Source: Trichoplax adhaerens (lineage: Eukaryota; Animalia; Placozoa). Taken from it: a stretch of 64,000 nt of DNA. A model generated the notes under the pieces. It saw only the letters and a program-made list of their open reading frames with translations. It ran no database searches and had not been told where the DNA came from. Below are positions 1-64,000 of this stretch, piece by piece (the stretch's first letter is position 1; each line of letters starts with the position of its first letter). The stretch is from positions 310,001 to 374,000 of the forward strand of contig NW_002060961.1 of NCBI RefSeq assembly GCF_000150275.1. Reading direction: 5' to 3'. The position numbers and the translations under genes are program-made.

Positions 1-687
1 AATGTAGTTGACAATAATCATGACATTTAAACGCAATTACGATAGGAAAGAGCAAACGACCTGAAAATTTTAATGGAAATGATGAAGTTGCCTTCATAAG
101 TCTACCTCCTACTACAAATATATAGTTTATCATCAATATAATTATTAATAATTCATACCGATATACTCGACAGTAGTATCTGTAGTTCAAGTATTTAAAT
201 CAAAGTAAGTAAGTAATCTACTTTTAAATGCTACTTCGTATTTAGTAATTACTTATATAGCACGTTCTATCTGTCATATGAACAAGTTAGAATATCAATA
301 AGAAAGTTGATTTGCATAAGGCAATTTTTATGCTCATTAATCAAAAATTCCCGGATATTGTGCTCTATGTCAGCCAATTTTCAAGCCTTATGTTTTTAGC
401 ACCTATCATTAAAACTATTTCAGAAACAAACGTGATATGGTACAACTAAAGTGAGTAATGCTCAATTATTACAGCTATTCTGAAACAGTTCTTTAAAATT
501 CAGCTATTAAAAAATTACAGCAGAGTACATTAATGTAAATTGGTATTGATTAGTAACCCAAGCATCAACGCCTGTCTTATTAATTATATTATAGGATAAA
601 TTCAACAATGTTGAAGACGATAGAAGCTATCTATCTTTTGTTGCTTCTTTCGACCATTTTCGCTTATATGCTTACCAACAATTCAAT

Positions 688-2454
688 CTAGAATTGAATA
701 AACTTGTGAGAGCAACATATTAAACGAAAAATATTTTCCCATTCATTGACTGTTTTCCGTGAAGCAATCCAAAATGAGACAACAATACCGCGTAATAGTT
801 GAGCTAATAATTTAACAGCAAGCACTGAGATATGAACGTCAGAATGTATATTTTGCCTTTTCTCACATGGAAATTGGTTAAATCGTGATTGATTTCTATG
901 CAAAGGTTGCCAATAAGGTCCTTGAGTGTACTCATAGCAATAGCAGCCTATTATGATAGATGCTAATAGCCAATAAAAGATAAAGAACGTTAAAACACGG
1001 CCACGAAAGCGACTTAATTTTACCATTGAGGCTTTCGCTGCGGTGTTTTGTGCTAATTGAGCTTTTATTTTTCTAGTGCTGACATAAAACACTATCATAA
1101 ATACGGAGGCAAGTAATAAGCAAAGAGAATGAGGTAAAATGACAAAGCCAATCAAGTAGAACCCTTTCTGTGTGGCTAGATGGCTACTAATATAGCATAA
1201 TCCAGTTAGTTCATCGGCACTAACTTTTTTCCAAAGAATTATGACGGCAACCGGCACTGCAGGTATAATCCAGCTTAATGTATGGTAATAGACAGCATAG
1301 CCAGTTATTATTTCAGAACACCATTTTTTCTTGGCTGATAAGTACCATAATAACGTTAAGACTACTAACCAAATTGAAGCGACTAAGTCGAAATAGTATA
1401 ACATAATAAATATAACTGTGCAAGGCACATGGCTAACTGATTCGACGATTAAAAAATGATTCTTAGTAGAGTTAATAGGGGTACCAGGATAGCTACACTT
1501 CAGCGGATCTGAGTTAAGGTAATCTGGACAGAAAAATTGACAAAGCGTATCGTTGATAGGATTACGAATCGATGAATTTGTCATTTTAGTAAGAATTCTA
1601 TTGCTAGAGTCGAGTTTTCCACACGCTACCGTTTCATAGCGTAAGAATACACGTAAAAGATGGACTAAAGCATAGATATTGTAACATATTGACATAAATA
1701 TGAGGATTCGTTCTGGATATTGAAAACGTTGTGGTCGAATAGCAGCGGTTAAAATTGCTATCAACGTAAAGGAGAACGTTAACGCCGATAACAGAGCCAT
1801 ATAAGTATTCATCCTTTTCTTTTCTTTACTAGTAAATAATCCCTCACCACAACAGCGTAATCGGCAAGTCTGACTTTTACTATCGTAGCTATAATGCTTA
1901 CATCGATCGCAAATTTCACGACTTGCTTCATGCACTATATCCGTAGAAGATTTTGTCGATAACGTAACAGCATTGTGGACGGTGTTTGTAGAAATTGGCT
2001 TGCTATCCGTTGTAATAGGAGGCGGAAAGCAAATGTATCCTTTCTTATTCTGGAGATACAGAGAGCAATTGAAACGAGGATTTCGAGGTAAAGAATTCCA
2101 TATATCACAATCGCTTTTAGCTTTAATACATAACTCGCGACAAGGTTTAACTTCATAATTTTGGTAGCCATAGTGTTGATAACATAGCGGTAGGTAAGAC
2201 AGGCAAAGAAAAGCTCGAGCAAGTCGACATCGATTTTCATTTTGATGTATGATATGATGAGCGATTTGGAAAATTTCGTCACTTAGTTGATTTTGAGTTA
2301 TATTATCGGGTAAAGTAGTTAAATTATAATAGTTTAAGTCTTGGCAAAATTTAACTTGAACCTTTTGACATTTAACTTCGCCATAACATAATGACCACAA
2401 CAAGACTACACTGATCGTAAATAGGATCTTTAGGATCTTAATTTGAGCAGACAT
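688..2454 (-). CDS. FZD4: Frizzled (class F GPCR), FZD4/9/10-like, intronless, 588 aa
   Basis: Signal peptide; CRD with all 10 cysteines; 7 TM segments; [25 protein letters not shown] matches FZD4 [33 protein letters not shown] in ECL2; C-terminal KTxxxW Dishevelled motif (KTVNEW, 739-756). The subfamily call is less certain than the family call. Confidence 0.93.
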   Translation of the reverse strand: [588 protein letters not shown]

Positions 2455-5400
2455 GACGGGTTAATAATTTGCCATGAAAACATAAACAGTCATGATATAA
2501 CTTACGAGGAAATTGCTAGATCCGGCTAAACTAGAATTTCCATTTCAAGAATAGACTATTTTATCAACTTCTTATAGTCTGCTTCTGGTTAATAACTCTA
2601 TCTACACTTAAATTTTTCTCACTTTACTTGACTGATATCATTTACAAGAAAGACTATAACAAGATAATGCTTAATTAATTATTGAACCTATTCTACAATT
2701 TTAGAGACACAATAGCTATCTTCCCCAAATCAGTCTTTTTCGTCTAAAATAAAAGTCTAGTGTCTTAAAAATTAAATTAAATAGATTACAAAGGATTCAG
2801 TCAAATCAAATTTATGCGGTAGACTTTTTAATGTCTACCAAATATAACAAAATGTTATTTGTATCCTGCATTAGCAGACAGTCTATAGCAATTTAAAGAT
2901 ATAGGAAGATAATTTTAAGATATTCAACGATAGCGGTGACTCAGAATTTTCTTTAACTAGCACAAGGAACTTATAAAATGTTTTTTTAATTACGCACCTC
3001 TTCAAAAATTGTCGACCTAAGCGAAGGCATAAGGTCATTTATACCCATAACTAACATTCTTCACCCTGCTGTGATTTTCAAACCAAATAAGATAAGGAGT
3101 TTATTTTATCAAAGATCTAAAACTACAATGCAAATACCGCTATCCAACTATAGCAACGATAGGAATTTTGATTGAAGGAATCACAGTTTACGAAGCAGTA
3201 TGTGTAAGTGTTAGTAATGCAGCTGAATTATGGAATTTGATTGTTACTGTATGGATTCAATTTGAATAAATTGTAGGTATAAATAAGTGCTATTATTTAT
3301 TTAACGTCAACTGCCCTAACTCTATAATTTGGTAATATGGTAAGAAATTGAGTAGAATATAAAATAGTTTTATAATTTATTTTACTTGAATATCTCCTTG
3401 CTACGCTTTCCTTGATCTTGAATGTATATTAGAAAGATTTCAGAGCATCACAAGTACCGACAATGATATTGCTACCTGATATAAATGAATACGACTTTCT
3501 TCTGCAGTTCGCCGTCTAGCCCCCTGCAGGTAATTATATTATTTTCGCCACTAGTATTTCCAATCTGTATATATAGTCAGCATTGTATTTTACTAGCCAC
3601 CATAATTATTCTACTTGTATAGTGATTCTGTAAAGTACTTTTGATCACCTGAGGAGATATCAATGAGAATGAGGGTAACTGTCTGCCTTTTCTTTATAGA
3701 TTGTAAAAGTAGTTAGCGTTGTATGAGCTACGACTTAAAATTGAATAAATAATTTAATCCTTATGTCATGGAAACTTAGTATAAGTGTTAGACGCTTCTA
3801 TGAATCATGCCTGATTGTAACGGAGTATCCAAGTAAGAATGCAAAGTATAGATTTTCTACTTTAATACACATATCAGAGCCCGTTTTTATTATACTGTAT
3901 ACTACTCCATGGCTTTTAAAATAATGGTAATTTATGCATTATCCAATTTTATCTCTTTAATCAGATTTGCTGTTACCATTTTGGACTCTATACTTACACA
4001 CTAACAACTGCGACAGAACCAATTCGGAAAGTAAGAGATTGTCTTGATTAAGTTCGTAATTGATTTATTTTGTCTTACTGATATTTTAGATTTGCTCAAT
4101 CTTATTTTACTACTCTAGAATTGAAGGCTGCTACCATTAACTTCGTTGGTATAAGTATAAGATAAAAAGTAAACCTAAGTTATAAATCCTGTTCGTCATG
4201 TTTTATGGCTTCGGGATAATATTTTCTATGTTGTCCGATTCTATCTTATTAATTATGACTTATACATATCATTGTTACTATTAAATCCATAAGAATACGT
4301 AAAAGCTGAGACTAATCGTAAACCTAATTCAGTAATTCTAGAGTAATATTCTTTCAGGCCGTATTCCAGTAGTCAAGTTTACGATTGCTTCTGTTGATCT
4401 CACGGCCATATCTCAAGACTTTCCATTATTACTTTAAATCCATAGCCATATGAAATAAGTTGAGACTGAATTTACGATACTTAATTGTGATCGCAATTCA
4501 TCACTTACTATAATTTCTTGAATGATATTCTATGAATTTACTTGGTAGTATTTTAATGGACCAATTCTTCGGAACGTCATTTCTAAGCTGGAGTATAATT
4601 GTGGATGCGAAAATAAGTAAGCTAAGATTAGGATTCAATTGTGCAATCACTGGCGCAATCAATCAAGTACTGAGCGTATAGTCGTTTAATGAAACACTCT
4701 ATAAAGACACTATTAGTATTATATGGTAAGAATGCATCAAGTTGTCTGATATGGATGTGATATTTCAAGAGCAAAAATTTAATTTATCAAATAGTGTTAT
4801 GGTGCACCTCCAAACTTGATATGGAACCCTAATTTATCTTGTAGATTTGCCATTATTGGCTAACAAATCAATATAAATACTATGCAAAGAAAATTCCTGA
4901 ATTTCAACGCACACAGCCGGCCAGGGCAGTGACTATTACTGAAAAATTTCTTTTCACGGATGCAGAATATCACTACGGGTGGGAGTAAACATCAAAGAAT
5001 AATCAGGAAATGTTCTGTTTCCTCAAGTCATTTACTCTTAGTAGGGTAACAGAACATTCATCCAATTTAATTAGTGCAATTAATATAGGCATATCTCACT
5101 ACTGATACTGATTCTTGTCTTGACTTTCCAAAGCACTTTAACATAATGATACTGTCATATATAGTATTTCCATCACCTGTCGTCCATGGTAACAAACTTA
5201 CAAGACAGCTCTCTTCATCGTAAATGCTAGCCATACCAGCATGATTTTATAATTATATTTTTCAAACTTTGTGCATTTTGGTCCGGTCTATTGTATATTC
5301 CTTGTAGGATTGTCAAATTCTAAGGATTGACAGTAAGAAAACATTTGGCCAATGGAACCAATTTCCCTGTATACTAGTCAGCAACTTTCTTGAAACACGT

Positions 5401-8050
5401 GTTTTTGATCGTCAATCTGAAGAGATACTATATTCAATATTTGCTTTTTGAGCTCTAGGCACATCTATCAATTTATTTACGAGTATGAATTTATCTTTCT
5501 CCAAATTAATTTAGTGATATTGAAGAAACTACTTAATCGAAAATGGCGAACAGTCAATGCGTACATTTTCTTTTCAGATTTTTTAATTAAAATAAGACCA
5601 ACATTATCCCTATACGCTATATCATGTGCTCTATCTCTAGGTACAGTAGATGAAAGTTTATGATGGCATAAAGTGATATAATTTGAAAGTTGCTTCTTTC
5701 TTATCCTTCAATATCTAAAATGCAAATTGTAGTGATGCACCCATATTTGATTATACAGATAGCCATATTTAATAATACTGTTTCTGCATCTTAGAATCCT
5801 TACAACTACTGTAAGCCACGCTTCTATTATATAACGAAGGAAGGATTATCGTGAAGCTAATATTAGATGATTGCTAACTAGTATATTAGAAATTGTTGAT
5901 GACTAATAGTAGCCAGTCGATTAATTATGGTACAAGATTTATGTAGCTAGAAGCTCTGTAGTTGTTAAGATGCCCTTCACAGAAAGGGATTAGACGTTAA
6001 TAGAAGAGTAGTATCATCTTAAGTAGAATGATTTCGATTATAGAAAATATTGATGTACTATTAGAGAAAAGTATTTTGTTTAATGACTGATGCCAGATTG
6101 TAGATTAATCAAGTTGTCATCAATGGATTTAACTTAATGTATATAAGAACTGCAGAGATGAGCTCAAGAAGAGCAAAAGACTTCACTTCGCTTTGAGCTC
6201 GGAATATTTTCGATTTTAGACTAGATTCTTGTAGTAATTAATTATTGCTCTACTATTCCTAAAACCTTGTAATAAAAGCCTTTTAGAAAATAAAATTTGA
6301 CTTCAATAGTTATTGTGAGACGCATTTATTACACACATACTTGCACTAAAAATTGCATTTGTACATCGTGGAATTTGGAAAACAGTCTATTAAAAGTAGG
6401 ACTTACAATGCTGCAATAGTCTAGTTGCATTTGGATAATCACTATCCAAAAATAGGCGCAAGACTAAATGATGAGGTTAAAGGACACGATCGTTGACATA
6501 ATTTGGCTTCACTGTACTAGATGTACTAGCCTTTATGTATACCACGCTGTAAACAATCGTATGAGCAATTCATAGCAGCTAGGTCAGTTTTACATAGTAT
6601 GGCTTACGTTGTTTTCAAAAAACCCTATTTATTAAAGGAGGTTAAAACACTTAGAAAGCAAAATTGGACAGGGTAATAATTCAAAACACATGTAATAAAG
6701 CTTTCATTTTAGTACGAGCAAATAGAGTACACATCATTTTCATAAGATTGTTAAGCTGTTTAAAAGTAGTATAGACTGCACTATCAGAAGGACATTTATT
6801 GGTATATCAATGCCGCTTAAGTTAAGGATGAAATAATGTTCCTGTTAAAGTTGGACAAATACAGAAATGGCAAATTTATATCAAACTACTCGTTCAATAT
6901 CAACAACAATGTAAAATGCTACTTGACACGGTAGAGTGGGCTACTATAGGGTAATAGTTAATTTACGAAGCTGCTGAAATAGAATAATTTTATGTATTTC
7001 TGCAGCCTATATGATGACATGATTCTGGAGATATAATATATATAATAGAACACTTATCATATCTGCATTGCGTATGGTATTATAAGTTTAGAAGTAATTT
7101 GAAAAGACGTATTGCACACATCGAATAGTACAGTAAAGCGATCACCAAAATTATGAATTCTAAATTCTTGCTATTATCGCAAAATTTTGCTTGAACATGC
7201 TCAAATTACGTATAAATAGCTATCTAATGCCATGTTAAATAGCTTATTAGTGTAATTATGAATTCAAGAACAAAAATTGGAAGATTTGCAGTATAAAATC
7301 ATACTGAATAGCTATCGTTGTTGGACGATGGCATGCAGTAGAGCGTGTAATGTGTTGATTAATATGATAGCCAAGGATCTACGAGAATGGAGTACACAAT
7401 AATTGGATCCGTATTTGGAGAAAATAATTTAATTTCACTTTAAAGAGGTACTGGCACAGAACGAAGACAGTGCATGTTCTTTAGCTGCAGGCTAGAATAA
7501 TTATCTAATTAGCTTTACAAAGTAGGCTGATAGACAGTATAATATCCTTTCTATACTGTATAAGAAGAGTGATTGAATTGGTGTTTGGAGAAAATAGTCT
7601 AACTTTTATTTTAAAAGATACTGACAAGGAAGAGAGATAGTACATGTTATAATTTTATTTTCTATAGCTCCATGGCCGAATAATTCGCTTCACCAAGTCG
7701 ACAGGCTGTCCGTAGAACATAGTACAGTTTACTACTGTACTGTATACTAGTCCATTTGCTGCACTGTCGTCCACTGAAATGCAATCCTGTACTGTAGTGT
7801 ATTGGGTCTCTTCTAGCTCTAATTCCATATGACTGTTATTGCAGTAAAAGCCTCAAGGACAAGCGAGAAAAACACAGAAATTCTCTTTTTGGACTGCCGT
7901 CCAGACGTGCGTCTGTCAGAAGACACGCTAGCACGCCTTTATTTGTACAGTATATTGACAAACTTGTTTACTGAGCTGACAATGCCAATGATTGCTATCT
8001 TATCATGATACACCTGACGGTACAACAATAGACGGAGAACGTTGCTCGAG

Positions 8051-8144
8051 TACGACTGACCGTGTACGACTGACCGTGTACGACTGACCGTGTACGACTG
8101 ACCGTGTACGACTGACCGTGTACGACTGACCGTGACGACTGACC
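8051..8144. repeat. 14-bp minisatellite (TACGACTGACCGTG)x6 plus a partial copy
   Basis: Units start at 8051, 8065, 8079, 8093, 8107 and 8121, read directly from the sequence. Confidence 0.95.
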
Positions 8145-8796
8145 TGTTGGCTTTTTGTTTCCAAGTGGATGACACAACGTTGAAGTCAGTGGTTGAAAAG
8201 TGGCAGCGGGCGCCATTGAAGAGCATCTTGTGCAACATTGATCAAACATTAACCCAGTGGAAACTTTCTGCTTGTTGAATCCATTCAACATTGCCTAACT
8301 TGTTCTCCGACTGGATTACGGTAAGTGGATCAATAGAGTAGAATGGAATAGTATTTCTCTTCATGGATTAATGGCCTGCAGAGAGCTATTGTTTCGTCTT
8401 TCATCCAATTTCAACGCGATCGTCGTTTGTCAGCCATTCTGTTGTTGGTAAGACAGTTGTAGCAGGATGTGGCCATGACTCTAACAAATAGAGCATGAAA
8501 ACACCAGACGCAGGATAATCTGATGGTCGATACTGGACGCAATGATTACTGTACGTCGAGGAAGAGTTTCCTTCTTCCTACAGTAGACAGTCAGTCAACC
8601 CGACAACTATCTCACTTTTAAGAAATCATATTCCAAAAAAATGCATGATAGTCTACGAGTTGAGACAGTCATTCCTATCTTCATTCTTTCCTACATTTCT
8701 CTGCAGAATCAGGTAGAATCTACAGTAGTACAGTATAGAAATTGACGATGTCGAGAAAGATTCACTATAGGTATATACTGTATGGCACGGTCGTGC

Positions 8797-8916
8797 AATT
8801 TTCACGTCCATTTATTTATTAATTAATTAACTGAGCTATTCTATACAGTACAGTACATACAATATGTACATATAGAATAGCTCAGTTAATTAATAAAATA
8901 AATGGACGTGAAAATT
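8797..8916. repeat. Long imperfect inverted repeat (46-49 bp arms, 25 nt loop), MITE- or hairpin-like
   Basis: 8797-8845 aattttcacgtccatttatt...actgagctattctata pairs with 8871-8916 tatagaatagctcagt...aaatggacgtgaaaatt, with one small indel. Confidence 0.85.
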
Positions 8917-11039
8917 CCACCATAGGATTACAACATGATGGCAATATTATGCTACTGTCTTGCCAGTTCTAATTTTTACAATGATGTATGTTACTTCACA
9001 TGTTTCTATCCACTAAATGTACAGCCTGAATCAGCTTCTCTATTTCTATACTGATCTGCGTATGGACCTGACTGTCAATTGACCATGGATTGATATCAAT
9101 ATCCAATCAAGTAAATGAGTCATCCACTACCTTAACATAAATGCAAGGATAGAATGGGCGATCTACTTCCTTTGACAGACGTACAGTAATGGTACTCGTG
9201 TTGACAGTGTGTCCGATATCACTTTTCCTTGCTACACTACAAACAATTGCTTCAATTCAAATTCAAAGTTAGCTATTATCGTCATGTCCGTACTCGAGCA
9301 ATTCGATATTGCTATACAGTCTACACTAGTATTAGGTATATAAAAAGCAAGAATAATTGTATGCTAGTATACTCGTATATACAGTACAGTACATACTGTA
9401 GAGCAAATCAATAAAATTGATATATAGTATTTTCATCGCCATTGTGACTGTTGTAATGGCAATTGCCTCGTTTAATCAGACTAATTACATTCAAAACTGT
9501 TTATCATAATAGACGATGCTTATCAGTGGCTCTTATTGTATCAGTGATTTGCTTTTCTTACCAACTAAATCGACATGCAATCGCCTATTACTGTATATTC
9601 ACAACCAAAATCATTTACTACATATGCTTACACCTGAACAATGCTAACTTAACGAATAGCTTTACATTGAAAGTCACTATCATAGTTAATAAGACATTTG
9701 AGTATGTTTTAATGAAACGTATATTTGTTATCCTACCCTTTGCAAACGCTTTATTCCCTCTGAATAATGCAGAATTTGGCTATCTACTATAAATTTACAA
9801 ATTGACACCTAACACATTGCTACTGGAAATGTAGCAATTGATGATAGACGTATAGCCTAGCGTTGTGCACAACACTTCTAGAATTAGTCCCAATCAACAA
9901 CGTATTGCTGGCAAAATTTGTATCAATAATGATAATCAATTCGCGATAATATGTTTATAAAATATTGCTACAGTGCCATCAACATATTAGCACTCATTTT
10001 AGAGTAATGCAGTACATATACAGTACAGTATCAGCATATCGGCAAACTACCATTAACATATTAAGGTATAGCTTCGTAATTAAAACTGAACATTGCAACG
10101 TTGACATAATACCCGTACATATGCATACTCATGCAGTACTGTATGCATTGTACCCCTATGTCTCTAGTTTCTTGACATTTGATATGCACACAACTGTAGA
10201 TATACAGTACAGTAGCTTACATTTTACCTAGATATTGAATTACTCTTTCGTACATATGGGAATTATTTGCAGCTAAACGCCTCCACTGAAAGTAACCTGT
10301 GATAATAATACTCCTATGTATATGGTACAGTATCCAGTTCTATAGCCTATACCCTTACTCTTTCGCGCATAGGAAGATTTTTGAACAACAGTTAGACACC
10401 TAGATGAGGATTGTATTCAGTTATAATCGAATAGCTGAATAGTCTACACTAGTGTACATTAATAATAGAATCTATTTTTGGAGCTTTTTGGGACTCACGA
10501 TACCGATGCTCAACTGAGTTTTACAAATTTATACCTGTGATACTTGATGACGGGCTGATAAATAAATGAGAAAGTTATCTCTGACCTGAAAGGTCTTGAC
10601 ATGCTTATCTGTTGAATATCTTTTTCCAATGTAATTACGGCTCAATCAATTATTCTACCATTATCACAAGTAATTAGTTGTGATTAATTATTGTATTTAG
10701 TATTAGAGCCAGGAGCGTCCAATAGTACCCTCACTATTGTACAAAGTTTATGACATACTGTATTATACCACCTAGAATCAGTTCGGTCACAATGAAATCA
10801 GATATAAACAGGTCACTTTTTCGATTCATGTGCGACTAGGAAATCATTTGTAACTCTATTGGTAGTAACATTAGTTGCATAATAACCAGGTAGTGATGTA
10901 CCCACCGATATTGGCAATTTTAATATCTTTAATCATTTATTTAAAACTGATGATCTATAACATTAGCATCTTTTCATATTTTACAGGGAGTAATACAAGA
11001 AATAACCACTTAAAGCTTTAACCTTAATAATACCACCAG

Positions 11040-13965
11040 ATGCATTCTACATTCGTATTTCTATTACTATCGACTGCAGTACTAGTTACTACTGCTGATT
11101 ATTCTTTAACTATCCTGCACACTAATGACGTGCACGCTCGATTCGTTGAAGCAAACAGATTTGGTGGGAGTTGCAGCAGCTCAGATGCACAGAGTGGAAA
11201 ATGTTTTGGTGGTGTTGCAAGACGTGCAACTATGATCAATCAAATTAAAAGTCAAAGATCAAACGTCTTGCTATTAGACGGTGGGGATCAATTTCAAGGC
11301 ACATTATGGTTTTATGTCTACAAAGGATCTGCTGCAAGTTATTTTATGAATAAGCTTGGATACTCAGCTATGGTAAGACTGATGATTCAACTTTTTTAAT
11401 TTAAAACAGCTGCAAAGTATTCCAGAATTGATATAAGAATACCAAATCGCCTCTGCATACGGATACTCGAATATATCCATATTAATTGTAGTGGCTCTAT
11501 GATACAGGCCGTGAATTGTTTTTCTACAATCTTTCTAGAAGGTCAATCCCTTCCTTTTAGCGCTAAATTGCATTATGTAATCAGTATTAAGATGCACATA
11601 AAACTACCTTTCTCCTCTAGGCACTTGGAAATCATGAATTCGATAATGGCGTGCCTGGTTTAATACCTTTCTTAGAAAATGTAACCTTTCCGGTTCTATG
11701 TGCTAACGTTGATGGCAGTAAAGTCCCTCAGTTCAGCTCCAAAGTCAATAAATCGACTATTTTCAACGTAAATGGTCAAAATATTGGTGTTATCGGGTAT
11801 ATCACATCTGAAACACCGGATGTTTCCAACCCTGGCACCGATTTAGTTTTTAGCGATGAAGTTAAAGCAGTTCAAGCGGAAGCTACTAGATTGACTAACA
11901 TGGGAATTAAAATTATTATTGCTGTGGGACATGCTGGTAGGTCCTCAGTAGAAACCTTTTGTGATTCACTTTACACTGTAGCATAACAAAATATCTACCA
12001 ATATACGAGTATACGCATACATACAACTAAAAAGATAATGTCAAATATCGTAATATCATATGCAGAGGTGATCATGCTTCAACGCTGACTAAAATCTTCT
12101 CTAGATATAATCAGAAACCGGTACTTTGACTTGAGATAATTTATATCGTTTGATTACAAAAAATTATACCAGGCTTCACAAAAGACAAAGAAATTGCAGA
12201 TAAGGTCGTCGGTGTAGACATCGTGGTTGGTGGTCACACAAATACCTTTTTATACACCGGAACACCACCTTCAAATGAAATCCCACTGGACTCATATCCA
12301 ACCGTTATCAATCCAAGTTATGACACAAATAGGAAGGTTTTGGTTGTACAAGATTTCTACTTCGGCAAATACCTCGGTGACTTACAAAGTAATGCACGAT
12401 ATTATGCTACAAATTATCGTAATAATATTAACATTGTATCATGCTTGATCGTTTCCTTTTAAATTGAATGTAGTACCCCTTCCATCATTATAACTTGTAA
12501 TAAATTTCAATGTTAACATGATCAAGTATTCAGATAAAGAAATTGTAGAATCACATCATTCTCCAATATAATTTTTATTTACATGTTCATAGCTGTTTTC
12601 GATGACGACGGTGAGGTTAAATCCTTTGGGGGTAACCCAATTTTGCTAAATAGCTCAGTTGCTATGGACCCTACTATTAAAGGTTACGTCGATGAATTTA
12701 GTAAAGCCATCATAGCTCAAGGTAAACAAGAAATTGGCAAGGTAAGCAACCTGCTAGTGCGGCATATATAGAACTAGACTAACACTGTTGTACCTAGTCA
12801 AATCTCATATTTCAATACCACTTTATGATATTTTGATAAAATATATCGCTAACACCGTCGGTATTATATGGGGTCTGAAATTTCGTCAAAACGCGAACTT
12901 TATATACTAGACCTACGTATTTTTAGACGGCCAGAGAACAACTATTCGTCTCAGAGAATCCAATTTGGGCAATCTGTTTACTGATGCTATGGTTCATCAA
13001 TACTTAAGAAACCCAAGCTCGACGGCGTGGAATGATGTTGGTATTGCGTTATGTAATGGCGGAGGTATTCGAAATCCCATTGACGTAACCAGACCACCAG
13101 GTACAAGAACTGTATAATCGTTTACTCAATATCATATGTATGTTAGGAGCACACCTCATGCATAGCAATCCTTTTCGATATCAGCCTATCTGCAAATAAA
13201 AAGTGACTTCTACGTAATAAAATTTCAGGTATTGTTACGATGGAGGATATTTTAACTGTTTTACCGTTCCGAAATACCGTCGATGTCATCGAACTGCAAG
13301 GAATATTTCTAAGACAAGCCTTAGAATTATCTGTTAGAGATTACAACCCTGTCGATGCTCATGGGCGATTCTTGCAAATGTCAGGTAGAGTGCATTATAC
13401 ATTTATGCTTTGCATGCAGTATGCATACCCGTATACAATATACTCATACGCTATAGTCGTAGAATGCACGCAAAGCTTAAAAAATTTTTTAATAGCTATT
13501 ATATAAAAATAATCAGTTAAATATTATTGCCTGTAATCTTCGACTATTATAGGTGTACGGGTTGTTTATGATTTAAGTAAACCACCTCTAAGTCGGGTTA
13601 CTAAAGCGGAAGTACGTTGTACAAACTGCACCGTACCTGTATTCGTTCCACTTGATGACAAAAAATTCTACAAGATGGTTATTTCTTCTTTTATGGCTAA
13701 CGGTGGTGATGGCTATACCATGTTCCGCGATAACAGAACATCTTTAGTTTTAACTGGATTCTTGGATAGCGATGTTCTTGTTACTTATTTTAATAAACTA
13801 TCTCCAATAAGTATTGGTATTGAAGGACGTATTCGATTTATGAACGAAACCGGTACATCAAATCCCCCAACTAACCAGCCCTGCATTAATTCTGCCTCTG
13901 TCGCTTATCTTATGAGTAACATGATAATTCTCTTAATCTCGATTATATCGCTGTTGATATTGTAG
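11040..13965 (+). CDS. NT5E: Ecto-5'-nucleotidase (CD73-like), 7 exons, ~590 aa, predicted GPI anchor
   Basis: Exons 11040-11372, 11621-11936, 12173-12388, 12593-12741, 12911-13100, 13229-13384, 13553-13965 are all GT-AG and total 1773 nt in frame. Motifs LHTNDVH, DGGDQFQGT, ALGNHEFD, GGHTN, RESNLGN, NGGGIR, VLPF, FLQMSG, GGDGY. Signal peptide and hydrophobic C-terminal tail. Confidence 0.96.
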
Positions 13966-16900
13966 TCATGTAGGCAGCACTGACCGCATTTACTCTTTAA
14001 TTTCCGTACGGTTATTTTAATATTATGCCATTAACAGAATAAAAAAGCTAATCGTTGGTAGTACTGCTTATTATGTTTGTTAACTTCAGAATCGTTTATT
14101 GATTTTTACAAGTATTCCTGCTTTATCGTTATATTAATAATTATAATCAGTAATCTTTTTAAATATATTGTCATCAATCTTGCGCGATAGAGCAATATCA
14201 CCAATCATCATACTTGTATGGGTAAATACATATTATGCACCATTATAAGCAACAAGAAATTATACCGTTCTACATTCGCTACTTTTGTAGTTAAAATGTA
14301 TAATTTATGCGATATGTATCTAGTCAGTTACCGTTATAGCGCAATTGTTTCTCATAACTTGAACTTCTAGCTACTGTTACTTGATGCCATAGTATAGATG
14401 CAATTGTGGTTTTAAAACTTTATACGCATCAATTCGCATTAGATTACGGTTCTTTACCATATTAGCTTAATGTACGGTTCAACTCACATGTAATTTCTCA
14501 AAGTTATTTTTTGCTGTTATTGTATGTATTCCTCAACGCACAAACTTATAAATAAATTGTAACTTAAAACAGTCAATATGGTAGTCAGTATATTAAAGAA
14601 GTGAGTATTCTTTATATAAAAAAGGGTACATGTTAGTAAAGGAAGGACGAGGAATAGTTAATTCAGTTTAAAAATATCGCGGTATAATGTCACCACTTAT
14701 TTACTTAATGTTTCCCCTACAGTTTAATTTATAATTGCCATACAAAAAAAGAGAATAATTGAGGATGATCGGTTTAGAATCAGTAATGGACATATAATAT
14801 TATTATTTGTCCGTTTATTATGCCAATAATTCCTTACATTTGTTTAAAAACTAAATTGAAGAAACACAGCATAAAATATTTATTTGCGGAAGCAGTATGA
14901 AATACTAATAAAAGTGGACGAAAATTACCAACATAGGCTGTTAAATTTGATTAAAACTATAGAAACTAAAAATCATCTGTTGAAGAGAAACATCACAAAT
15001 TAGAATAAGGCATGCACGAAGCTACTATATCGTACTTATTTGATTTGTTAATTTACGCATCTACTGGAAGCCATATAAGAATCATAACCTGAAATCTGAA
15101 TTAAATTGCCGAGAATACTGAATCATAAAGTATTAGATAAAATTGGCAAATTCCAGTAATGCATTATTTCTTATTGTTATATTTGCTCTCAAATTAGGCA
15201 TTTGCATGTTGTCATTTACAATTAATTTGTGACAAGATCGACGAAAAATGAAGGTAATATGATTTGATGTCATTGATGTCTTTATTACTATTCAAAGCCA
15301 AAATTCTCCTTAGTTATTAGCTAGTAAATTGTTAAAGTTTTCATATCCTGCAGACATTTGATAGTGATTAATATTTATACTGTATGAATAATGACTGCAG
15401 ATTTGAAAGATGCGTCATCTAAAGATTTATACATAGGGTTATATCATGAATAACATTAATATCTTTACTAGCGATAAGTATCGACATTATCATGATTATT
15501 TACGTGCATTAATAAGTAAGTAAATGATCAATTTAGTTACCTAGCTACAGAAAAATGGATGATAGTTTTTGATTAACTCGTACAACGCTAATGTAGCATA
15601 TTTCATGTCTGTCTTCATTAAGTTATAATAGAAATCAAATGGTTTACCGTGCCAGTATAAAAAATAGACGATAATTCTAAGAGTTTAAAGCTATATAAAG
15701 GGTATGCTGTCTGTATCTGTTTTTACCATAAGATATCATGGATCTAAAAACGATTAATTAAGCTATTTAACGAGCGAAATCGATGATGATAATGTGAATT
15801 CAACGTCGAGATAGTATATTATTTTATGTCTGTTTTTACCATATATCATCATCGATCTAATACTACAATAGATTACAAGCATTGTTTAGCGTAAAGCATA
15901 TATTCAAATTAAAATAATTAGTTGACCAGCATAATTTGGGAAATTAAGCATGTTTGATTTATAATAAAGAATAGGATGGCAATCTACCGATCTTTGAGCG
16001 AGTATAGCATACTGAAAATATTATATGTACCGTATTAGGCATGTAATATAATGTAGTACAAGGGCTATTAATGGTAATTCGTTACTTTTACAACACCATA
16101 TTTTCGATAAACTTCGTAATTAAAATCAAGAGTATTATGCTGCTGAATTTGACGTAAATCTTAAAATTTCGATCTAATCATTAATTGTGGTAAGTAATAC
16201 TTTGGATTAATCATGGCGATTATGATGGGCCTAATTAATAATATGTTTTAAATTTAAAATCGTAATTAATAACCCTGGTATTAAGATAATCTAGCTATGA
16301 ATTTTCTTTTAATTTACAGTACATATAATTTGTGTTTATAAATTTAAAAAGCATAGACAGGTTATAGTATCTAAATATGTTGAAAATAAAACATTGTTAA
16401 TGCTATTAAGCATGACATGTATTGCCATTTATACAATTACACTGTAGTATACCTCTTTATTTTACGGAGATTTTCTCATTACCTTTATAATTAATTACAT
16501 CAGTGAGCGAAACGATGATGATTGATTGTGAATTACTTTTTCTCAATTTCTTGAAATAAATACGGTAACTATTAAGGCAAAAATCTTAATTTTATCTTTC
16601 AAGTACGATAGAACTCGTCTTATTACTTTTCATCAGCCAAGCTATGGTATTTTGCAAGTTAATAAGCTACATTAATTAAGATAAATAAAAAATTCAATAT
16701 TAACACCTTGAACATTTTATCGCCCTCTAAGCCCTCTGATCCCACTAAAATTGGACGTAATCAACACTGTTTAGTATTTCCATACCTTAGGTAGAGAGAA
16801 CTAAGATTTGAAAACCATGCTTGTACGTATTTGTCACTATTATTTCTTATACAATTCAATTTCTTTATCAATGCCTAAAATTTCTATGTCAGTATTTGCA

Positions 16901-19900
16901 ATATTGATACGGTAGCCTTAAAATCAATCAAGATTGGTATTATTTGTATCAATAGTTGAAGCGGTATTCAATCAAATTTACTTTACCATCGTCTGATAAT
17001 CTTGATATGATTCAATTACCTGATATGGTTAAGATCAATCATGATAAGTCTATAAACTTTAGCATATAATTTTAACCGTAAGGCTCTCGAATTTTTTATC
17101 AGAGGTCTTTTAGTTTTATCATTACGTAATAATACATTTTGATTTAACTGAGATCAATCAGAAACCGTAAAAAAATTTATGACGATGGTCGAATGATATT
17201 GATCAAAGTTTTTGATATTGCAATTAATAACTAGAAATGGTTATTAATTTGGGAGCTTCTATTTGGCAATAAAATACCAGTTTTCTATAAATAGCTATAT
17301 CGATCAAAGAGAATATATTTATGTAGTAAGAACTAAGAAAATATCGTATTATAAATTTGTAACTCATCTCACAAGAGCCATTAATAAATTATTATTGCGG
17401 GATAACTGTGAATCTCATAGATTTTAGTTCAGAATACTCTTAATCTGAGACAGCAAATAATTTGTTAGCTAATTGGGTAAAGAAGCTGCTCGTACACAAT
17501 TTAAGTAACACCATTTAGGGTAGTAAATTTTATCGAACCTCAACATCACTCAGGTATCTTATCATGTAAGTATGAACTGCCAGACATTTTTTAATTAGTA
17601 ACTATTTACTTTAAGCCTATACTTGCCATTAAGGCGATAGTATCATTTAATAAAAAGTACTATACGATAGACTACATAAGGTATCGTTTTAGAAATTAAT
17701 AAACTACCTTATTTCATTGTAAGAAATTAACATTACGACAATTACGAAATGATCTATTATTAATTATTAACTGTCTAAAAAAAACGAAAAATCGCGTTAT
17801 CTTATGTCGAATACCAGGCGTTACTAGAGATCTTGGTTGTATTTTATTAGATCCTTGCTATCGATGTGAAATTGATAAAACAAAGGTGATCAGAAATGCA
17901 GTAAAGCAGCTATATTGATAAAAGACAGCATTGTTTAATATCTTAATAAGGATGGGTTTAGAGCATTCATTCAAAATCAGATTCAAGTTATACTTATCCA
18001 GTTTCTTATTAAGGTCTTATAGTTAGTAATTCATTGAAATCTTAAACTGAGTAGAGCTCTCCGTTTCTTACGCTATTCCTATGGCTATACTTCATGCTAT
18101 TAATCACTTATTATCAATTGCAATATGATGCCTATCCAGAATATATCAATCACATATGATTTCACTACTACAGTATGTTATATTTCCAATTAAGATAGCC
18201 ACGACTTTAATTCGACTATATTCACAATAGACAGATGAAAATTATCATATTAACTAATAAAACAATAAACTTTTGGACATTTTTATATTAAATACGAATG
18301 TCATTTTTTTAAGTCGTCATGAAATTAATAAAGCATGGATCGATTTTTACGTATCCAAATGTACACAATATGTCTATATTAATAGCATTTACTTAGATCA
18401 CTACATCATTAAATTAGCTTAGTATATTTCACATTAGCTTTAATTTTGTGCAAGACTTCATGCATTATAAGTATAGAGCTAAGCTCAGACTATATTGATA
18501 GTTCATAAAGCTATTCACTGATTGCTTCATTATGAGCCTTATAGTATTATATTTCGCTATATCCTATTTTGAAAATAAAGTATAGTCAATATGATAGGAT
18601 TCAAGTTTATACATATACAGCGCGACTGTATCACACACAGGCTGTAGAATCAATGATTAATAAATAATGTCATGGACTTTTTATGATTTTAATTAACTAT
18701 TGAGTATTATTTGAAAAAGTAATTGATCAGTAGAGAAGCGATCGAATTCTAGGAAGTGTTTCTACTATCAAATAACTTTTTAGCTATCGATCAAAACTTC
18801 CTGATAGAAGGCTAGCGATAAATCAGCTATAATTGTTCGTGTTGAGACGATAAACAACTTCCATTTTGAACGTTTTAGGTCATAAAAGTTTTGAGCATGT
18901 ATTAATTGAAATGGTAGAAACAGTCTATTGGGATTGTTAGACAATAATAAATAGACAACAATAAATCTTGTGTAAATAAAATATCGGCAGGGCGGCGCCT
19001 AAGCTAGACAGAAGAAAAATACTACATTAACAGCTATCGGAAACAAAAGTCATTTATTGTTTTTAGTGGTATACCAGAAGAATAACAAGATTTTACACTA
19101 TGACAACACATAACTAATTTCAAGAAATAGATAGGGTGTGGCACCTCCGGAGTCGACATAAACAATTCGCTTATTAGTTTTGATCAGACTTAGCTAACAG
19201 TAAACAACAATAATTCTAAGTTGATAGTGTGGTAATATCGCCATTTTCCCATAGTTACAGATATAATAATACTATTAATAGCAATAATTAAGATTTGTTA
19301 AGACTAAATCTAACTTTAATGATTGTACCGATATTCATCTGTTGTCCATAATAACGATTATCATGGTTTGACATCCATTTTAGCATTATTCAATGTCCTG
19401 AATAATTTTCCGCTAGACTGGTACATATTAATGAAAAGTTGATAGCATTTAATTATCATTATTATTAATGGAAGCACCAGTCAGATTACGCAGACATGGA
19501 TCTATCATTTAGGATAGCCTATATCGTAGTTAAAATATATGTAGTATTATACCATCGCTTGATTTGGCTGATATCATGTGTCGACAGTGTAAAAGTTCTA
19601 TCGAGAGAAATTGGCACTGGCCTATAAAAAGTGCTCATCAAATTGATAAATTCGAGCTGTAGCCTTGCAACGCTAGCCTAAACGGGATGATACATGTAAT
19701 AAATAGCAGATGTAGTGTATACTTTATGAATGGGCCAGCGAAGTACATGTAAATTGGATTAGTCTATACTAGGGAAAAGTTTATTTATAAAATTGCAGTT
19801 TTAAAATTATATATTGGTTACAATAAACATGCTGATGCCTAGAATGACAGTGTTAGAATATTGTTGCATGCAAATTATCTTGTCAAGATCCTATTTTGTA

Positions 19901-20399
19901 AACTAGATCGACTTGGATAGCGTAACTATTGGCCATGCTATTATAAGATTATTTAGAAGGTCATAATACTAATCTAATTGATAACAATGGTAAAATAATA
20001 ATTGTTATTGAAAACAAGTATAAAATTTTGTCGTATATAGTATGCAAGGTGTAGTTGTCAATGATTGTTTAAAAAAGAAGGTGTAGAAGTAGTAATAAAA
20101 CATTGTCTGTCTAATTCTGAACTACTGTACACTGTACAGTAGATTACTGCAACTTTGCTTCAAAATAAAAATAGAATTAAGGGCCAATTCCGGTTACGAG
20201 TAGGTGGTTCACTTTCGGCGGAATAGAAGACAATCGCCAATCTGTAAGTTTTATTTTGATAATATAATACTCTAAAAATTAATCTACGTCAATTGACAGG
20301 TGAAAGTTTTTAATCGTATGACCCAACCGATCTACATCAGTGAAGAATTATTTGAAAATTGAACATTACACTTTTTGATAAGATTGCAAATCATGATTG

Positions 20400-23300
20400 A
20401 CGGCCGATATTGGCATCGGTGTATGGAGTCTTTATAAATGGGCCCCAAAAAGGGAAAATTATACTGTCGATAATTGGAATCGTATTGTCTGTACTGTATA
20501 TCTTGGGATAAGCGAATCCTATTTTGTGGTCATAAACATCATTGGATGTTGGCGCGTATCATACGATGAACTAGAATATTATTTCTTGAATTACCAGCTG
20601 TACTGTCATAGCAGCTTAGAAATAGAACGGCCATCGCTGGTATTATTAGCATAGTATGACGGATGATTAGGCATATTATTGCAGATGTAGGATAGGATAA
20701 GTTCGTCTTTTATTGTAGGGCATACTCTTACTACACCAAGTCATTCGATCCGTACAGGTCCATAGCATAATATACTCTCAACGCTAGGCTTTTCGATATA
20801 CCTAAATGCAATCATTAACTGCACCTATTTTTCATTGGGTAATATCTTCGTAGTGAAGACATTGACTGTATTAATTGACGATATATTTATCCAGTTTATC
20901 CAGTACCCAATAGGCATGATTTTCCCATCTCTCCATTTAGCTAGAATTGGATAGTTGAGCTAGCAATGTTTTTTACTAGAAAATATCCGACAGCGATCTC
21001 AAAATAGTGAACCAATAACTTTGAAGGGCTGATAACATGTAAGGGTACATGTTACAGTTTTGGTTGGCATCTATTTTGGGATAAGGGCCGGACTTTTTTC
21101 ACTACTTTGTAGGTATTGGATGGGTGAAATAGAACTGTCTTTGTAGAGTGTACGCGCATTGTAGTGGATATCAGCCATGTGCAAGAGACGCTCGATCTTG
21201 ACAGTAGACTAGATAGGGCCTATAGAAACAATCTATCATTAAGAGTCGAGTTTAAATTGATGGAGTAACAAGTATCGATCAATTTGTTGATGTAAGCATG
21301 GTAGAAGAGTAGTGTCAGAACGTGGAAACGTTACTGAGCCATTGGGGAGTGATTGAAGATGATGGGCATTCAATCATCTCCTACGAAACTAAAATAGTTG
21401 AAGGGGAGTTATCAGAACGCCATCAAAGGTGGTTGCTTGCATGGTTTGACAACTTTTCTATAAATGATTGCTGCTGATTTTAGCTTGGATCGTCTACTGG
21501 AAGGTGTTGGCACCTGCATGCATGAATGGCAGATGTCAGTCATCGATTGTAGTCCATGACGACGTTACTCTTAGCTGATGTTGATGTGATTGCCTGGACC
21601 GAGAAGAATACTGTAAGCGTGCAATTTAGTTTGCTTATTTCGTCTGTGTCTTATTGGAGATGTGCTTACATCAGCAGTTCTATCGGTCTAATAGAGGTAC
21701 TCAACGTGTAGTCAAGGATGGTATGTTGAATAGAGAGTATAGATCCTTATTAACTCTGTATTCAAGCCATCTTTGACAGCCGATGGATTGATTGATTATC
21801 ATCCTATTTCTATCCATATCAACTGGGTCTCCGCTGTAGTCGTTAGCAGGTGTCCAAATCAGCGTCCATTCATGTCACCTTGATGATGCTATTTGAACTC
21901 TTGGAGTTGTAGCAACGGTCTACTTAGCATCCATTTCAAGTTGCAATCTTTCCTTTAGCCGGTGATTGCGCTATTGACATACTAGTCATTACTAGCCATG
22001 CTTGAAGGACTGAATTTAATTGTACAAGTAGGCTTGCAAACACCTCGTTGACGATCAGGTGGTTGTTTGTTGGCAGATTGGCGCCTATGTCCGGGTGTCT
22101 CTCCACCGTCTGTTGAATTGACTTGTTCAATACTGGCAGAGTAGAGTAGAGTCGTCGACTACAGGGTGATCCTTTTGGTTGCACATTATTCAATAACTAC
22201 TGTCAATGCTTTGATATTGATGAAATGATGTCAAAAGTAGTTCAAACGATAGTGCACTGGTTGAAGATTTGAAATTTGTAGTTGATTTTTGTACTGTGCA
22301 ATAATGCAATGGAGTCCCACTAGAGTGGCCTGTAGAAAAGAGTGGACGGTGGCGTCCGTCCGTACCATGGGCGGCCACTAGAGACTTTAGTCGAGAGCCT
22401 GTATAGGACTACTAGTACACCAGTGTGGTCGTTATTGCGCTGTGTCCAGTGTCCACTGTCTTGGTCAAATCGAGCAATGAATGATTGTACAGATGCTGCA
22501 TTATGATGACTTATTCTCCAGCTGGAAATGTTGTTTTTCGACTATTGATGGATGATTGTATGCAGTGACAGAGAGATCAGACCGATGTTGAAAAAGGAAG
22601 ATTATCTTGATTGGAAATGTGCGCTGCTTCTTCTACCTGATGCAGTGATGGACATTGGACAGACGCTTCTTTTGTGCTCGACACCGCTGTCGACACTATT
22701 GTGTCTATAGTGTGGAGGAGGACGAGTCAATAGACAAAGTGTACAGTATACAATCTTGCACCTTGAACGCGTCCTAAATGGAACGTGTTGAAGCAGTACG
22801 GTCCGGTTCGGTGCGGTTTGGACCGGACCAGACAGGCAGGAATAGGCGTTTCCACGCCACTGACTACAGTCACTACAGTACGCACCTACAGTACAGTACA
22901 GTACTGTAGCTTCTGACTGGGTGTGTGCCTACAGTACTGTACTGCGTCCGCTAGACCGGTTAGCCTACAGTGTACAGTGTACAGTATTCCAATCAAGAAT
23001 TGAACTGGCCATCGTGGCGTTGTACTGTATTAGTAGTCCGCCTACCCATTGTAATTCAAGTCTGTGGCTAGATAGGCCAAAAATAAGATCGACCTTTTTC
23101 TTCCATTGGTGAATATTTTCAACGTAGATCATCATCGTTTGTCTTGGACTGGTGAAGACAACATTTTCATCAGCGTCAAGTTGTTCAAGTCATTGGCAAA
23201 GGAGAGATATCCAAGCAGAAAGGACTTGCATCCAGAAATACTCTACTCTAGTCTGCAGGTAACTTATTTTATAGCCCCCCTTTTCAAACAATGCTTTTAG

Positions 23301-26300
23301 CCGATATTGTTAAGCGGGTCAATGGATGACGACGCGAACTACCCAAGACCAACGGTTGAGTGGATCATTTCCGTTGTTGATCATTATTTTTTTCCAACTT
23401 GAAGATCGCCTAGTCCGATCAGTGCTATCCAACCAATGAAGCAATGCATGACTAGGGAAAGAGGGTTGATTGTTGCCATGGACATCACCAATTGAATGTG
23501 GAATGGATGTTCTCTTGGACGTAGATTGTAGCGTATTATTGAAAGTCAGTCCAACCATAAACAGCCAACAGTAGAGAACACAAGTCTACCACTCGCAGTC
23601 AGATAGCACAACGTCCACCAACAAGGACGTCCAATGGAGACAACAAAATCGATCCTCATCGTCTACACTTGTTGTGCAACACAAACTACTATAATCAGTC
23701 AATATCAATCGTTGCCTATTAGGTACTCATTTGCAGTTCAAAATGGCACAGTTTAGTCTATGCTTTGGACTCGGCCAATGCGATAGTACAGTATGGACAA
23801 GCGTTGACAGCGAGATAAACCATTTGTTGCGATAGCGATTGTTGTAGTCGACTACCGTCATGGCCCAGGCTAGGCGATTAGTCTTGTTGCATCTGTCCAT
23901 CATGGAACAACATTTTACCTTGATCATCGGGTCCCCCCCCCCCCCCAAAAAAATGTTGATCATCCATTGCACCATAGTACAACAAGTGCTAGGCAAAATG
24001 ATCGATACGTGTCCATCAGTAGAAAAGTCACCTACAATCAACAACATGATGGTGTTGAGATGGAGACGCCATCAGTACAATCGATAGAGTCTTTCTTGAA
24101 CCTTGTTTTCCTAACTCGATCCTTTTGTTCATGTTGAATGTCATCGACTGGATGCTGAACAGATACAGTACACTTTCATATAAAGGATTTAGTATTGTAT
24201 CATCATCGGAGAGAAAGAATTAGAATAATTGTTATACCTCCTGTTGGGTAAGATGATCCCTCAAAATGGCCAATTTGTACAAGCCTGCAAGTGGATGATT
24301 GAGAAATCAATGACCTATCGAGTTTAAAGTACATTTGATTGAATAGCCTTGCTGTAAAATGAATTTAACAACTGCTTCACTCAATTCTCTCTCATTCTCT
24401 TTGACCATGATGATTCCATGCGTTACCATTGGGTCAATACTGTACAATCTTTCTTCAACGAGTTGAAAGTTTCTACTATCTTGTGTACAATATCCCCTAA
24501 AAGACAGCACCACTTGCCTTTTACCCTACACGGTGCCACAACATTATTCTCTTTCCATCCATGACTAGGCTTCACCAATACCGCAGTGAAAGATATCAAC
24601 CATAAACTCATTCCATCCCAAACTACAAGGGCCAACCTGCTTCGTATCCACTTGACTTGAACGACAGTAAACCAACATGTTGACCAGTAAGACAAGGATC
24701 GCTACAACCGAGCCTACTGGCACTGTCCAATGTTTTCATCGGTAAAATTGGATCTTGTCAATCGGACTTGAAAAAGTTCAGTAATAGCTACTGATTGATG
24801 CCATAAAAGAAAATCACTCCACTTAGGCTTACAATTCAGTTTTATTCTAGGATTGACGTTGGCTAGAATACTTTGCTTTTCCTTCTTATCATCATCATCA
24901 TTAGCGGTCTTCAAAATGACACAATCTGATTTGAAGCCATACTTCTGTATGTACAGTACACTGTCTTGTATAGAGCCCGAGTCCAGTGGCCAAACCCAAA
25001 TGGAATACTACTGTAATTCCATCGTTGTCCTATTCTCAATTATTCCTTTAGAGTGATCACTTTAATGAATTACTTTGACCGAACGGTTAGCCAACTGCCA
25101 CGAGTCATAGCGTTGCGGTACCGGCGTAGGAGAGGTTGAAAATTGAATTAGGATTGAATACTCAACGCACGACGATGTACACCCCCCGGCCCGGCTGTAG
25201 AATGCAAGTCAATTAGACTACACTGCTCCTGTACATTTCAATCAAGATGGACTGCTTACAGTATATGCAAAAAAGGATTATTCTTCCATGATGGTATCCT
25301 TATCCACATGCAACCATTCAGATCGCTACTGATTGATTGTCAAGCGAAATGGTTGCATATCCATTTTGATTTTGGACAGTGGTAATGCTATTGATATCCT
25401 CCCTGCGGATGGTAGTATCAATTGTACTGCAATGAGTTGTTGATTTAAGCAAAAAGGAATGGTATGGATGTTTTAAAATTGGTATTGAATACGCACACAT
25501 AGGGCATGACATACTGACCCTGCTCATCAAGACATCATCGTTGGGTCCATTTTGCCTTTTACTTTGCGTAAAATGGACAACTGGATTTTGGGGGGGCTTC
25601 ATTTCTTTTGTTATTACCTTCATAATGAAAAGGGAGAAAGATGATGATGATGATGGTAGCTGTATGGCATATTGTACTGTCATACCAATTGTAGTTTGCT
25701 TGTACATGTACAATATCAACGTATCCAATTCATTATTGTATAGGAATAAGTAATTTGAAAAATTGACTGAACGTTGTGACAATTTTCCATTAGCCAATAT
25801 CAGCACTTTAATACCGATCTTGAGACAACAACGTATATATACGTACAGGCTTGAACTAATCATTAATTAAACAAGACTTTTTACTGTATCCATGTTGTCT
25901 TTACATTACGTGATTCAATACAAGGAATATCTTATTGACATGGTCGTATTTGAATTTTTCAACACCGTTTCTACACGATGATAATAATGACAAGAGCGAT
26001 AGTGGCCTACCCCAAGATGGCGTTTTCAACAAATGCTGTCATATCGCTCAAAGTGGACATTGCAGTTGACTACAAATGCTCGTCTACTGTAGGTACAATA
26101 TCGTAGCATTGAACAATGTTACTTTTAGGCGTACACCTCTTCATTATCCAACAAAACTATACCGTGACTAGATTGATTATTGGGAAAAGATTTGCATTTG
26201 TAGTTGCAATCAGTCATGATTGCCTCTATGGGTTATGATTGATGATAGGGTGCTACAGTAGGCATCAACGTTGGGTAGTTCGACATCTATCGTATACGGT

Positions 26301-26560
26301 GGACACTGGATATCATCCTAGACGTACAGGATGTTACAACATTCTTTTGAGACTGTTGACTATTTTGTGAATGTCGAGAGATACGCTGTTTGACTTTAGC
26401 ACACGATGATTTTTCCATTTTTACCTGAGGTCTATCAAGTTCACTACTCAAAGATCATGGATGTGTTATTCTGTTCACTTTTCCTGTCCAGTTGTCGTTG
26501 TTGGATTGTATCATTTTCAGGCACTCTTGGAAAGTAAGTACAGTACAGTACTTATACAGT
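20400..26560 (-). pseudogene. Decayed coding-like sequence of unknown identity (pseudogene(s) or old inserted element)
   Basis: GC is higher than in the flanks. Long minus-strand frames are broken by scattered stops (about 22480-21936 and 24700-24240), and exon-like pieces bounded by AG/GT occur at 25700-26420. No family recognised. Confidence 0.3.
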
Positions 26561-27273
26561 AGGGCTGGAAAACAAATGTCTAGCTATTAAATTAAGTGAT
26601 TCATTAAAACTGGATTGTAACCCTGCAGCGATGTGACATGCAACTTTGAAGCTCGGAGAAGAGTTTATTTAATAATAATACCATTTCATTTGATTGTGCT
26701 AGACGACATGCTGATTTGCTATGGAAATGTTATTATCGTTTGAAAATAGCAACAATCGGCTGGCAATAGAAAACAAAAATACAACAGTCAGCGAGTTACA
26801 GGCTTGACTGTTACAAGCCATATTCATTTTCCACTTGTATGGGAGCATTGAATCGATTGAGTTTTTTCAACTTTTCCCTCTTGATGATTGATGACGATCA
26901 TCATTTTTTATGATTGATATTCTTCTTCTTTTACTCCTTGTCCTGTTTGGTCTTGCTAAATGACGCAGACTATTCTTGTCGACGTCTACTCGGCTCCATG
27001 ATTGGATTCATCATTTTCAATATCTTGTATGGACGACGCAAGATGATCAACTGAATCCATGTCATTGCTCACTATCGTTCATTTGACAATAGTGGATTGC
27101 TGTATTTGGGGAGGCCATTTGATTGCAATAGTACAAGGTGATTTGAATTTGGGGGAGGAAAAAAAAAATGCATCAGTCGACGATAGCTCGTGAAAGAGTA
27201 CTTGACCACCTTACCACTTGCTTCTCTGTTGGTAGTACGCTACTGTAACACAGGAGTGCAATCCGACTTGTCC

Positions 27274-27704
27274 GTCCGTAGTCGATCGAGTCAGCCACCA
27301 GACACAACCCTTGTTGCGCGTCAGTACACGGTTGTACGTCGTCTCGTTTCACCACAAATCGCTTGACCTACTAGTAGTACGACACGCTTTGCGTGGGACA
27401 TGGTGGAACGTACTCACCAGGGACGAACGTCCGTAGTCGATCGAGTCAGCCACCAGACACGACCCTAGTTGCACGTCGTCTCGTTTCATCACAAATCGCT
27501 TGTCCTACTAGTAGCACGACGCGCTTTGCGTGACGCATGTTGGAACGTACTCACCAAGGACGAACGTCCGTAGTCGATTGAGTCAGTCACCACACGCAAC
27601 CCTAGTTGTACGTCGTCTCGTTTCACCACAAATTGCTTGTCCTACTAGTAGCACGACGCGCTTTGCGTGACGCATGTTGGAACGTACTCACCAGGGACGA
27701 ACGT
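27274..27704. repeat. GC/CpG-rich tandem repeat, ~136-155 bp x3
   Basis: Unit gtccgtagtcgatcgagtcagccacc...gaacgtactcaccagggacgaac starts near 27274, 27429 and 27565. Confidence 0.92.
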
Positions 27705-28299
27705 CTTCGCTGTAGCACTGATGGAGAACAGGATGCCAGCCATGGTTGAGTAAAACGTGAACTCTAGCTGGAGGATACAATCAATTGGCATACCACAGCC
27801 GTACGTACATTACTATCGGTACTGTGCAAATCAACCCTGTGCTCGGTCTGTGTACACGACGATACCGACGAGACGACCCCCCAAAAAATGATTGATCAAA
27901 ACAATACAACAACAGCAAATGTATCCATTTCTTGACAACCATTGCTCAATAATAACAACAACAATAACCCCCCAATGACTGGACACAACTCGTCAAGTAT
28001 TGTATGCGATATCGTCCACTAGACTACTTGCACCACTGTATCGGTGGTAGACGCATACGGACGGACGATACGATCAACCAACGGTCCGGTCCGGACGGAG
28101 AGGAAGGAAATGATGCAACGGGTACACAGTCAACAGTACTCGGGGACATGGCTTGAACCAAGCAGAGTTTGACCAATGGTCGACTGAAATCTGGATCGTG
28201 TGCTTGGCATTCACTCGGTCGATGAGGAGAATAACGTATCACCATGGTAACCATGCAATCCGATCAATGAATTCTCTTTCCTCAATCAGCATGTTCATA

Positions 28300-29090
28300 G
28301 ACGATTGATGGATGACACGCTACAAAAGTATCCAGCAATTCATGACATATCCTTAAGCTTCATCAACATTGAAATCATTCTAAAGGAATATCACGCAAAA
28401 GACGATTGATACACGCTGGAAAAGACTACAGTACAGTAGGATATCCACCAATCCTATTCATGACATATCCTTAACCTTAATCAACATTGAAATCATGCAA
28501 AAGACGATTGATTAAAGGCTAGAAATGAGTACGGTAGGATATCCAGCAATTCCATTCATGACATATCCTTAACCTTAATCAACATTGAAATCATTCCAAA
28601 ATAATATCATGCAAAAGATGATTGATGAAAGGCTAGAAATGACTACAGTAGGATATCCAGCAATGCTATTCTTGATCAACATGAAAATAATTCAAAAAAC
28701 GAGATCATCACAAAGGACGATTGATGACACGCTAGGAAAGAGTAAGATACCCAGCAATCCTATTCATCATCTTTCCTTTATCAACACTGAAATAATTCAG
28801 AAATAATATCATGCAAAAGATGCTTGATGGATGAAACGCTAGGAAAGAGTAAGATACCCAGCAATCCTATCCATCATCTTTTCTTAATCAACATTGAAAT
28901 AATTCAAAAATAATATCATGCAAAAGATGCTTGATTGATTGATCGATGAAACGCTAGGAAAGAGTAAGATACTCAGCAATCCTATTTATCATCTTTTCTT
29001 AATCAACATTGAAATAATTCAAAAATAATATCATGCAGAAGATGCTTGATTGATGGATGGAATGCCAGGAAAGAGTAACATACTCAGTAC
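28300..29090. repeat. AT-rich tandem repeat, ~105-120 bp x~7
   Basis: Recurring cagcaatcctat.catc...ttaatcaacattgaaataattcaaaaataatatcatgcaaaagatg. Confidence 0.9.
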
Positions 29091-30241
29091 ATTGCTGATT
29101 GATTTAGCTTAAGGATGATTTTATCCATTTATAAAAGAAGACAATCTGTCAATGATTGTACAATAGTCATACCCTGGATGATTGATCTGACACATCGTTA
29201 TGATACAGTACGATACTCTCTGTAGTTCAACAGTCTTGAAAGTGACGACAAATGATCGAGTTCAAGAGTGGTGGGAGAAAAAAAAAAAATATCCAAGAGT
29301 AACGATTAATTGCTTAATTAACGCCATCTAATTCTTTTGCTTTTAGGTAGAAGGATTTCATGATTGAACCGTCAATCTACCGCAATATCTCATATTGAAA
29401 ATCTTATTCTAATAAAAAGGCCCAACAAAATTCAAACACAAAGTTTTTGGTTGGACTTTTTCAATTTCATCCAATTCATTCTGTACCTGATAATGTGCTG
29501 TTGTCATGCAACCGCTTTACGTTGACTAAATTGGTAGAAGGAAAAAGGCAGCAAAATTACAACGATGAAACTTTAAAGTAATAGCCTAGAAAATACAACG
29601 TCGTCATTTTTACTAGTATTGTATCAACTTTTCATTTTATAGAATATAGAATGACGCCCATCATAGCGTTAGAAGTAATGGAAGTAGACCATTGCATTGT
29701 GTACTGTAGAGTAGCGTATACTGTACTGCATATAGAATTATTGCTTATGTTAATATTCGTAATGTAGATAAAGTTAGATTAAAACGACACGTACAATGTC
29801 CAATGATATCATTCATACAACCTATATTTCATCTTGATAAATTGAAAGTACTCCATTTGCTCTAATTTGATCAAGATAGGAAACGTAGTCAATAAACTTC
29901 ACGCAAATTGGTTACAAGCTATAAGCAAGAAATATTAAAGAGGAAGAAGAGATAAACATAATCGAGCTTTGACAATTGATTGACAATCTATTAGGTATCT
30001 TTGAAAATTAATTTTTATCATGTAAAAGAAATTTTGAATAATGTCGGTCACCATCATTCATACATAAATGATGCAACTTAATGAAATATGGTAACCAACT
30101 GCTACTAAATGTAATTATGAAAGCATACGGTACTAAGGTGTATATAGCTTCGTTACATTGAAATCGTTCTCACTATTGATGCTATTGCATTAACATTATA
30201 CTCAATATAACAAATTGTTGTAGGATCACCACCGTTGAAGT

Positions 30242-33200
30242 ATGCCGATTCCAATAGAACAAAGAGATTCGATAAGAAGTGAAGAATCAACAGATAACAC
30301 CTTACAGCCCATTTCCATGCAGAACTTAAGCAGTAACAATGAAAGAGAGCAAGATAACATCAATAATTTAGAAGGTCAAGAATCGATTCCAACACCGACT
30401 CGGAATTGTTGTGGCATGCCTAAATTGTTCGATAGAGCAACAGGAAATATCTTTATGCCCCAATTTGATTCGGAAATATTAGAGAAATCATATCGCCATG
30501 CAACATTTATGCAAGCTAAACGTCATGTTCAATACGCCTTGTGTTATATTCTATTAGCTTGCGCTGTTTGGATTGCTTATTTTGCAATTGGACAAGATAC
30601 CGATTGGATTGGCTTTTTAATTACAGCCTCATCGTGTTTTGCTGTATCACTAGGTTTGTTAATGATGACCTGCTACATCAATCGACCAAAGCACCTTAAA
30701 TGGATTTCTTGGATATTAGTTGTCATCTTATGTGGTTGTTCAATTGCTGCTAATGCTGCTGGTGGTTCTGACGATGCAATACGTAGTATGTCACCAATAG
30801 CTCGATTTACTGTCACCGCAGAAGTATTACTCATTATTTACACTGCTTTACCGATAACCCCACTCATTTGCTTAGTAATTGGCGTTATCTTCTCTATTGT
30901 ACAATTAGTCGTCAATGTCTTGTTACCACCGGGAAATTATAATGCCTCTATCATTATCAGTTGGGTTTTCCTACATTTATGCGTGCATATTTTAGGCTTT
31001 CATATATCTATAGTGACAGAAGTTAGGGCTCATAGTACATTTTGGCGCGTATGCCAATCCATTATTGCTAAGCAAAGATTGGAAAATGAGCGAAAGTTAA
31101 AGGAAAATATGATCTTATCTGTAATGCCAAAATTATTTGCTGATAAATTTATTAAAACCGAAGATGAAAACAGTCAGATATTATTTAAGAAAAGTAGCGC
31201 ATTTCGTGAGTTACATATGATGAGAATGGACAATGTTAGTATCCTTTATGCAGATATCGTAGGTTTTACTCGTATGTCATCGAATAAGAGAGCCGATGAA
31301 TTAGTATCACTGTTAAATAATCTATTTTCCAGATTTGATGCATTAACCCAAAAACATAATTGTGAAAAAATTGCTATTTTAGGCGATTGTTATTATTGTG
31401 TTTCGGGTTGCCCAGAAACTGTTTCAAGTCATGCTGATGATACAGTAGATATGGGCTTAGATATGATTGTTGCTATCCAAAAATTTGATGAAGATACTGG
31501 TAACGATGTCAACATGAGAGTAGGTGTCCACACTGGAACTGTTTTATGTGGTGTTTTAGGTGTTAAACGTGTTAAATTTGATGTATGGTCCAATGATGTA
31601 TCATTGGCCAATACAATGGAAGCTGGAGGTGAGCCTGGCTTCGTTCACGCTACTCAAGAAACTTACGATAATTTAAGCCCTGGTAAATATCGTATTAGAG
31701 TGGATGAAAATCCAGGACGACGTCGTGAAGGCCTGGCTGGCATGACCACTTACTTAATTAGTGGCAAAATTGATAATCAAAATGACCCATTATCATCATT
31801 AGATAAAAATAGTAATAATAATACTAACAAAACAACAACAACAACAACAACAATAATAATAATACGACGACTAACGGCACTAGCACTGATCATTCAACGA
31901 CTAATCACGACGGTAACAAAACTGATGACGTTCAACGTAACGACAATGCTAACAACATTTTTAACGGTACTAATGTTGATAATACAGTTAATAAGGCTAG
32001 CAATCAAGATAATCAGAACGGACAAAATGATGCTGACTTTAAACGTCAACATCAAGATAAGAACACAGACGCTATATCAACAGGTAGGAATATCAATAGC
32101 GATAACGGTATCAATATTACTACAAATAAAAACAACCAAGAGCTTAAACCATCGGATAGATTACCTAACGCGTTACTTCATCCTGTACGTCCATCAGCAC
32201 AAAAAACTTCTAGAGCCCCTTCATCAGGCGTTAGAACATCATTCTCTAACGGTGGTAAAGCAAATTCGCCCAGTGGTATTGATAGTAGTCGGCCAAGCAT
32301 AGATATTAGTACACACCGTTCTGGGAGCACAATCGAAGAACGAGATACTAGTGATGTACGATTCAATTTACCGCGTGAATCGACGACTTACGATGCCTTA
32401 AATGTACCTGGAGTCGGTGCTGGCACAAGAAGAACGTCAAGATCGGCTTACCGTCGTTCATCACATAGTTCCATATTTAGCCGATTAATCCGAGATAGAT
32501 CCCACCGGACAGAAGATGACAAACAATTGGCTGATCTATTAAGAGAAGAGAGAGCCGACGAAACATATTTTGTCAAGACAAAACTGAACCGTTTAACTTT
32601 ATTCTTTAATACTCCTACTATTGAAACGGAGTATAGGCGAGACGGTCTTGCTGATTTAAGTCAACCATTTTCTAAAATGTCATACGGATCGTTAAGATAT
32701 TCATTCTTCTTAGATACATTAATATCAATATCTACATTTGCTATGCTATCTGGATTCTTGTTTTTAGTAACCGATGTCGATAAACTTGAAGCCTGGACTA
32801 TAATCTTCATTGTCGCAGCTGTATTAGAAATTATAATCTTTATTACAGCTGTTCTATTAGCCTTTACTAACGTATTACCTCATAAATTTCAACTAATGTG
32901 TGTATCATGGTATCCACGCCATATTATCAGTTTATTATTGGTGATCTTACCAGTCTTGATCGTTTTTACTGATTTTACCGATTGTTCTCGTATTGGAGAT
33001 GTAAATGCGTTTCAAGCTTACTGCACTGCTGCAACAATTATTATTGTTCATCATTGCAACTTTATGAGATTATGGTCTATTGCAAAGTCGGCTATTGCTT
33101 GTTTGGTAACTGTAGCTCTATTGCTTACGGTAAAATTAGATTATTGTGTACCGAATCCAAATTTGATATCAACAGCATCACCATTGACGACAACATTGCT

Positions 33201-34561
33201 ATCGACTGTCTCAGCTGGAACGATATCACCAACACAGTTTGACAAGTGGAAAAATGAGCGAATCCTAGATGTGATATTATTGGTTATTTTAGTAGTTTTC
33301 CTTAATTGGCTCTTTGAAGTGGCAGTTAGAGTCAACTTTAATAGCAGTTTGGAAGCGATGAAGCACCGGAAAAAGAATGCAGTTTTAAAAGATCAAGCGA
33401 CCGATTTATTGGCTAATATATTTCCAGATCATGTTATTCAACGTCTAAACACATCGCAATCGTATTCACAAAACATAGAAAGTGCTGGAGTTATTTTTGC
33501 TTCTCTAGTCAATTTTTACGAATTCTATTCTGAAAATTTTGCCGGTGGGCAAGAATGTATCCGTGTTCTCCACGAACTAGTTTCTGAGTTTGATGAACTA
33601 TTGGATAAAGAGGAATTTAAGAAAGTAGAAAAAATTAAGACGATTGGTAGTACTTTCATGGCGGCTGCTGGACTCAATTCCGATCAAGTCGATGAAGAAC
33701 CAGACCAGTAAGCAATACCATGTTAATGTTGAATGTCATGTTATGTTTAAATTTAATTATCAATCATGGATCTCTTGCAATTATGATCGATGTTAAAATA
33801 ATGCAATAAACTTGGTTGTTTTCAGGCACTTATTTGACTTAATGGAATTTGTAATTGCAATGCAAGAAGCTGTAACGAAATTTAATCAAGATATGCTACA
33901 ATTTGATTTTATACTTCGTGTGGGCTATAATTGTGGCCCTCTAACTGCTGGTGTCATTGGAACTTCAAAAATGATGTATGACATTTGGGGCGATACAGTA
34001 AATATTGCTAGCAGAATGGATTCCACAGGTACCCCTGGACGAGTACAGGTACGAATTAATGCGAATATGGCGTATTGACAGCTGACATAAAATCAAGTAT
34101 AAATTACGCTAGAGCATTCTAATGTGACAGGCTACACGCTAATATGCATTAAACATATGACATAAAATTATTAAATTGATAAATTATGTGATCAATTTCG
34201 TTAATTGATTACCCAACAACTGAAAATGACCTTAATTTTCGTATTATCGCTATGCAACTAACTGACCGTATTAGCATAATAGTTATCGAAAATTACTTTG
34301 TCAAATTCTGTTAATCCGATTGTTACATAAGCATACCAATAAGTATTCAAATTCCATGTTATACAAATTTACTTTCCGATATTTAATTAAAACAAATAAC
34401 CGCTACCCTCACACCATTTATAGGTCAGCGAAAGAGCCAACCGTGTGCTGCAACCAAAATTCGACTTTGAATATCGTGGTCAAATTCAAGTCAAGGGGAA
34501 AGGAAATATGAGAACATATCTTTTGAAAGGCCGTCGTACGGACTTCGATATGATAAATTAA
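30242..34561 (+). CDS. ADCY9: Transmembrane adenylate cyclase type 9 orthologue; 3 coding exons; 1-nt frameshift near 31830 in this sequence
   Basis: Exons 30242-33707, 33826-34048, 34424-34561. C1a: VSILYADIVGFT, LGDCYYC, VNMRVGVHTGTVLCG, FDVWSNDV. C2a: GVIFASLVNFYEFYSENFAGGQEC, EKIKTIG, GPLTAGVIG, YDIWGDTVNIASRMD, VKGKG. These are AC9-type. The frame of ORF 32527 is open back to 31831, so restoring one base in aac-aa-aac joins the two halves. Confidence 0.95.
31813..31863 (+). repeat. (AAT/AAC)n coding microsatellite, poly-Asn in AC9 C1b
   Basis: taataataatactaacaaaacaacaacaacaacaacaacaataataataat. Confidence 0.95.
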
Positions 34562-36678
34562 AAAATTTCAATTACATGATAGAATTTTAAGTAGGTCGTG
34601 CTATTGGCGGAGTCCTACCTATTTTTTTTTTAATTTTTATTATTACGATAGCCTTTTCTTTCGTAAAATTGCCCTTTTTAATTAATGCACACCAGATCTA
34701 ATCTATCAAAACTATTTTAATTAAATGTACAGTGAATCTTCATTATGCCAGTCAATCGTCCTTAGTAACATGCGTATATTTTGTCGTAAGTTGTTTGGTA
34801 TAATGCCGTACTTTACCATGTTAATATTTAAAAATGAAAGGTGGTATCATCATTACGATGTCTTTGAATAGAATCGGTTATGACCGTAGGTATAAGTTAA
34901 AAGATGTCTCCAATGTTTAGTTGGCATTATATAATGCATTTTTGGCCAGTATGAAAAGAAGAATAGAAAAGAAAGGATGCCGCTAGTGCTCTTCCTTAAT
35001 TAATGTAAGCTCTTCTTGCTTTCCCACTTTTGTTCATTACTACAGCTTTTTCAAATTTTTGTGTTTAACAAATGTATTGAAATACATGTATAGCTCAATT
35101 TTTTGGTGTTCTTTCGTCCTTTATGCATAAAATTGTACCTAATCTTTCTAAAATTTCGGATCGAAAAGTGACTGATTACGATTTTATTATTTCGGACGTT
35201 ATTATAGATTCGAATCTAATTTCGTCTACGGCGTTATTACTACTATTGCTATCTTTAGTCTCGTATATTGTATCAGTGCAAACTGTAGTTATACGTTGTA
35301 TAACTTCCTAACAGTATCTACTGTAACTTGGCGATAGTCATCATGGTCATTTTGATATATGTTGGTAGGCTATAATGTTGTTGCTAAAGCTTAGCGGTTA
35401 CAACTTTGCTGCTGTAGTATTGTATCTTAATTACTAAAAACCCTTAGCATATTACTTGTGGGCATAACATGAAATCGAAGGATTCATACGCATACATAGT
35501 TTCATGTCTGTTATTTGTTGTTGTATCCATCGATTTTATAACTGCAGTTTGAAAAGCTGTAATACATCTTTTATGGTTTTAAATCTACTTGTTTCAACTA
35601 GGTATTATATGAGTGTATGTAGTACGCCTTAAATTTTCATATCTTGACTTGTTAAATGTCAATAAAAGCTTGTTTAACCCCAATACATTGAGGTCAGCGT
35701 ATCCTATGTCAAGGTTGATATTCTTATTATTACAATTACTGTACTGTACCTTGTAAATCACCGAAATTTGGATATATTGTACAGTATAGTTACAGCTCTT
35801 TGCTATTATTCTAGGTGTATACGATTCTTTATTTTGGAATTGCTATAGTTGTAATTATTAATAATCTATTAGAAGATATATGCTGTAGTACTGTACTACG
35901 AATACCTCTAATAATAAAAAAGATATCACAAATCTTGATTCTCCCGGCACCTATACATACTGGTAAATCAGCATAATTCACAATACTGTTAGCATTAGTT
36001 ACGAGCTAAGAATATTTAAGCTATTTATCACGGCTTTCCAACCACGATAATGCTTGTCCTGCTTATCGGTATCGATAATATTTTGTTCAGATTATAAATA
36101 TTTTAATTCTAAAGTTGTCATCCCTAACTCTACCGTGGTCACTATTAATTTAGTAAACAGAAAATATTAACATTCCGATAGAATAAGATCTAGCATCCAA
36201 GTGAGGGAGGGGGCCAAAAGCCTTTTTTCATATACGCTAATTTTATTGTCATGACATGCTAATATTCCCTCATACAATTAATTACAAGTATTGGACGTTA
36301 GTAATAAAGGTGCATTGTTACGGTAGATGCTGTCAACTAGTTCTTCGAGAGACATTCAAAATTATCAATTATCTAACATTTAATGACCGGAAATCAGCTA
36401 TATTCCATTAGATACCCTATTTTTATACAAGTTACCCGAAAAATTAGTTGTTGCTACTATCAAATTAGTTAAAGCACATGTATTGATTTTCAACAAATTG
36501 AGCAGTACATCTATCCAGTCAAGCATAATGAAACAGATATAGCCATCGTACGTTATTATATATTACATGCTCGCATACAGTAATAGTTATAATAAATGAT
36601 ATGCAGGTGCAAACTATAAATGATAATATAAAAAATCATGTAACCCGTATTACTTTAAATTATGTTACATTCCAATAT

Positions 36679-39165
36679 TTATAGTTTCCCTGTTTGTAGT
36701 AGGCGTAGAGCTTTCTGTAAGTTTTCTATTGCAGTTGGGGTGTCTTCATATTGTAGAGCACTGATAGCATAGCGACAAAATTTCTGTGCTTTATCGCTGT
36801 CTTGCGGTGACAAAGTAACGCCAGTATTTGAACTAGTCGGGGCAACATTGACATTGCCAGTCGCTGCTGCGGTGTTGTCATAACTTGAAGGCGTTGGCAT
36901 AGTATAATTCTGTGTACTAGGTTGTTGGGGTGGAAAATTTGCTTCATTAAAGCTAGGATTGGAAGGTGACGGCATATCATACTCAGTATTAAATCCAGGG
37001 GCAGGAGGATTTGATGGCATGTTTGTATTGTTGCTAGTAAAGCTATCAGAAGGAGGGGGTACTTGATTGAAATCTCCAAATTCACTAAATGGGTCATCAT
37101 CTCCACCTACTGGACCAGGTATAGGTGCCTCACCACTTTTTAGACATTTAGCAATATAAGCTGCTTTCCATTTAGCGTATTTTTTGTTTCTTTGCACCTA
37201 TTTAAAAGTGATCAATCAAAATCCATTCATGAGTGGATTGATGGCAAGAAACTAGATCATTTGTGAGGCAGTATTTAATTTAATGTAGCTATATTCAACT
37301 TATTTTATAAATTCATGAATAAGCTGACAATAAAGTATCAGGGTATTTATGAGGGAATGTTCAACTGTAAATTCATGAGTGAGTTGATGACGAAGCGTCA
37401 CGGCATTTGCGAGACACTGGCCAACTTATTTTATCAATTTATGAGTGAGTTGATAACGAGACATTAGTGGATTTAAGAGGCAATGTTTAGAGGTTATTTT
37501 GTAAATTCATGAGTGAGTTGATGACGAAGTGTCAGGGCATATGCGAGGCACTGGTCAATTTATTTTTATCAATTCATGAGTGAGTTGATGACAAGGCATT
37601 AGTGGATTTATGAGGCAATATTTAGGTTATTTTATAAAATTTATGAATGACTTCATGACGAGGTATTTGGAGGATTTATGAGGCAATATTTAGGTCATTT
37701 TATAAAATTTATGAATAGCTTCATGACGAGGTATTTAGAGGATTTATGAGGCAATATTTAGGTTATTTTATAAAATTTATGAATGTCTTCATGACGAGGT
37801 ATTTAGAGGATTTATGAGGCAATATTTAGGTTATTTTATAAAATTTATGAATGTCTTCATGACGAGGTATTTAGAGGATTTATGAGGCAATATTTAGGTT
37901 ATTTTATAAAATTTATGAATGTCTTCATGACGAGGTACTTAGAACATTTATGAGGCAATATTTAACATATTTTATAAATTTACGAGCGGGTTGATAATAA
38001 GGTATTAGTGTATTATTTCGAGGCAATGTTTAACTTGTTTTATAAATTCACGAGTGAGTTGATAAGAAGGTATTAGGGCATTACGAGGCAGTATTTTAAC
38101 TTAGTTGATCAATTCATATGTGAGTTGATGACAAGAACATTAAAGTGTTTATGAAGCAATATTCAATTTAACTTATTCTATAAGTTGATGAGTGAGCGAT
38201 AACAAGACATTAGGGCGTATGTAAAGCCATGCTGAATGTAACTTATACTATCAATGGATGGGTGAGATGATGATGGCAAGGCATCAAGGCATTAATGGTG
38301 CAATATTCAATTTATGGTCACTATTCATCGTCCAATTGAAGGAATTTTATTTCTTGTTGACGATGATGAATCGCAGTGGAAAAAATTTTCCACACTTTTC
38401 AAGGTGTATTTTTTCATGTGGTTATATAAATGGATGAGGATGTTGACAAGGATGGATACCTTTTACCTTTTACTGTACGACATCGAATTTGAAATTTATT
38501 CAGTCATGAAGCTATCTTACCTCATCGGTCAATTCACCAAATAATGTCAACATTTCAAAGATGAGCGAAGCTGTATAAAAGGCTTTGATTACATTCCTAT
38601 TATAAGATGATATTCTCTGTTATAGCGATATTGGATCGATCGAAGCGTATTATTATTATTATTGCTTTCGTTTACGCATTACTTATTAAATCGAGACGCT
38701 CTATCTTCTGTATCGGCATGTAGAAATAGTTTCATAGCAATATTTTCAACATGAGCCTGGCCAGCCACTTCGTTGGTTATTGCTTCGTTACCGCTTGATT
38801 TAATCTAAAAGAAGAGATCAACATGAGTAGTACTCGACTTGATTGTATCCGTTGTTCATTATCCATGACACTAGATTATTTCTTACTCCTTCCATTCCAT
38901 CCATCAAGGTCATTAAGAATTTTTTCACTTCGATGTTTTTAGTGCTTTGTTTCAAGCCATTTTGAACGACATATAATTGGGCTATGTGGGAAAAGCGAAG
39001 ACATCATGATGCTATCATGGATAACTCTATTCATATTATCTTATCCTATAAGTATTCTTGTAGCTTACCATAGTAGCAGATGACAGGATCTCTTTTGGAA
39101 AATTCCAAGCTAATCTTGTAAAGAGGTAAGAGAGTTTTCAATTCGGCTGGGCACTGCGATGCCAT
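36679..39165 (-). CDS. VTA1: Vacuolar protein sorting-associated protein VTA1 (LIP5), 5 exons, ~302 aa
   Basis: Exons 39165-39069, 38981-38887, 38804-38683, 38596-38521, 37197-36679 total 909 nt. KRDPVICYY, NEAITNEVAGQAHVENIAMKLF, KAFYTASL, KKYAKWKAAYI; C-terminal VSL domain AQKFCRYAISALQYED. Confidence 0.96.
37225..38310. repeat. Intronic minisatellite, ~60-68 bp unit, ~15 copies (VTA1 intron 4)
   Basis: Near-identical 68-bp core copies at 37600-37980 (gatttatgaggcaatatttaggttattttataaaatttatgaatgtcttcatgacgaggtatttagag), with degenerate copies on both flanks. Confidence 0.92.
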
Positions 39166-41368
39166 TTTGCCTTGGCTTCTGCTCTACTAGTCCCAGTCCA
39201 GTACCGCTTGGAGGAATGAAGTGCAAGCGATGACGTCATGGAAAGATGCACTTGCGTAGTAGCGTGAGATTTCCGAGCAGCTGGATAGTACGACTATGCT
39301 CGAGCTTGATTTTATGTAGTCCTGTACCAACATTGGCTACAGTTTCAGTACTATGGCTAGTAGTATGGCTAGAAAAATGATCAACTTGGTCACTTGGGCT
39401 TGCGTACTGTCTAGTATTGGAGTGGTGCACTTTGGCGGTCTCTACTTGAGGTATTTTACCTTTATTTTTAGGCAATCCTGTGTACAGTAGAGTAGTTTGC
39501 TGTGCCATCATTGGATTTCTTTCTTCTTTCTTTCCTTTTGATTGACTTCTACAACCATATTACAAACTGTCATGGACGACGCTACAGTGTACAGTGTACA
39601 CTTGTGCTGGAACCATCCTGTCGTGTACTGTACACTTTACACTGTATCCATGGTTGTACATGCGTATGGGCACTTAACCCAGTTGTACAGTTACTGTATA
39701 GTACTATCTCCAGTGAATAGCAACATGCGCATTGAAGGTTGGTACTAACCCCGATTACTCAGATACTCAGCGTGCATAGCTTAACACGATGATACATTAT
39801 TCTAGGAGTCTGTACCTCCAATTTCATGCGATTATTCAAAGAGTAAGACGTTGCACCAACGCAATGAAACTGAGGTACTACCGTCTAAAAGCTTTTTTCT
39901 GACTTGCGTCCATCTTCCTGCTGTGGCAGCCGACCACGCATGCGTATCGCCAGCAGCCTTTGTATTGACTGACTTCAAACACTAGATTGCTCAACCTGTC
40001 TATACCGTACTGCCAGCACAGTACAGTAGACAGTATGAGCAAATCTAGTAGTCAAAATTGCCAAGAATCTGCCATACAGACGCTAGTATCTAGTTTAGTA
40101 CAGTACTATACAGTACAGTACAGTCCAGTCCACTACAGTACTCAACATGGTGAATGTACTGTACAATGTATTGTAACCCATTGTACTGTACAGTCACAGT
40201 ACATCATTTCATTGTAGCTGCATCCTCTGACCTGTCGTGATTACGTGAAGAGTTGCAGCGAGTGCGCAAAGCATCCAATTTGGCGGGTTGACAGCAAGTA
40301 CAGTACATTGTACTGTATACCAAGAATCTGCCCATACAGACGATAGTATCCAGTACTGTACTGTAGACTACACGAGATGGACTGTGGGTACCCACTTCAA
40401 CCATCATTTCATTGTCTCTGCATCCTCTGACCTGTCGCGATCACGTGAAGAGCTGCAGCGAGTGCGCAAAGCATCCAATTTGGCGGGTTGACAGCAAGTA
40501 CAGTACATTGTACTGCATGCCAAGAATCTGCCCATACAGACGATACTACCCAGTACTGTAGACTACGCGAGATGGACTGTGGCTACCCACTTCAACCATC
40601 ATTTCATTGTCTCTTCTGAACTGTCGCGATCACGTGAAGAGCTGCAGCGAGTGCGCAAAGCATCCAATTTGGCGGGTTGACAGAAAATGAATGTACAATG
40701 TACAGTACGCTAGTACAGTACATTGTACCGCATGCCAAGAATCTGCCCATACAGACGATACTATCCAGTACTGTACTATACTGTAGACTACAGGAGATGG
40801 ACTGTGGCTATCCACTTCAACCATCATTTCATTGTCTCTGCTGAACTGTCGTGATCACGTGAAGAGCTGCGGCGAGTGCGCAAAGCATCCAATTTGGCGG
40901 GTTGACAGAAAATGAGTGTACAATGTACAGTACGTTAGTACAGTACATTGTACTGCATGCCAAAAATCTGCCCATACTGTACAGTACAGTACAGTACAGA
41001 CGATTCTACCCAGTACTGTAGACTACACGAGATGACTGTGGCTACCCACTTCAACCATCATTTCATTGTCTCTGCTGAACTGTCGTGATCACGTGAAGAG
41101 CTGCGGCGAGTGCGCAAAGCATCCAATTTGGCGGGTTGACAGAAAATGAATGTACAATGTACAGTACGCTAGTACAGTACATTGTACCGCATGCCAAGAA
41201 TCTGCTCATACAGACGATACTATCCAGTACTGTAGACTACAGGAGATGGACTGTGGCTATCCACTTCAACCATCATTTCATTGTCTCTGCTGAACTGTCG
41301 TGATCACGTGAAGAGCTGCAGCAAGTGCGCAAAGCATCCAATTTGGCGGGTTGACAGAAAATTGCACA
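39166..41368. promoter_or_regulatory. Divergent VTA1/RBBP4 promoter region with repeated CCAAT, E2F-like (TTTGGCGG) and E-box (CACGTG) sites
   Basis: Start codons are head-to-head 2.2 kb apart; the region is CpG-rich. The motifs are read from the sequence; their function is inferred. Confidence 0.65.

Positions 41369-41372
<4 letters not shown>
40010..41372 (+). repeat. Tandem array of ~190-235 bp units x6 spanning the RBBP4 proximal promoter
   Basis: gcatccaatttggcgggttgacag, with CCAAT at 40275, 40475, 40664, 40889, 41123 and 41338. The last unit runs into the RBBP4 ATG at 41369. Confidence 0.95.
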
Positions 41373-45088
<3,716 letters not shown>

Positions 45089-45559
45089 GGGTCTTTGGAA
45101 CAGTAATATTATGCTCGATATACTTCCTGTACAAAATACCTATGTACCTTCTCATCTATACCTGTCGCCGTAGCAATAATGTTCTACTGTTTGTATTAGA
45201 TTACATTCTAATTCTCGAAGATTGGTTACTGTGGATAATTTGTTCTATGTTTAACAAATAAAAAGAGATTGGCACATAAATTGAAAGAGCTTTCTCTTGC
45301 CTTTCTGTAAAATGTGTCTGGTGACATGGCTGTACATTTTAGTGTTATAGACATCAGAATATTACTTCATTGTTATCGTTGTCCTGATGGAAACTCTTTT
45401 ATTTTGCAAAGAGAGAATCTAATCGTCTATAAGTAGTTTGTGATGCCGTTTAAGTTAATGCATATTGTATCACGCCATACTTGTTATGGATTGTATTTAC
45501 TGTACGTATGTATGGCAAAAAATACCAACTGGATTGAAATAATTCATTACAGTCAATTT

Positions 45560-46400
45560 TATGTCTAGCTAATAAGGTCCAAGACGTTCTTGCACTTGTA
45601 GACGACTTCCTATTTGGTGGATGTTCTCATTTCTACTGATACAGGCACAAAGTATTGTAAGTAAGTGAACTGTCACTATCGTAGAAGAAGCCTTACTACG
45701 AATGAAAAAAGCTTACAGGGTTTTCAATAGCTGATAGGAATGTCTAATTGAAGATTTGAGCACAATTTAAATAAATTGAGGAGAAGCTTTCTACGTACAG
45801 TATGGAAAAGCTCTTTCCAGTGCTCAGGCGCTCCTGTATACAGTATACTGTTTATTACAGTACAACCATGCCATTTGAAGTCTAGCTAAGGCCATGAAGT
45901 TCGTACACAAGCAGATGATTGCTATTTGGCCAATATTTGTTGCTATTATTTTGGCAAGGATACTGTCGAGTTAGGCCATTTATGTTGATTTTCTGCAGCT
46001 CGAGCATGGTCCATTTAATGTATAGCTAATAAGGTCAAGGCGTCAACGGGATCAACTTTGATCCCGTTGCTGTACTTGCAGATGATTCCCCATGTAATCG
46101 ATATTGGTTGATATGATTACAGTACTTTGCTTATAGAAGTGTAGAGTATCTCTCGCCCTATCTCCTGTCGTAGAAGAAGCCATTCCGGGGATTGGAAAAG
46201 CTCTTGGGATTTTCTATATTGCCCAGGTGCAGTGTATATCACTATTCATTTGAAATGTAGTCAAGGCCAAGAGGTTGCTGCACATGCAGATGATTCTTAT
46301 TTAGTAGAGCTTTATTGACGCTATTCTCTTGGCCATCATCGAGTTTGGTAATCAAGGTCTAATCTGTGGAAGAAACTCTTGCCTAGCATCTGTTGCATGG
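45560..46400. repeat. Degenerate tandem repeat between RBBP4 and TMEM135
   Basis: Recurring agctaataaggtc, gcagatgatt, tcgtagaagaagcc and gaaaagct blocks. Confidence 0.55.
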
Positions 46401-46867
46401 GAAAAGCTGCGATCATTTTTAGCAGCTATCCTATACTCCACCTTGATAATATATTCTCTCGTCTAATTAGCTGCTAGCCGAATTTAGTATTGATCAAGTA
46501 GGCTAATAGCTTTTTCGTTTCTTCCACCCTCTCAGCAGTCTAGTCTACAGTACATGCTCAAACATAAGCCACAACAGGCAGGAAATAACTGCGATCGAGT
46601 AGACCAAGTCGAAAGCAAACTCAGCTATTGACAGACTCGAGACGGCTGGAGGCTGGAGCTAATCGTCCACACCTGATGAGAAAAAGGTCAATCAAGGTCA
46701 ATTAATGCCAACTAGTCTTGATCTTTGATCCTTCAATATTGGCAGAATCTTTCTTTCTACCTAGACATCATCGATCTTGAAGTATTGTATGATTGCTGGT
46801 TGTTCCTTTACACCTTGCATCATCGAAATTAAAGGGATCAGCCATCGATTCAGCAGGATATTAACTC

Positions 46868-49800
46868 ATGTTTAGTAAACTCTACCTATCGTGTTATGAG
46901 CATGGCCATAACTGGAATCCCAATTGTAATGCTGTGGCATGGGAAGTTTTTCAGTTGATTTTTTCAAAAGCTCTCCGCTTGTATTCGTCAATTCATGTAG
47001 CTGCCCATCTGGTTAGAATAATCTCGGTAAGTTCTCCATTGTAGCAATAGCAGGAGGTACATGGATTACATAACATGATTGATGGCGGATACGGGGCTGG
47101 ACATGGTCAAGCATTTTTTCTTACAAGTTCTAGGTCAATAAGTGGCCGTATATCCTCGATCAGAAAAATAAATGATGGCAGATTGCAATCGAAAATAACA
47201 TCTTATCATTGTCACTATATCATCGCCAAGTCTTCAACTTTCAGTCGACCAACGATGCAGTTTGACTGTAGATCTAGACGATATTTTATGGATAGTATGA
47301 TTTATAGTGCTTGCAGATGATGATGAAAGAATATCAAGACATCGCAGTAGCACAAAAAAAAATACTGGGGTGATGATCCATTTGTAACCGATTACTTTAT
47401 CGTCCGATTTTCTACCTTGTACGGTAATAATAATATCGTCAAGCTCTCGCTCAATCGAGCAACTAACAGACGTTCTACAGTATAGCAAACTGTAGACCTA
47501 TTCTACATTCGATTGATCCTATAGGATGATTTAAACAGCACAACTTAGTCGTTGTAGACTGGTCGCAGATGATTGCTAGATACGCCAAGTGGTCTACTGT
47601 ACCTATGACCTCTCAAGTAGAAACACCTTCCTTAACCCCTACTGTAAATAAAAAAAAATTGCATCGTGCAGAAGATAGCATGCATTTTAGATCGCTCTTT
47701 TCTTTTTCTCAATTTCTTTTACTGAGATTTTTATTGAAGAGATTTCTGACTGTCTATTCCACGGATCACATAGGATGATTTAAATAGCTTAAGCTACTGT
47801 AGTCGTCGTCAACTTGCTGCAGATTAATGACTGTATACAGTACATATACACTATAATAATTATTATTCTGGCTTGGCATCCTATGCCATCGCAACATCAT
47901 TGCCAAGTTCTCAGCTTTGCGGAATGCGACTGTAGGAGTAGAATTTGTGGTCGAGAATAGGCCTATCATACTGTGTTCTACATTTGATTGATCGCATTTT
48001 GCAAAATGACCGATTTCGCATCCGTTCTCGTTCATATATACAGTATGTATATATACGTGTATAAATATATTATTATGGCTTGGCATCCTATATCATCGCA
48101 ACATCATTGGCAACTTCTCTCAGCTTTACAGAAGGCGACTGTAGGAGTAATGTTTGTAGTAGAGTATAGACCAGGCATAGACCTACTCTGCTGTTTTCTA
48201 TATTCGATTGATCGCATAGGATGATTTAGTTAATAAATAACACAAGCTAAGCATTGTAAACTTATCGCAGATTACCTGATATTCGACGTCATCGTAACAT
48301 CATTATTGGCAGGTTTTTAGCTTTGCAGAAGCCAACATGGCAGTACTATTTGCTGTAGCGTATAGACCTAGTGTCTTCTACATTCGATTGATCACATAGA
48401 ATGATTGAAATTGCTTAAGCTAGTCATGGTAAACTTGCCGCAGATGATTGCTTGACATCCTACGCCATCGTAGCATCATTAACAAGCTTTCAGCTTGACA
48501 GAAACCGACAATACTGTAGAGCATACCTCATGTATTCTACATTCGATCGACGGCGTAGGATGATTTAAATAGCTTAAGCTAGTCATGGCAATCTTGTAAT
48601 AGCTTATTGCCTGACTTTCTACCTCATTGTAATATTAATGGGTAAATTTCCAGCTTTAGAGAAACCAGTAGTCCATCCAGCAGTACAATACTATCGGGGA
48701 CTATTCAAGTAAAAGTGTTATCCTTTTCCACTGTCTACTCCTCCTCTCTCTCTCTCTCTCTTCCCTCTCTTCCCTCTTTCAGCTTTACAGAAACCAACAA
48801 CGAAGTATTTTATGCTGTAGAGTATACGCATGTAGACCTACCCTACATTCGATTGCTGGCACAGAATGATTCAATAGTACATGCTAGCCATCATAATACT
48901 TGTTGTAGATTATTATATGACATTCCAAACGTATCGGGATAACTTTGCCAACTTTTATGCTTACAGAAACCGACGGTAGCGTACTGTATCCTGTAGGGTA
49001 TAAACCTATTCTACATTCTATTCATCATATGATCCAAATGGATTGTAAAGGCGATGATTAAAATGATACTGGGCTGGCCATAGTAAAAATGGCTTCATCA
49101 ATCAGAGTAAATTATAACAGATTCATATCTGACATCCTACTACGGCATAATATCGCCAAGTTTTCAGCGTTAGAGAAATCAACAGTAAAGTACATGATAG
49201 ACCTATTCCGCGTTCTGTTGATGGTATACGTTTTTAATACTGATTGGTTGTTTAATGATTGAATAATATATCAAGGTTACTACTCTCTCGTATCCACACG
49301 ACTGATCAATAGTATTTAACAGCTGATTTTGGATGGAGTAAGATATCAAAAAGTAAAGCAATGAAGATACTGTAGTTTGCATCCAATATCCCTCAGCTGA
49401 TTGCATAAAATAGCTCCTAATGATCATTACTGAATCATTCTAATCACAAATTATTATCATTTTTAGAATCCATCGGGAGTATGGAAAGAAGGGATTGGTC
49501 GATTTCTGCTCAAATTAATCTCTGCGATCTTACGTTCCAGCCTTTTCTTGGGCTTGAATGGTTCTTTATTTATCGTCTTTTTTTGCCGGTTGAGGTAACA
49601 ATCTTTAAGATAGTCACTATGTCGACATACTATTAAAATTGGATTTTCAGAGATTATCATGATTGACACTGAAACCTCTCCTATACTATTTTAAAAGTTG
49701 CGTTGCATCTTAATGACCTGTCCTAGCAGAACTATATAACCATCCGTTCTAATTATTGTGTATTTAACTTGAAGATCTACAAGCAATAAAAAATGGTTTG

Positions 49801-52800
49801 TTTTTTATCTTACCTATTTCAGAGGCTTATTAGGATATTTTACCTATCCTACCATCGCTTTCTTGCCTGGTCTACTATCGAGTGCCATAGCAGTCCAGTT
49901 TGAAAGAGATACTAGGTATACACCTTAAAGTACTTTTAAGATGATCAACGGACTGTCATCAATACTTTCCAATTGAAATGAACACAATATAAAATAATTT
50001 ATCTGGTATTTGATGTCACTGTAGTCTAGAATATCGTCTTTTCGTCTAATTTAAAAATTTCCAGAAAAAGGAATCGAATTTTGAAAAGCAAATCTTCACG
50101 AATTACATATTGTAGTACAATAACCTGACCGTGAAAGAATATATTTAACCGTTCAGTATTATTAGACTTGTAACAGGAGTATTGAATAGCAAAAGGCCAA
50201 ATTAATGAGTGCAATCAGCTAATTTATTAGGGCTACTTTTAATCAGTCGTGAATATAAATTTGATATCGACTGCTTTCTAACAGTCGATTTGATATCGTA
50301 ACGATATCCATCTATTATTGCTATGCCATAACCAAAGCTTCGATGGCAACTTGGATTTAAATTGGAATAAAATACGATAGAAAAATGTACAGTAAAATTC
50401 GTAGTACTCAGCTGTTTAAAAGTAGATTTGCGTATGTAGTCACGATCATCTTGTTACACAATCGTACGATTGTGTGTTAGTAATAAATCTTTTTATACCC
50501 TTGAAATTTGTTAATATGACGTTACTATTATTAAAACTCATAGCAGAATAATCTATCCATTTTCTATTACGTTTAGGGTACCTATGCTTGCTTTGTACCT
50601 GACTAACCTGGTAGGCAGTGATAATCATGCTAATAATTCTGTACTGATTCTCTGAATAGTATTTTTAAAATAGAGAATAACTACCCTTAAACTGATAGCT
50701 TTGATTGCATTGAACAGTTATGTAAATTTCACGTTATACTCACTTCGTATGCTAAACTATTTTCTACAATAGTCATTAGGAACATTATTTAACACTCTTG
50801 TATCGCTTGGCATCACTAATGGCATACCTTATGGAGATGTAAGTATGATACACTATTTTGTAATGGATGTGATGAATCCGCTCATATGTAGTTCGAAGTT
50901 ATCTTATAATAAAATACCCTTACTATAAAATAGAATAACTCCTAGTAGAAAAGAAGTTACTGTAATCCTTGACAAACTGATTTATATCGATAATATTCTT
51001 CAGTGCATTTAACAAATTTACATTATAGCAATCAACATTATAACAAAGGTTTTTTATCTTATATTAATAACAGGTTATCATCTTCTGCATAGCTACTGCT
51101 AGTTTAATGTATCTTTACAGGTAAATGCCCAAATAGTGTATTGTTCTGTTCTATTCCACCTGGATGCTATAAAACAACTTGTAACCATAAGACAGACATT
51201 TCAATTAATGTGCTGTATTTTCTCTGTTGCAATTACTAGAAAACGTGTTGGATTAGGCCCATCATTAAAATCATTAATCAAGTATAATATTGCTTACACG
51301 AGCATAAGCTATTTCAATAAAGTTACTATCGATTTACTGATATGGACTACGTTGTAACATTAATCTGATTGAAATTATTACCATTTACAGATTTTTCATC
51401 GGCCAAGATAAATACGAAGATAATCAACTTAATGTTGAACCTTACAATTTACCGGTCATTGGATTGATACAACAATCGTATGACGGATATATTTTAATAT
51501 TTAAATTGGACAGTTTTCGAAAGATATTAAGTTAATAATGCTGTACTAATACAGTATTACTCCGATCTTATGTCTCCACTTTAGTATCAATAAATTGTAT
51601 AATTATCCAATCCTTGGTAGGATTACCTTTACCCTTCAGGTATTATATATATATATATATATTAATTATTGATCACTAGTGGCGATAGTTTGTTTGACAA
51701 GAAATATTAAATTACTATATTTACATAATTTATCTTAATAATGTATAGGGTTTCTTGCGAGGATTTTCCACTGGCTTTGCTATTTCCTCGTTGTTTGCAA
51801 TTTTTAAAAATATGAAACAGTTGGGTCGCAATCCAGGTACACTAAAACTACGTTGTTGTATAGACTTAACTGTAGGTTACTATCGAATTAACTAGCAATT
51901 TTAATGCAATTGCAGCCAGAGTTATTCAAGCCATTTTTAGCAAGAAAAATATGGGTTTACCAATGTTTCTGGGCTCCTTAGTTGGCATATATAAGGTTCT
52001 GAAAAATAGCTAATTTTGATCAAGCAATAATAGCAAGACGTAGTTTCTCACTATTCCAATGCGTTTATACTAACTGTAACATTATCATTTTTTAAATATT
52101 CTTACTGATACCCTAGGCCGTCACTTCATTTCTACATTGGTTGCATGGAAAACATTCTGAATGGCATGGCGCTTTAGCAGGTAATCATTATCTAAAGAGT
52201 CATGTTAAAAATAAGTTGAATACAATGGTGATTAAACCTACGGCTGTAAAAAAAAGTAACAATTCCCTATTCGTATTCTAGGTGGCCTTTGTGGTACTTC
52301 CTTAGTATTCTATAGAAGTGGTACTATCGCATTATATTTTATACTTAAATCACTAGAGGTAAACTTGATGATGTTATTTCTTTCTATTTGGTGTCATTCT
52401 TTAGCTATTACAATAATAACTCTCATACTGTGCGATTTGACTTTATTTTTTAGGCCTATTATAAATTAGGCATAGATTATGGGCACCTCCCCAGCATAAA
52501 ACATTTCGATATTGCCCTATACTCACTTGCAACAGCAATTGTTTTCAATTATGTAAGTAGCACATCAGTACAGCGATAACGTGAAAAATGTGAGCTAACT
52601 ATTTATTTCAAAATCAATTTTAAATATGCAAAAATATTAGGCGATTATATCCCCACAATATTTGCGCGGAAGTTACCAACGTTTCATTGTTCAGGTTACC
52701 AAAGACAGGTACGTCTAACTAAATCCAGTAGTTATACTGTTTGAATAACATAGTGAGTCAAACTATAAATGTTTATGTGGGTACATGAATATTATTGTTA

Positions 52801-52943
52801 TGGTATAAAACATTGTAGTAGTTAAGTGTTATTCGATGGCTCATACATAGATTGTTAAATTAATTCATAATTTTTTATTAATTAGGGTTACTATAATATC
52901 CGGAAATATGACTAAAGCATTACAAGCTGCATTTGCTAAATAA
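46868..52943 (+). CDS. TMEM135: Transmembrane protein 135 (PMP52-like), ~16 exons
   Basis: Exon 1 46868-47011 MFSKLYLSCYEHGHNWNPNC (human CYEIGHTWHPSC). Then 49467-49594, 49823-49915, an uncertain small exon ~50677-50722, 50773-50838, 51074-51120 (VIIFCIATASLMYLYR), 51240-51281, 51391-~51477, 51585-51639, 51749-51836, 51916-51994 (MFLGSLVGIYK), 52117-52180, 52282-52358, 52454-52552, 52641-52708, 52886-52943. Confidence 0.88.
47450..49230. repeat. Degenerate ~160-240 bp tandem repeat filling TMEM135 intron 1
   Basis: Recurring ttctacattcgattgatc.cataggatgatttaaatagcttaagcta and catcgcaacatcattgccaagtt.tcagcttt.cagaa. Confidence 0.8.
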
Positions 52944-53735
52944 TCTACTGTCATCTATTGTCTTCTTTAGCACTACTGATAGTTATTGACATGTAAATAC
53001 GTATTAAGTAGGTGTTAAATAATTCATTGCCTTAATTTTTAACGTTTTAGTCATTTAAATTTGATTTATTGGAATATTGGTAAATTGCTTTATAGCATGC
53101 ATTGTCGTCTAGTCCTATGGAGACGTATGAAATTATCACTGATTGCTTAAAGTACGAAATAAATCAGTCAGGCTAAAAGTTATGCAATTTGTTCACCCTA
53201 ATAATATACGGCCTGTTTTCTGCTTCAGTTTGGAATTATTCGATAGATTTACAGATTTATAAATGTATGGCTTTGTTCTTGTACTCTAATTAATCAAATA
53301 TTAGTTGATTATATTTACAAATGTAATTATTTTCTCTTTTAGTTAGTGCGTTACAATACCAAATACATATTATCGATGAAAGTCGATAATTACTATCTTA
53401 GGTATAATGTGATGTGCAGCTTTAATGTATTCGAGAATGAATAGGATTTAACGGAAAGCATTTCTACTAATAACGAGTGCAGAAACTGAATAAAAATGTC
53501 CTAATGACGCTTTTCTAGCAACTGATACGCTACCCATGCTTATAATATAAAGTATAGTAGCCATAAATTTCTTATATCTCAATAAAATTCTAGTTTGCAT
53601 ATTCTGAAATATCTTTATAAATCAGACGTCCAGTAAAAAGTCATTCGGAAAAGATTTTATTTAAGGTATATGTTACAATATGTATAACGTTCTCGTATTA
53701 TTAGAAAAGTAACAGCATGACTAAACTCCTCAATT

Positions 53736-55047
53736 ATAAATGCATGAAATTCCACACTGAATTTTCCTGTAGAGATAGCTCTATATTCCAGCTAATAATT
53801 CCAGCATTTAATATCATTTCTCCTTCATTAAATATTTCAAAACAGAGCTGCATTGTTAGTTTGATTGATTGATTTTGCGTTATGTTCCTGTTGAGATTAG
53901 ATTGCAGTCAAGCTATAAACTCATTAGAACAGAATATCTTGAACGATTTTTATATTAATTTAATGAGTTGGTATTATTTTCTCCTTCACTGTGTTAAAAT
54001 AGAATTATAGATTTATTTTAACTGATTTTACTGTATGTTTTCGCTGAAATTTGATTGTAGATTCAGAATCTCGAACCTATAGCAATTGATTACCAGTCTC
54101 CGTTACTTTAGTACAAAATGATAATTCTTACACTATAGTAATTATTGACTTATCGTAAATATTTAGGTCAAATGTAATGTAGGTATTTGATCACGAATAA
54201 TTACAAGTATACAATATACTAGAATAATTCATGTTAAAATGGCTATTAGCTCCTGTATTGAAGATTTAGGTAAAATCTTGAGATATTCGATTGCATCTGA
54301 ACGTACATTGTACAGTGATTTGTGAGCTAATGTTATTAAAATTATAATTATTAGATTGATAAGTGACATTGATTGAATATTGCAACACCTAAGCATAATA
54401 GAATTTATTTAATATGTTAAATATTTCATGTTATAGATGTGATTAGGCGATTGGGTAAATTATCGAGATCAAGTTTGAATAATCGTCATTCTTCTGGGCT
54501 TACCTCACAATGGGGTTGATCGAGATAATAGTGTTTACTATCGACTCCATCGAATATGGGAGATTTAATGATATAACCTAAAGCAATAGTAATCATCTTA
54601 CATTGATCATGTAGCTCAAGAAAGTTCTTCTTTACAATTAAAGTTATCAAAATTTTTTACTTGACGGATGCTGGAGCTAAGTCACTTCTATAGTACTAAA
54701 GAATTTCTACCCTAAAGTTCTATGTCACATTCATAGTATTAACTGTAACTGAGTCAGGAGAACTCCGTGATAGCATTAGAAAGACACTTAGGGGAATAAA
54801 TTACTTCGGCGTGACTCTGAACATCATGATGCAAGATCTAAGCCATCTGTATCTTTATAGCCTATTTTTTACCGGTATTAAAAATAAAAAGCATGGACTT
54901 GCTGGCATAACTTATGGCCAAAAGAGACTTGGCAGCCAGTGTTGGCATTATTTCTGCATCGAATCGTACAAAGATTGCATAGAGAATAACAGTAGTAATT
55001 TCAAATAAAGCCACAAAAATGGCCAATCTACGGTTTAAAAATATCAT
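53736..55047 (-). pseudogene. Putative small spliced gene or pseudogene whose first exon resembles Rh ammonium-transporter exon 1
   Basis: 55047-54903 reads MIFLNRRLAIFVALFEITTVILYAIFVRFDAE (cf. RHCG [29 protein letters not shown]) and ends at a GCAAGT donor. Downstream exon-like pieces (54577-54504, 53887-53736) are not Rh-like, and no stop-free model was found. Confidence 0.3.
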
Positions 55048-55860
55048 TATCAATTGATATGTCCTAGATATAATTAACGTAGATCAGTGAAAGTTTAGCT
55101 AAGTATTCTTCATTTATTCACTATGATTGTGCGGGAAATCTTGCTACTGAATCCAGCTGACAAGATCGAGCTAAGGACAAGAACGTACAGCTGATAGATT
55201 TTTTCCTTCAGCTTGCTTGGTTGCAACGGATAAAATGTTTGTTGTGAGGTAATATTTTGATGTTACTATCGTAGGTATAATGGAGATTATTATTTTAAGG
55301 GTTAAGAACGCCTTTAAACTAGGCAGAAATCATCAACCTATTCCTTACCTCCACTCTAGGCTCATAGGCGAAGAAATACTCTAGTATCTGAGCTAGATTC
55401 TAATTATAAAGAAGTAGGCTGGCAATAGTATTGCAAGAAGATAGAGTTAATTATTATTTTTTATAGCCATGAATAGCACAATAATCTATCCTGCCACTCA
55501 AAGTTGAGAATAAAATCAGGCATAATAATAGCAACAGGTATCTAATACAATCTCCAGCTTGGCTGCACGCGTATTATGACCGTGCTAATTGATCTTGTAA
55601 CTACATGATTTCGATATTGCCTACTCTATTATCGATCATCGCCAGCATCGAGTCCCTCCTTAATTGAATGCGATTATACTACTGTAGCGAAGAGCATTAT
55701 TGAAATGGAGATATATCTAATTAATATGTAGTAGTGTAGTCATGCCGTATAATGAATTGGCCATATATATATATACCATCTAAACGCGTCTATTTATACA
55801 TCATTAATACGTAGTGCTACCATCCTATGAAGATGCAGCACTATAGCCTAGTATAGTATT

Positions 55861-55907
55861 ACCAATTGACTACAAGAAGACATCATATCTCCTTGTAGTC
55901 AATTGGT
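55861..55907. repeat. 16-bp-arm hairpin at the edge of a dispersed repeat
   Basis: accaattgactacaag ... cttgtagtcaattggt. Confidence 0.8.
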
Positions 55908-56453
55908 TATGACGATGGATAGATAGAAATAAGTAAAGATTCATAAAAATATATACTCCTGAAATAGTAGCTACGCGTGCTTTCGTCTTATATTCGTAAT
56001 TGCAGATACATGTGCATTAGGACAAACATAAATTTATGTTTGTTATCGTTGAGAGGAAATAAATCAGGAACTTTCAAAGTATGTCAAAATTTATTGACTC
56101 CTTATGTAAAATTAGATAACGGACATAACTGTAGCCAAATAGCCTAATAAAACAATTACAATGACTTAGGAAGAAGAAGTAAAATTTGAAAAATAATTCG
56201 TAGTAGTTGCTAATGTATTTTCCGTAGTAGGTATAGCTACAATCAGTACACCAATATTCTATCGTTATTGTATGAGTATGGTATTATAACTATTAACTTG
56301 ATTATGTCGAAATTGACAGTCTGCTGCATAATATTCAATATGATTAATGATGTATAATTTGATACTTATCTCCGCCATAATTGTGCTGATAAATTGTCAT
56401 GTAAGAATATGATATCCTAGACATGCAAACTCGTATATAATACTTTGCCAATC

Positions 56454-59400
56454 TTATGGAGTATTTGCAGGAACATTAGTTGAAGATGTAGTAACAGTCT
56501 TTTTTTCACGCATAGCAGTTAAATGGTAGCCAAACGGCCACAATGCAATTCTCCCTAATTTGAAATTCTGAATTCCAAATGGGATGCATATTAGAGTTAT
56601 AAACTGAACTAAACCTAGGAGGAAGTGCTCGATCGCGAATAAAATTCCAAAAGGTAACCAGAGTACGTTGCCACAGCATGTTATACAACTCTAGACAGAT
56701 AGCCAGAGAGAAGTTTTACGATTGCGAATCATATTAATAATCAATTTACGTAATATTTAAATATTAAATTGATAAAATAAGTGGATTTTGTACGGCTTGC
56801 TATCAATTTAAATATAGGATATCCCTTGATCCGTTTATTTTATACATTTGAAGTTAATGCAATTATTATTATAATAAGCGAGACATATTTGCTCTATCTT
56901 TAAAATAAATGATAGGATTCTTTATCTATTGATGATAACTGTAGCTTTTTATTTCTGTACCACTCATGTTAAAGCTGCGATCCAAAATTTTATAATAAGT
57001 ATACCAATACGAGCATACTGGATATAACTTTAGTAATGCTAACCTTTTCGTCTTCCCGAGATACCGGATTTATGCCACTGACATCTTTGCCGAATGGTAA
57101 TAATGTTAACATAGCCATCTAAAAAATGAAAGAAAATTAAATGTTAACCTATTCGCCTTGTTGAAAAGTAGTAGTAAAAGACTTCTAGAGTAACAGTAAT
57201 TTTATTTCTATCATGATAAAATGTATGGACGACGGTATGATATTGTGATAGTGCCTTTAAAAAAACACTCCAGTAAGAACTTCTATTTGTTGATAATTTC
57301 AATTCATTTCATAAATTGTTTATCCTACCGTAAGTATGTATTTGCATAATTTAACCTACAAGTAAAGCTTATTTTGAGATCACACACTAATTACATAAAA
57401 GCATTCTAATACTACAGAAAGAGACTTGTGCAATCGAACAATCTCATCACAGACCTGATCTATTTTGGGACTGTTTGTGTGAACTAACTTTCGAATTACG
57501 GTAGACATTGACATAATCCTTAATCTTACCCACTACTGTACGGTATCATGATCTATTTTTGAAATTGTAATTATTTTATAACTAGCTTTCGAATACGATA
57601 TAGACACGCTTTTCAATCTAATTCAATATTTGTACACACTGTAGTCTAACCTACAAACATCAGCTATTTTGAGAATGTGCTTATTAACTGTAAATAAACT
57701 AGCTTTCGAATTAGAGTTTTATGCAATCTGTAATTTAACCTACAAACATCAGCTATTTTGGGGGATCTGCTTATTAAGTGTAAATAAACTGGCTTTCGAA
57801 TTAGAGGTTTATGCAATCTGTAGTCTAAGTTTAAACATTATCTATTTAGGGTAGCACTTATACCGTGAAGTAACTTTGAAATTAGATATTTGCAAACTTT
57901 ATAACCTGCAAATATGGTTTATTTTAGGGCTGCGCTTATGTGATGAGCTAGCTTACTGTTACTAATTAATGGAGATATCTTGGAATGATATCTTATAAAG
58001 TCGAAATATATCGATATATATCAGTCTACCTTAAAGCAGACAAGGCCGCATGGAATACCAATAATCGTGACTGAAAATGCAACGCCCAAAAGAGCCCATT
58101 GAAGTGCCAAGATGAAGCCACCACAAATTAACCAAAAGACGTTGCCAACCCACTAATAACAAAGTGAAAGTATTTAATAAATATTCATTAGTATAGTATC
58201 ATTAGAAGACTAGAATCATATTATCTTCTTGTAGTCCATTGGTAATGACGATGGATAGATAGAAATTAGTAAAAATTCTCGAAAATTTGTCAGCCTGAAA
58301 TCGTATCTACACGTACTTTCGTCTTATAGAGGGTAGAAAAGTGAATCAAGAATGACATTAATTCTACAACTGTAGAGAGAATATCCAATTCTATGAGCTA
58401 CATAGTACAGTATAGCTTTAAAGGAAATCAAATATTTAAGATGTAAATGATATGAATATCTAGATGATGTTTACGTGTTCAAGATTTGAGAAAGGAGAGA
58501 TGAGGAATGGTAAAGATGATCCATCCTCTAGCTCTCGAATGGATAAGAATGATTTTACGTATAAGGAATGGATGAACAGACTAAATAGGGTATAGAATCA
58601 GCATTACATGAACATGATGTATCTTTTAGCGCTGGAATAGACAAAAATGACTTCATAAGGACTACAGTAGGATATGCAGGTAGTTTGACGATTGGGATCA
58701 TTATTGCATGGACATAGCGTGTCTTCTAGCCCTGAAATGATCAAGATCGATTTTATAGGGAATAGATATACTGCTAGCATAGGAGTAGAATCGCTATTGC
58801 ATGGAAACATATAATGTATCTTCTAGCCTTAACATAAACAACAACGACTTGGATAAGGATTGATGTGCGGTTAGTATCAGGAGTAACATCGGCATCGAAA
58901 GGGAAATAAGAGATCTTGTAGTCCTGGAATGGACAACAAGGACTTTCATCGAGAATAAAATGCAGGTAGTACGAAGAATGAAATCATCATGGAATGGAAA
59001 TGTCTTATCCTCTTTCACTGAAATCACTCATTGGAGCCACTATTGCTTTACAGTTATTGCTGAAGAGCAGTGGATCATAGATCGAATTCAAGACTATTGA
59101 ATAAATTAATAATTATTGTAAGCTTACATGGCAAGCATTGCGAGAATCATACGTCTCGGTGACTTCAGTTTGGGTAACGACAGGATTTTGTTGGCCTTGA
59201 TCGATTTTTAGGTTGATTTGCGTTTGATTCATGTTGAGGATTTGTTGGCCTTGATTTATTGCAGCAACATTGGAATCTGGATAGAGCGCAGGATTTGCTT
59301 GGCCTTGTTGTACGGCAGGAATTGCTTGACCTGGATACATGACAGGATTTACTTGGCCTAGTTGTACTGCAGGATTGGCTTGGCCTTGTTGCATAGCAGG

Positions 59401-59634
59401 AACTGCTTGACCTGGATACATGGCAGGATTTGCTTGGCCTGGATACATGGCAGGATTTGCTTGGCCTGGATACGTAGCAGGATTTGACTGCCCTTGATTT
59501 ACTGGGAAATTCTGTTGATTTCCATACGCAGGAGGATTTTCTTGAAATCGATGCTGGGGATTTTGCTGGCCTTGAGGCGCTGAAGGATTGCCTTGGCCTA
59601 GATTGATTGCCCCAATATTTTTCTCTTGACTCAT
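56454..59634 (-). CDS. Stand-alone double YccF-domain membrane protein with a P/Q/G-rich N-terminal tail, 4 exons, ~313 aa
   Basis: Exons 59634-59128, 58152-58030, 57118-57044, 56690-56454; all introns are phase 0 and GT-AG. Repeat 1 GNVFWLICGGFILALQWALLGVAFSVTIIGIPCGLVCFKMAMLTLLPFG and repeat 2 GNVLWLPFGILFAIEHFLLGLVQFITLICIPFGIQNFKLGRIALWPFG match the YccF pattern GNxxW...TIIGIPFG..FK....LWPFG. Confidence 0.9.
57340..57960. repeat. Degenerate ~80-95 bp tandem repeat in intron 2 of the YccF gene
   Basis: Recurring taacctacaaacatcagctattttg and aactagctttcgaatta. Confidence 0.75.
59255..59500 (-). repeat. 27-nt coding repeat encoding 9-aa units (PAMYPGQAN-like) x~8
   Basis: PATYPGQAN PAMYPGQAN PAMYPGQAV PAMQQGQAN PAVQLGQVN PVMYPGQAI PAVQQGQAN PALYPDSNV. 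Confidence 0.93.
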
Positions 59635-60339
59635 GATGTTGAAGATGGTAAAGACAGCTTCTTCCAATTTAACAACTCTTTGCGCTTAAGTCTAGAAAAT
59701 ACAACATTTCAATCAAAACCACCCAATAAGTTGGAATCCATCATGTTATAGCTGTTGTTACGCTTTGAGGATAAGATAGTCAAGATAGAGAAGTATTAGC
59801 TTATTATTACTCGTATTATTTTTATCCTTAAAGCCGATATTTTTGAGTCTAGAGTTTTAATCAAAACTACCCAATAAATTGAAATTCATCCTATTCTATC
59901 GAATTCAACGCAAAATGACTCTATCCATATTATAGCCAGGGGATAAGATTGATAGATAGGTTTTATGTTATTAATACTACTCGTATTCTATTTATCTTTT
60001 AATGCGATATTTTCGAATAGAGAGCTTTATTGTAAGATAGATAGGTTTTATTTAAAATCTTCTAGGATTCTATTTATCTTTTAAGGTGATATTTTAGAGT
60101 AGAGAGCTGATGATATAGCAAAGTTTAACAAGGCGTCGAAAAAATAGTTCTAAGCATTTCTTGACCTTTTATCGTCATGGAATTTGAATGCTAGATACAG
60201 AGAAAGGATAGAAATTGAAAGCAATAGCAACAACGAATGCTTGGCAAGAAGTGAAATGAATACTATTCTATCGATTGATCGATCAACCCCATTTCTTGTC
60301 CCTCTAGGCCATACTGTTAATCATCATCATCACACTGGC

Positions 60340-62090
60340 ATAGTAAACTGAATAGTTTATCTGGTTTTAAATGCATAGAAATACAGTCGATATGACTAGA
60401 ATAGACTAGCTACAAGAAAATATTCAACAAAGAGCTGGAAAAACTATCCTATTCACATCTTGATGCATTAAGGGAGTCTGAACAGTAAGTCAAATAATTT
60501 GTCTCGTTTCAGAGGAAATCATAGGACAAAATGGTTGAGGATAAAGGAATGTCCAATAAGGAGTTGAAAAAGGTACCCTATCTATTTCTTGGCCCCTTAG
60601 TAAAGCTTAAACAGTACTGTTTAATAGTTTGTTTGCTATTAGACGCAAAGAAATCATGATTATGTATGAGTAATTCTCGATACCTTCATGAATATGAATT
60701 TTGAGCAGAAAATTGAATAGTTTGTCTCACTTCAGGCCGAATAATATGAAGAAAATGGTGTAGTAAAAAATTTCCAACACGGAGTTGAAAAAACTATCCA
60801 ACAGTATTGATTTCTTGACCCATGGTGGAGTTAGAGTAGTAAGTTGAATAATATATTTGCATTGAGATAGACAAAAATATAATTCGAGGGATATAGGATA
60901 AATAAAATGTTTAATAAGACGTTGAAAAAGGCATCTTATTCTTTTTTTAACTCCTTGATGGGATTGAAATAGGAAATTGAATAGTTTATGTTCAAGAAGG
61001 GATTGGAAAGGTATTCTATCTTCGTATTTCTTGGTCTCTTAATAGAGTTTGAAAAGTAAGTTGAATAATTTATTTGCATTGAGATGGATAGAAACAATAT
61101 GATTCAAGGGATATAAGATAAATAAAATATTTCAACAAGACGTTGAAAAAGGCATCCTATTCATTTTTTTAATTCCTTGGTGGGGTTGCAATAGGAAATT
61201 GAATAATTCATCTCATGTCAGAGGAAATAATATCAAGAAAATGGCATAGGAAAAATGAATGTTCCGCTAGCGATTGGAAAGGTATCCTATCTTCGTATTT
61301 CTTGGTCCCTTGATGGAGTTTGAAGAGTAAGTTGAATAATTTATTTGCTTTAAGATAGACGGAAATAAAAGGTTTCAAGGGATATAAGATAAATAAAATA
61401 TTCAACAAGGCGTTGAAAAAGGTGTCCTATTCCTTTTTGAATTCATTGATGGAGTTGAAACAGGAAATTGAATAATTTATCTCATTTCAGAGGAAAATAA
61501 TATGAGGAGAAAGGTATAGAAAAATGAATATTCAAGGAAGCGTTGGAAAAGGCGTGCTATCTGTTTGTTGGTCCTTTAGGCTTTGATTAGTGCCGTAAAT
61601 TGAATGAAAAGTTTGCTTTCACATTTTACTGTATGAAATAATATGATTAAAATGGTCTAGGGCGAATAGATGTTCAAATAAGGCATTGAAAAATCATTCA
61701 AGTCATTTCTGAACTCCTTAATAGAGTTGAAGCAGTCAAGAAAATGCTGACCTCATTTCAGAAGAATCAAGATGAAAAAAATGGTACGGAAAAAATTAAA
61801 TGTTCCAAAAGGCGTTGATGGAAAAGGTATTTTATCTATTAATAGAGTTGAAGCAGTCAATGAAATGCTGACCTCATTTCAGCAGAATCAAGATAAAAAA
61901 TTGAATGTTCAAAAAGGCGTTGATGGAAAAGGTATCCTATCTATTTCTTGATCCTATACTAGAGTGTTAAACACTCCTCAAGAGTATCGTAAGTTTAATA
62001 ATTTATTTGCTTTCAAATACTTAAAAATAATATGACTCAAATCCTATAGTAAGCATCGATGTTGAACATGGAGGTAAAAAACGTCCTATC
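60340..62090. repeat. Degenerate ~125-135 bp satellite-like array (~12 units) with an alternating A/B dimer pattern
   Basis: Recurring gttgaaaaagg.atcctat...cttgatggagttgaa.agtaagttgaataattt; 61003-61270 is most similar to 61270-61540. Confidence 0.8.
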
Positions 62091-63059
62091 GATCACTTCA
62101 TCAAATAACTGATTTATGTATCCTTTAGGCTATGCTATCGATATTGGCCGTAAGAATGATATAAGCAAGAAAGACTTTAAATTAATATACAGCTAGAAGA
62201 GATATTATTGAAAACGAGACCTACCGATTGCTTAGGAAAAGAAAGTTCTAAAGCTAGTCGTCTCCTTGGATACTCTTCTTCCGAACACGCGACTGGTAGC
62301 GATACGGTCGCTTAAAGATATGGGTTAACTAATCCCCTTTCCAATAGTCTTAAATATTACTTTCGGTTTATGCTGTAGGTAGGAAATTAATGATTTAGTA
62401 TAGATCTTACTAAGAGAATAGCAGCAAGTTACTACAATGGTTAATGCTACATTGGATCCATATAATTATCACACGCTGGCATCGCATAGCTACCGATCTA
62501 CACTGTAGAAATGGCGGTAAAAGAGGAAAGCCGGCAAGTAGCAAGGAATAATATGTACTCCCTATTTTGGAGTAATGATTTTAGGATGGCTTATTGCCTC
62601 TATGGGTTAGCAAGATGATGCAGAACAGTCTGCAACAGCTTGCTCACAGTGTTAATTTAGTATCGTTTGGAAAGAGAATGGACTACAGTTGTTGACATCT
62701 CCAGTCTAACAACGAAATTATCCATATCCAACAACTTGTCGTTGGAAATAGCGCTACCTATCGCCAATTTTAGCCTATCATCATACATACCGTGAGCTAA
62801 TGGAGTGCTCACTATATTTATCAGAAAGGGAACGATGTTGAATCACGATAGTTAACCTTAATAATTTTGCGGGAGTCGGAGGGGGTAGCGGTAATAGAAT
62901 TATTTACGACCAATTTGACATTCTATTAACCGATTGAATAGCAGTTTCCCACCTAACAGAATGAAAAAAATTTCCACTCACTAGGTGATGCTTGAAAGAG
63001 GCTTTCATAATTGGATGTGGCACACAATGAAATGTTCGTCTTATTTATCAGAAAGAATA

Positions 63060-63560
63060 TTGAATGCATATAATATTTGTGATCACTATGACTACCTTTG
63101 AATTTGCAAATTAAAATATCAATGGTAGGCCAGTCTCACGCTAACTACATAGAGCGTTAGCTTTCTACAAGGTTGCATGAAATGAAGTGTTTGCTACTAT
63201 TGATGAACATTCCATCGTTAGATAGAAGGAAATACTCTTCATCTTCTTGGGAAGTGCAATGGCGTCTATTCCATGGAATAAACTTTGATTTTGCAAATTC
63301 AAATATCAATCGTAGGCCTATCCATAAAATCTGAATGGAGCGCTAGCTTGCTATAAGGCTGCATAACAACAACCTACTAGCACGGGTTGATCTATATTTT
63401 ATCATTCTCTAGATTCAAATACTCTTCATATTCTTGCAAAAGTTAATCATATCTACTCGACAGAATAAGTTTTGATTTTGCAAAATAAAATATCAAGCAT
63501 CAAAGTACTATCCAACTCCGCACTGGATCAAGAATAAATATCTTTAGGTGTGCTCTCTCG
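63060..63560. repeat. Degenerate ~190 bp repeat x3
   Basis: tttgattttgcaaa.t.aaatatcaa occurs near 63100, 63285 and 63470, and gaaatactctt recurs. Confidence 0.6.
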
Positions 63561-64000
63561 AAATACTCTTGAATCTACATAATATCTTGCTAAGCTACTT
63601 TGCTGTATCTTCCTAGGATAGTAGTATTGCACATTAACGATGTACTGCATAAATAGATGTACTGTATATCGATAGATATATGTCCAATTAGTTGTACCTT
63701 GACTACGCCTCTTCACATTAATTACATCATGCCGATTTTAATACCCTTGTATAGAGTGAAAGCGCTATGCAAACTTGGTAGCCATTCGAGAAAGTAGAGG
63801 GCAGCGCTTGATCACTTCTATTTTGCCGCTATTTGCACATGATTGAACTAATACAATAGTAAAAGATTAATTTACCACTCGTATATCACGAGTTGGCTTC
63901 CGTTATAAAAGCTTATTTAAACTTGAACCTTCCGATTTCTGCACCTTCTATTGATCTACACCAAGTATGGATCAATTTATTTCATATCCAGTGCTACCTA

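Follow-up and report, generated by a model that had tools for sequence, protein, structure and literature searches.

Gene structure and genomic setting

The window analysed here, a stretch of 64,000 nucleotides from the placozoan Trichoplax adhaerens, carries on its minus strand a gene of the YccF family. Read from the window sequence, its four exons join in phase 0 to encode a protein of 313 amino acids:

59634..59128, minus strand, exon 1: 169 codons, residues 1 to 169, beginning at the first ATG; donor GTAAGC at 59127
58153..59127, minus strand, intron 1: 975 nt, GT..AG, phase 0
58152..58030, minus strand, exon 2: 41 codons, residues 170 to 210; from YccF repeat 1, the first long membrane helix and the G-I-P-C-G turn
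57119..58029, minus strand, intron 2: 911 nt, GT..AG, phase 0
57639-57828, tandem repeat inside intron 2: 90 bp x 2.1 (Tandem Repeats Finder)
57118..57044, minus strand, exon 3: 25 codons, residues 211 to 235; last part of repeat 1, with the second helix and P-F-G, and the charged linker
56691..57043, minus strand, intron 3: 353 nt, GT..AG, phase 0
56690..56454, minus strand, exon 4: 78 codons, residues 236 to 313, then TAA; Cys cluster, repeat 2, C-terminal strand and short tail
56529-56675, minus strand, YccF repeat 2, within exon 4
56478-56513, minus strand, Thr-rich C-terminal strand, within exon 4

The orthologue from Trichoplax sp. H2 (RDD41833.1, P0001 in our alignments) is likewise 313 amino acids long, has identical junctions and differs by 3 substitutions (99% identity). 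It rests on an evidence-based gene model, made by the method described in PMC6057997, and the reading frame is uninterrupted in both placozoan lineages and assemblies. Whole-protein tests were run on the H2 orthologue as a stand-in, and the exons of the window were searched singly. Alignment with transcriptome-derived homologues was gap-free across all three junctions, with exon 3 aligned throughout. Judged by these comparisons, which support the junctions, the four exons form a genuine nuclear gene. The locus has a host-like GC content of 31%, the contig is 1.36 Mb long, and the same window holds, at 36.7 kb, a gene for Vta1, a eukaryote-only protein. Contamination was considered and rejected on the length of the contig, the introns in the gene and its presence in two assemblies. 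The first-pass annotation of this DNA had thus been exact on the four phase-0 exons and the 313 residues, and right to place the gene in a eukaryotic setting.

A second placozoan YccF copy lies in tandem, 12.7 kb away, with all three intron positions identical and no alignable intron sequence. The two genes encode the same residue at 81 of 132 codons, and the proportion of nonsynonymous differences (pN, 0.22) set against that of synonymous ones (pS, 0.55) shows purifying selection between them. Because the paralogues share three introns and their synonymous divergence is saturated, the gene must be old in the placozoan lineage.

The two-repeat YccF core

Exons 2 and 4 each matched the Pfam family YccF (PF03733), at 46.5 bits (E value of 5.8e-12, profile positions 1 to 40) and 58.2 bits (E value of 1.3e-15, profile positions 1 to 50), respectively, both above the family cut-off of 27 bits. 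The H2 protein scored 108.2 bits in two stretches, and the Pfam scan of the whole protein gave no family besides YccF. The YccF assignment made in the first-pass annotation is therefore sound, as is its architecture of two repeats without an exchanger: the repeats occupy exons 2 to 3 and exon 4, and the stop codon follows 21 residues past repeat 2. Its summary of the protein as two repeats and a short tail holds for the C-terminal end but overlooked the 169 residues that precede the repeats.

According to a domain survey (PMC11018787), the YccF domain occurs in CAX genes for cation exchangers outside plants, and it is thus one that the placozoan protein would have in common with exchangers of the type II CAX or Vnx1 kind. 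Those exchangers differ in carrying Na_Ca_ex domains (PF01699), which are absent in or near the placozoan gene; the genome has 18 matches to PF01699, none of them on the YccF contig (C1396). The 150 best representatives from the protein search included no protein longer than 733 amino acids, so there is probably no exchanger fusion among them. That the gene is a fragment of a CAX gene was rejected, as no exchanger lies nearby. The literature searched held no paper with both "Vnx1" and "Type II CAX."

Fifteen positions are conserved in at least 90% of a 129-sequence alignment: N173, W176, G181, P203, P218, F219, G220, N243, W246, G250, G270, I271, P272, P287, and G289. They include polar residues within the membrane helices, N173 and N243 being nearly invariant, and H257 is invariant in an alignment of seven eukaryotic sequences. 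AlphaFold gave pLDDT values above 90 for residues ~151 to 306, flanking strands included, with helices at 167 to 196, 236 to 266 and 268 to 285 and strands at 152 to 163, 290 to 293 and 295 to 306. The C-terminal 145 residues are accordingly predicted to form a two-repeat YccF core, a four-helix membrane bundle, and the Thr-rich strands directly before and after it a small beta sheet. In the model, the N-terminal flank, the inter-repeat linker and the C-terminal flank are all the segments that bear Lys or Arg, and they lie on one face; we therefore read both termini and the linker as cytosolic, in which case both G-I-P-x-G turns would face the lumen or the exterior. The PDB contained no sequence relative, and Foldseek found no structural match to the predicted model. 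VIA-align returned only ferritin- or Dps-like four-helix bundles, at Z scores of at most 6.6, which is within the noise for helical bundles.

The N-terminal tail

Exon 1 encodes more than half of the protein, in a low-complexity sequence rich in Gln, Pro and Tyr that no Pfam family matches. Residues 1 to 150 have pLDDT values of ~40 to 56, and about the first 150 residues are predicted to be a disordered tail. The exon ends with a Thr-rich strand and then a D-S-R-x-x-C motif right before repeat 1. Its features are as follows:

59575..59586, minus strand, PSAP motif: residues 17 to 20
59524..59535, minus strand, PPAY (PPxY) motif: residues 34 to 37
59277..59486, minus strand, coding tandem repeat: 27 bp x 7.8, also found as 81 bp x 2.4 (Tandem Repeats Finder, 76 to 84% matches)
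59146..59181, minus strand, N-terminal flank, Thr-rich beta strand: residues 152 to 163, pLDDT above 90

The 27-bp repeat codes for nine-residue units, N-P-A-M-Y-P-G-Q-A, and has lengthened the tail in a way specific to the placozoan lineage. PSAP is the consensus ligand of the UEV domain of the ESCRT-I protein TSG101, and PPxY is the consensus ligand of the WW domains of NEDD4-family ligases. When the tail was shuffled with its composition preserved, P[ST]AP arose in 1.6% of the shuffles, and P[ST]AP together with PPxY in 0.3%. The tandem paralogue retains the core and lacks this motif pair.

Bacterial and eukaryotic relatives

As a bacterial membrane protein, YccF (also known as DUF307) is very common; 4,546 of 8,000 scored candidates matched at an E value of 1e-10, those with names being nearly all bacterial, and the family was present in 5 of 14 control prokaryote genomes. 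The bacterial inner-membrane proteins (PF03733; NCBIfam PRK11770 models) have the same two tandem 51-residue repeats as the placozoan protein, with the motifs G-N-x-x-W, T-I-I-G-I-P-F-G, Q-x-F-K-L and P-F-G in common, and those of 120 to 150 amino acids align end to end with the placozoan core. They are compact, start ~2 residues before the core and are encoded by intron-less genes, whereas the placozoan protein adds the 150-residue disordered tail, the Thr-rich flanking strands and a cluster of Cys residues in its linker, and its gene has three introns. The H2 protein fell below the cut-offs of all four curated bacterial models, NF008739 to NF008742, with scores of 112.2, 93.5, 88.8 and 81.6 bits against 123, 155, 140 and 213 bits, respectively. 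The label "bacterial-type stand-alone" given to the protein at first does not suit it, in view of these scores, the 169-residue N-terminal extension and the three introns.

A search of 1.84 billion representative sequences with exon 4 returned the placozoan orthologue as the best match, followed, among the best, by proteins of Vermistella, Amoebidium, Chromosphaera and Sphaeroforma with the same layout. The source was established for 30 of the 150 representatives listed, and for the two placozoan proteins besides. Other labelled eukaryotic stand-alone proteins with two repeats came from Lentomonas, Petalomonas, Triparma and marine protist transcriptomes, and the labelled group spans Ichthyosporea, Amoebozoa, euglenids, a stramenopile and those transcriptomes. 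Chromera, Leptophrys and Perkinsus contributed weaker, more distant eukaryotic matches. Placozoans apart, the labelled hits contained no animal, and they contained no choanoflagellate or filasterean; of the 150 best representatives, only 30 had been traced. The literature searched contained no paper on a eukaryotic YccF.

These eukaryotic proteins, entered as "Inner membrane component domain-containing proteins" (for example, Sphaeroforma arctica SARC_10061/A0A0L0FL13 and the Amoebidium, Chromosphaera and Vermistella transcripts), have a stand-alone two-repeat core like that of the placozoan protein, and they share with it a low-complexity N-terminal tail, a Thr-rich strand and an acidic-R-x-C motif before the core, a Cys-rich linker, and a Thr-rich C-terminal strand. 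They are 30 to 40% identical to P0001. The placozoan tail is longer through its 27-bp repeat, and the tails are otherwise unalignable. PPxY occurs in the tails of the Amoebidium, Sphaeroforma, Chromosphaera and Petalomonas proteins and of P0025, and the order PSAP or PTAP, then PPxY, is found in Trichoplax, Amoebidium, Sphaeroforma and P0025, where the chance of both motifs per tail is 0.003 to 0.042. The motif pair is not universal in the group, the Vermistella tail having neither PPxY nor PSAP.

Profiles of the flanks were built from 28 non-placozoan tailed homologues, of which 11 were traced to eukaryotes. The placozoan N-terminal flank scored 16.0 bits, a value reached by none of 2,000 shuffles, and the C-terminal flank scored 9.5 bits, reached by 1 of 2,000. 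Neither the labelled bacterial YccF proteins nor the untailed sequences that were sampled have the Thr-rich N-terminal flank. A profile of the holozoan type gave 176 to 313 bits for ten tailed proteins of eukaryotic type, and the scores then levelled off at or below 160 bits in a plateau that contains all named bacterial proteins together with those of Perkinsus and Chromera. The ESM Atlas yielded only bacterial YccF clusters, with scores of 0.78 to 0.84, which are too low to count. Among bacterial YccF clusters there are some with long tails (Chloroflexota).

A tree of the core, made from 123 columns and weakly supported, contained a group of 33 to 36 rows with the placozoan pair, 13 of the 15 labelled eukaryotes and no labelled bacterium (support of 86 by SH-aLRT and 40/96). 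Among its tailed sequences are many metagenome proteins without a label. Measured by path length, the closest named neighbours were an amoebozoan and an ichthyosporean, with euglenids interleaved. Chromera and Leptophrys fell outside the main group, which may mean that the eukaryotic proteins arose more than once. The named bacterial proteins, mostly from Bacteroidota, came from the labels of the protein search; placing the placozoan pair with six labelled Bacteroidota rather than with eleven eukaryotes was not rejected by the AU test (P = 0.54), and for this reason we dropped the core tree as decisive evidence.

Possible functions of the placozoan protein

The literature searched reported no function for YccF. 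A possible mechanism is suggested by the combination of a membrane core with a motif-bearing tail. The core would act as a membrane anchor, at the plasma membrane or on a post-Golgi or endosomal one, and PPxY and PSAP in the cytosolic tail would recruit a HECT ligase of the NEDD4 type and ESCRT-I/TSG101, respectively. The outcome would be an adaptor for ubiquitin- and ESCRT-dependent sorting or for budding, in the manner of NDFIP/Bsd2, LITAF or ARRDC1; alternatively, the YccF protein may itself be a cargo sorted by the NEDD4/ESCRT route. NDFIP1 and NDFIP2, yeast Bsd2, LITAF, ARRDC1 and the late domains of retroviral Gag represent PY-motif membrane adaptors and late-domain proteins. Like them, the placozoan protein would have a Pro-rich cytosolic PPxY tail on a membrane-embedded or membrane-bound module, to which it adds P(S/T)AP, and matching readers, a C2-WW-HECT ligase and UEV domains, are encoded in the placozoan genome. 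There is no kinship of sequence or fold, and the likeness would be one of possible working, not of family membership.

Both motifs lie on the predicted disordered tail, whose cytosolic side is read from the distribution of charge only. UEV and WW domains are both encoded in the genome, which includes a gene for a C2 domain, four WW domains and a HECT domain (G000:C1411:5475.5-5479.3 kb). A complex prediction for the first WW domain of that gene with tail residues 1 to 60 scored 0.06, which is evidence neither way. We put forward this anchoring and recruitment tentatively, as a mechanism that may well prove wrong. The motif pair conserved in the holozoan members gives a concrete and inexpensive entry for experiments.

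Less likely than not, though a real possibility, is that the core is the active part, for example by handling cations or protons as a small unit or by serving cation exchangers as an accessory subunit, and that the tail sets only turnover or location. The YccF domains in the exchanger genes surveyed in PMC11018787 give a hint of the Rosetta-stone type in this direction, the polar residues N173, N243 and H257 are conserved within the membrane helices, and the paralogue has kept the core without the motif pair. Against this, the literature searched describes no YccF protein with transport or binding activity, no fused exchanger was retrieved, the Na_Ca_ex genes of the genome are on other contigs, and the matches to the fold were generic helix bundles only.

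Origin of the placozoan gene

The placozoan gene most likely represents an undescribed eukaryotic branch of stand-alone YccF proteins, with tails and structured Thr-rich flanks, and descends vertically within Holozoa, with a tandem duplication in placozoans. The first-pass annotation had offered an ancient eukaryotic family as one of two possible origins, and this fits best, since, outside placozoans, exon 4 has its nearest matches in eukaryotic stand-alone proteins with two repeats. We assign a probability of about 0.68 to the account of a genuine gene for a membrane protein of a eukaryotic YccF branch with vertical inheritance within Holozoa, the adaptor proposal being the much less certain part. 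The gene is then a candidate for an ancestral holozoan gene that placozoans retained. More speculatively, holozoans, and perhaps the first eukaryotes, may have had a dedicated protein of a four-helix YccF core with PSAP and PPxY, a cellular counterpart of ARRDC1 and viral Gag for ESCRT/NEDD4 sorting or budding, lost from most other animals but still present twice in placozoans; we regard this larger proposal as a long shot, which, if true, would give a first functional handle on the widespread YccF family.

A patchier history, by transfer between eukaryotes or by several old transfers from bacteria, with the placozoan copy coming from a protist, seems improbable. The family is scattered among supergroups, and the labelled hits include neither a further animal nor any choanoflagellate or filasterean; the amoebozoan and ichthyosporean neighbours, the interleaved euglenids and the outlying Chromera and Leptophrys would also suit such a history. 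However, it is specifically with proteins of the ichthyosporean type that the placozoan one has the tail with PSAP and then PPxY in common, as holozoan ancestry would have it, the columns of the tree are too few to reveal any transfer, and only part of the hits are labelled.

The other origin proposed at first, a domesticated transfer from intracellular bacteria, has fared worse. A bacterial yccF gene, perhaps of an endosymbiont, would have entered placozoans recently, acquired its introns (three), its tail and its flanks there, and then duplicated. The overwhelmingly bacterial distribution of the family, the lack of other animals among the labelled hits and the compatibility of a placement beside Bacteroidota with the AU test all speak for it, and intracellular bacteria of placozoans are described in PMC6784892. 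The flanks and the order of PSAP and PPxY shared with ichthyosporeans would then require convergence, though, the best matches past the placozoan orthologue are eukaryotic, and the protein stays below every curated bacterial cut-off. Host-like GC and a paralogue with common introns and saturated synonymous divergence mark an old gene. Because the flanks are common to the eukaryotic relatives and the motif order to tails of the ichthyosporean type, transfer from the placozoan's own bacteria is unlikely, and a recent one very much so; an attractive but probably wrong case of gene transfer from a bacterium to an animal is thereby removed.

That the gene is an annotation artefact or dead, its open reading frame pieces joined by eye and by chance, is hardly credible: exon 3 by itself has no Pfam match, but it aligns along its full length with collinear transcript-derived proteins, two exons match Pfam independently with E values of 1e-12 to 1e-15, and the frame is intact in two lineages and the paralogues have kept their intron positions under purifying selection.

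A minor observation concerns the H2 orthologue, which is misnamed "Galectin-3" in the database. The Pfam searches with exon 1 and with the whole H2 protein detected no lectin domain, and the galactoside-binding domain of galectin-3 is absent from the placozoan protein. The likeness lies only in the Pro, Gly, Tyr and Gln composition of the tail repeats; the nonapeptide repeats are the source of the name, which we flag as a low-complexity artefact.

Gene structure and genomic setting

Exon-by-exon reading of the minus strand confirmed the 313-residue product claimed in the first-pass annotation. The introns of the YccF gene measure 975, 911, and 353 nt, are all of the GT...AG type, and all fall between codons.

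Features read in the window (window positions)
59634 (ATG) to donor GTAAGC at 59127, minus strand: exon 1, 169 codons, from translation
58152-58030, minus strand: exon 2, 41 codons, from translation; PF03733 match
57118-57044, minus strand: exon 3, 25 codons, from translation; completes the first YccF repeat
56690-56454, minus strand: exon 4, 78 codons plus TAA, from translation; PF03733 match
57639-57828: non-coding tandem repeat, 90 bp x 2.1, within intron 2
59951-60108: non-coding tandem repeat, 82 bp x 1.9, immediately 5' to the start codon
36682-37197, minus strand: exon of a Vta1 C-terminal domain, a eukaryote-only domain (Pfam PF18097, 68 bits)

Searched separately, exons 2 and 4 matched the Pfam YccF model PF03733 with 46.5 and 58.2 bits, respectively (gathering score, 27). 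Wherever a whole protein was required, the orthologue from Trichoplax sp. H2 (RDD41833.1, here P0001) was substituted. That protein also has 313 residues and three junctions identical to those of the window gene, and it differs from the window exons only by H28Y, I183F, and S304T (99% identity). Transcript evidence was used in predicting the H2 gene set as a whole, and the nucleotide identity of H1 and H2 is 99.1% (PMC6057997). These identities assign the window to Trichoplax adhaerens or a lineage very close to it. The gene region is AT-rich (GC, ∼31%), matching its surroundings, and the window sits on a 1.36-Mb contig of a 105.6-Mb assembly with 1414 contigs. Bacterial contamination is excluded, because the gene has introns, lies on this contig, and is found in two assemblies; the first-pass annotation had likewise argued against contamination. 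Vta1 is a cofactor of Vps4/ESCRT-III, and its exon lies ∼20 kb from the YccF gene, whose tail bears ESCRT/NEDD4 motifs; this nearness is probably a coincidence. An open reading frame piece at 43077-43313 on the plus strand looks by eye like the N-terminal region of RBBP4/CAF-1 p48; Pfam run on that piece alone gave no match.

Tandem paralogue

The whole Trichoplax genome (G000) contains exactly four YccF matches, two in the window gene and two in a second gene on the same contig (C1396), 12.7 kb beyond the first and outside the window.

G000:C1396:379223-381411 (5223-7411 of the fetched locus L005), minus strand: YccF paralogue

The paralogue has introns at the three codon positions of the window gene. 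An exon-wise comparison gave 81 identities over 132 residues, a pN of 0.22, and a pS of 0.55, and the introns of the two genes have no alignable sequence in common. By these comparisons, the two copies show the pattern of old, selected coding genes. As read, the paralogue has a short N terminus (∼27 aa) without PPxY or PSAP, its 5' end being uncertain, with additional upstream residues in the H2 counterpart, which is annotated as "Inner membrane protein YccF" (214 aa). Two larger tandem repeat arrays lie upstream of the paralogue, between the YccF genes, one at L005:7682-8237 (188 bp x 3.0, 94% match) and a second at L005:8901-9848 (334 bp x 2.8). All 18 genomic Na_Ca_ex matches are on other contigs, in agreement with the earlier statement that no exchanger domain follows.

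Eukaryotic relatives and probable origin

Exon 4 was used as a query against 1.84 billion representative proteins, yielding 1234 matches at an E value of ≤0.001 and 170 at ≤1e-10. Apart from the H2 orthologue, which ranked first, the top matches share the organization of the Trichoplax protein, with an N tail of low complexity, then the two repeats, then a short C tail. Sources were traced for 30 of the 150 listed representatives, and a few further names came from protein-search labels.

Sources of labelled relatives
Vermistella antarctica (Amoebozoa): two proteins
Amoebidium parasiticum, Sphaeroforma arctica, Chromosphaera perkinsii: Ichthyosporea, unicellular holozoans
Lentomonas, Petalomonas: euglenids
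Triparma laevis: stramenopile
Chromera velia: alveolate
Leptophrys vorax: Rhizaria
Perkinsus olseni
Marine protist transcriptome entries: three

Several of these are transcriptome-assembly sequences. The alignment with homologues shows no gap across any of the three placozoan exon junctions. No other animals, choanoflagellates, or filastereans were among the labelled matches, the labels covering part of the list only, and word-based protein searches for relatives were dominated by bacterial sequences.

Trees of the two-repeat core were built in fast, quick, and careful versions from 119 to 123 columns, with 15 labelled eukaryotes and six labelled bacteria. In all three, the placozoan pair grouped with 13 of the 15 eukaryotes and none of the six bacteria, with low support (SH-aLRT of 86 for the quick version; 71/42 and 40/96 for the careful one). 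Chromera and Leptophrys branch elsewhere, and eukaryotic YccF proteins may have more than one origin. An arrangement of the placozoan pair plus Bacteroidota versus eleven eukaryotes was not rejected (AU test, P = 0.54), and some unlabelled tailed sequences in the trees may be bacterial. By itself, the core tree is weak and would decide neither a bacterial nor a eukaryotic origin.

More informative is what lies outside the core. Bacterial YccF proteins start about two residues ahead of the first repeat. In most labelled eukaryotic proteins, the core is directly preceded by a Thr-rich stretch and an acidic-Arg-x-Cys motif, and in many it is directly followed by a Thr-rich stretch; the exceptions are Leptophrys, without flank features, and Chromera and some marine transcripts, without the Thr-rich parts. 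Flank profiles were made from 28 tailed homologues, 11 traced to eukaryotes and none placozoan. The N flank of the window gene scored 16.0 bits, reached by none of 2000 shuffles, and the C flank 9.5 bits, reached by one of 2000. A holozoan-type profile gave 176 to 313 bits for ten such proteins, followed by a plateau at ≤160 bits that contains every named bacterial protein plus Perkinsus and Chromera. All four NCBIfam curated bacterial YccF models fell below their cut-offs. The tail alone is no eukaryotic marker, since long N extensions also occur in bacterial YccF proteins (Chloroflexota clusters).

Taken together, these extra-core features favour an old eukaryotic family, one of the two origins first proposed, and we prefer to read the placozoan genes as inherited vertically from a holozoan ancestor. 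Acquisition of the placozoan copy from a protist is a less probable alternative. The other original proposal, a domesticated gene recently acquired from intracellular bacteria of the placozoan, is quite improbable given the flanks, the order of the tail motifs, the holozoan-profile scores, and the sub-cut-off bacterial models combined. The transfer scenario, to which the finding owed its striking look, is probably incorrect. The window gene is a member of Pfam YccF and belongs with eukaryotic "inner membrane component domain-containing proteins" that are still uncharacterised; it falls outside the curated bacterial YccF equivalogs as well as the CAX exchangers and galectins. A literature search found no paper on these eukaryotic proteins, though database entries exist. 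What is new is the addition of eukaryote-specific flanks and a conserved late-domain motif pair to a known family.

Disordered tail and its motifs

The N-terminal tail, a point absent from the first-pass annotation, makes up more than half of the protein. Residues 1 to 150 are enriched in Gln, Pro, Tyr, Gly, and Ala and are predicted by AlphaFold to be disordered (pLDDT, ∼40 to 56). Part of the tail consists of nonapeptide units encoded by a 27-bp tandem repeat at 59277-59486 (7.8 copies). The low-complexity Pro/Gly/Tyr/Gln repeat accounts for the name "Galectin-3" in the public record of P0001, of which YccF is the sole detectable domain; a galectin identity was rejected, as Pfam found no lectin domain in the exons or the whole H2 protein. 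Trichoplax, Amoebidium, Sphaeroforma, and the homologue P0025 each have a tail in which P(S/T)AP is followed 8 to 32 residues on by PPxY, so that Trichoplax holds the pair in common with ichthyosporeans. Both motifs occurred together in just 0.3 to 4.2% of composition-preserving shuffles, per tail.

Predicted structure and proposed function

An AlphaFold model built with a 129-sequence alignment has a pLDDT of >90 over residues ∼151 to 306.

Modelled elements (AlphaFold, residue numbers)
152-163: strand (N flank)
167-196, 202-216: helices
222-225: strand
236-266, 268-285: helices
290-293, 295-306: strands

Each YccF repeat is modelled as a helical hairpin with G-I-P-x-G at the turn, the four helices forming a bundle against which both flanks pack as beta strands (pLDDT, >90). 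Lys and Arg are located in the N flank, the C flank, and the linker between repeats, which also bears a Cys cluster, and both hairpin turns are uncharged; the positive-inside rule would therefore put the termini and linker in the cytosol. A search for solved structures related by sequence found none, and Foldseek gave no match to the model. An exhaustive structural aligner returned only ferritin-like four-helix bundles at Z scores of ≤6.6, noise level for helical proteins.

The conserved membrane core belongs to a family without known activity, and the disordered tail carries the conserved linear-motif pair. Motif readers, UEV and WW domains, are encoded in the Trichoplax genome, including those of a NEDD4-type gene.

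G000:C1411:5475500-5479300 (L006), plus strand: C2-WW x4-HECT gene, NEDD4 type, from Pfam and genome scan

Its pieces lie in the order of a weak C2 match, WW domains (four by genome scan, two of them verified with Pfam), and HECT pieces. A predicted complex of the first WW domain with tail residues 1 to 60 scored 0.06, which counts neither for nor against binding. We tentatively propose that the YccF bundle would anchor the protein in a post-Golgi, endosomal, or plasma membrane, that PPAY would recruit a NEDD4-type ligase and PSAP would recruit ESCRT-I, and that the protein may either act as an adaptor in sorting or budding or travel as cargo along this route. For all parts jointly, we put the probability at roughly one in three. 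NDFIP/Bsd2, LITAF, and ARRDC1 offer a comparison for how such an adaptor works, with no homology implied.

Similar weight is given to the core being the active part, for example in cation or proton handling. Conserved polar helix residues speak for it, N173 and N243 being strongly conserved in the 129-sequence alignment and H257 in a seven-sequence eukaryotic alignment, as do the YccF domains that one paper (PMC11018787) reports in CAX exchanger genes of non-plant species. The adaptor and active-core readings are compatible. Metagenome YccF proteins, probably bacterial, carry fused modules that may hint at the role of the core: a source-annotated Zn-finger in P0139 (417 aa), FHA domains (PF00498/PF16697) in P0312 (303 aa), and long C-terminal extensions in P0005, P0007, and P0010 (485 to 733 aa).

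What the first reader, a model, noticed from the sequence alone, without database searches (positions are those of the whole stretch)
59128..59634. ESCRT/NEDD4 late-domain tail grafted onto the YccF protein: PSAP, PPxY and galectin-3-like YPGQA repeats
Seen: exon 1 encodes a disordered tail with PSAP (59586-59575), PPAY (59535-59524), about eight 9-aa PAMYPGQAN repeats and LYPD; a juxtamembrane Cys cluster (SCITCC) lies in exon 4. Known: P(S/T)AP binds the TSG101 UEV domain; PPxY binds NEDD4-family WW domains; the pair co-occurs in LITAF/SIMPLE, ARRDC1 and viral late domains; galectin-3 has YPGQAP 9-mer repeats that self-associate. Inference: a bacterial-type membrane module has been converted into an endolysosomal ESCRT/ubiquitin adaptor, possibly acting in MVB sorting, vesicle budding or symbiont-vacuole control. 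This could be an undescribed system.
Basis: partly seen in the sequence, partly recalled or inferred. Interest (0 to 1): 0.85.

Follow-up and report, generated by a model that had tools for sequence, protein, structure and literature searches.

The report
ESCRT/Nedd4 motif tail on eukaryotic YccF
A Trichoplax membrane protein with a YccF-type (best known from bacteria) four-helix core has a long floppy tail carrying the short PSAP and PPxY motifs that cells and viruses use to call in vesicle-budding machinery, and these motifs recur in its relatives in single-celled cousins of animals, so they are probably functional, though binding is untested.

Summary
On the minus strand, a four-exon gene encodes a 313-aa protein identical to Trichoplax adhaerens TRIADDRAFT_60970. 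It has a 169-aa Gln/Asn/Pro/Ala-rich tail followed by two YccF (PF03733) repeats.

It passes its own test of motif conservation:
- The closest non-placozoan relatives are eukaryotic: Ichthyosporea (Sphaeroforma, Amoebidium, Chromosphaera), Amoebozoa and others.
- Sphaeroforma, Amoebidium and an unnamed environmental sequence also carry P[ST]AP followed by PPxY, plus LYPx. Their tails are otherwise unalignable.
- Across 44 eukaryote-group tails, PPxY occurs 8 times against 3.6 expected. P[ST]AP occurs 6 times against 0.8. Both occur together 4 times against 0.22 (doublet-preserving shuffles).

The tail was therefore not grafted on in placozoans. It is an old eukaryotic feature, which Trichoplax lengthened with a 9-aa repeat.

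AlphaFold2 models residues 1-130 as disordered. Indirect evidence puts the N-terminus in the cytosol. The genome encodes UEV, WW-HECT and ALIX-type partners.

Caveats:
- Binding is untested; the co-fold gave no verdict.
- In Trichoplax the motifs lie in register with the repeat unit.
- The paralogue and most homologues lack the motifs.
- The "Galectin-3" name of the H2 orthologue is a low-complexity artefact.

No paper on eukaryotic YccF proteins was found.

The parts
59128..59634 (-). Exon 1: the start codon and the 169-aa N-terminal tail. Residues 1-130 are modelled as disordered. Residues 152-163 form a juxtamembrane beta-strand.
   Evidence: Open frame from ATG to a GT donor. 100% identical to P0267 residues 1-169. 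AF2 pLDDT is below 50 over most of residues 1-129.
59575..59586 (-). PSAP, residues 17-20: a P(S/T)AP-type motif and candidate TSG101-UEV ligand.
   Evidence: Read directly. P[ST]AP lies at residues 18-27 in P0008, P0030, P0031, P0026 and P0101. Enrichment is 6 observed against 0.55-0.81 expected.
59524..59535 (-). PPAY, residues 34-37: a PPxY-type motif and candidate ligand for Nedd4-family WW domains.
   Evidence: Read directly. PPxY occurs in 8 of 44 eukaryote-group tails against 1.9-3.6 expected.
59277..59486 (-). 27-bp (9-aa) tandem repeat array with unit about Y-P-G-Q-A-N-P-A-M. It is specific to this gene in this genome.
   Evidence: TRF gives 7.8 copies, 76% matches, and an 81-bp higher-order period. 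It is the only match in the genome. It is absent from homologues.
59275..59286 (-). LYPD, residues 117-120: an LYPx element at the end of the repeat array. It is a weak candidate for an ALIX-type motif.
   Evidence: Read directly. LYP occurs in 5 of 44 tails against 0.37-1.4 expected. In Trichoplax alone it is expected by chance (0.71), and no Leu follows it.
58030..58152 (-). Exon 2: the first YccF repeat, a helical hairpin.
   Evidence: Pfam PF03733, E 5.8e-12. AF2 helices 167-196 and 202-216.
57044..57118 (-). Exon 3: the end of repeat 1 and the charged loop between the repeats.
   Evidence: AG/GT boundaries. Matches P0267 residues 212-236. The loop 217-235 has 3 K/R and 4 D/E.
56454..56690 (-). 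Exon 4: the SCITCC cysteine cluster (56673-56690), the second YccF repeat, the Thr-rich C-terminal strand and the stop codon.
   Evidence: Pfam PF03733, E 1.3e-15. AG acceptor and TAA stop. AF2 helices 236-266 and 268-285 and strand 295-306. The Cys-rich loop is typical of the eukaryote group: 2.2 Cys against 0.7 in the others.

Best explanation
The gene (TRIADDRAFT_60970) belongs to a eukaryote-wide branch of the YccF/DUF307 family. These are small four-helix membrane proteins.

In this branch the termini carry disordered tails that are probably cytosolic. In the holozoan members the N tail has kept a set of short linear motifs: P(S/T)AP, then PPxY, usually with an LYPx element. The rest of the tail has diverged beyond recognition.

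Most likely mechanism (inferred):
1. The YccF core anchors the protein in an endosomal or plasma membrane.
2. PPAY recruits a Nedd4-family WW-HECT ubiquitin ligase.
3. PSAP recruits ESCRT-I through the TSG101 UEV domain.
4. The protein, together with any neighbouring cargo it presents to the ligase, is ubiquitinated and sorted into vesicles that bud away from the cytosol. These would be intralumenal vesicles of multivesicular bodies, or shed microvesicles.

This would make it work like LITAF/SIMPLE, Ndfip/Bsd2 or ARRDC1, but on a different membrane scaffold.

The 9-aa Tyr-Pro-Gly-Gln repeat is a Trichoplax-lineage expansion of the motif-bearing region. It probably acts as a spacer or a self-association segment.

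Shown here: the gene structure, the domains, the motifs, their recurrence and enrichment in relatives, the disorder of the tail, and the presence of partner genes.

Inferred: cytosolic orientation, binding, ubiquitination, and the sorting or budding outcome.
For: Gene and domains:
- Four exons with canonical splice sites, identical to two independent annotations.
- Two PF03733 repeats.

Relatives:
- The closest non-placozoan relatives are eukaryotic: Sphaeroforma, Amoebidium and Chromosphaera (Ichthyosporea), Vermistella, Petalomonas, Chromera, Triparma and Perkinsus.
- They neighbour the Trichoplax pair in both trees.
- They share eukaryote-specific features: cysteines before TM1 and TM3, a D-x-R element before TM1, and Thr-rich flanking strands.

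Motif map:
- Trichoplax: PSAP-17, PPAY-34, LYPD-117.
- Sphaeroforma: LYPE-21, PSAP-27, PPAY-43.
- Amoebidium: PTAP-18, PPPY-26, LYPQ-41.
- P0030: PSAP-27, LYPT-43, PPPY-59.

Enrichment over shuffles in 44 tails:
- Composition shuffles: PPxY 8 against 1.9, P[ST]AP 6 against 0.55, both together 4 against 0.10. Reversed motifs are little or not enriched (PA[ST]P 0 against 0.5; YxPP 5 against 1.9, P = 0.025).
- Doublet-preserving shuffles: 8 against 3.6 (P = 0.007), 6 against 0.8, and 4 against 0.22.
- The tails themselves are unalignable, z from -1.2 to 2.6. Retention of the motifs therefore points to selection.

Accessibility and orientation:
- AF2 models residues 1-130 as disordered. The N-juxtamembrane strand 152-163 and the C-terminal strand 295-306 flank a four-helix core.
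- K/R residues cluster in the inter-repeat loop and the C tail.
- Some homologues carry PPxY on the C tail instead (P0004, P0105, P0066).
- Some homologues start with MG plus a polybasic stretch.
- Some homologues have a signal peptide, an ectodomain and an extra TM before the core. All of these fit an N-in/C-in topology.

Partners are encoded in the genome:
- UEV.
- 19 WW matches, including a four-WW cluster followed by HECT exons at C1411:5476394-5479626, and two more WW-HECT loci.
- ALIX V-domain.

Functional precedent: the disordered N-terminal region of LITAF binds NEDD4 through PPSY and TSG101 through PSAP, and mutating the motifs changes its localisation (PMC5142333, PMC7865452).
Against: - No binding, localisation or expression data were obtained. 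The co-fold of a Trichoplax WW domain with the tail gave no verdict.
- In Trichoplax all three motifs sit in register with the degenerate 9-mer (PSAP and PPAY align with P-A-M-Y; LYPD aligns with M-Y-P-G). They could be drift variants of the repeat unit.
- LYPD is expected by chance in this tail (0.71) and has no Leu at +1 to +3. The strict YPx(1-3)L pattern is not enriched (1 against 1.0).
- More than 30 of the 44 eukaryote-group members lack the motifs. So does the Trichoplax paralogue 12 kb away.
- Three of the four double-motif sequences form one clade. Shuffles do not correct for relatedness.
- The eukaryote group rests on weakly supported nodes (support 39; 4 label changes).
- H1 against H2 is uninformative at 99% identity.
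- Topology is inferred, not measured.
Confidence: 0.6

Rival explanations
1. Regulated cargo rather than adaptor. The YccF core has its own, unknown membrane activity. The PPxY and PSAP motifs serve only as a built-in turnover signal, so that a Nedd4-family ligase and ESCRT remove the protein itself from the membrane, as with many PY-bearing channels and transporters.
For: The same motif evidence as the best explanation. The core is highly conserved from bacteria to eukaryotes, with nearly invariant N, W, G, P and K positions. This argues for an intrinsic activity. Lysines are present in the cytosolic loop and C tail. The motif-free paralogue would then be a constitutive version.
Against: Sequence alone cannot separate this from adaptor function. 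A PSAP that recruits ESCRT-I directly is more typical of adaptors and budding drivers (LITAF, HRS, ARRDC1) than of ordinary cargo (established knowledge; PMC7865452).
Confidence: 0.22
2. Chance motifs in a low-complexity tail. PSAP, PPAY and LYPD are accidental variants of a Pro/Ala/Tyr-containing 9-mer repeat. The tail is only a spacer or a self-associating low-complexity region, galectin-3-like in composition, with no link to ESCRT or Nedd4.
For: The motifs are in register with the repeat unit. LYPD is expected by chance. Most family members and the paralogue lack the motifs. There is no binding support. The H2 orthologue was auto-named 'Galectin-3' because of the repeats.
Against: The PPxY plus P[ST]AP pair occurs in only 0.02-0.2% of shuffles of this tail. 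The same ordered pair lies near the N-terminus of ichthyosporean homologues that lack the 9-mer repeat and have unalignable tails. Enrichment across the group holds, and one reversed control (PA[ST]P) is not enriched while the other (YxPP) is only weakly so. PSAP and PPAY lie outside the array that is detectable at DNA level.
Confidence: 0.13
3. The tail is read by other proline-recognition modules, such as ALG-2/PDCD6, SH3, EVH1 or non-Nedd4 WW proteins like YAP-type. It would then link the membrane protein to calcium signalling or the cytoskeleton rather than to ESCRT sorting.
For: The Tyr-Pro-rich repeats recall ALG-2 targets such as ALIX, PLSCR3 and CDIP1 (PMC7865452). The genome has many WW domains outside HECT ligases.
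Against: Neither ALG-2 motif type is present in the tail by direct reading: no PPYP...YP and no P-x-P-G-F/W. The repeat is Trichoplax-specific, whereas the conserved elements are exactly P[ST]AP and PPxY.
Confidence: 0.05

Closest known systems
LITAF/SIMPLE and CDIP1 (animal endosomal membrane proteins with a proline-rich N-terminus)
   Same: A disordered cytosolic N-terminal region carries PSAP and PPxY close together, upstream of a small membrane anchor flanked by cysteines. In LITAF these motifs bind TSG101 and NEDD4/ITCH and set its localisation (PMC5142333, PMC7865452).
   Different: The membrane part here is a two-repeat YccF four-helix domain (PF03733), not the zinc-binding monotopic LITAF domain. 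No LITAF domain was found by Pfam. Binding is untested.
Ndfip1/2 and yeast Bsd2 (Nedd4/Rsp5 adaptors)
   Same: Small polytopic membrane proteins whose cytosolic N-terminus presents PPxY motifs to WW-HECT ligases (established knowledge). Trichoplax encodes at least three WW-HECT loci.
   Different: Different membrane fold (three TM helices, unrelated family). Ndfip has no P(S/T)AP. Here there is a single PPxY plus PSAP.
ARRDC1 and viral late domains (Gag p6, VP40, arenavirus Z)
   Same: P(S/T)AP and PPxY (and YPxL types) co-occur within a short disordered stretch that recruits ESCRT for budding away from the cytosol (PMC6874086, PMC8402826).
   Different: Those proteins are peripheral or soluble, with arrestin or matrix folds. 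This one is an integral membrane protein of a family known mainly from bacteria. No budding activity has been shown.
Bacterial YccF (E. coli inner membrane protein, DUF307)
   Same: The same two-repeat PF03733 core, with the same nearly invariant positions.
   Different: Bacterial members are about 120-150 aa with no tails. The eukaryote group adds N or C tails, juxtamembrane cysteines and Thr-rich strands. The function of the bacterial protein is itself unknown, and no relevant paper was found.
Galectin-3 N-terminal domain
   Same: A nine-residue period with a Tyr-Pro-Gly core in a Pro/Gly/Gln/Ala-rich disordered region (own knowledge). The H2 orthologue is auto-annotated 'Galectin-3'.
   Different: No galectin carbohydrate-recognition domain and no PDB galectin match. 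The likeness is compositional, not homology.

Membership tests
YccF / DUF307 (Pfam PF03733) | Two tandem PF03733 repeats scoring above the gathering cut-off (27 bits) | tested here: met
   Exon 2 scores 46.5 bits and exon 4 scores 58.2 bits. The whole protein P0267 scores 108 bits over 2 stretches.
YccF / DUF307 (Pfam PF03733) | Helical-hairpin pair forming a four-helix membrane core | tested here: met
   AF2 gives helices 167-196, 202-216, 236-266 and 268-285 with pLDDT above 90. The only PDB fold matches are generic four-helix bundles, Z up to 6.6.
Late-domain / PY-motif membrane adaptors (functional class: LITAF, Ndfip, ARRDC1) | P(S/T)AP and/or PPxY in a disordered region | tested here: met
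   PSAP at residues 17-20 and PPAY at residues 34-37, in a region with pLDDT below 50.
Late-domain / PY-motif membrane adaptors (functional class: LITAF, Ndfip, ARRDC1) | Motifs conserved in orthologues beyond what composition predicts | tested here: met
   Recurrence in Ichthyosporea and other eukaryotes, with enrichment over two kinds of shuffle. Other placozoan lineages could not be reached.
Late-domain / PY-motif membrane adaptors (functional class: LITAF, Ndfip, ARRDC1) | Motif-bearing region faces the cytosol | tested here: inconclusive
   Only indirect evidence: no signal peptide, charge distribution, N and C strands modelled flanking the four-helix core, C-tail PPxY in homologues, MG plus polybasic N-termini, and signal peptide + ectodomain + extra TM variants.
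Late-domain / PY-motif membrane adaptors (functional class: LITAF, Ndfip, ARRDC1) | Physical binding to TSG101 UEV and Nedd4-family WW domains | not testable with these tools
   Partner genes exist. The single co-fold job returned no verdict. The UEV domain is split over exons, so it could not be submitted by reference.
LITAF domain family / Ndfip family / arrestin-domain family (homology) | Presence of the family's own domain | tested here: not met
   Pfam finds only PF03733 in P0267 at E<=1. The protein therefore works like these families at most; it is not a member.
Galectin-3 | Galectin carbohydrate-recognition domain | tested here: not met
   No galectin domain in any exon or in P0267. 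No PDB galectin at E<=1.
ALG-2 (PDCD6) targets | ABM-1 (PPYP..YP) or ABM-2 ([P/hydrophobic]-P-x-[P/hydrophobic]-G-[F/W]) motif | tested here: not met
   Direct reading of the tail against the motif definitions in PMC7865452: the Y-P-G is followed by Q, and there is no PPYP.
ALIX-binding late domain | YPx(1-3)L | tested here: not met
   The Trichoplax element is Y-P-D-S-N-V with no Leu. The strict pattern is not enriched in the family (1 against 1.0). The looser LYP element is enriched (5 against 0.37-1.4), but that test was post hoc.

The most novel reading that the evidence does not exclude
Eukaryotic YccF proteins with this tail are an ancient, pre-animal class of cellular budding drivers. 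They would be integral membrane proteins carrying all three late-domain types (P(S/T)AP, PPxY, LYPx) that nucleate ESCRT-dependent release of extracellular or intralumenal vesicles. They are retained in placozoans and, as far as these searches show, were not seen in other animals. In Trichoplax the Tyr-Pro-Gly 9-mer array would add galectin-3-like self-association that clusters the late domains, playing the part that Gag multimerisation plays for viruses.
Probability: 0.15. Interest if true: 0.8.

Novelty: new variant of a known kind. Interest (0 to 1): 0.58.

Why it matters
YccF/DUF307 is a widespread membrane protein family with no known function in any organism. No paper in the searched library deals with its eukaryotic members.

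P(S/T)AP and PPxY motifs persist on otherwise randomised tails, from ichthyosporeans to a placozoan. This gives the eukaryotic branch its first testable functional hypothesis: a link to Nedd4-family ubiquitination and ESCRT sorting.

It would add a fourth, unrelated membrane scaffold to the small set of cellular late-domain adaptors (LITAF, Ndfip/Bsd2, ARRDC). It would also date such adaptors to before the origin of animals.

There are two annotation corrections:
- The H2 orthologue is not a galectin.
- The gene's nearest sampled relatives are eukaryotic, which argues against a recent bacterial transfer into placozoans.

Tried and rejected
- **Co-fold of a Trichoplax Nedd4-type WW domain** (L009:1710-1886) with tail residues 1-60: score 0.04, no verdict. 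This is neither support nor evidence against.
- **RNA evidence:** No transcript evidence for the exon junctions was obtained here.
Neighbouring gene annotation and the contigs of the unnamed homologues could not be fetched.
- **UEV co-fold:** not attempted. The UEV domain is split over exons, and a joined model may not be submitted.
- **Fold search of the AF2 model** against 48,161 PDB representatives: only generic four-helix bundles (ferritin/Dps, Z up to 6.6). No functional lead.
- **PDB sequence search:** only a low-complexity match to the Spt5 repeats.
- **ESM Atlas:** only bacterial YccF clusters.
- **Repeat elsewhere in the genome:** none found.
- **Galectin-3 homology:** rejected, no CRD.
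- **ALG-2 motifs:** rejected, patterns absent.
- **Strict ALIX YPx(1-3)L:** not enriched.
- **Recent bacterial origin of the placozoan gene:** not favoured. The nearest neighbours are eukaryotic. Monophyly of the eukaryote group is not resolved with about 130 columns.
- **Other placozoan species:** none were present in the protein collections searched.
- **Spliced model:** it was searched exon by exon by reference. Full-length work used the database proteins P0001 and P0267 returned by the tools.
Full report
**1. What is in the sequence**

On the minus strand an open frame starts at the ATG at 59634 and runs to a GT donor after 59128. It encodes 169 residues rich in Gln, Asn, Pro, Ala and Gly.

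Three further exons have canonical AG/GT boundaries: 58152-58030, 57118-57044 and 56690-56454.

I searched the spliced model exon by exon, by reference, and never joined the exons for a search.
- Exons 2 and 4 each match Pfam YccF (PF03733), at E 5.8e-12 and 1.3e-15.
- Exons 1 and 3 match nothing.

Searching the exon-1 open frame returned one protein, P0001. It is 313 aa, from Trichoplax sp. H2 (RDD41833.1), 99% identical, and named 'Galectin-3'. Its 90% cluster also holds P0267, which is T. adhaerens TRIADDRAFT_60970 / XP_002116992.1 / B3S9N4. P0267 is 100% identical to exons 1 and 4 over their full length and matches exons 2 and 3 over their aligned parts.

Two independent annotations therefore give the model I derived. 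The genome (105.6 Mb in 1414 contigs) is that of T. adhaerens.

- PSAP at 59586-59575.
- PPAY at 59535-59524.
- LYPD at 59286-59275.
- SCITCC at 56690-56673.
- A 27-bp tandem array of 7.8 copies at 59277-59486.

**2. Anatomy of the protein**

AlphaFold2, run on a 129-sequence alignment, gives the following:
- Residues 1-130 have no structure, with pLDDT mostly below 50.
- There is a short strand at 134-139 and a confident strand at 152-163.
- Four helices follow: 167-196, 202-216, 236-266 and 268-285, with pLDDT above 90.
- A C-terminal strand lies at 295-306.

The PDB fold search returned only generic four-helix bundles (Z up to 6.6). The core has no solved relative.

The nine-residue period is not confined to the DNA-level array. 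In protein it runs from residue 10 to about 153, roughly 16 units with one single-residue shift.

PSAP and PPAY occupy the position of P-A-M-Y in the consensus unit. LYPD occupies the position of M-Y-P-G. This is an important caveat and I return to it below.

The repeat occurs nowhere else in the genome and in none of the homologues.

**3. Relatives**

An exhaustive HMMER search with exon 4 found 1234 proteins at E<=0.001. A profile search found more.

After the Trichoplax pair, the best hits that carry names are eukaryotic:
- Vermistella (Amoebozoa).
- Amoebidium, Chromosphaera and Sphaeroforma (Ichthyosporea, unicellular relatives of animals).
- Petalomonas, Chromera, Triparma and Perkinsus.

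Several come from transcriptomes, so they are expressed.

In a FastTree of 256 cores these fall into one 46-member group together with tail-bearing unnamed sequences. Support for that group is weak (39). In an IQ-TREE of 84 cores the nearest neighbours of the Trichoplax pair are again eukaryotic. The group label needs 4 changes against 28 for shuffled labels, so the group is clustered, but monophyly is not resolved.

The group shares features that the other sequences lack:

| Feature | Eukaryote group | Others |
|---|---|---|
| Cys in the inter-repeat loop (mean) | 2.2 | 0.7 |
| Cys just before helix 1 (mean) | 0.79 | 0.08 |
| D-x-R element before helix 1 | 47% | 2% |
| Thr-rich C-terminal strand | 44% | 3% |

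No other animal appeared in any search.

The gene's nearest sampled relatives are thus eukaryotic, which argues against a recent bacterial acquisition by placozoans, although monophyly of the eukaryote group is unresolved. The tail was not grafted on in placozoans.

A paralogue lies 12 kb away on the same strand. It has the same core exon structure and a 74-aa tail without any of the motifs.

**4. The decisive test: are the motifs conserved?**

Yes, in deep relatives:

| Sequence | Motifs (position of first residue) |
|---|---|
| Trichoplax | PSAP-17, PPAY-34, LYPD-117 |
| Sphaeroforma | LYPE-21, PSAP-27, PPAY-43 |
| Amoebidium | PTAP-18, PPPY-26, LYPQ-41, PSAP-73 |
| P0030 (unnamed, sister to these) | PSAP-27, LYPT-43, PPPY-59 |
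| Chromosphaera | PPPY-15 |
| P0160 | PPSY-6 |
| Petalomonas | PPRY |
| Chromera, P0004, P0066 | PPxY on the C tail |
| Vermistella | LYPEL-7 |
| P0026, P0101 | PTAP-21, PTAP-22 |
| Triparma-like sequences | ASAPP at residues 7-23 |

Counts over 44 non-redundant tails of the group, against two shuffle types:

| Motif | Observed | Composition shuffles | Doublet-preserving shuffles |
|---|---|---|---|
| PPxY | 8 | 1.9 | 3.6 (P = 0.007) |
| P[ST]AP | 6 | 0.55 | 0.81 |
| Both in one protein | 4 | 0.10 | 0.22 |

No composition shuffle in 3000 reached the observed values. For P[ST]AP and for the pair, no doublet-preserving shuffle in 1500 did either.

Reversed motifs serve as controls. PA[ST]P occurs 0 times against 0.5 expected. 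YxPP occurs 5 times against 1.9 (P = 0.025).

Two post hoc results:
- LYP occurs 5 times against 0.37-1.4 expected, while its five permutations give 0, 0, 0, 2 and 2.
- [AP][ST]AP occurs within the first 35 residues 9 times against 0.29 expected.

The strict ALIX pattern YPx(1-3)L is not enriched (1 against 1.0).

Outside the motifs the tails cannot be aligned: local alignment z-scores against shuffles range from -1.2 to 2.6. The motifs have therefore persisted while everything around them was randomised. That is the signature of functional short linear motifs.

For the Trichoplax tail alone, the PPxY plus P[ST]AP pair arises in 0.2% of composition shuffles and 0.02% of doublet-preserving shuffles. 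LYPD alone is expected by chance (0.71).

**5. Orientation**

This rests on inference only.
- There is no signal peptide, and 168 hydrophilic residues precede helix 1.
- K/R residues cluster in the inter-repeat loop (3) and after helix 4 (3+2). The intra-hairpin turns are uncharged.
- The N-juxtamembrane and C-terminal strands flank an even number (four) of helices in the model, which would put both termini on the same side.
- Homologues place PPxY on either terminus.
- One subgroup begins with MG plus a polybasic stretch.
- Another subgroup has a signal peptide, an ectodomain and an extra transmembrane helix ahead of the core.

All of this fits N-in/C-in. From memory, the C-terminus of E. coli YccF was mapped to the cytoplasm; I did not verify that here.

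**6. Partners**

The genome encodes:
- Two UEV loci.
- 19 WW matches.
- A four-WW cluster directly followed by HECT exons at C1411:5476394-5479626, plus WW-HECT loci on C1412 and C1413.
- ALIX V-domain exons.

A co-fold of one WW domain with tail residues 1-60 gave no verdict. It counts neither way.

**7. How it most likely works**

The core anchors the protein in a membrane, and the disordered tail reaches into the cytosol. PPAY recruits a Nedd4-family ligase and PSAP recruits ESCRT-I. The result is ubiquitin- and ESCRT-dependent sorting of the protein, and probably of the neighbours it presents, into vesicles that bud away from the cytosol.

The closest working analogue is LITAF/SIMPLE. Its flexible N-terminal region binds NEDD4 through PPSY and TSG101 through PSAP, and its localisation shifts when the motifs are mutated (PMC5142333, PMC7865452). 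Ndfip/Bsd2 and ARRDC1 are further analogues.

The protein is not a member of any of those families, because Pfam finds only YccF.

The juxtamembrane cysteines (SCITCC and the Cys before helix 1) are candidates for palmitoylation. This is inference.

The 9-mer array is a lineage-specific expansion. Because the unit resembles both PPAY and LYPx, it may have arisen by amplification of a motif-bearing segment. Its role as spacer or self-association segment is unknown.

**8. Rivals**

- The motifs may be a turnover signal for a protein that has its own membrane activity, making it cargo rather than adaptor. This cannot be separated in silico.
- The motifs may be chance variants of the repeat. The register observation, the motif-free paralogue and the many motif-free homologues favour this. 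The cross-species recurrence and the shuffle statistics weigh against it.
- Other proline readers such as ALG-2 may bind the tail. Both ALG-2 motif types are absent by direct reading, using the definitions in PMC7865452.

**9. Novelty and limits**

No paper in the library mentions the gene, the accessions, or eukaryotic YccF/DUF307 proteins.

I rate this a new variant of a known kind: a late-domain/PY adaptor architecture on a previously unlinked membrane scaffold, with pre-animal ancestry.

Limits:
- No binding, expression or localisation data were obtained.
- Other placozoan lineages could not be examined.
- The trees are weakly resolved.
- Relatedness inflates the significance of the shuffle tests.

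The first-stage note s1-801044 flags the same gene as an intron-containing animal YccF. I confirm the structure and add that its nearest relatives are eukaryotic.

Noticed in passing
G000:C1396:379280-380299 (about 12 kb upstream of the gene, 5-6 kb beyond the window's end; loci L002/L004): A second YccF gene lies on the same strand with the same core exon structure (it corresponds to P0002 in Trichoplax sp. H2, 214 aa). Its 74-aa N tail has no PSAP, PPxY or LYP. This is a nearby same-strand duplicate pair, one copy with the motif tail and one without.
   Followed up: partly
window 59128-59634 / P0001: The Trichoplax sp. H2 orthologue (RDD41833.1) is named 'Galectin-3' in NCBI. No galectin domain exists in it, so the name is a low-complexity artefact of the Tyr-Pro-Gly 9-mer repeats.
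   Followed up: yes
window 57639-57828 and 59951-60108: There are two non-coding tandem repeats. One is a 90-bp unit of 2.1 copies (89% matches) inside intron 2. The other is an 82-bp unit of 1.9 copies (85% matches) about 320-470 bp upstream of the start codon, in the presumed promoter region.
   Followed up: no
homologues P0031, P0028, P0007, P0058, P0074, P0087, P0101, P0161: Many eukaryotic YccF homologues end in -Y-V, -R-V or -V-V. This could be a C-terminal valine export signal or a PDZ-type signal. The Trichoplax proteins end differently (-N-T-P and -S-T-P).
   Followed up: no
homologues P0101, P0161, P0162, P0026, P0145, P0082: A stramenopile-like subgroup (it includes Triparma) begins with MG or MS followed by a polybasic stretch, which looks like a myristoylation signal. 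It carries [AP][ST]APP within the first 25 residues but no PPxY.
   Followed up: partly
homologues P0058, P0074, P0087, P0049: Unnamed environmental (JGI/IMG) sequences fuse a signal peptide, an ectodomain of about 180 aa rich in N-x-S/T, and one extra transmembrane helix to the N-terminus of the YccF core. This is a different elaboration of the same scaffold.
   Followed up: no
homologues P0005, P0006, P0088, P0117, P0144, P0165: Other long forms, one of them named as a Gemmataceae (bacterial) protein, carry Cys-x-x-Cys zinc-ribbon-like N-terminal extensions instead of proline-rich tails.
   Followed up: no
G000:C1411:5476394-5479626: A Nedd4-family ligase gene has four WW domains, each on its own exon, followed by HECT exons. 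In WW1 and WW2 the intron falls just before the first Trp of the domain.
   Followed up: partly
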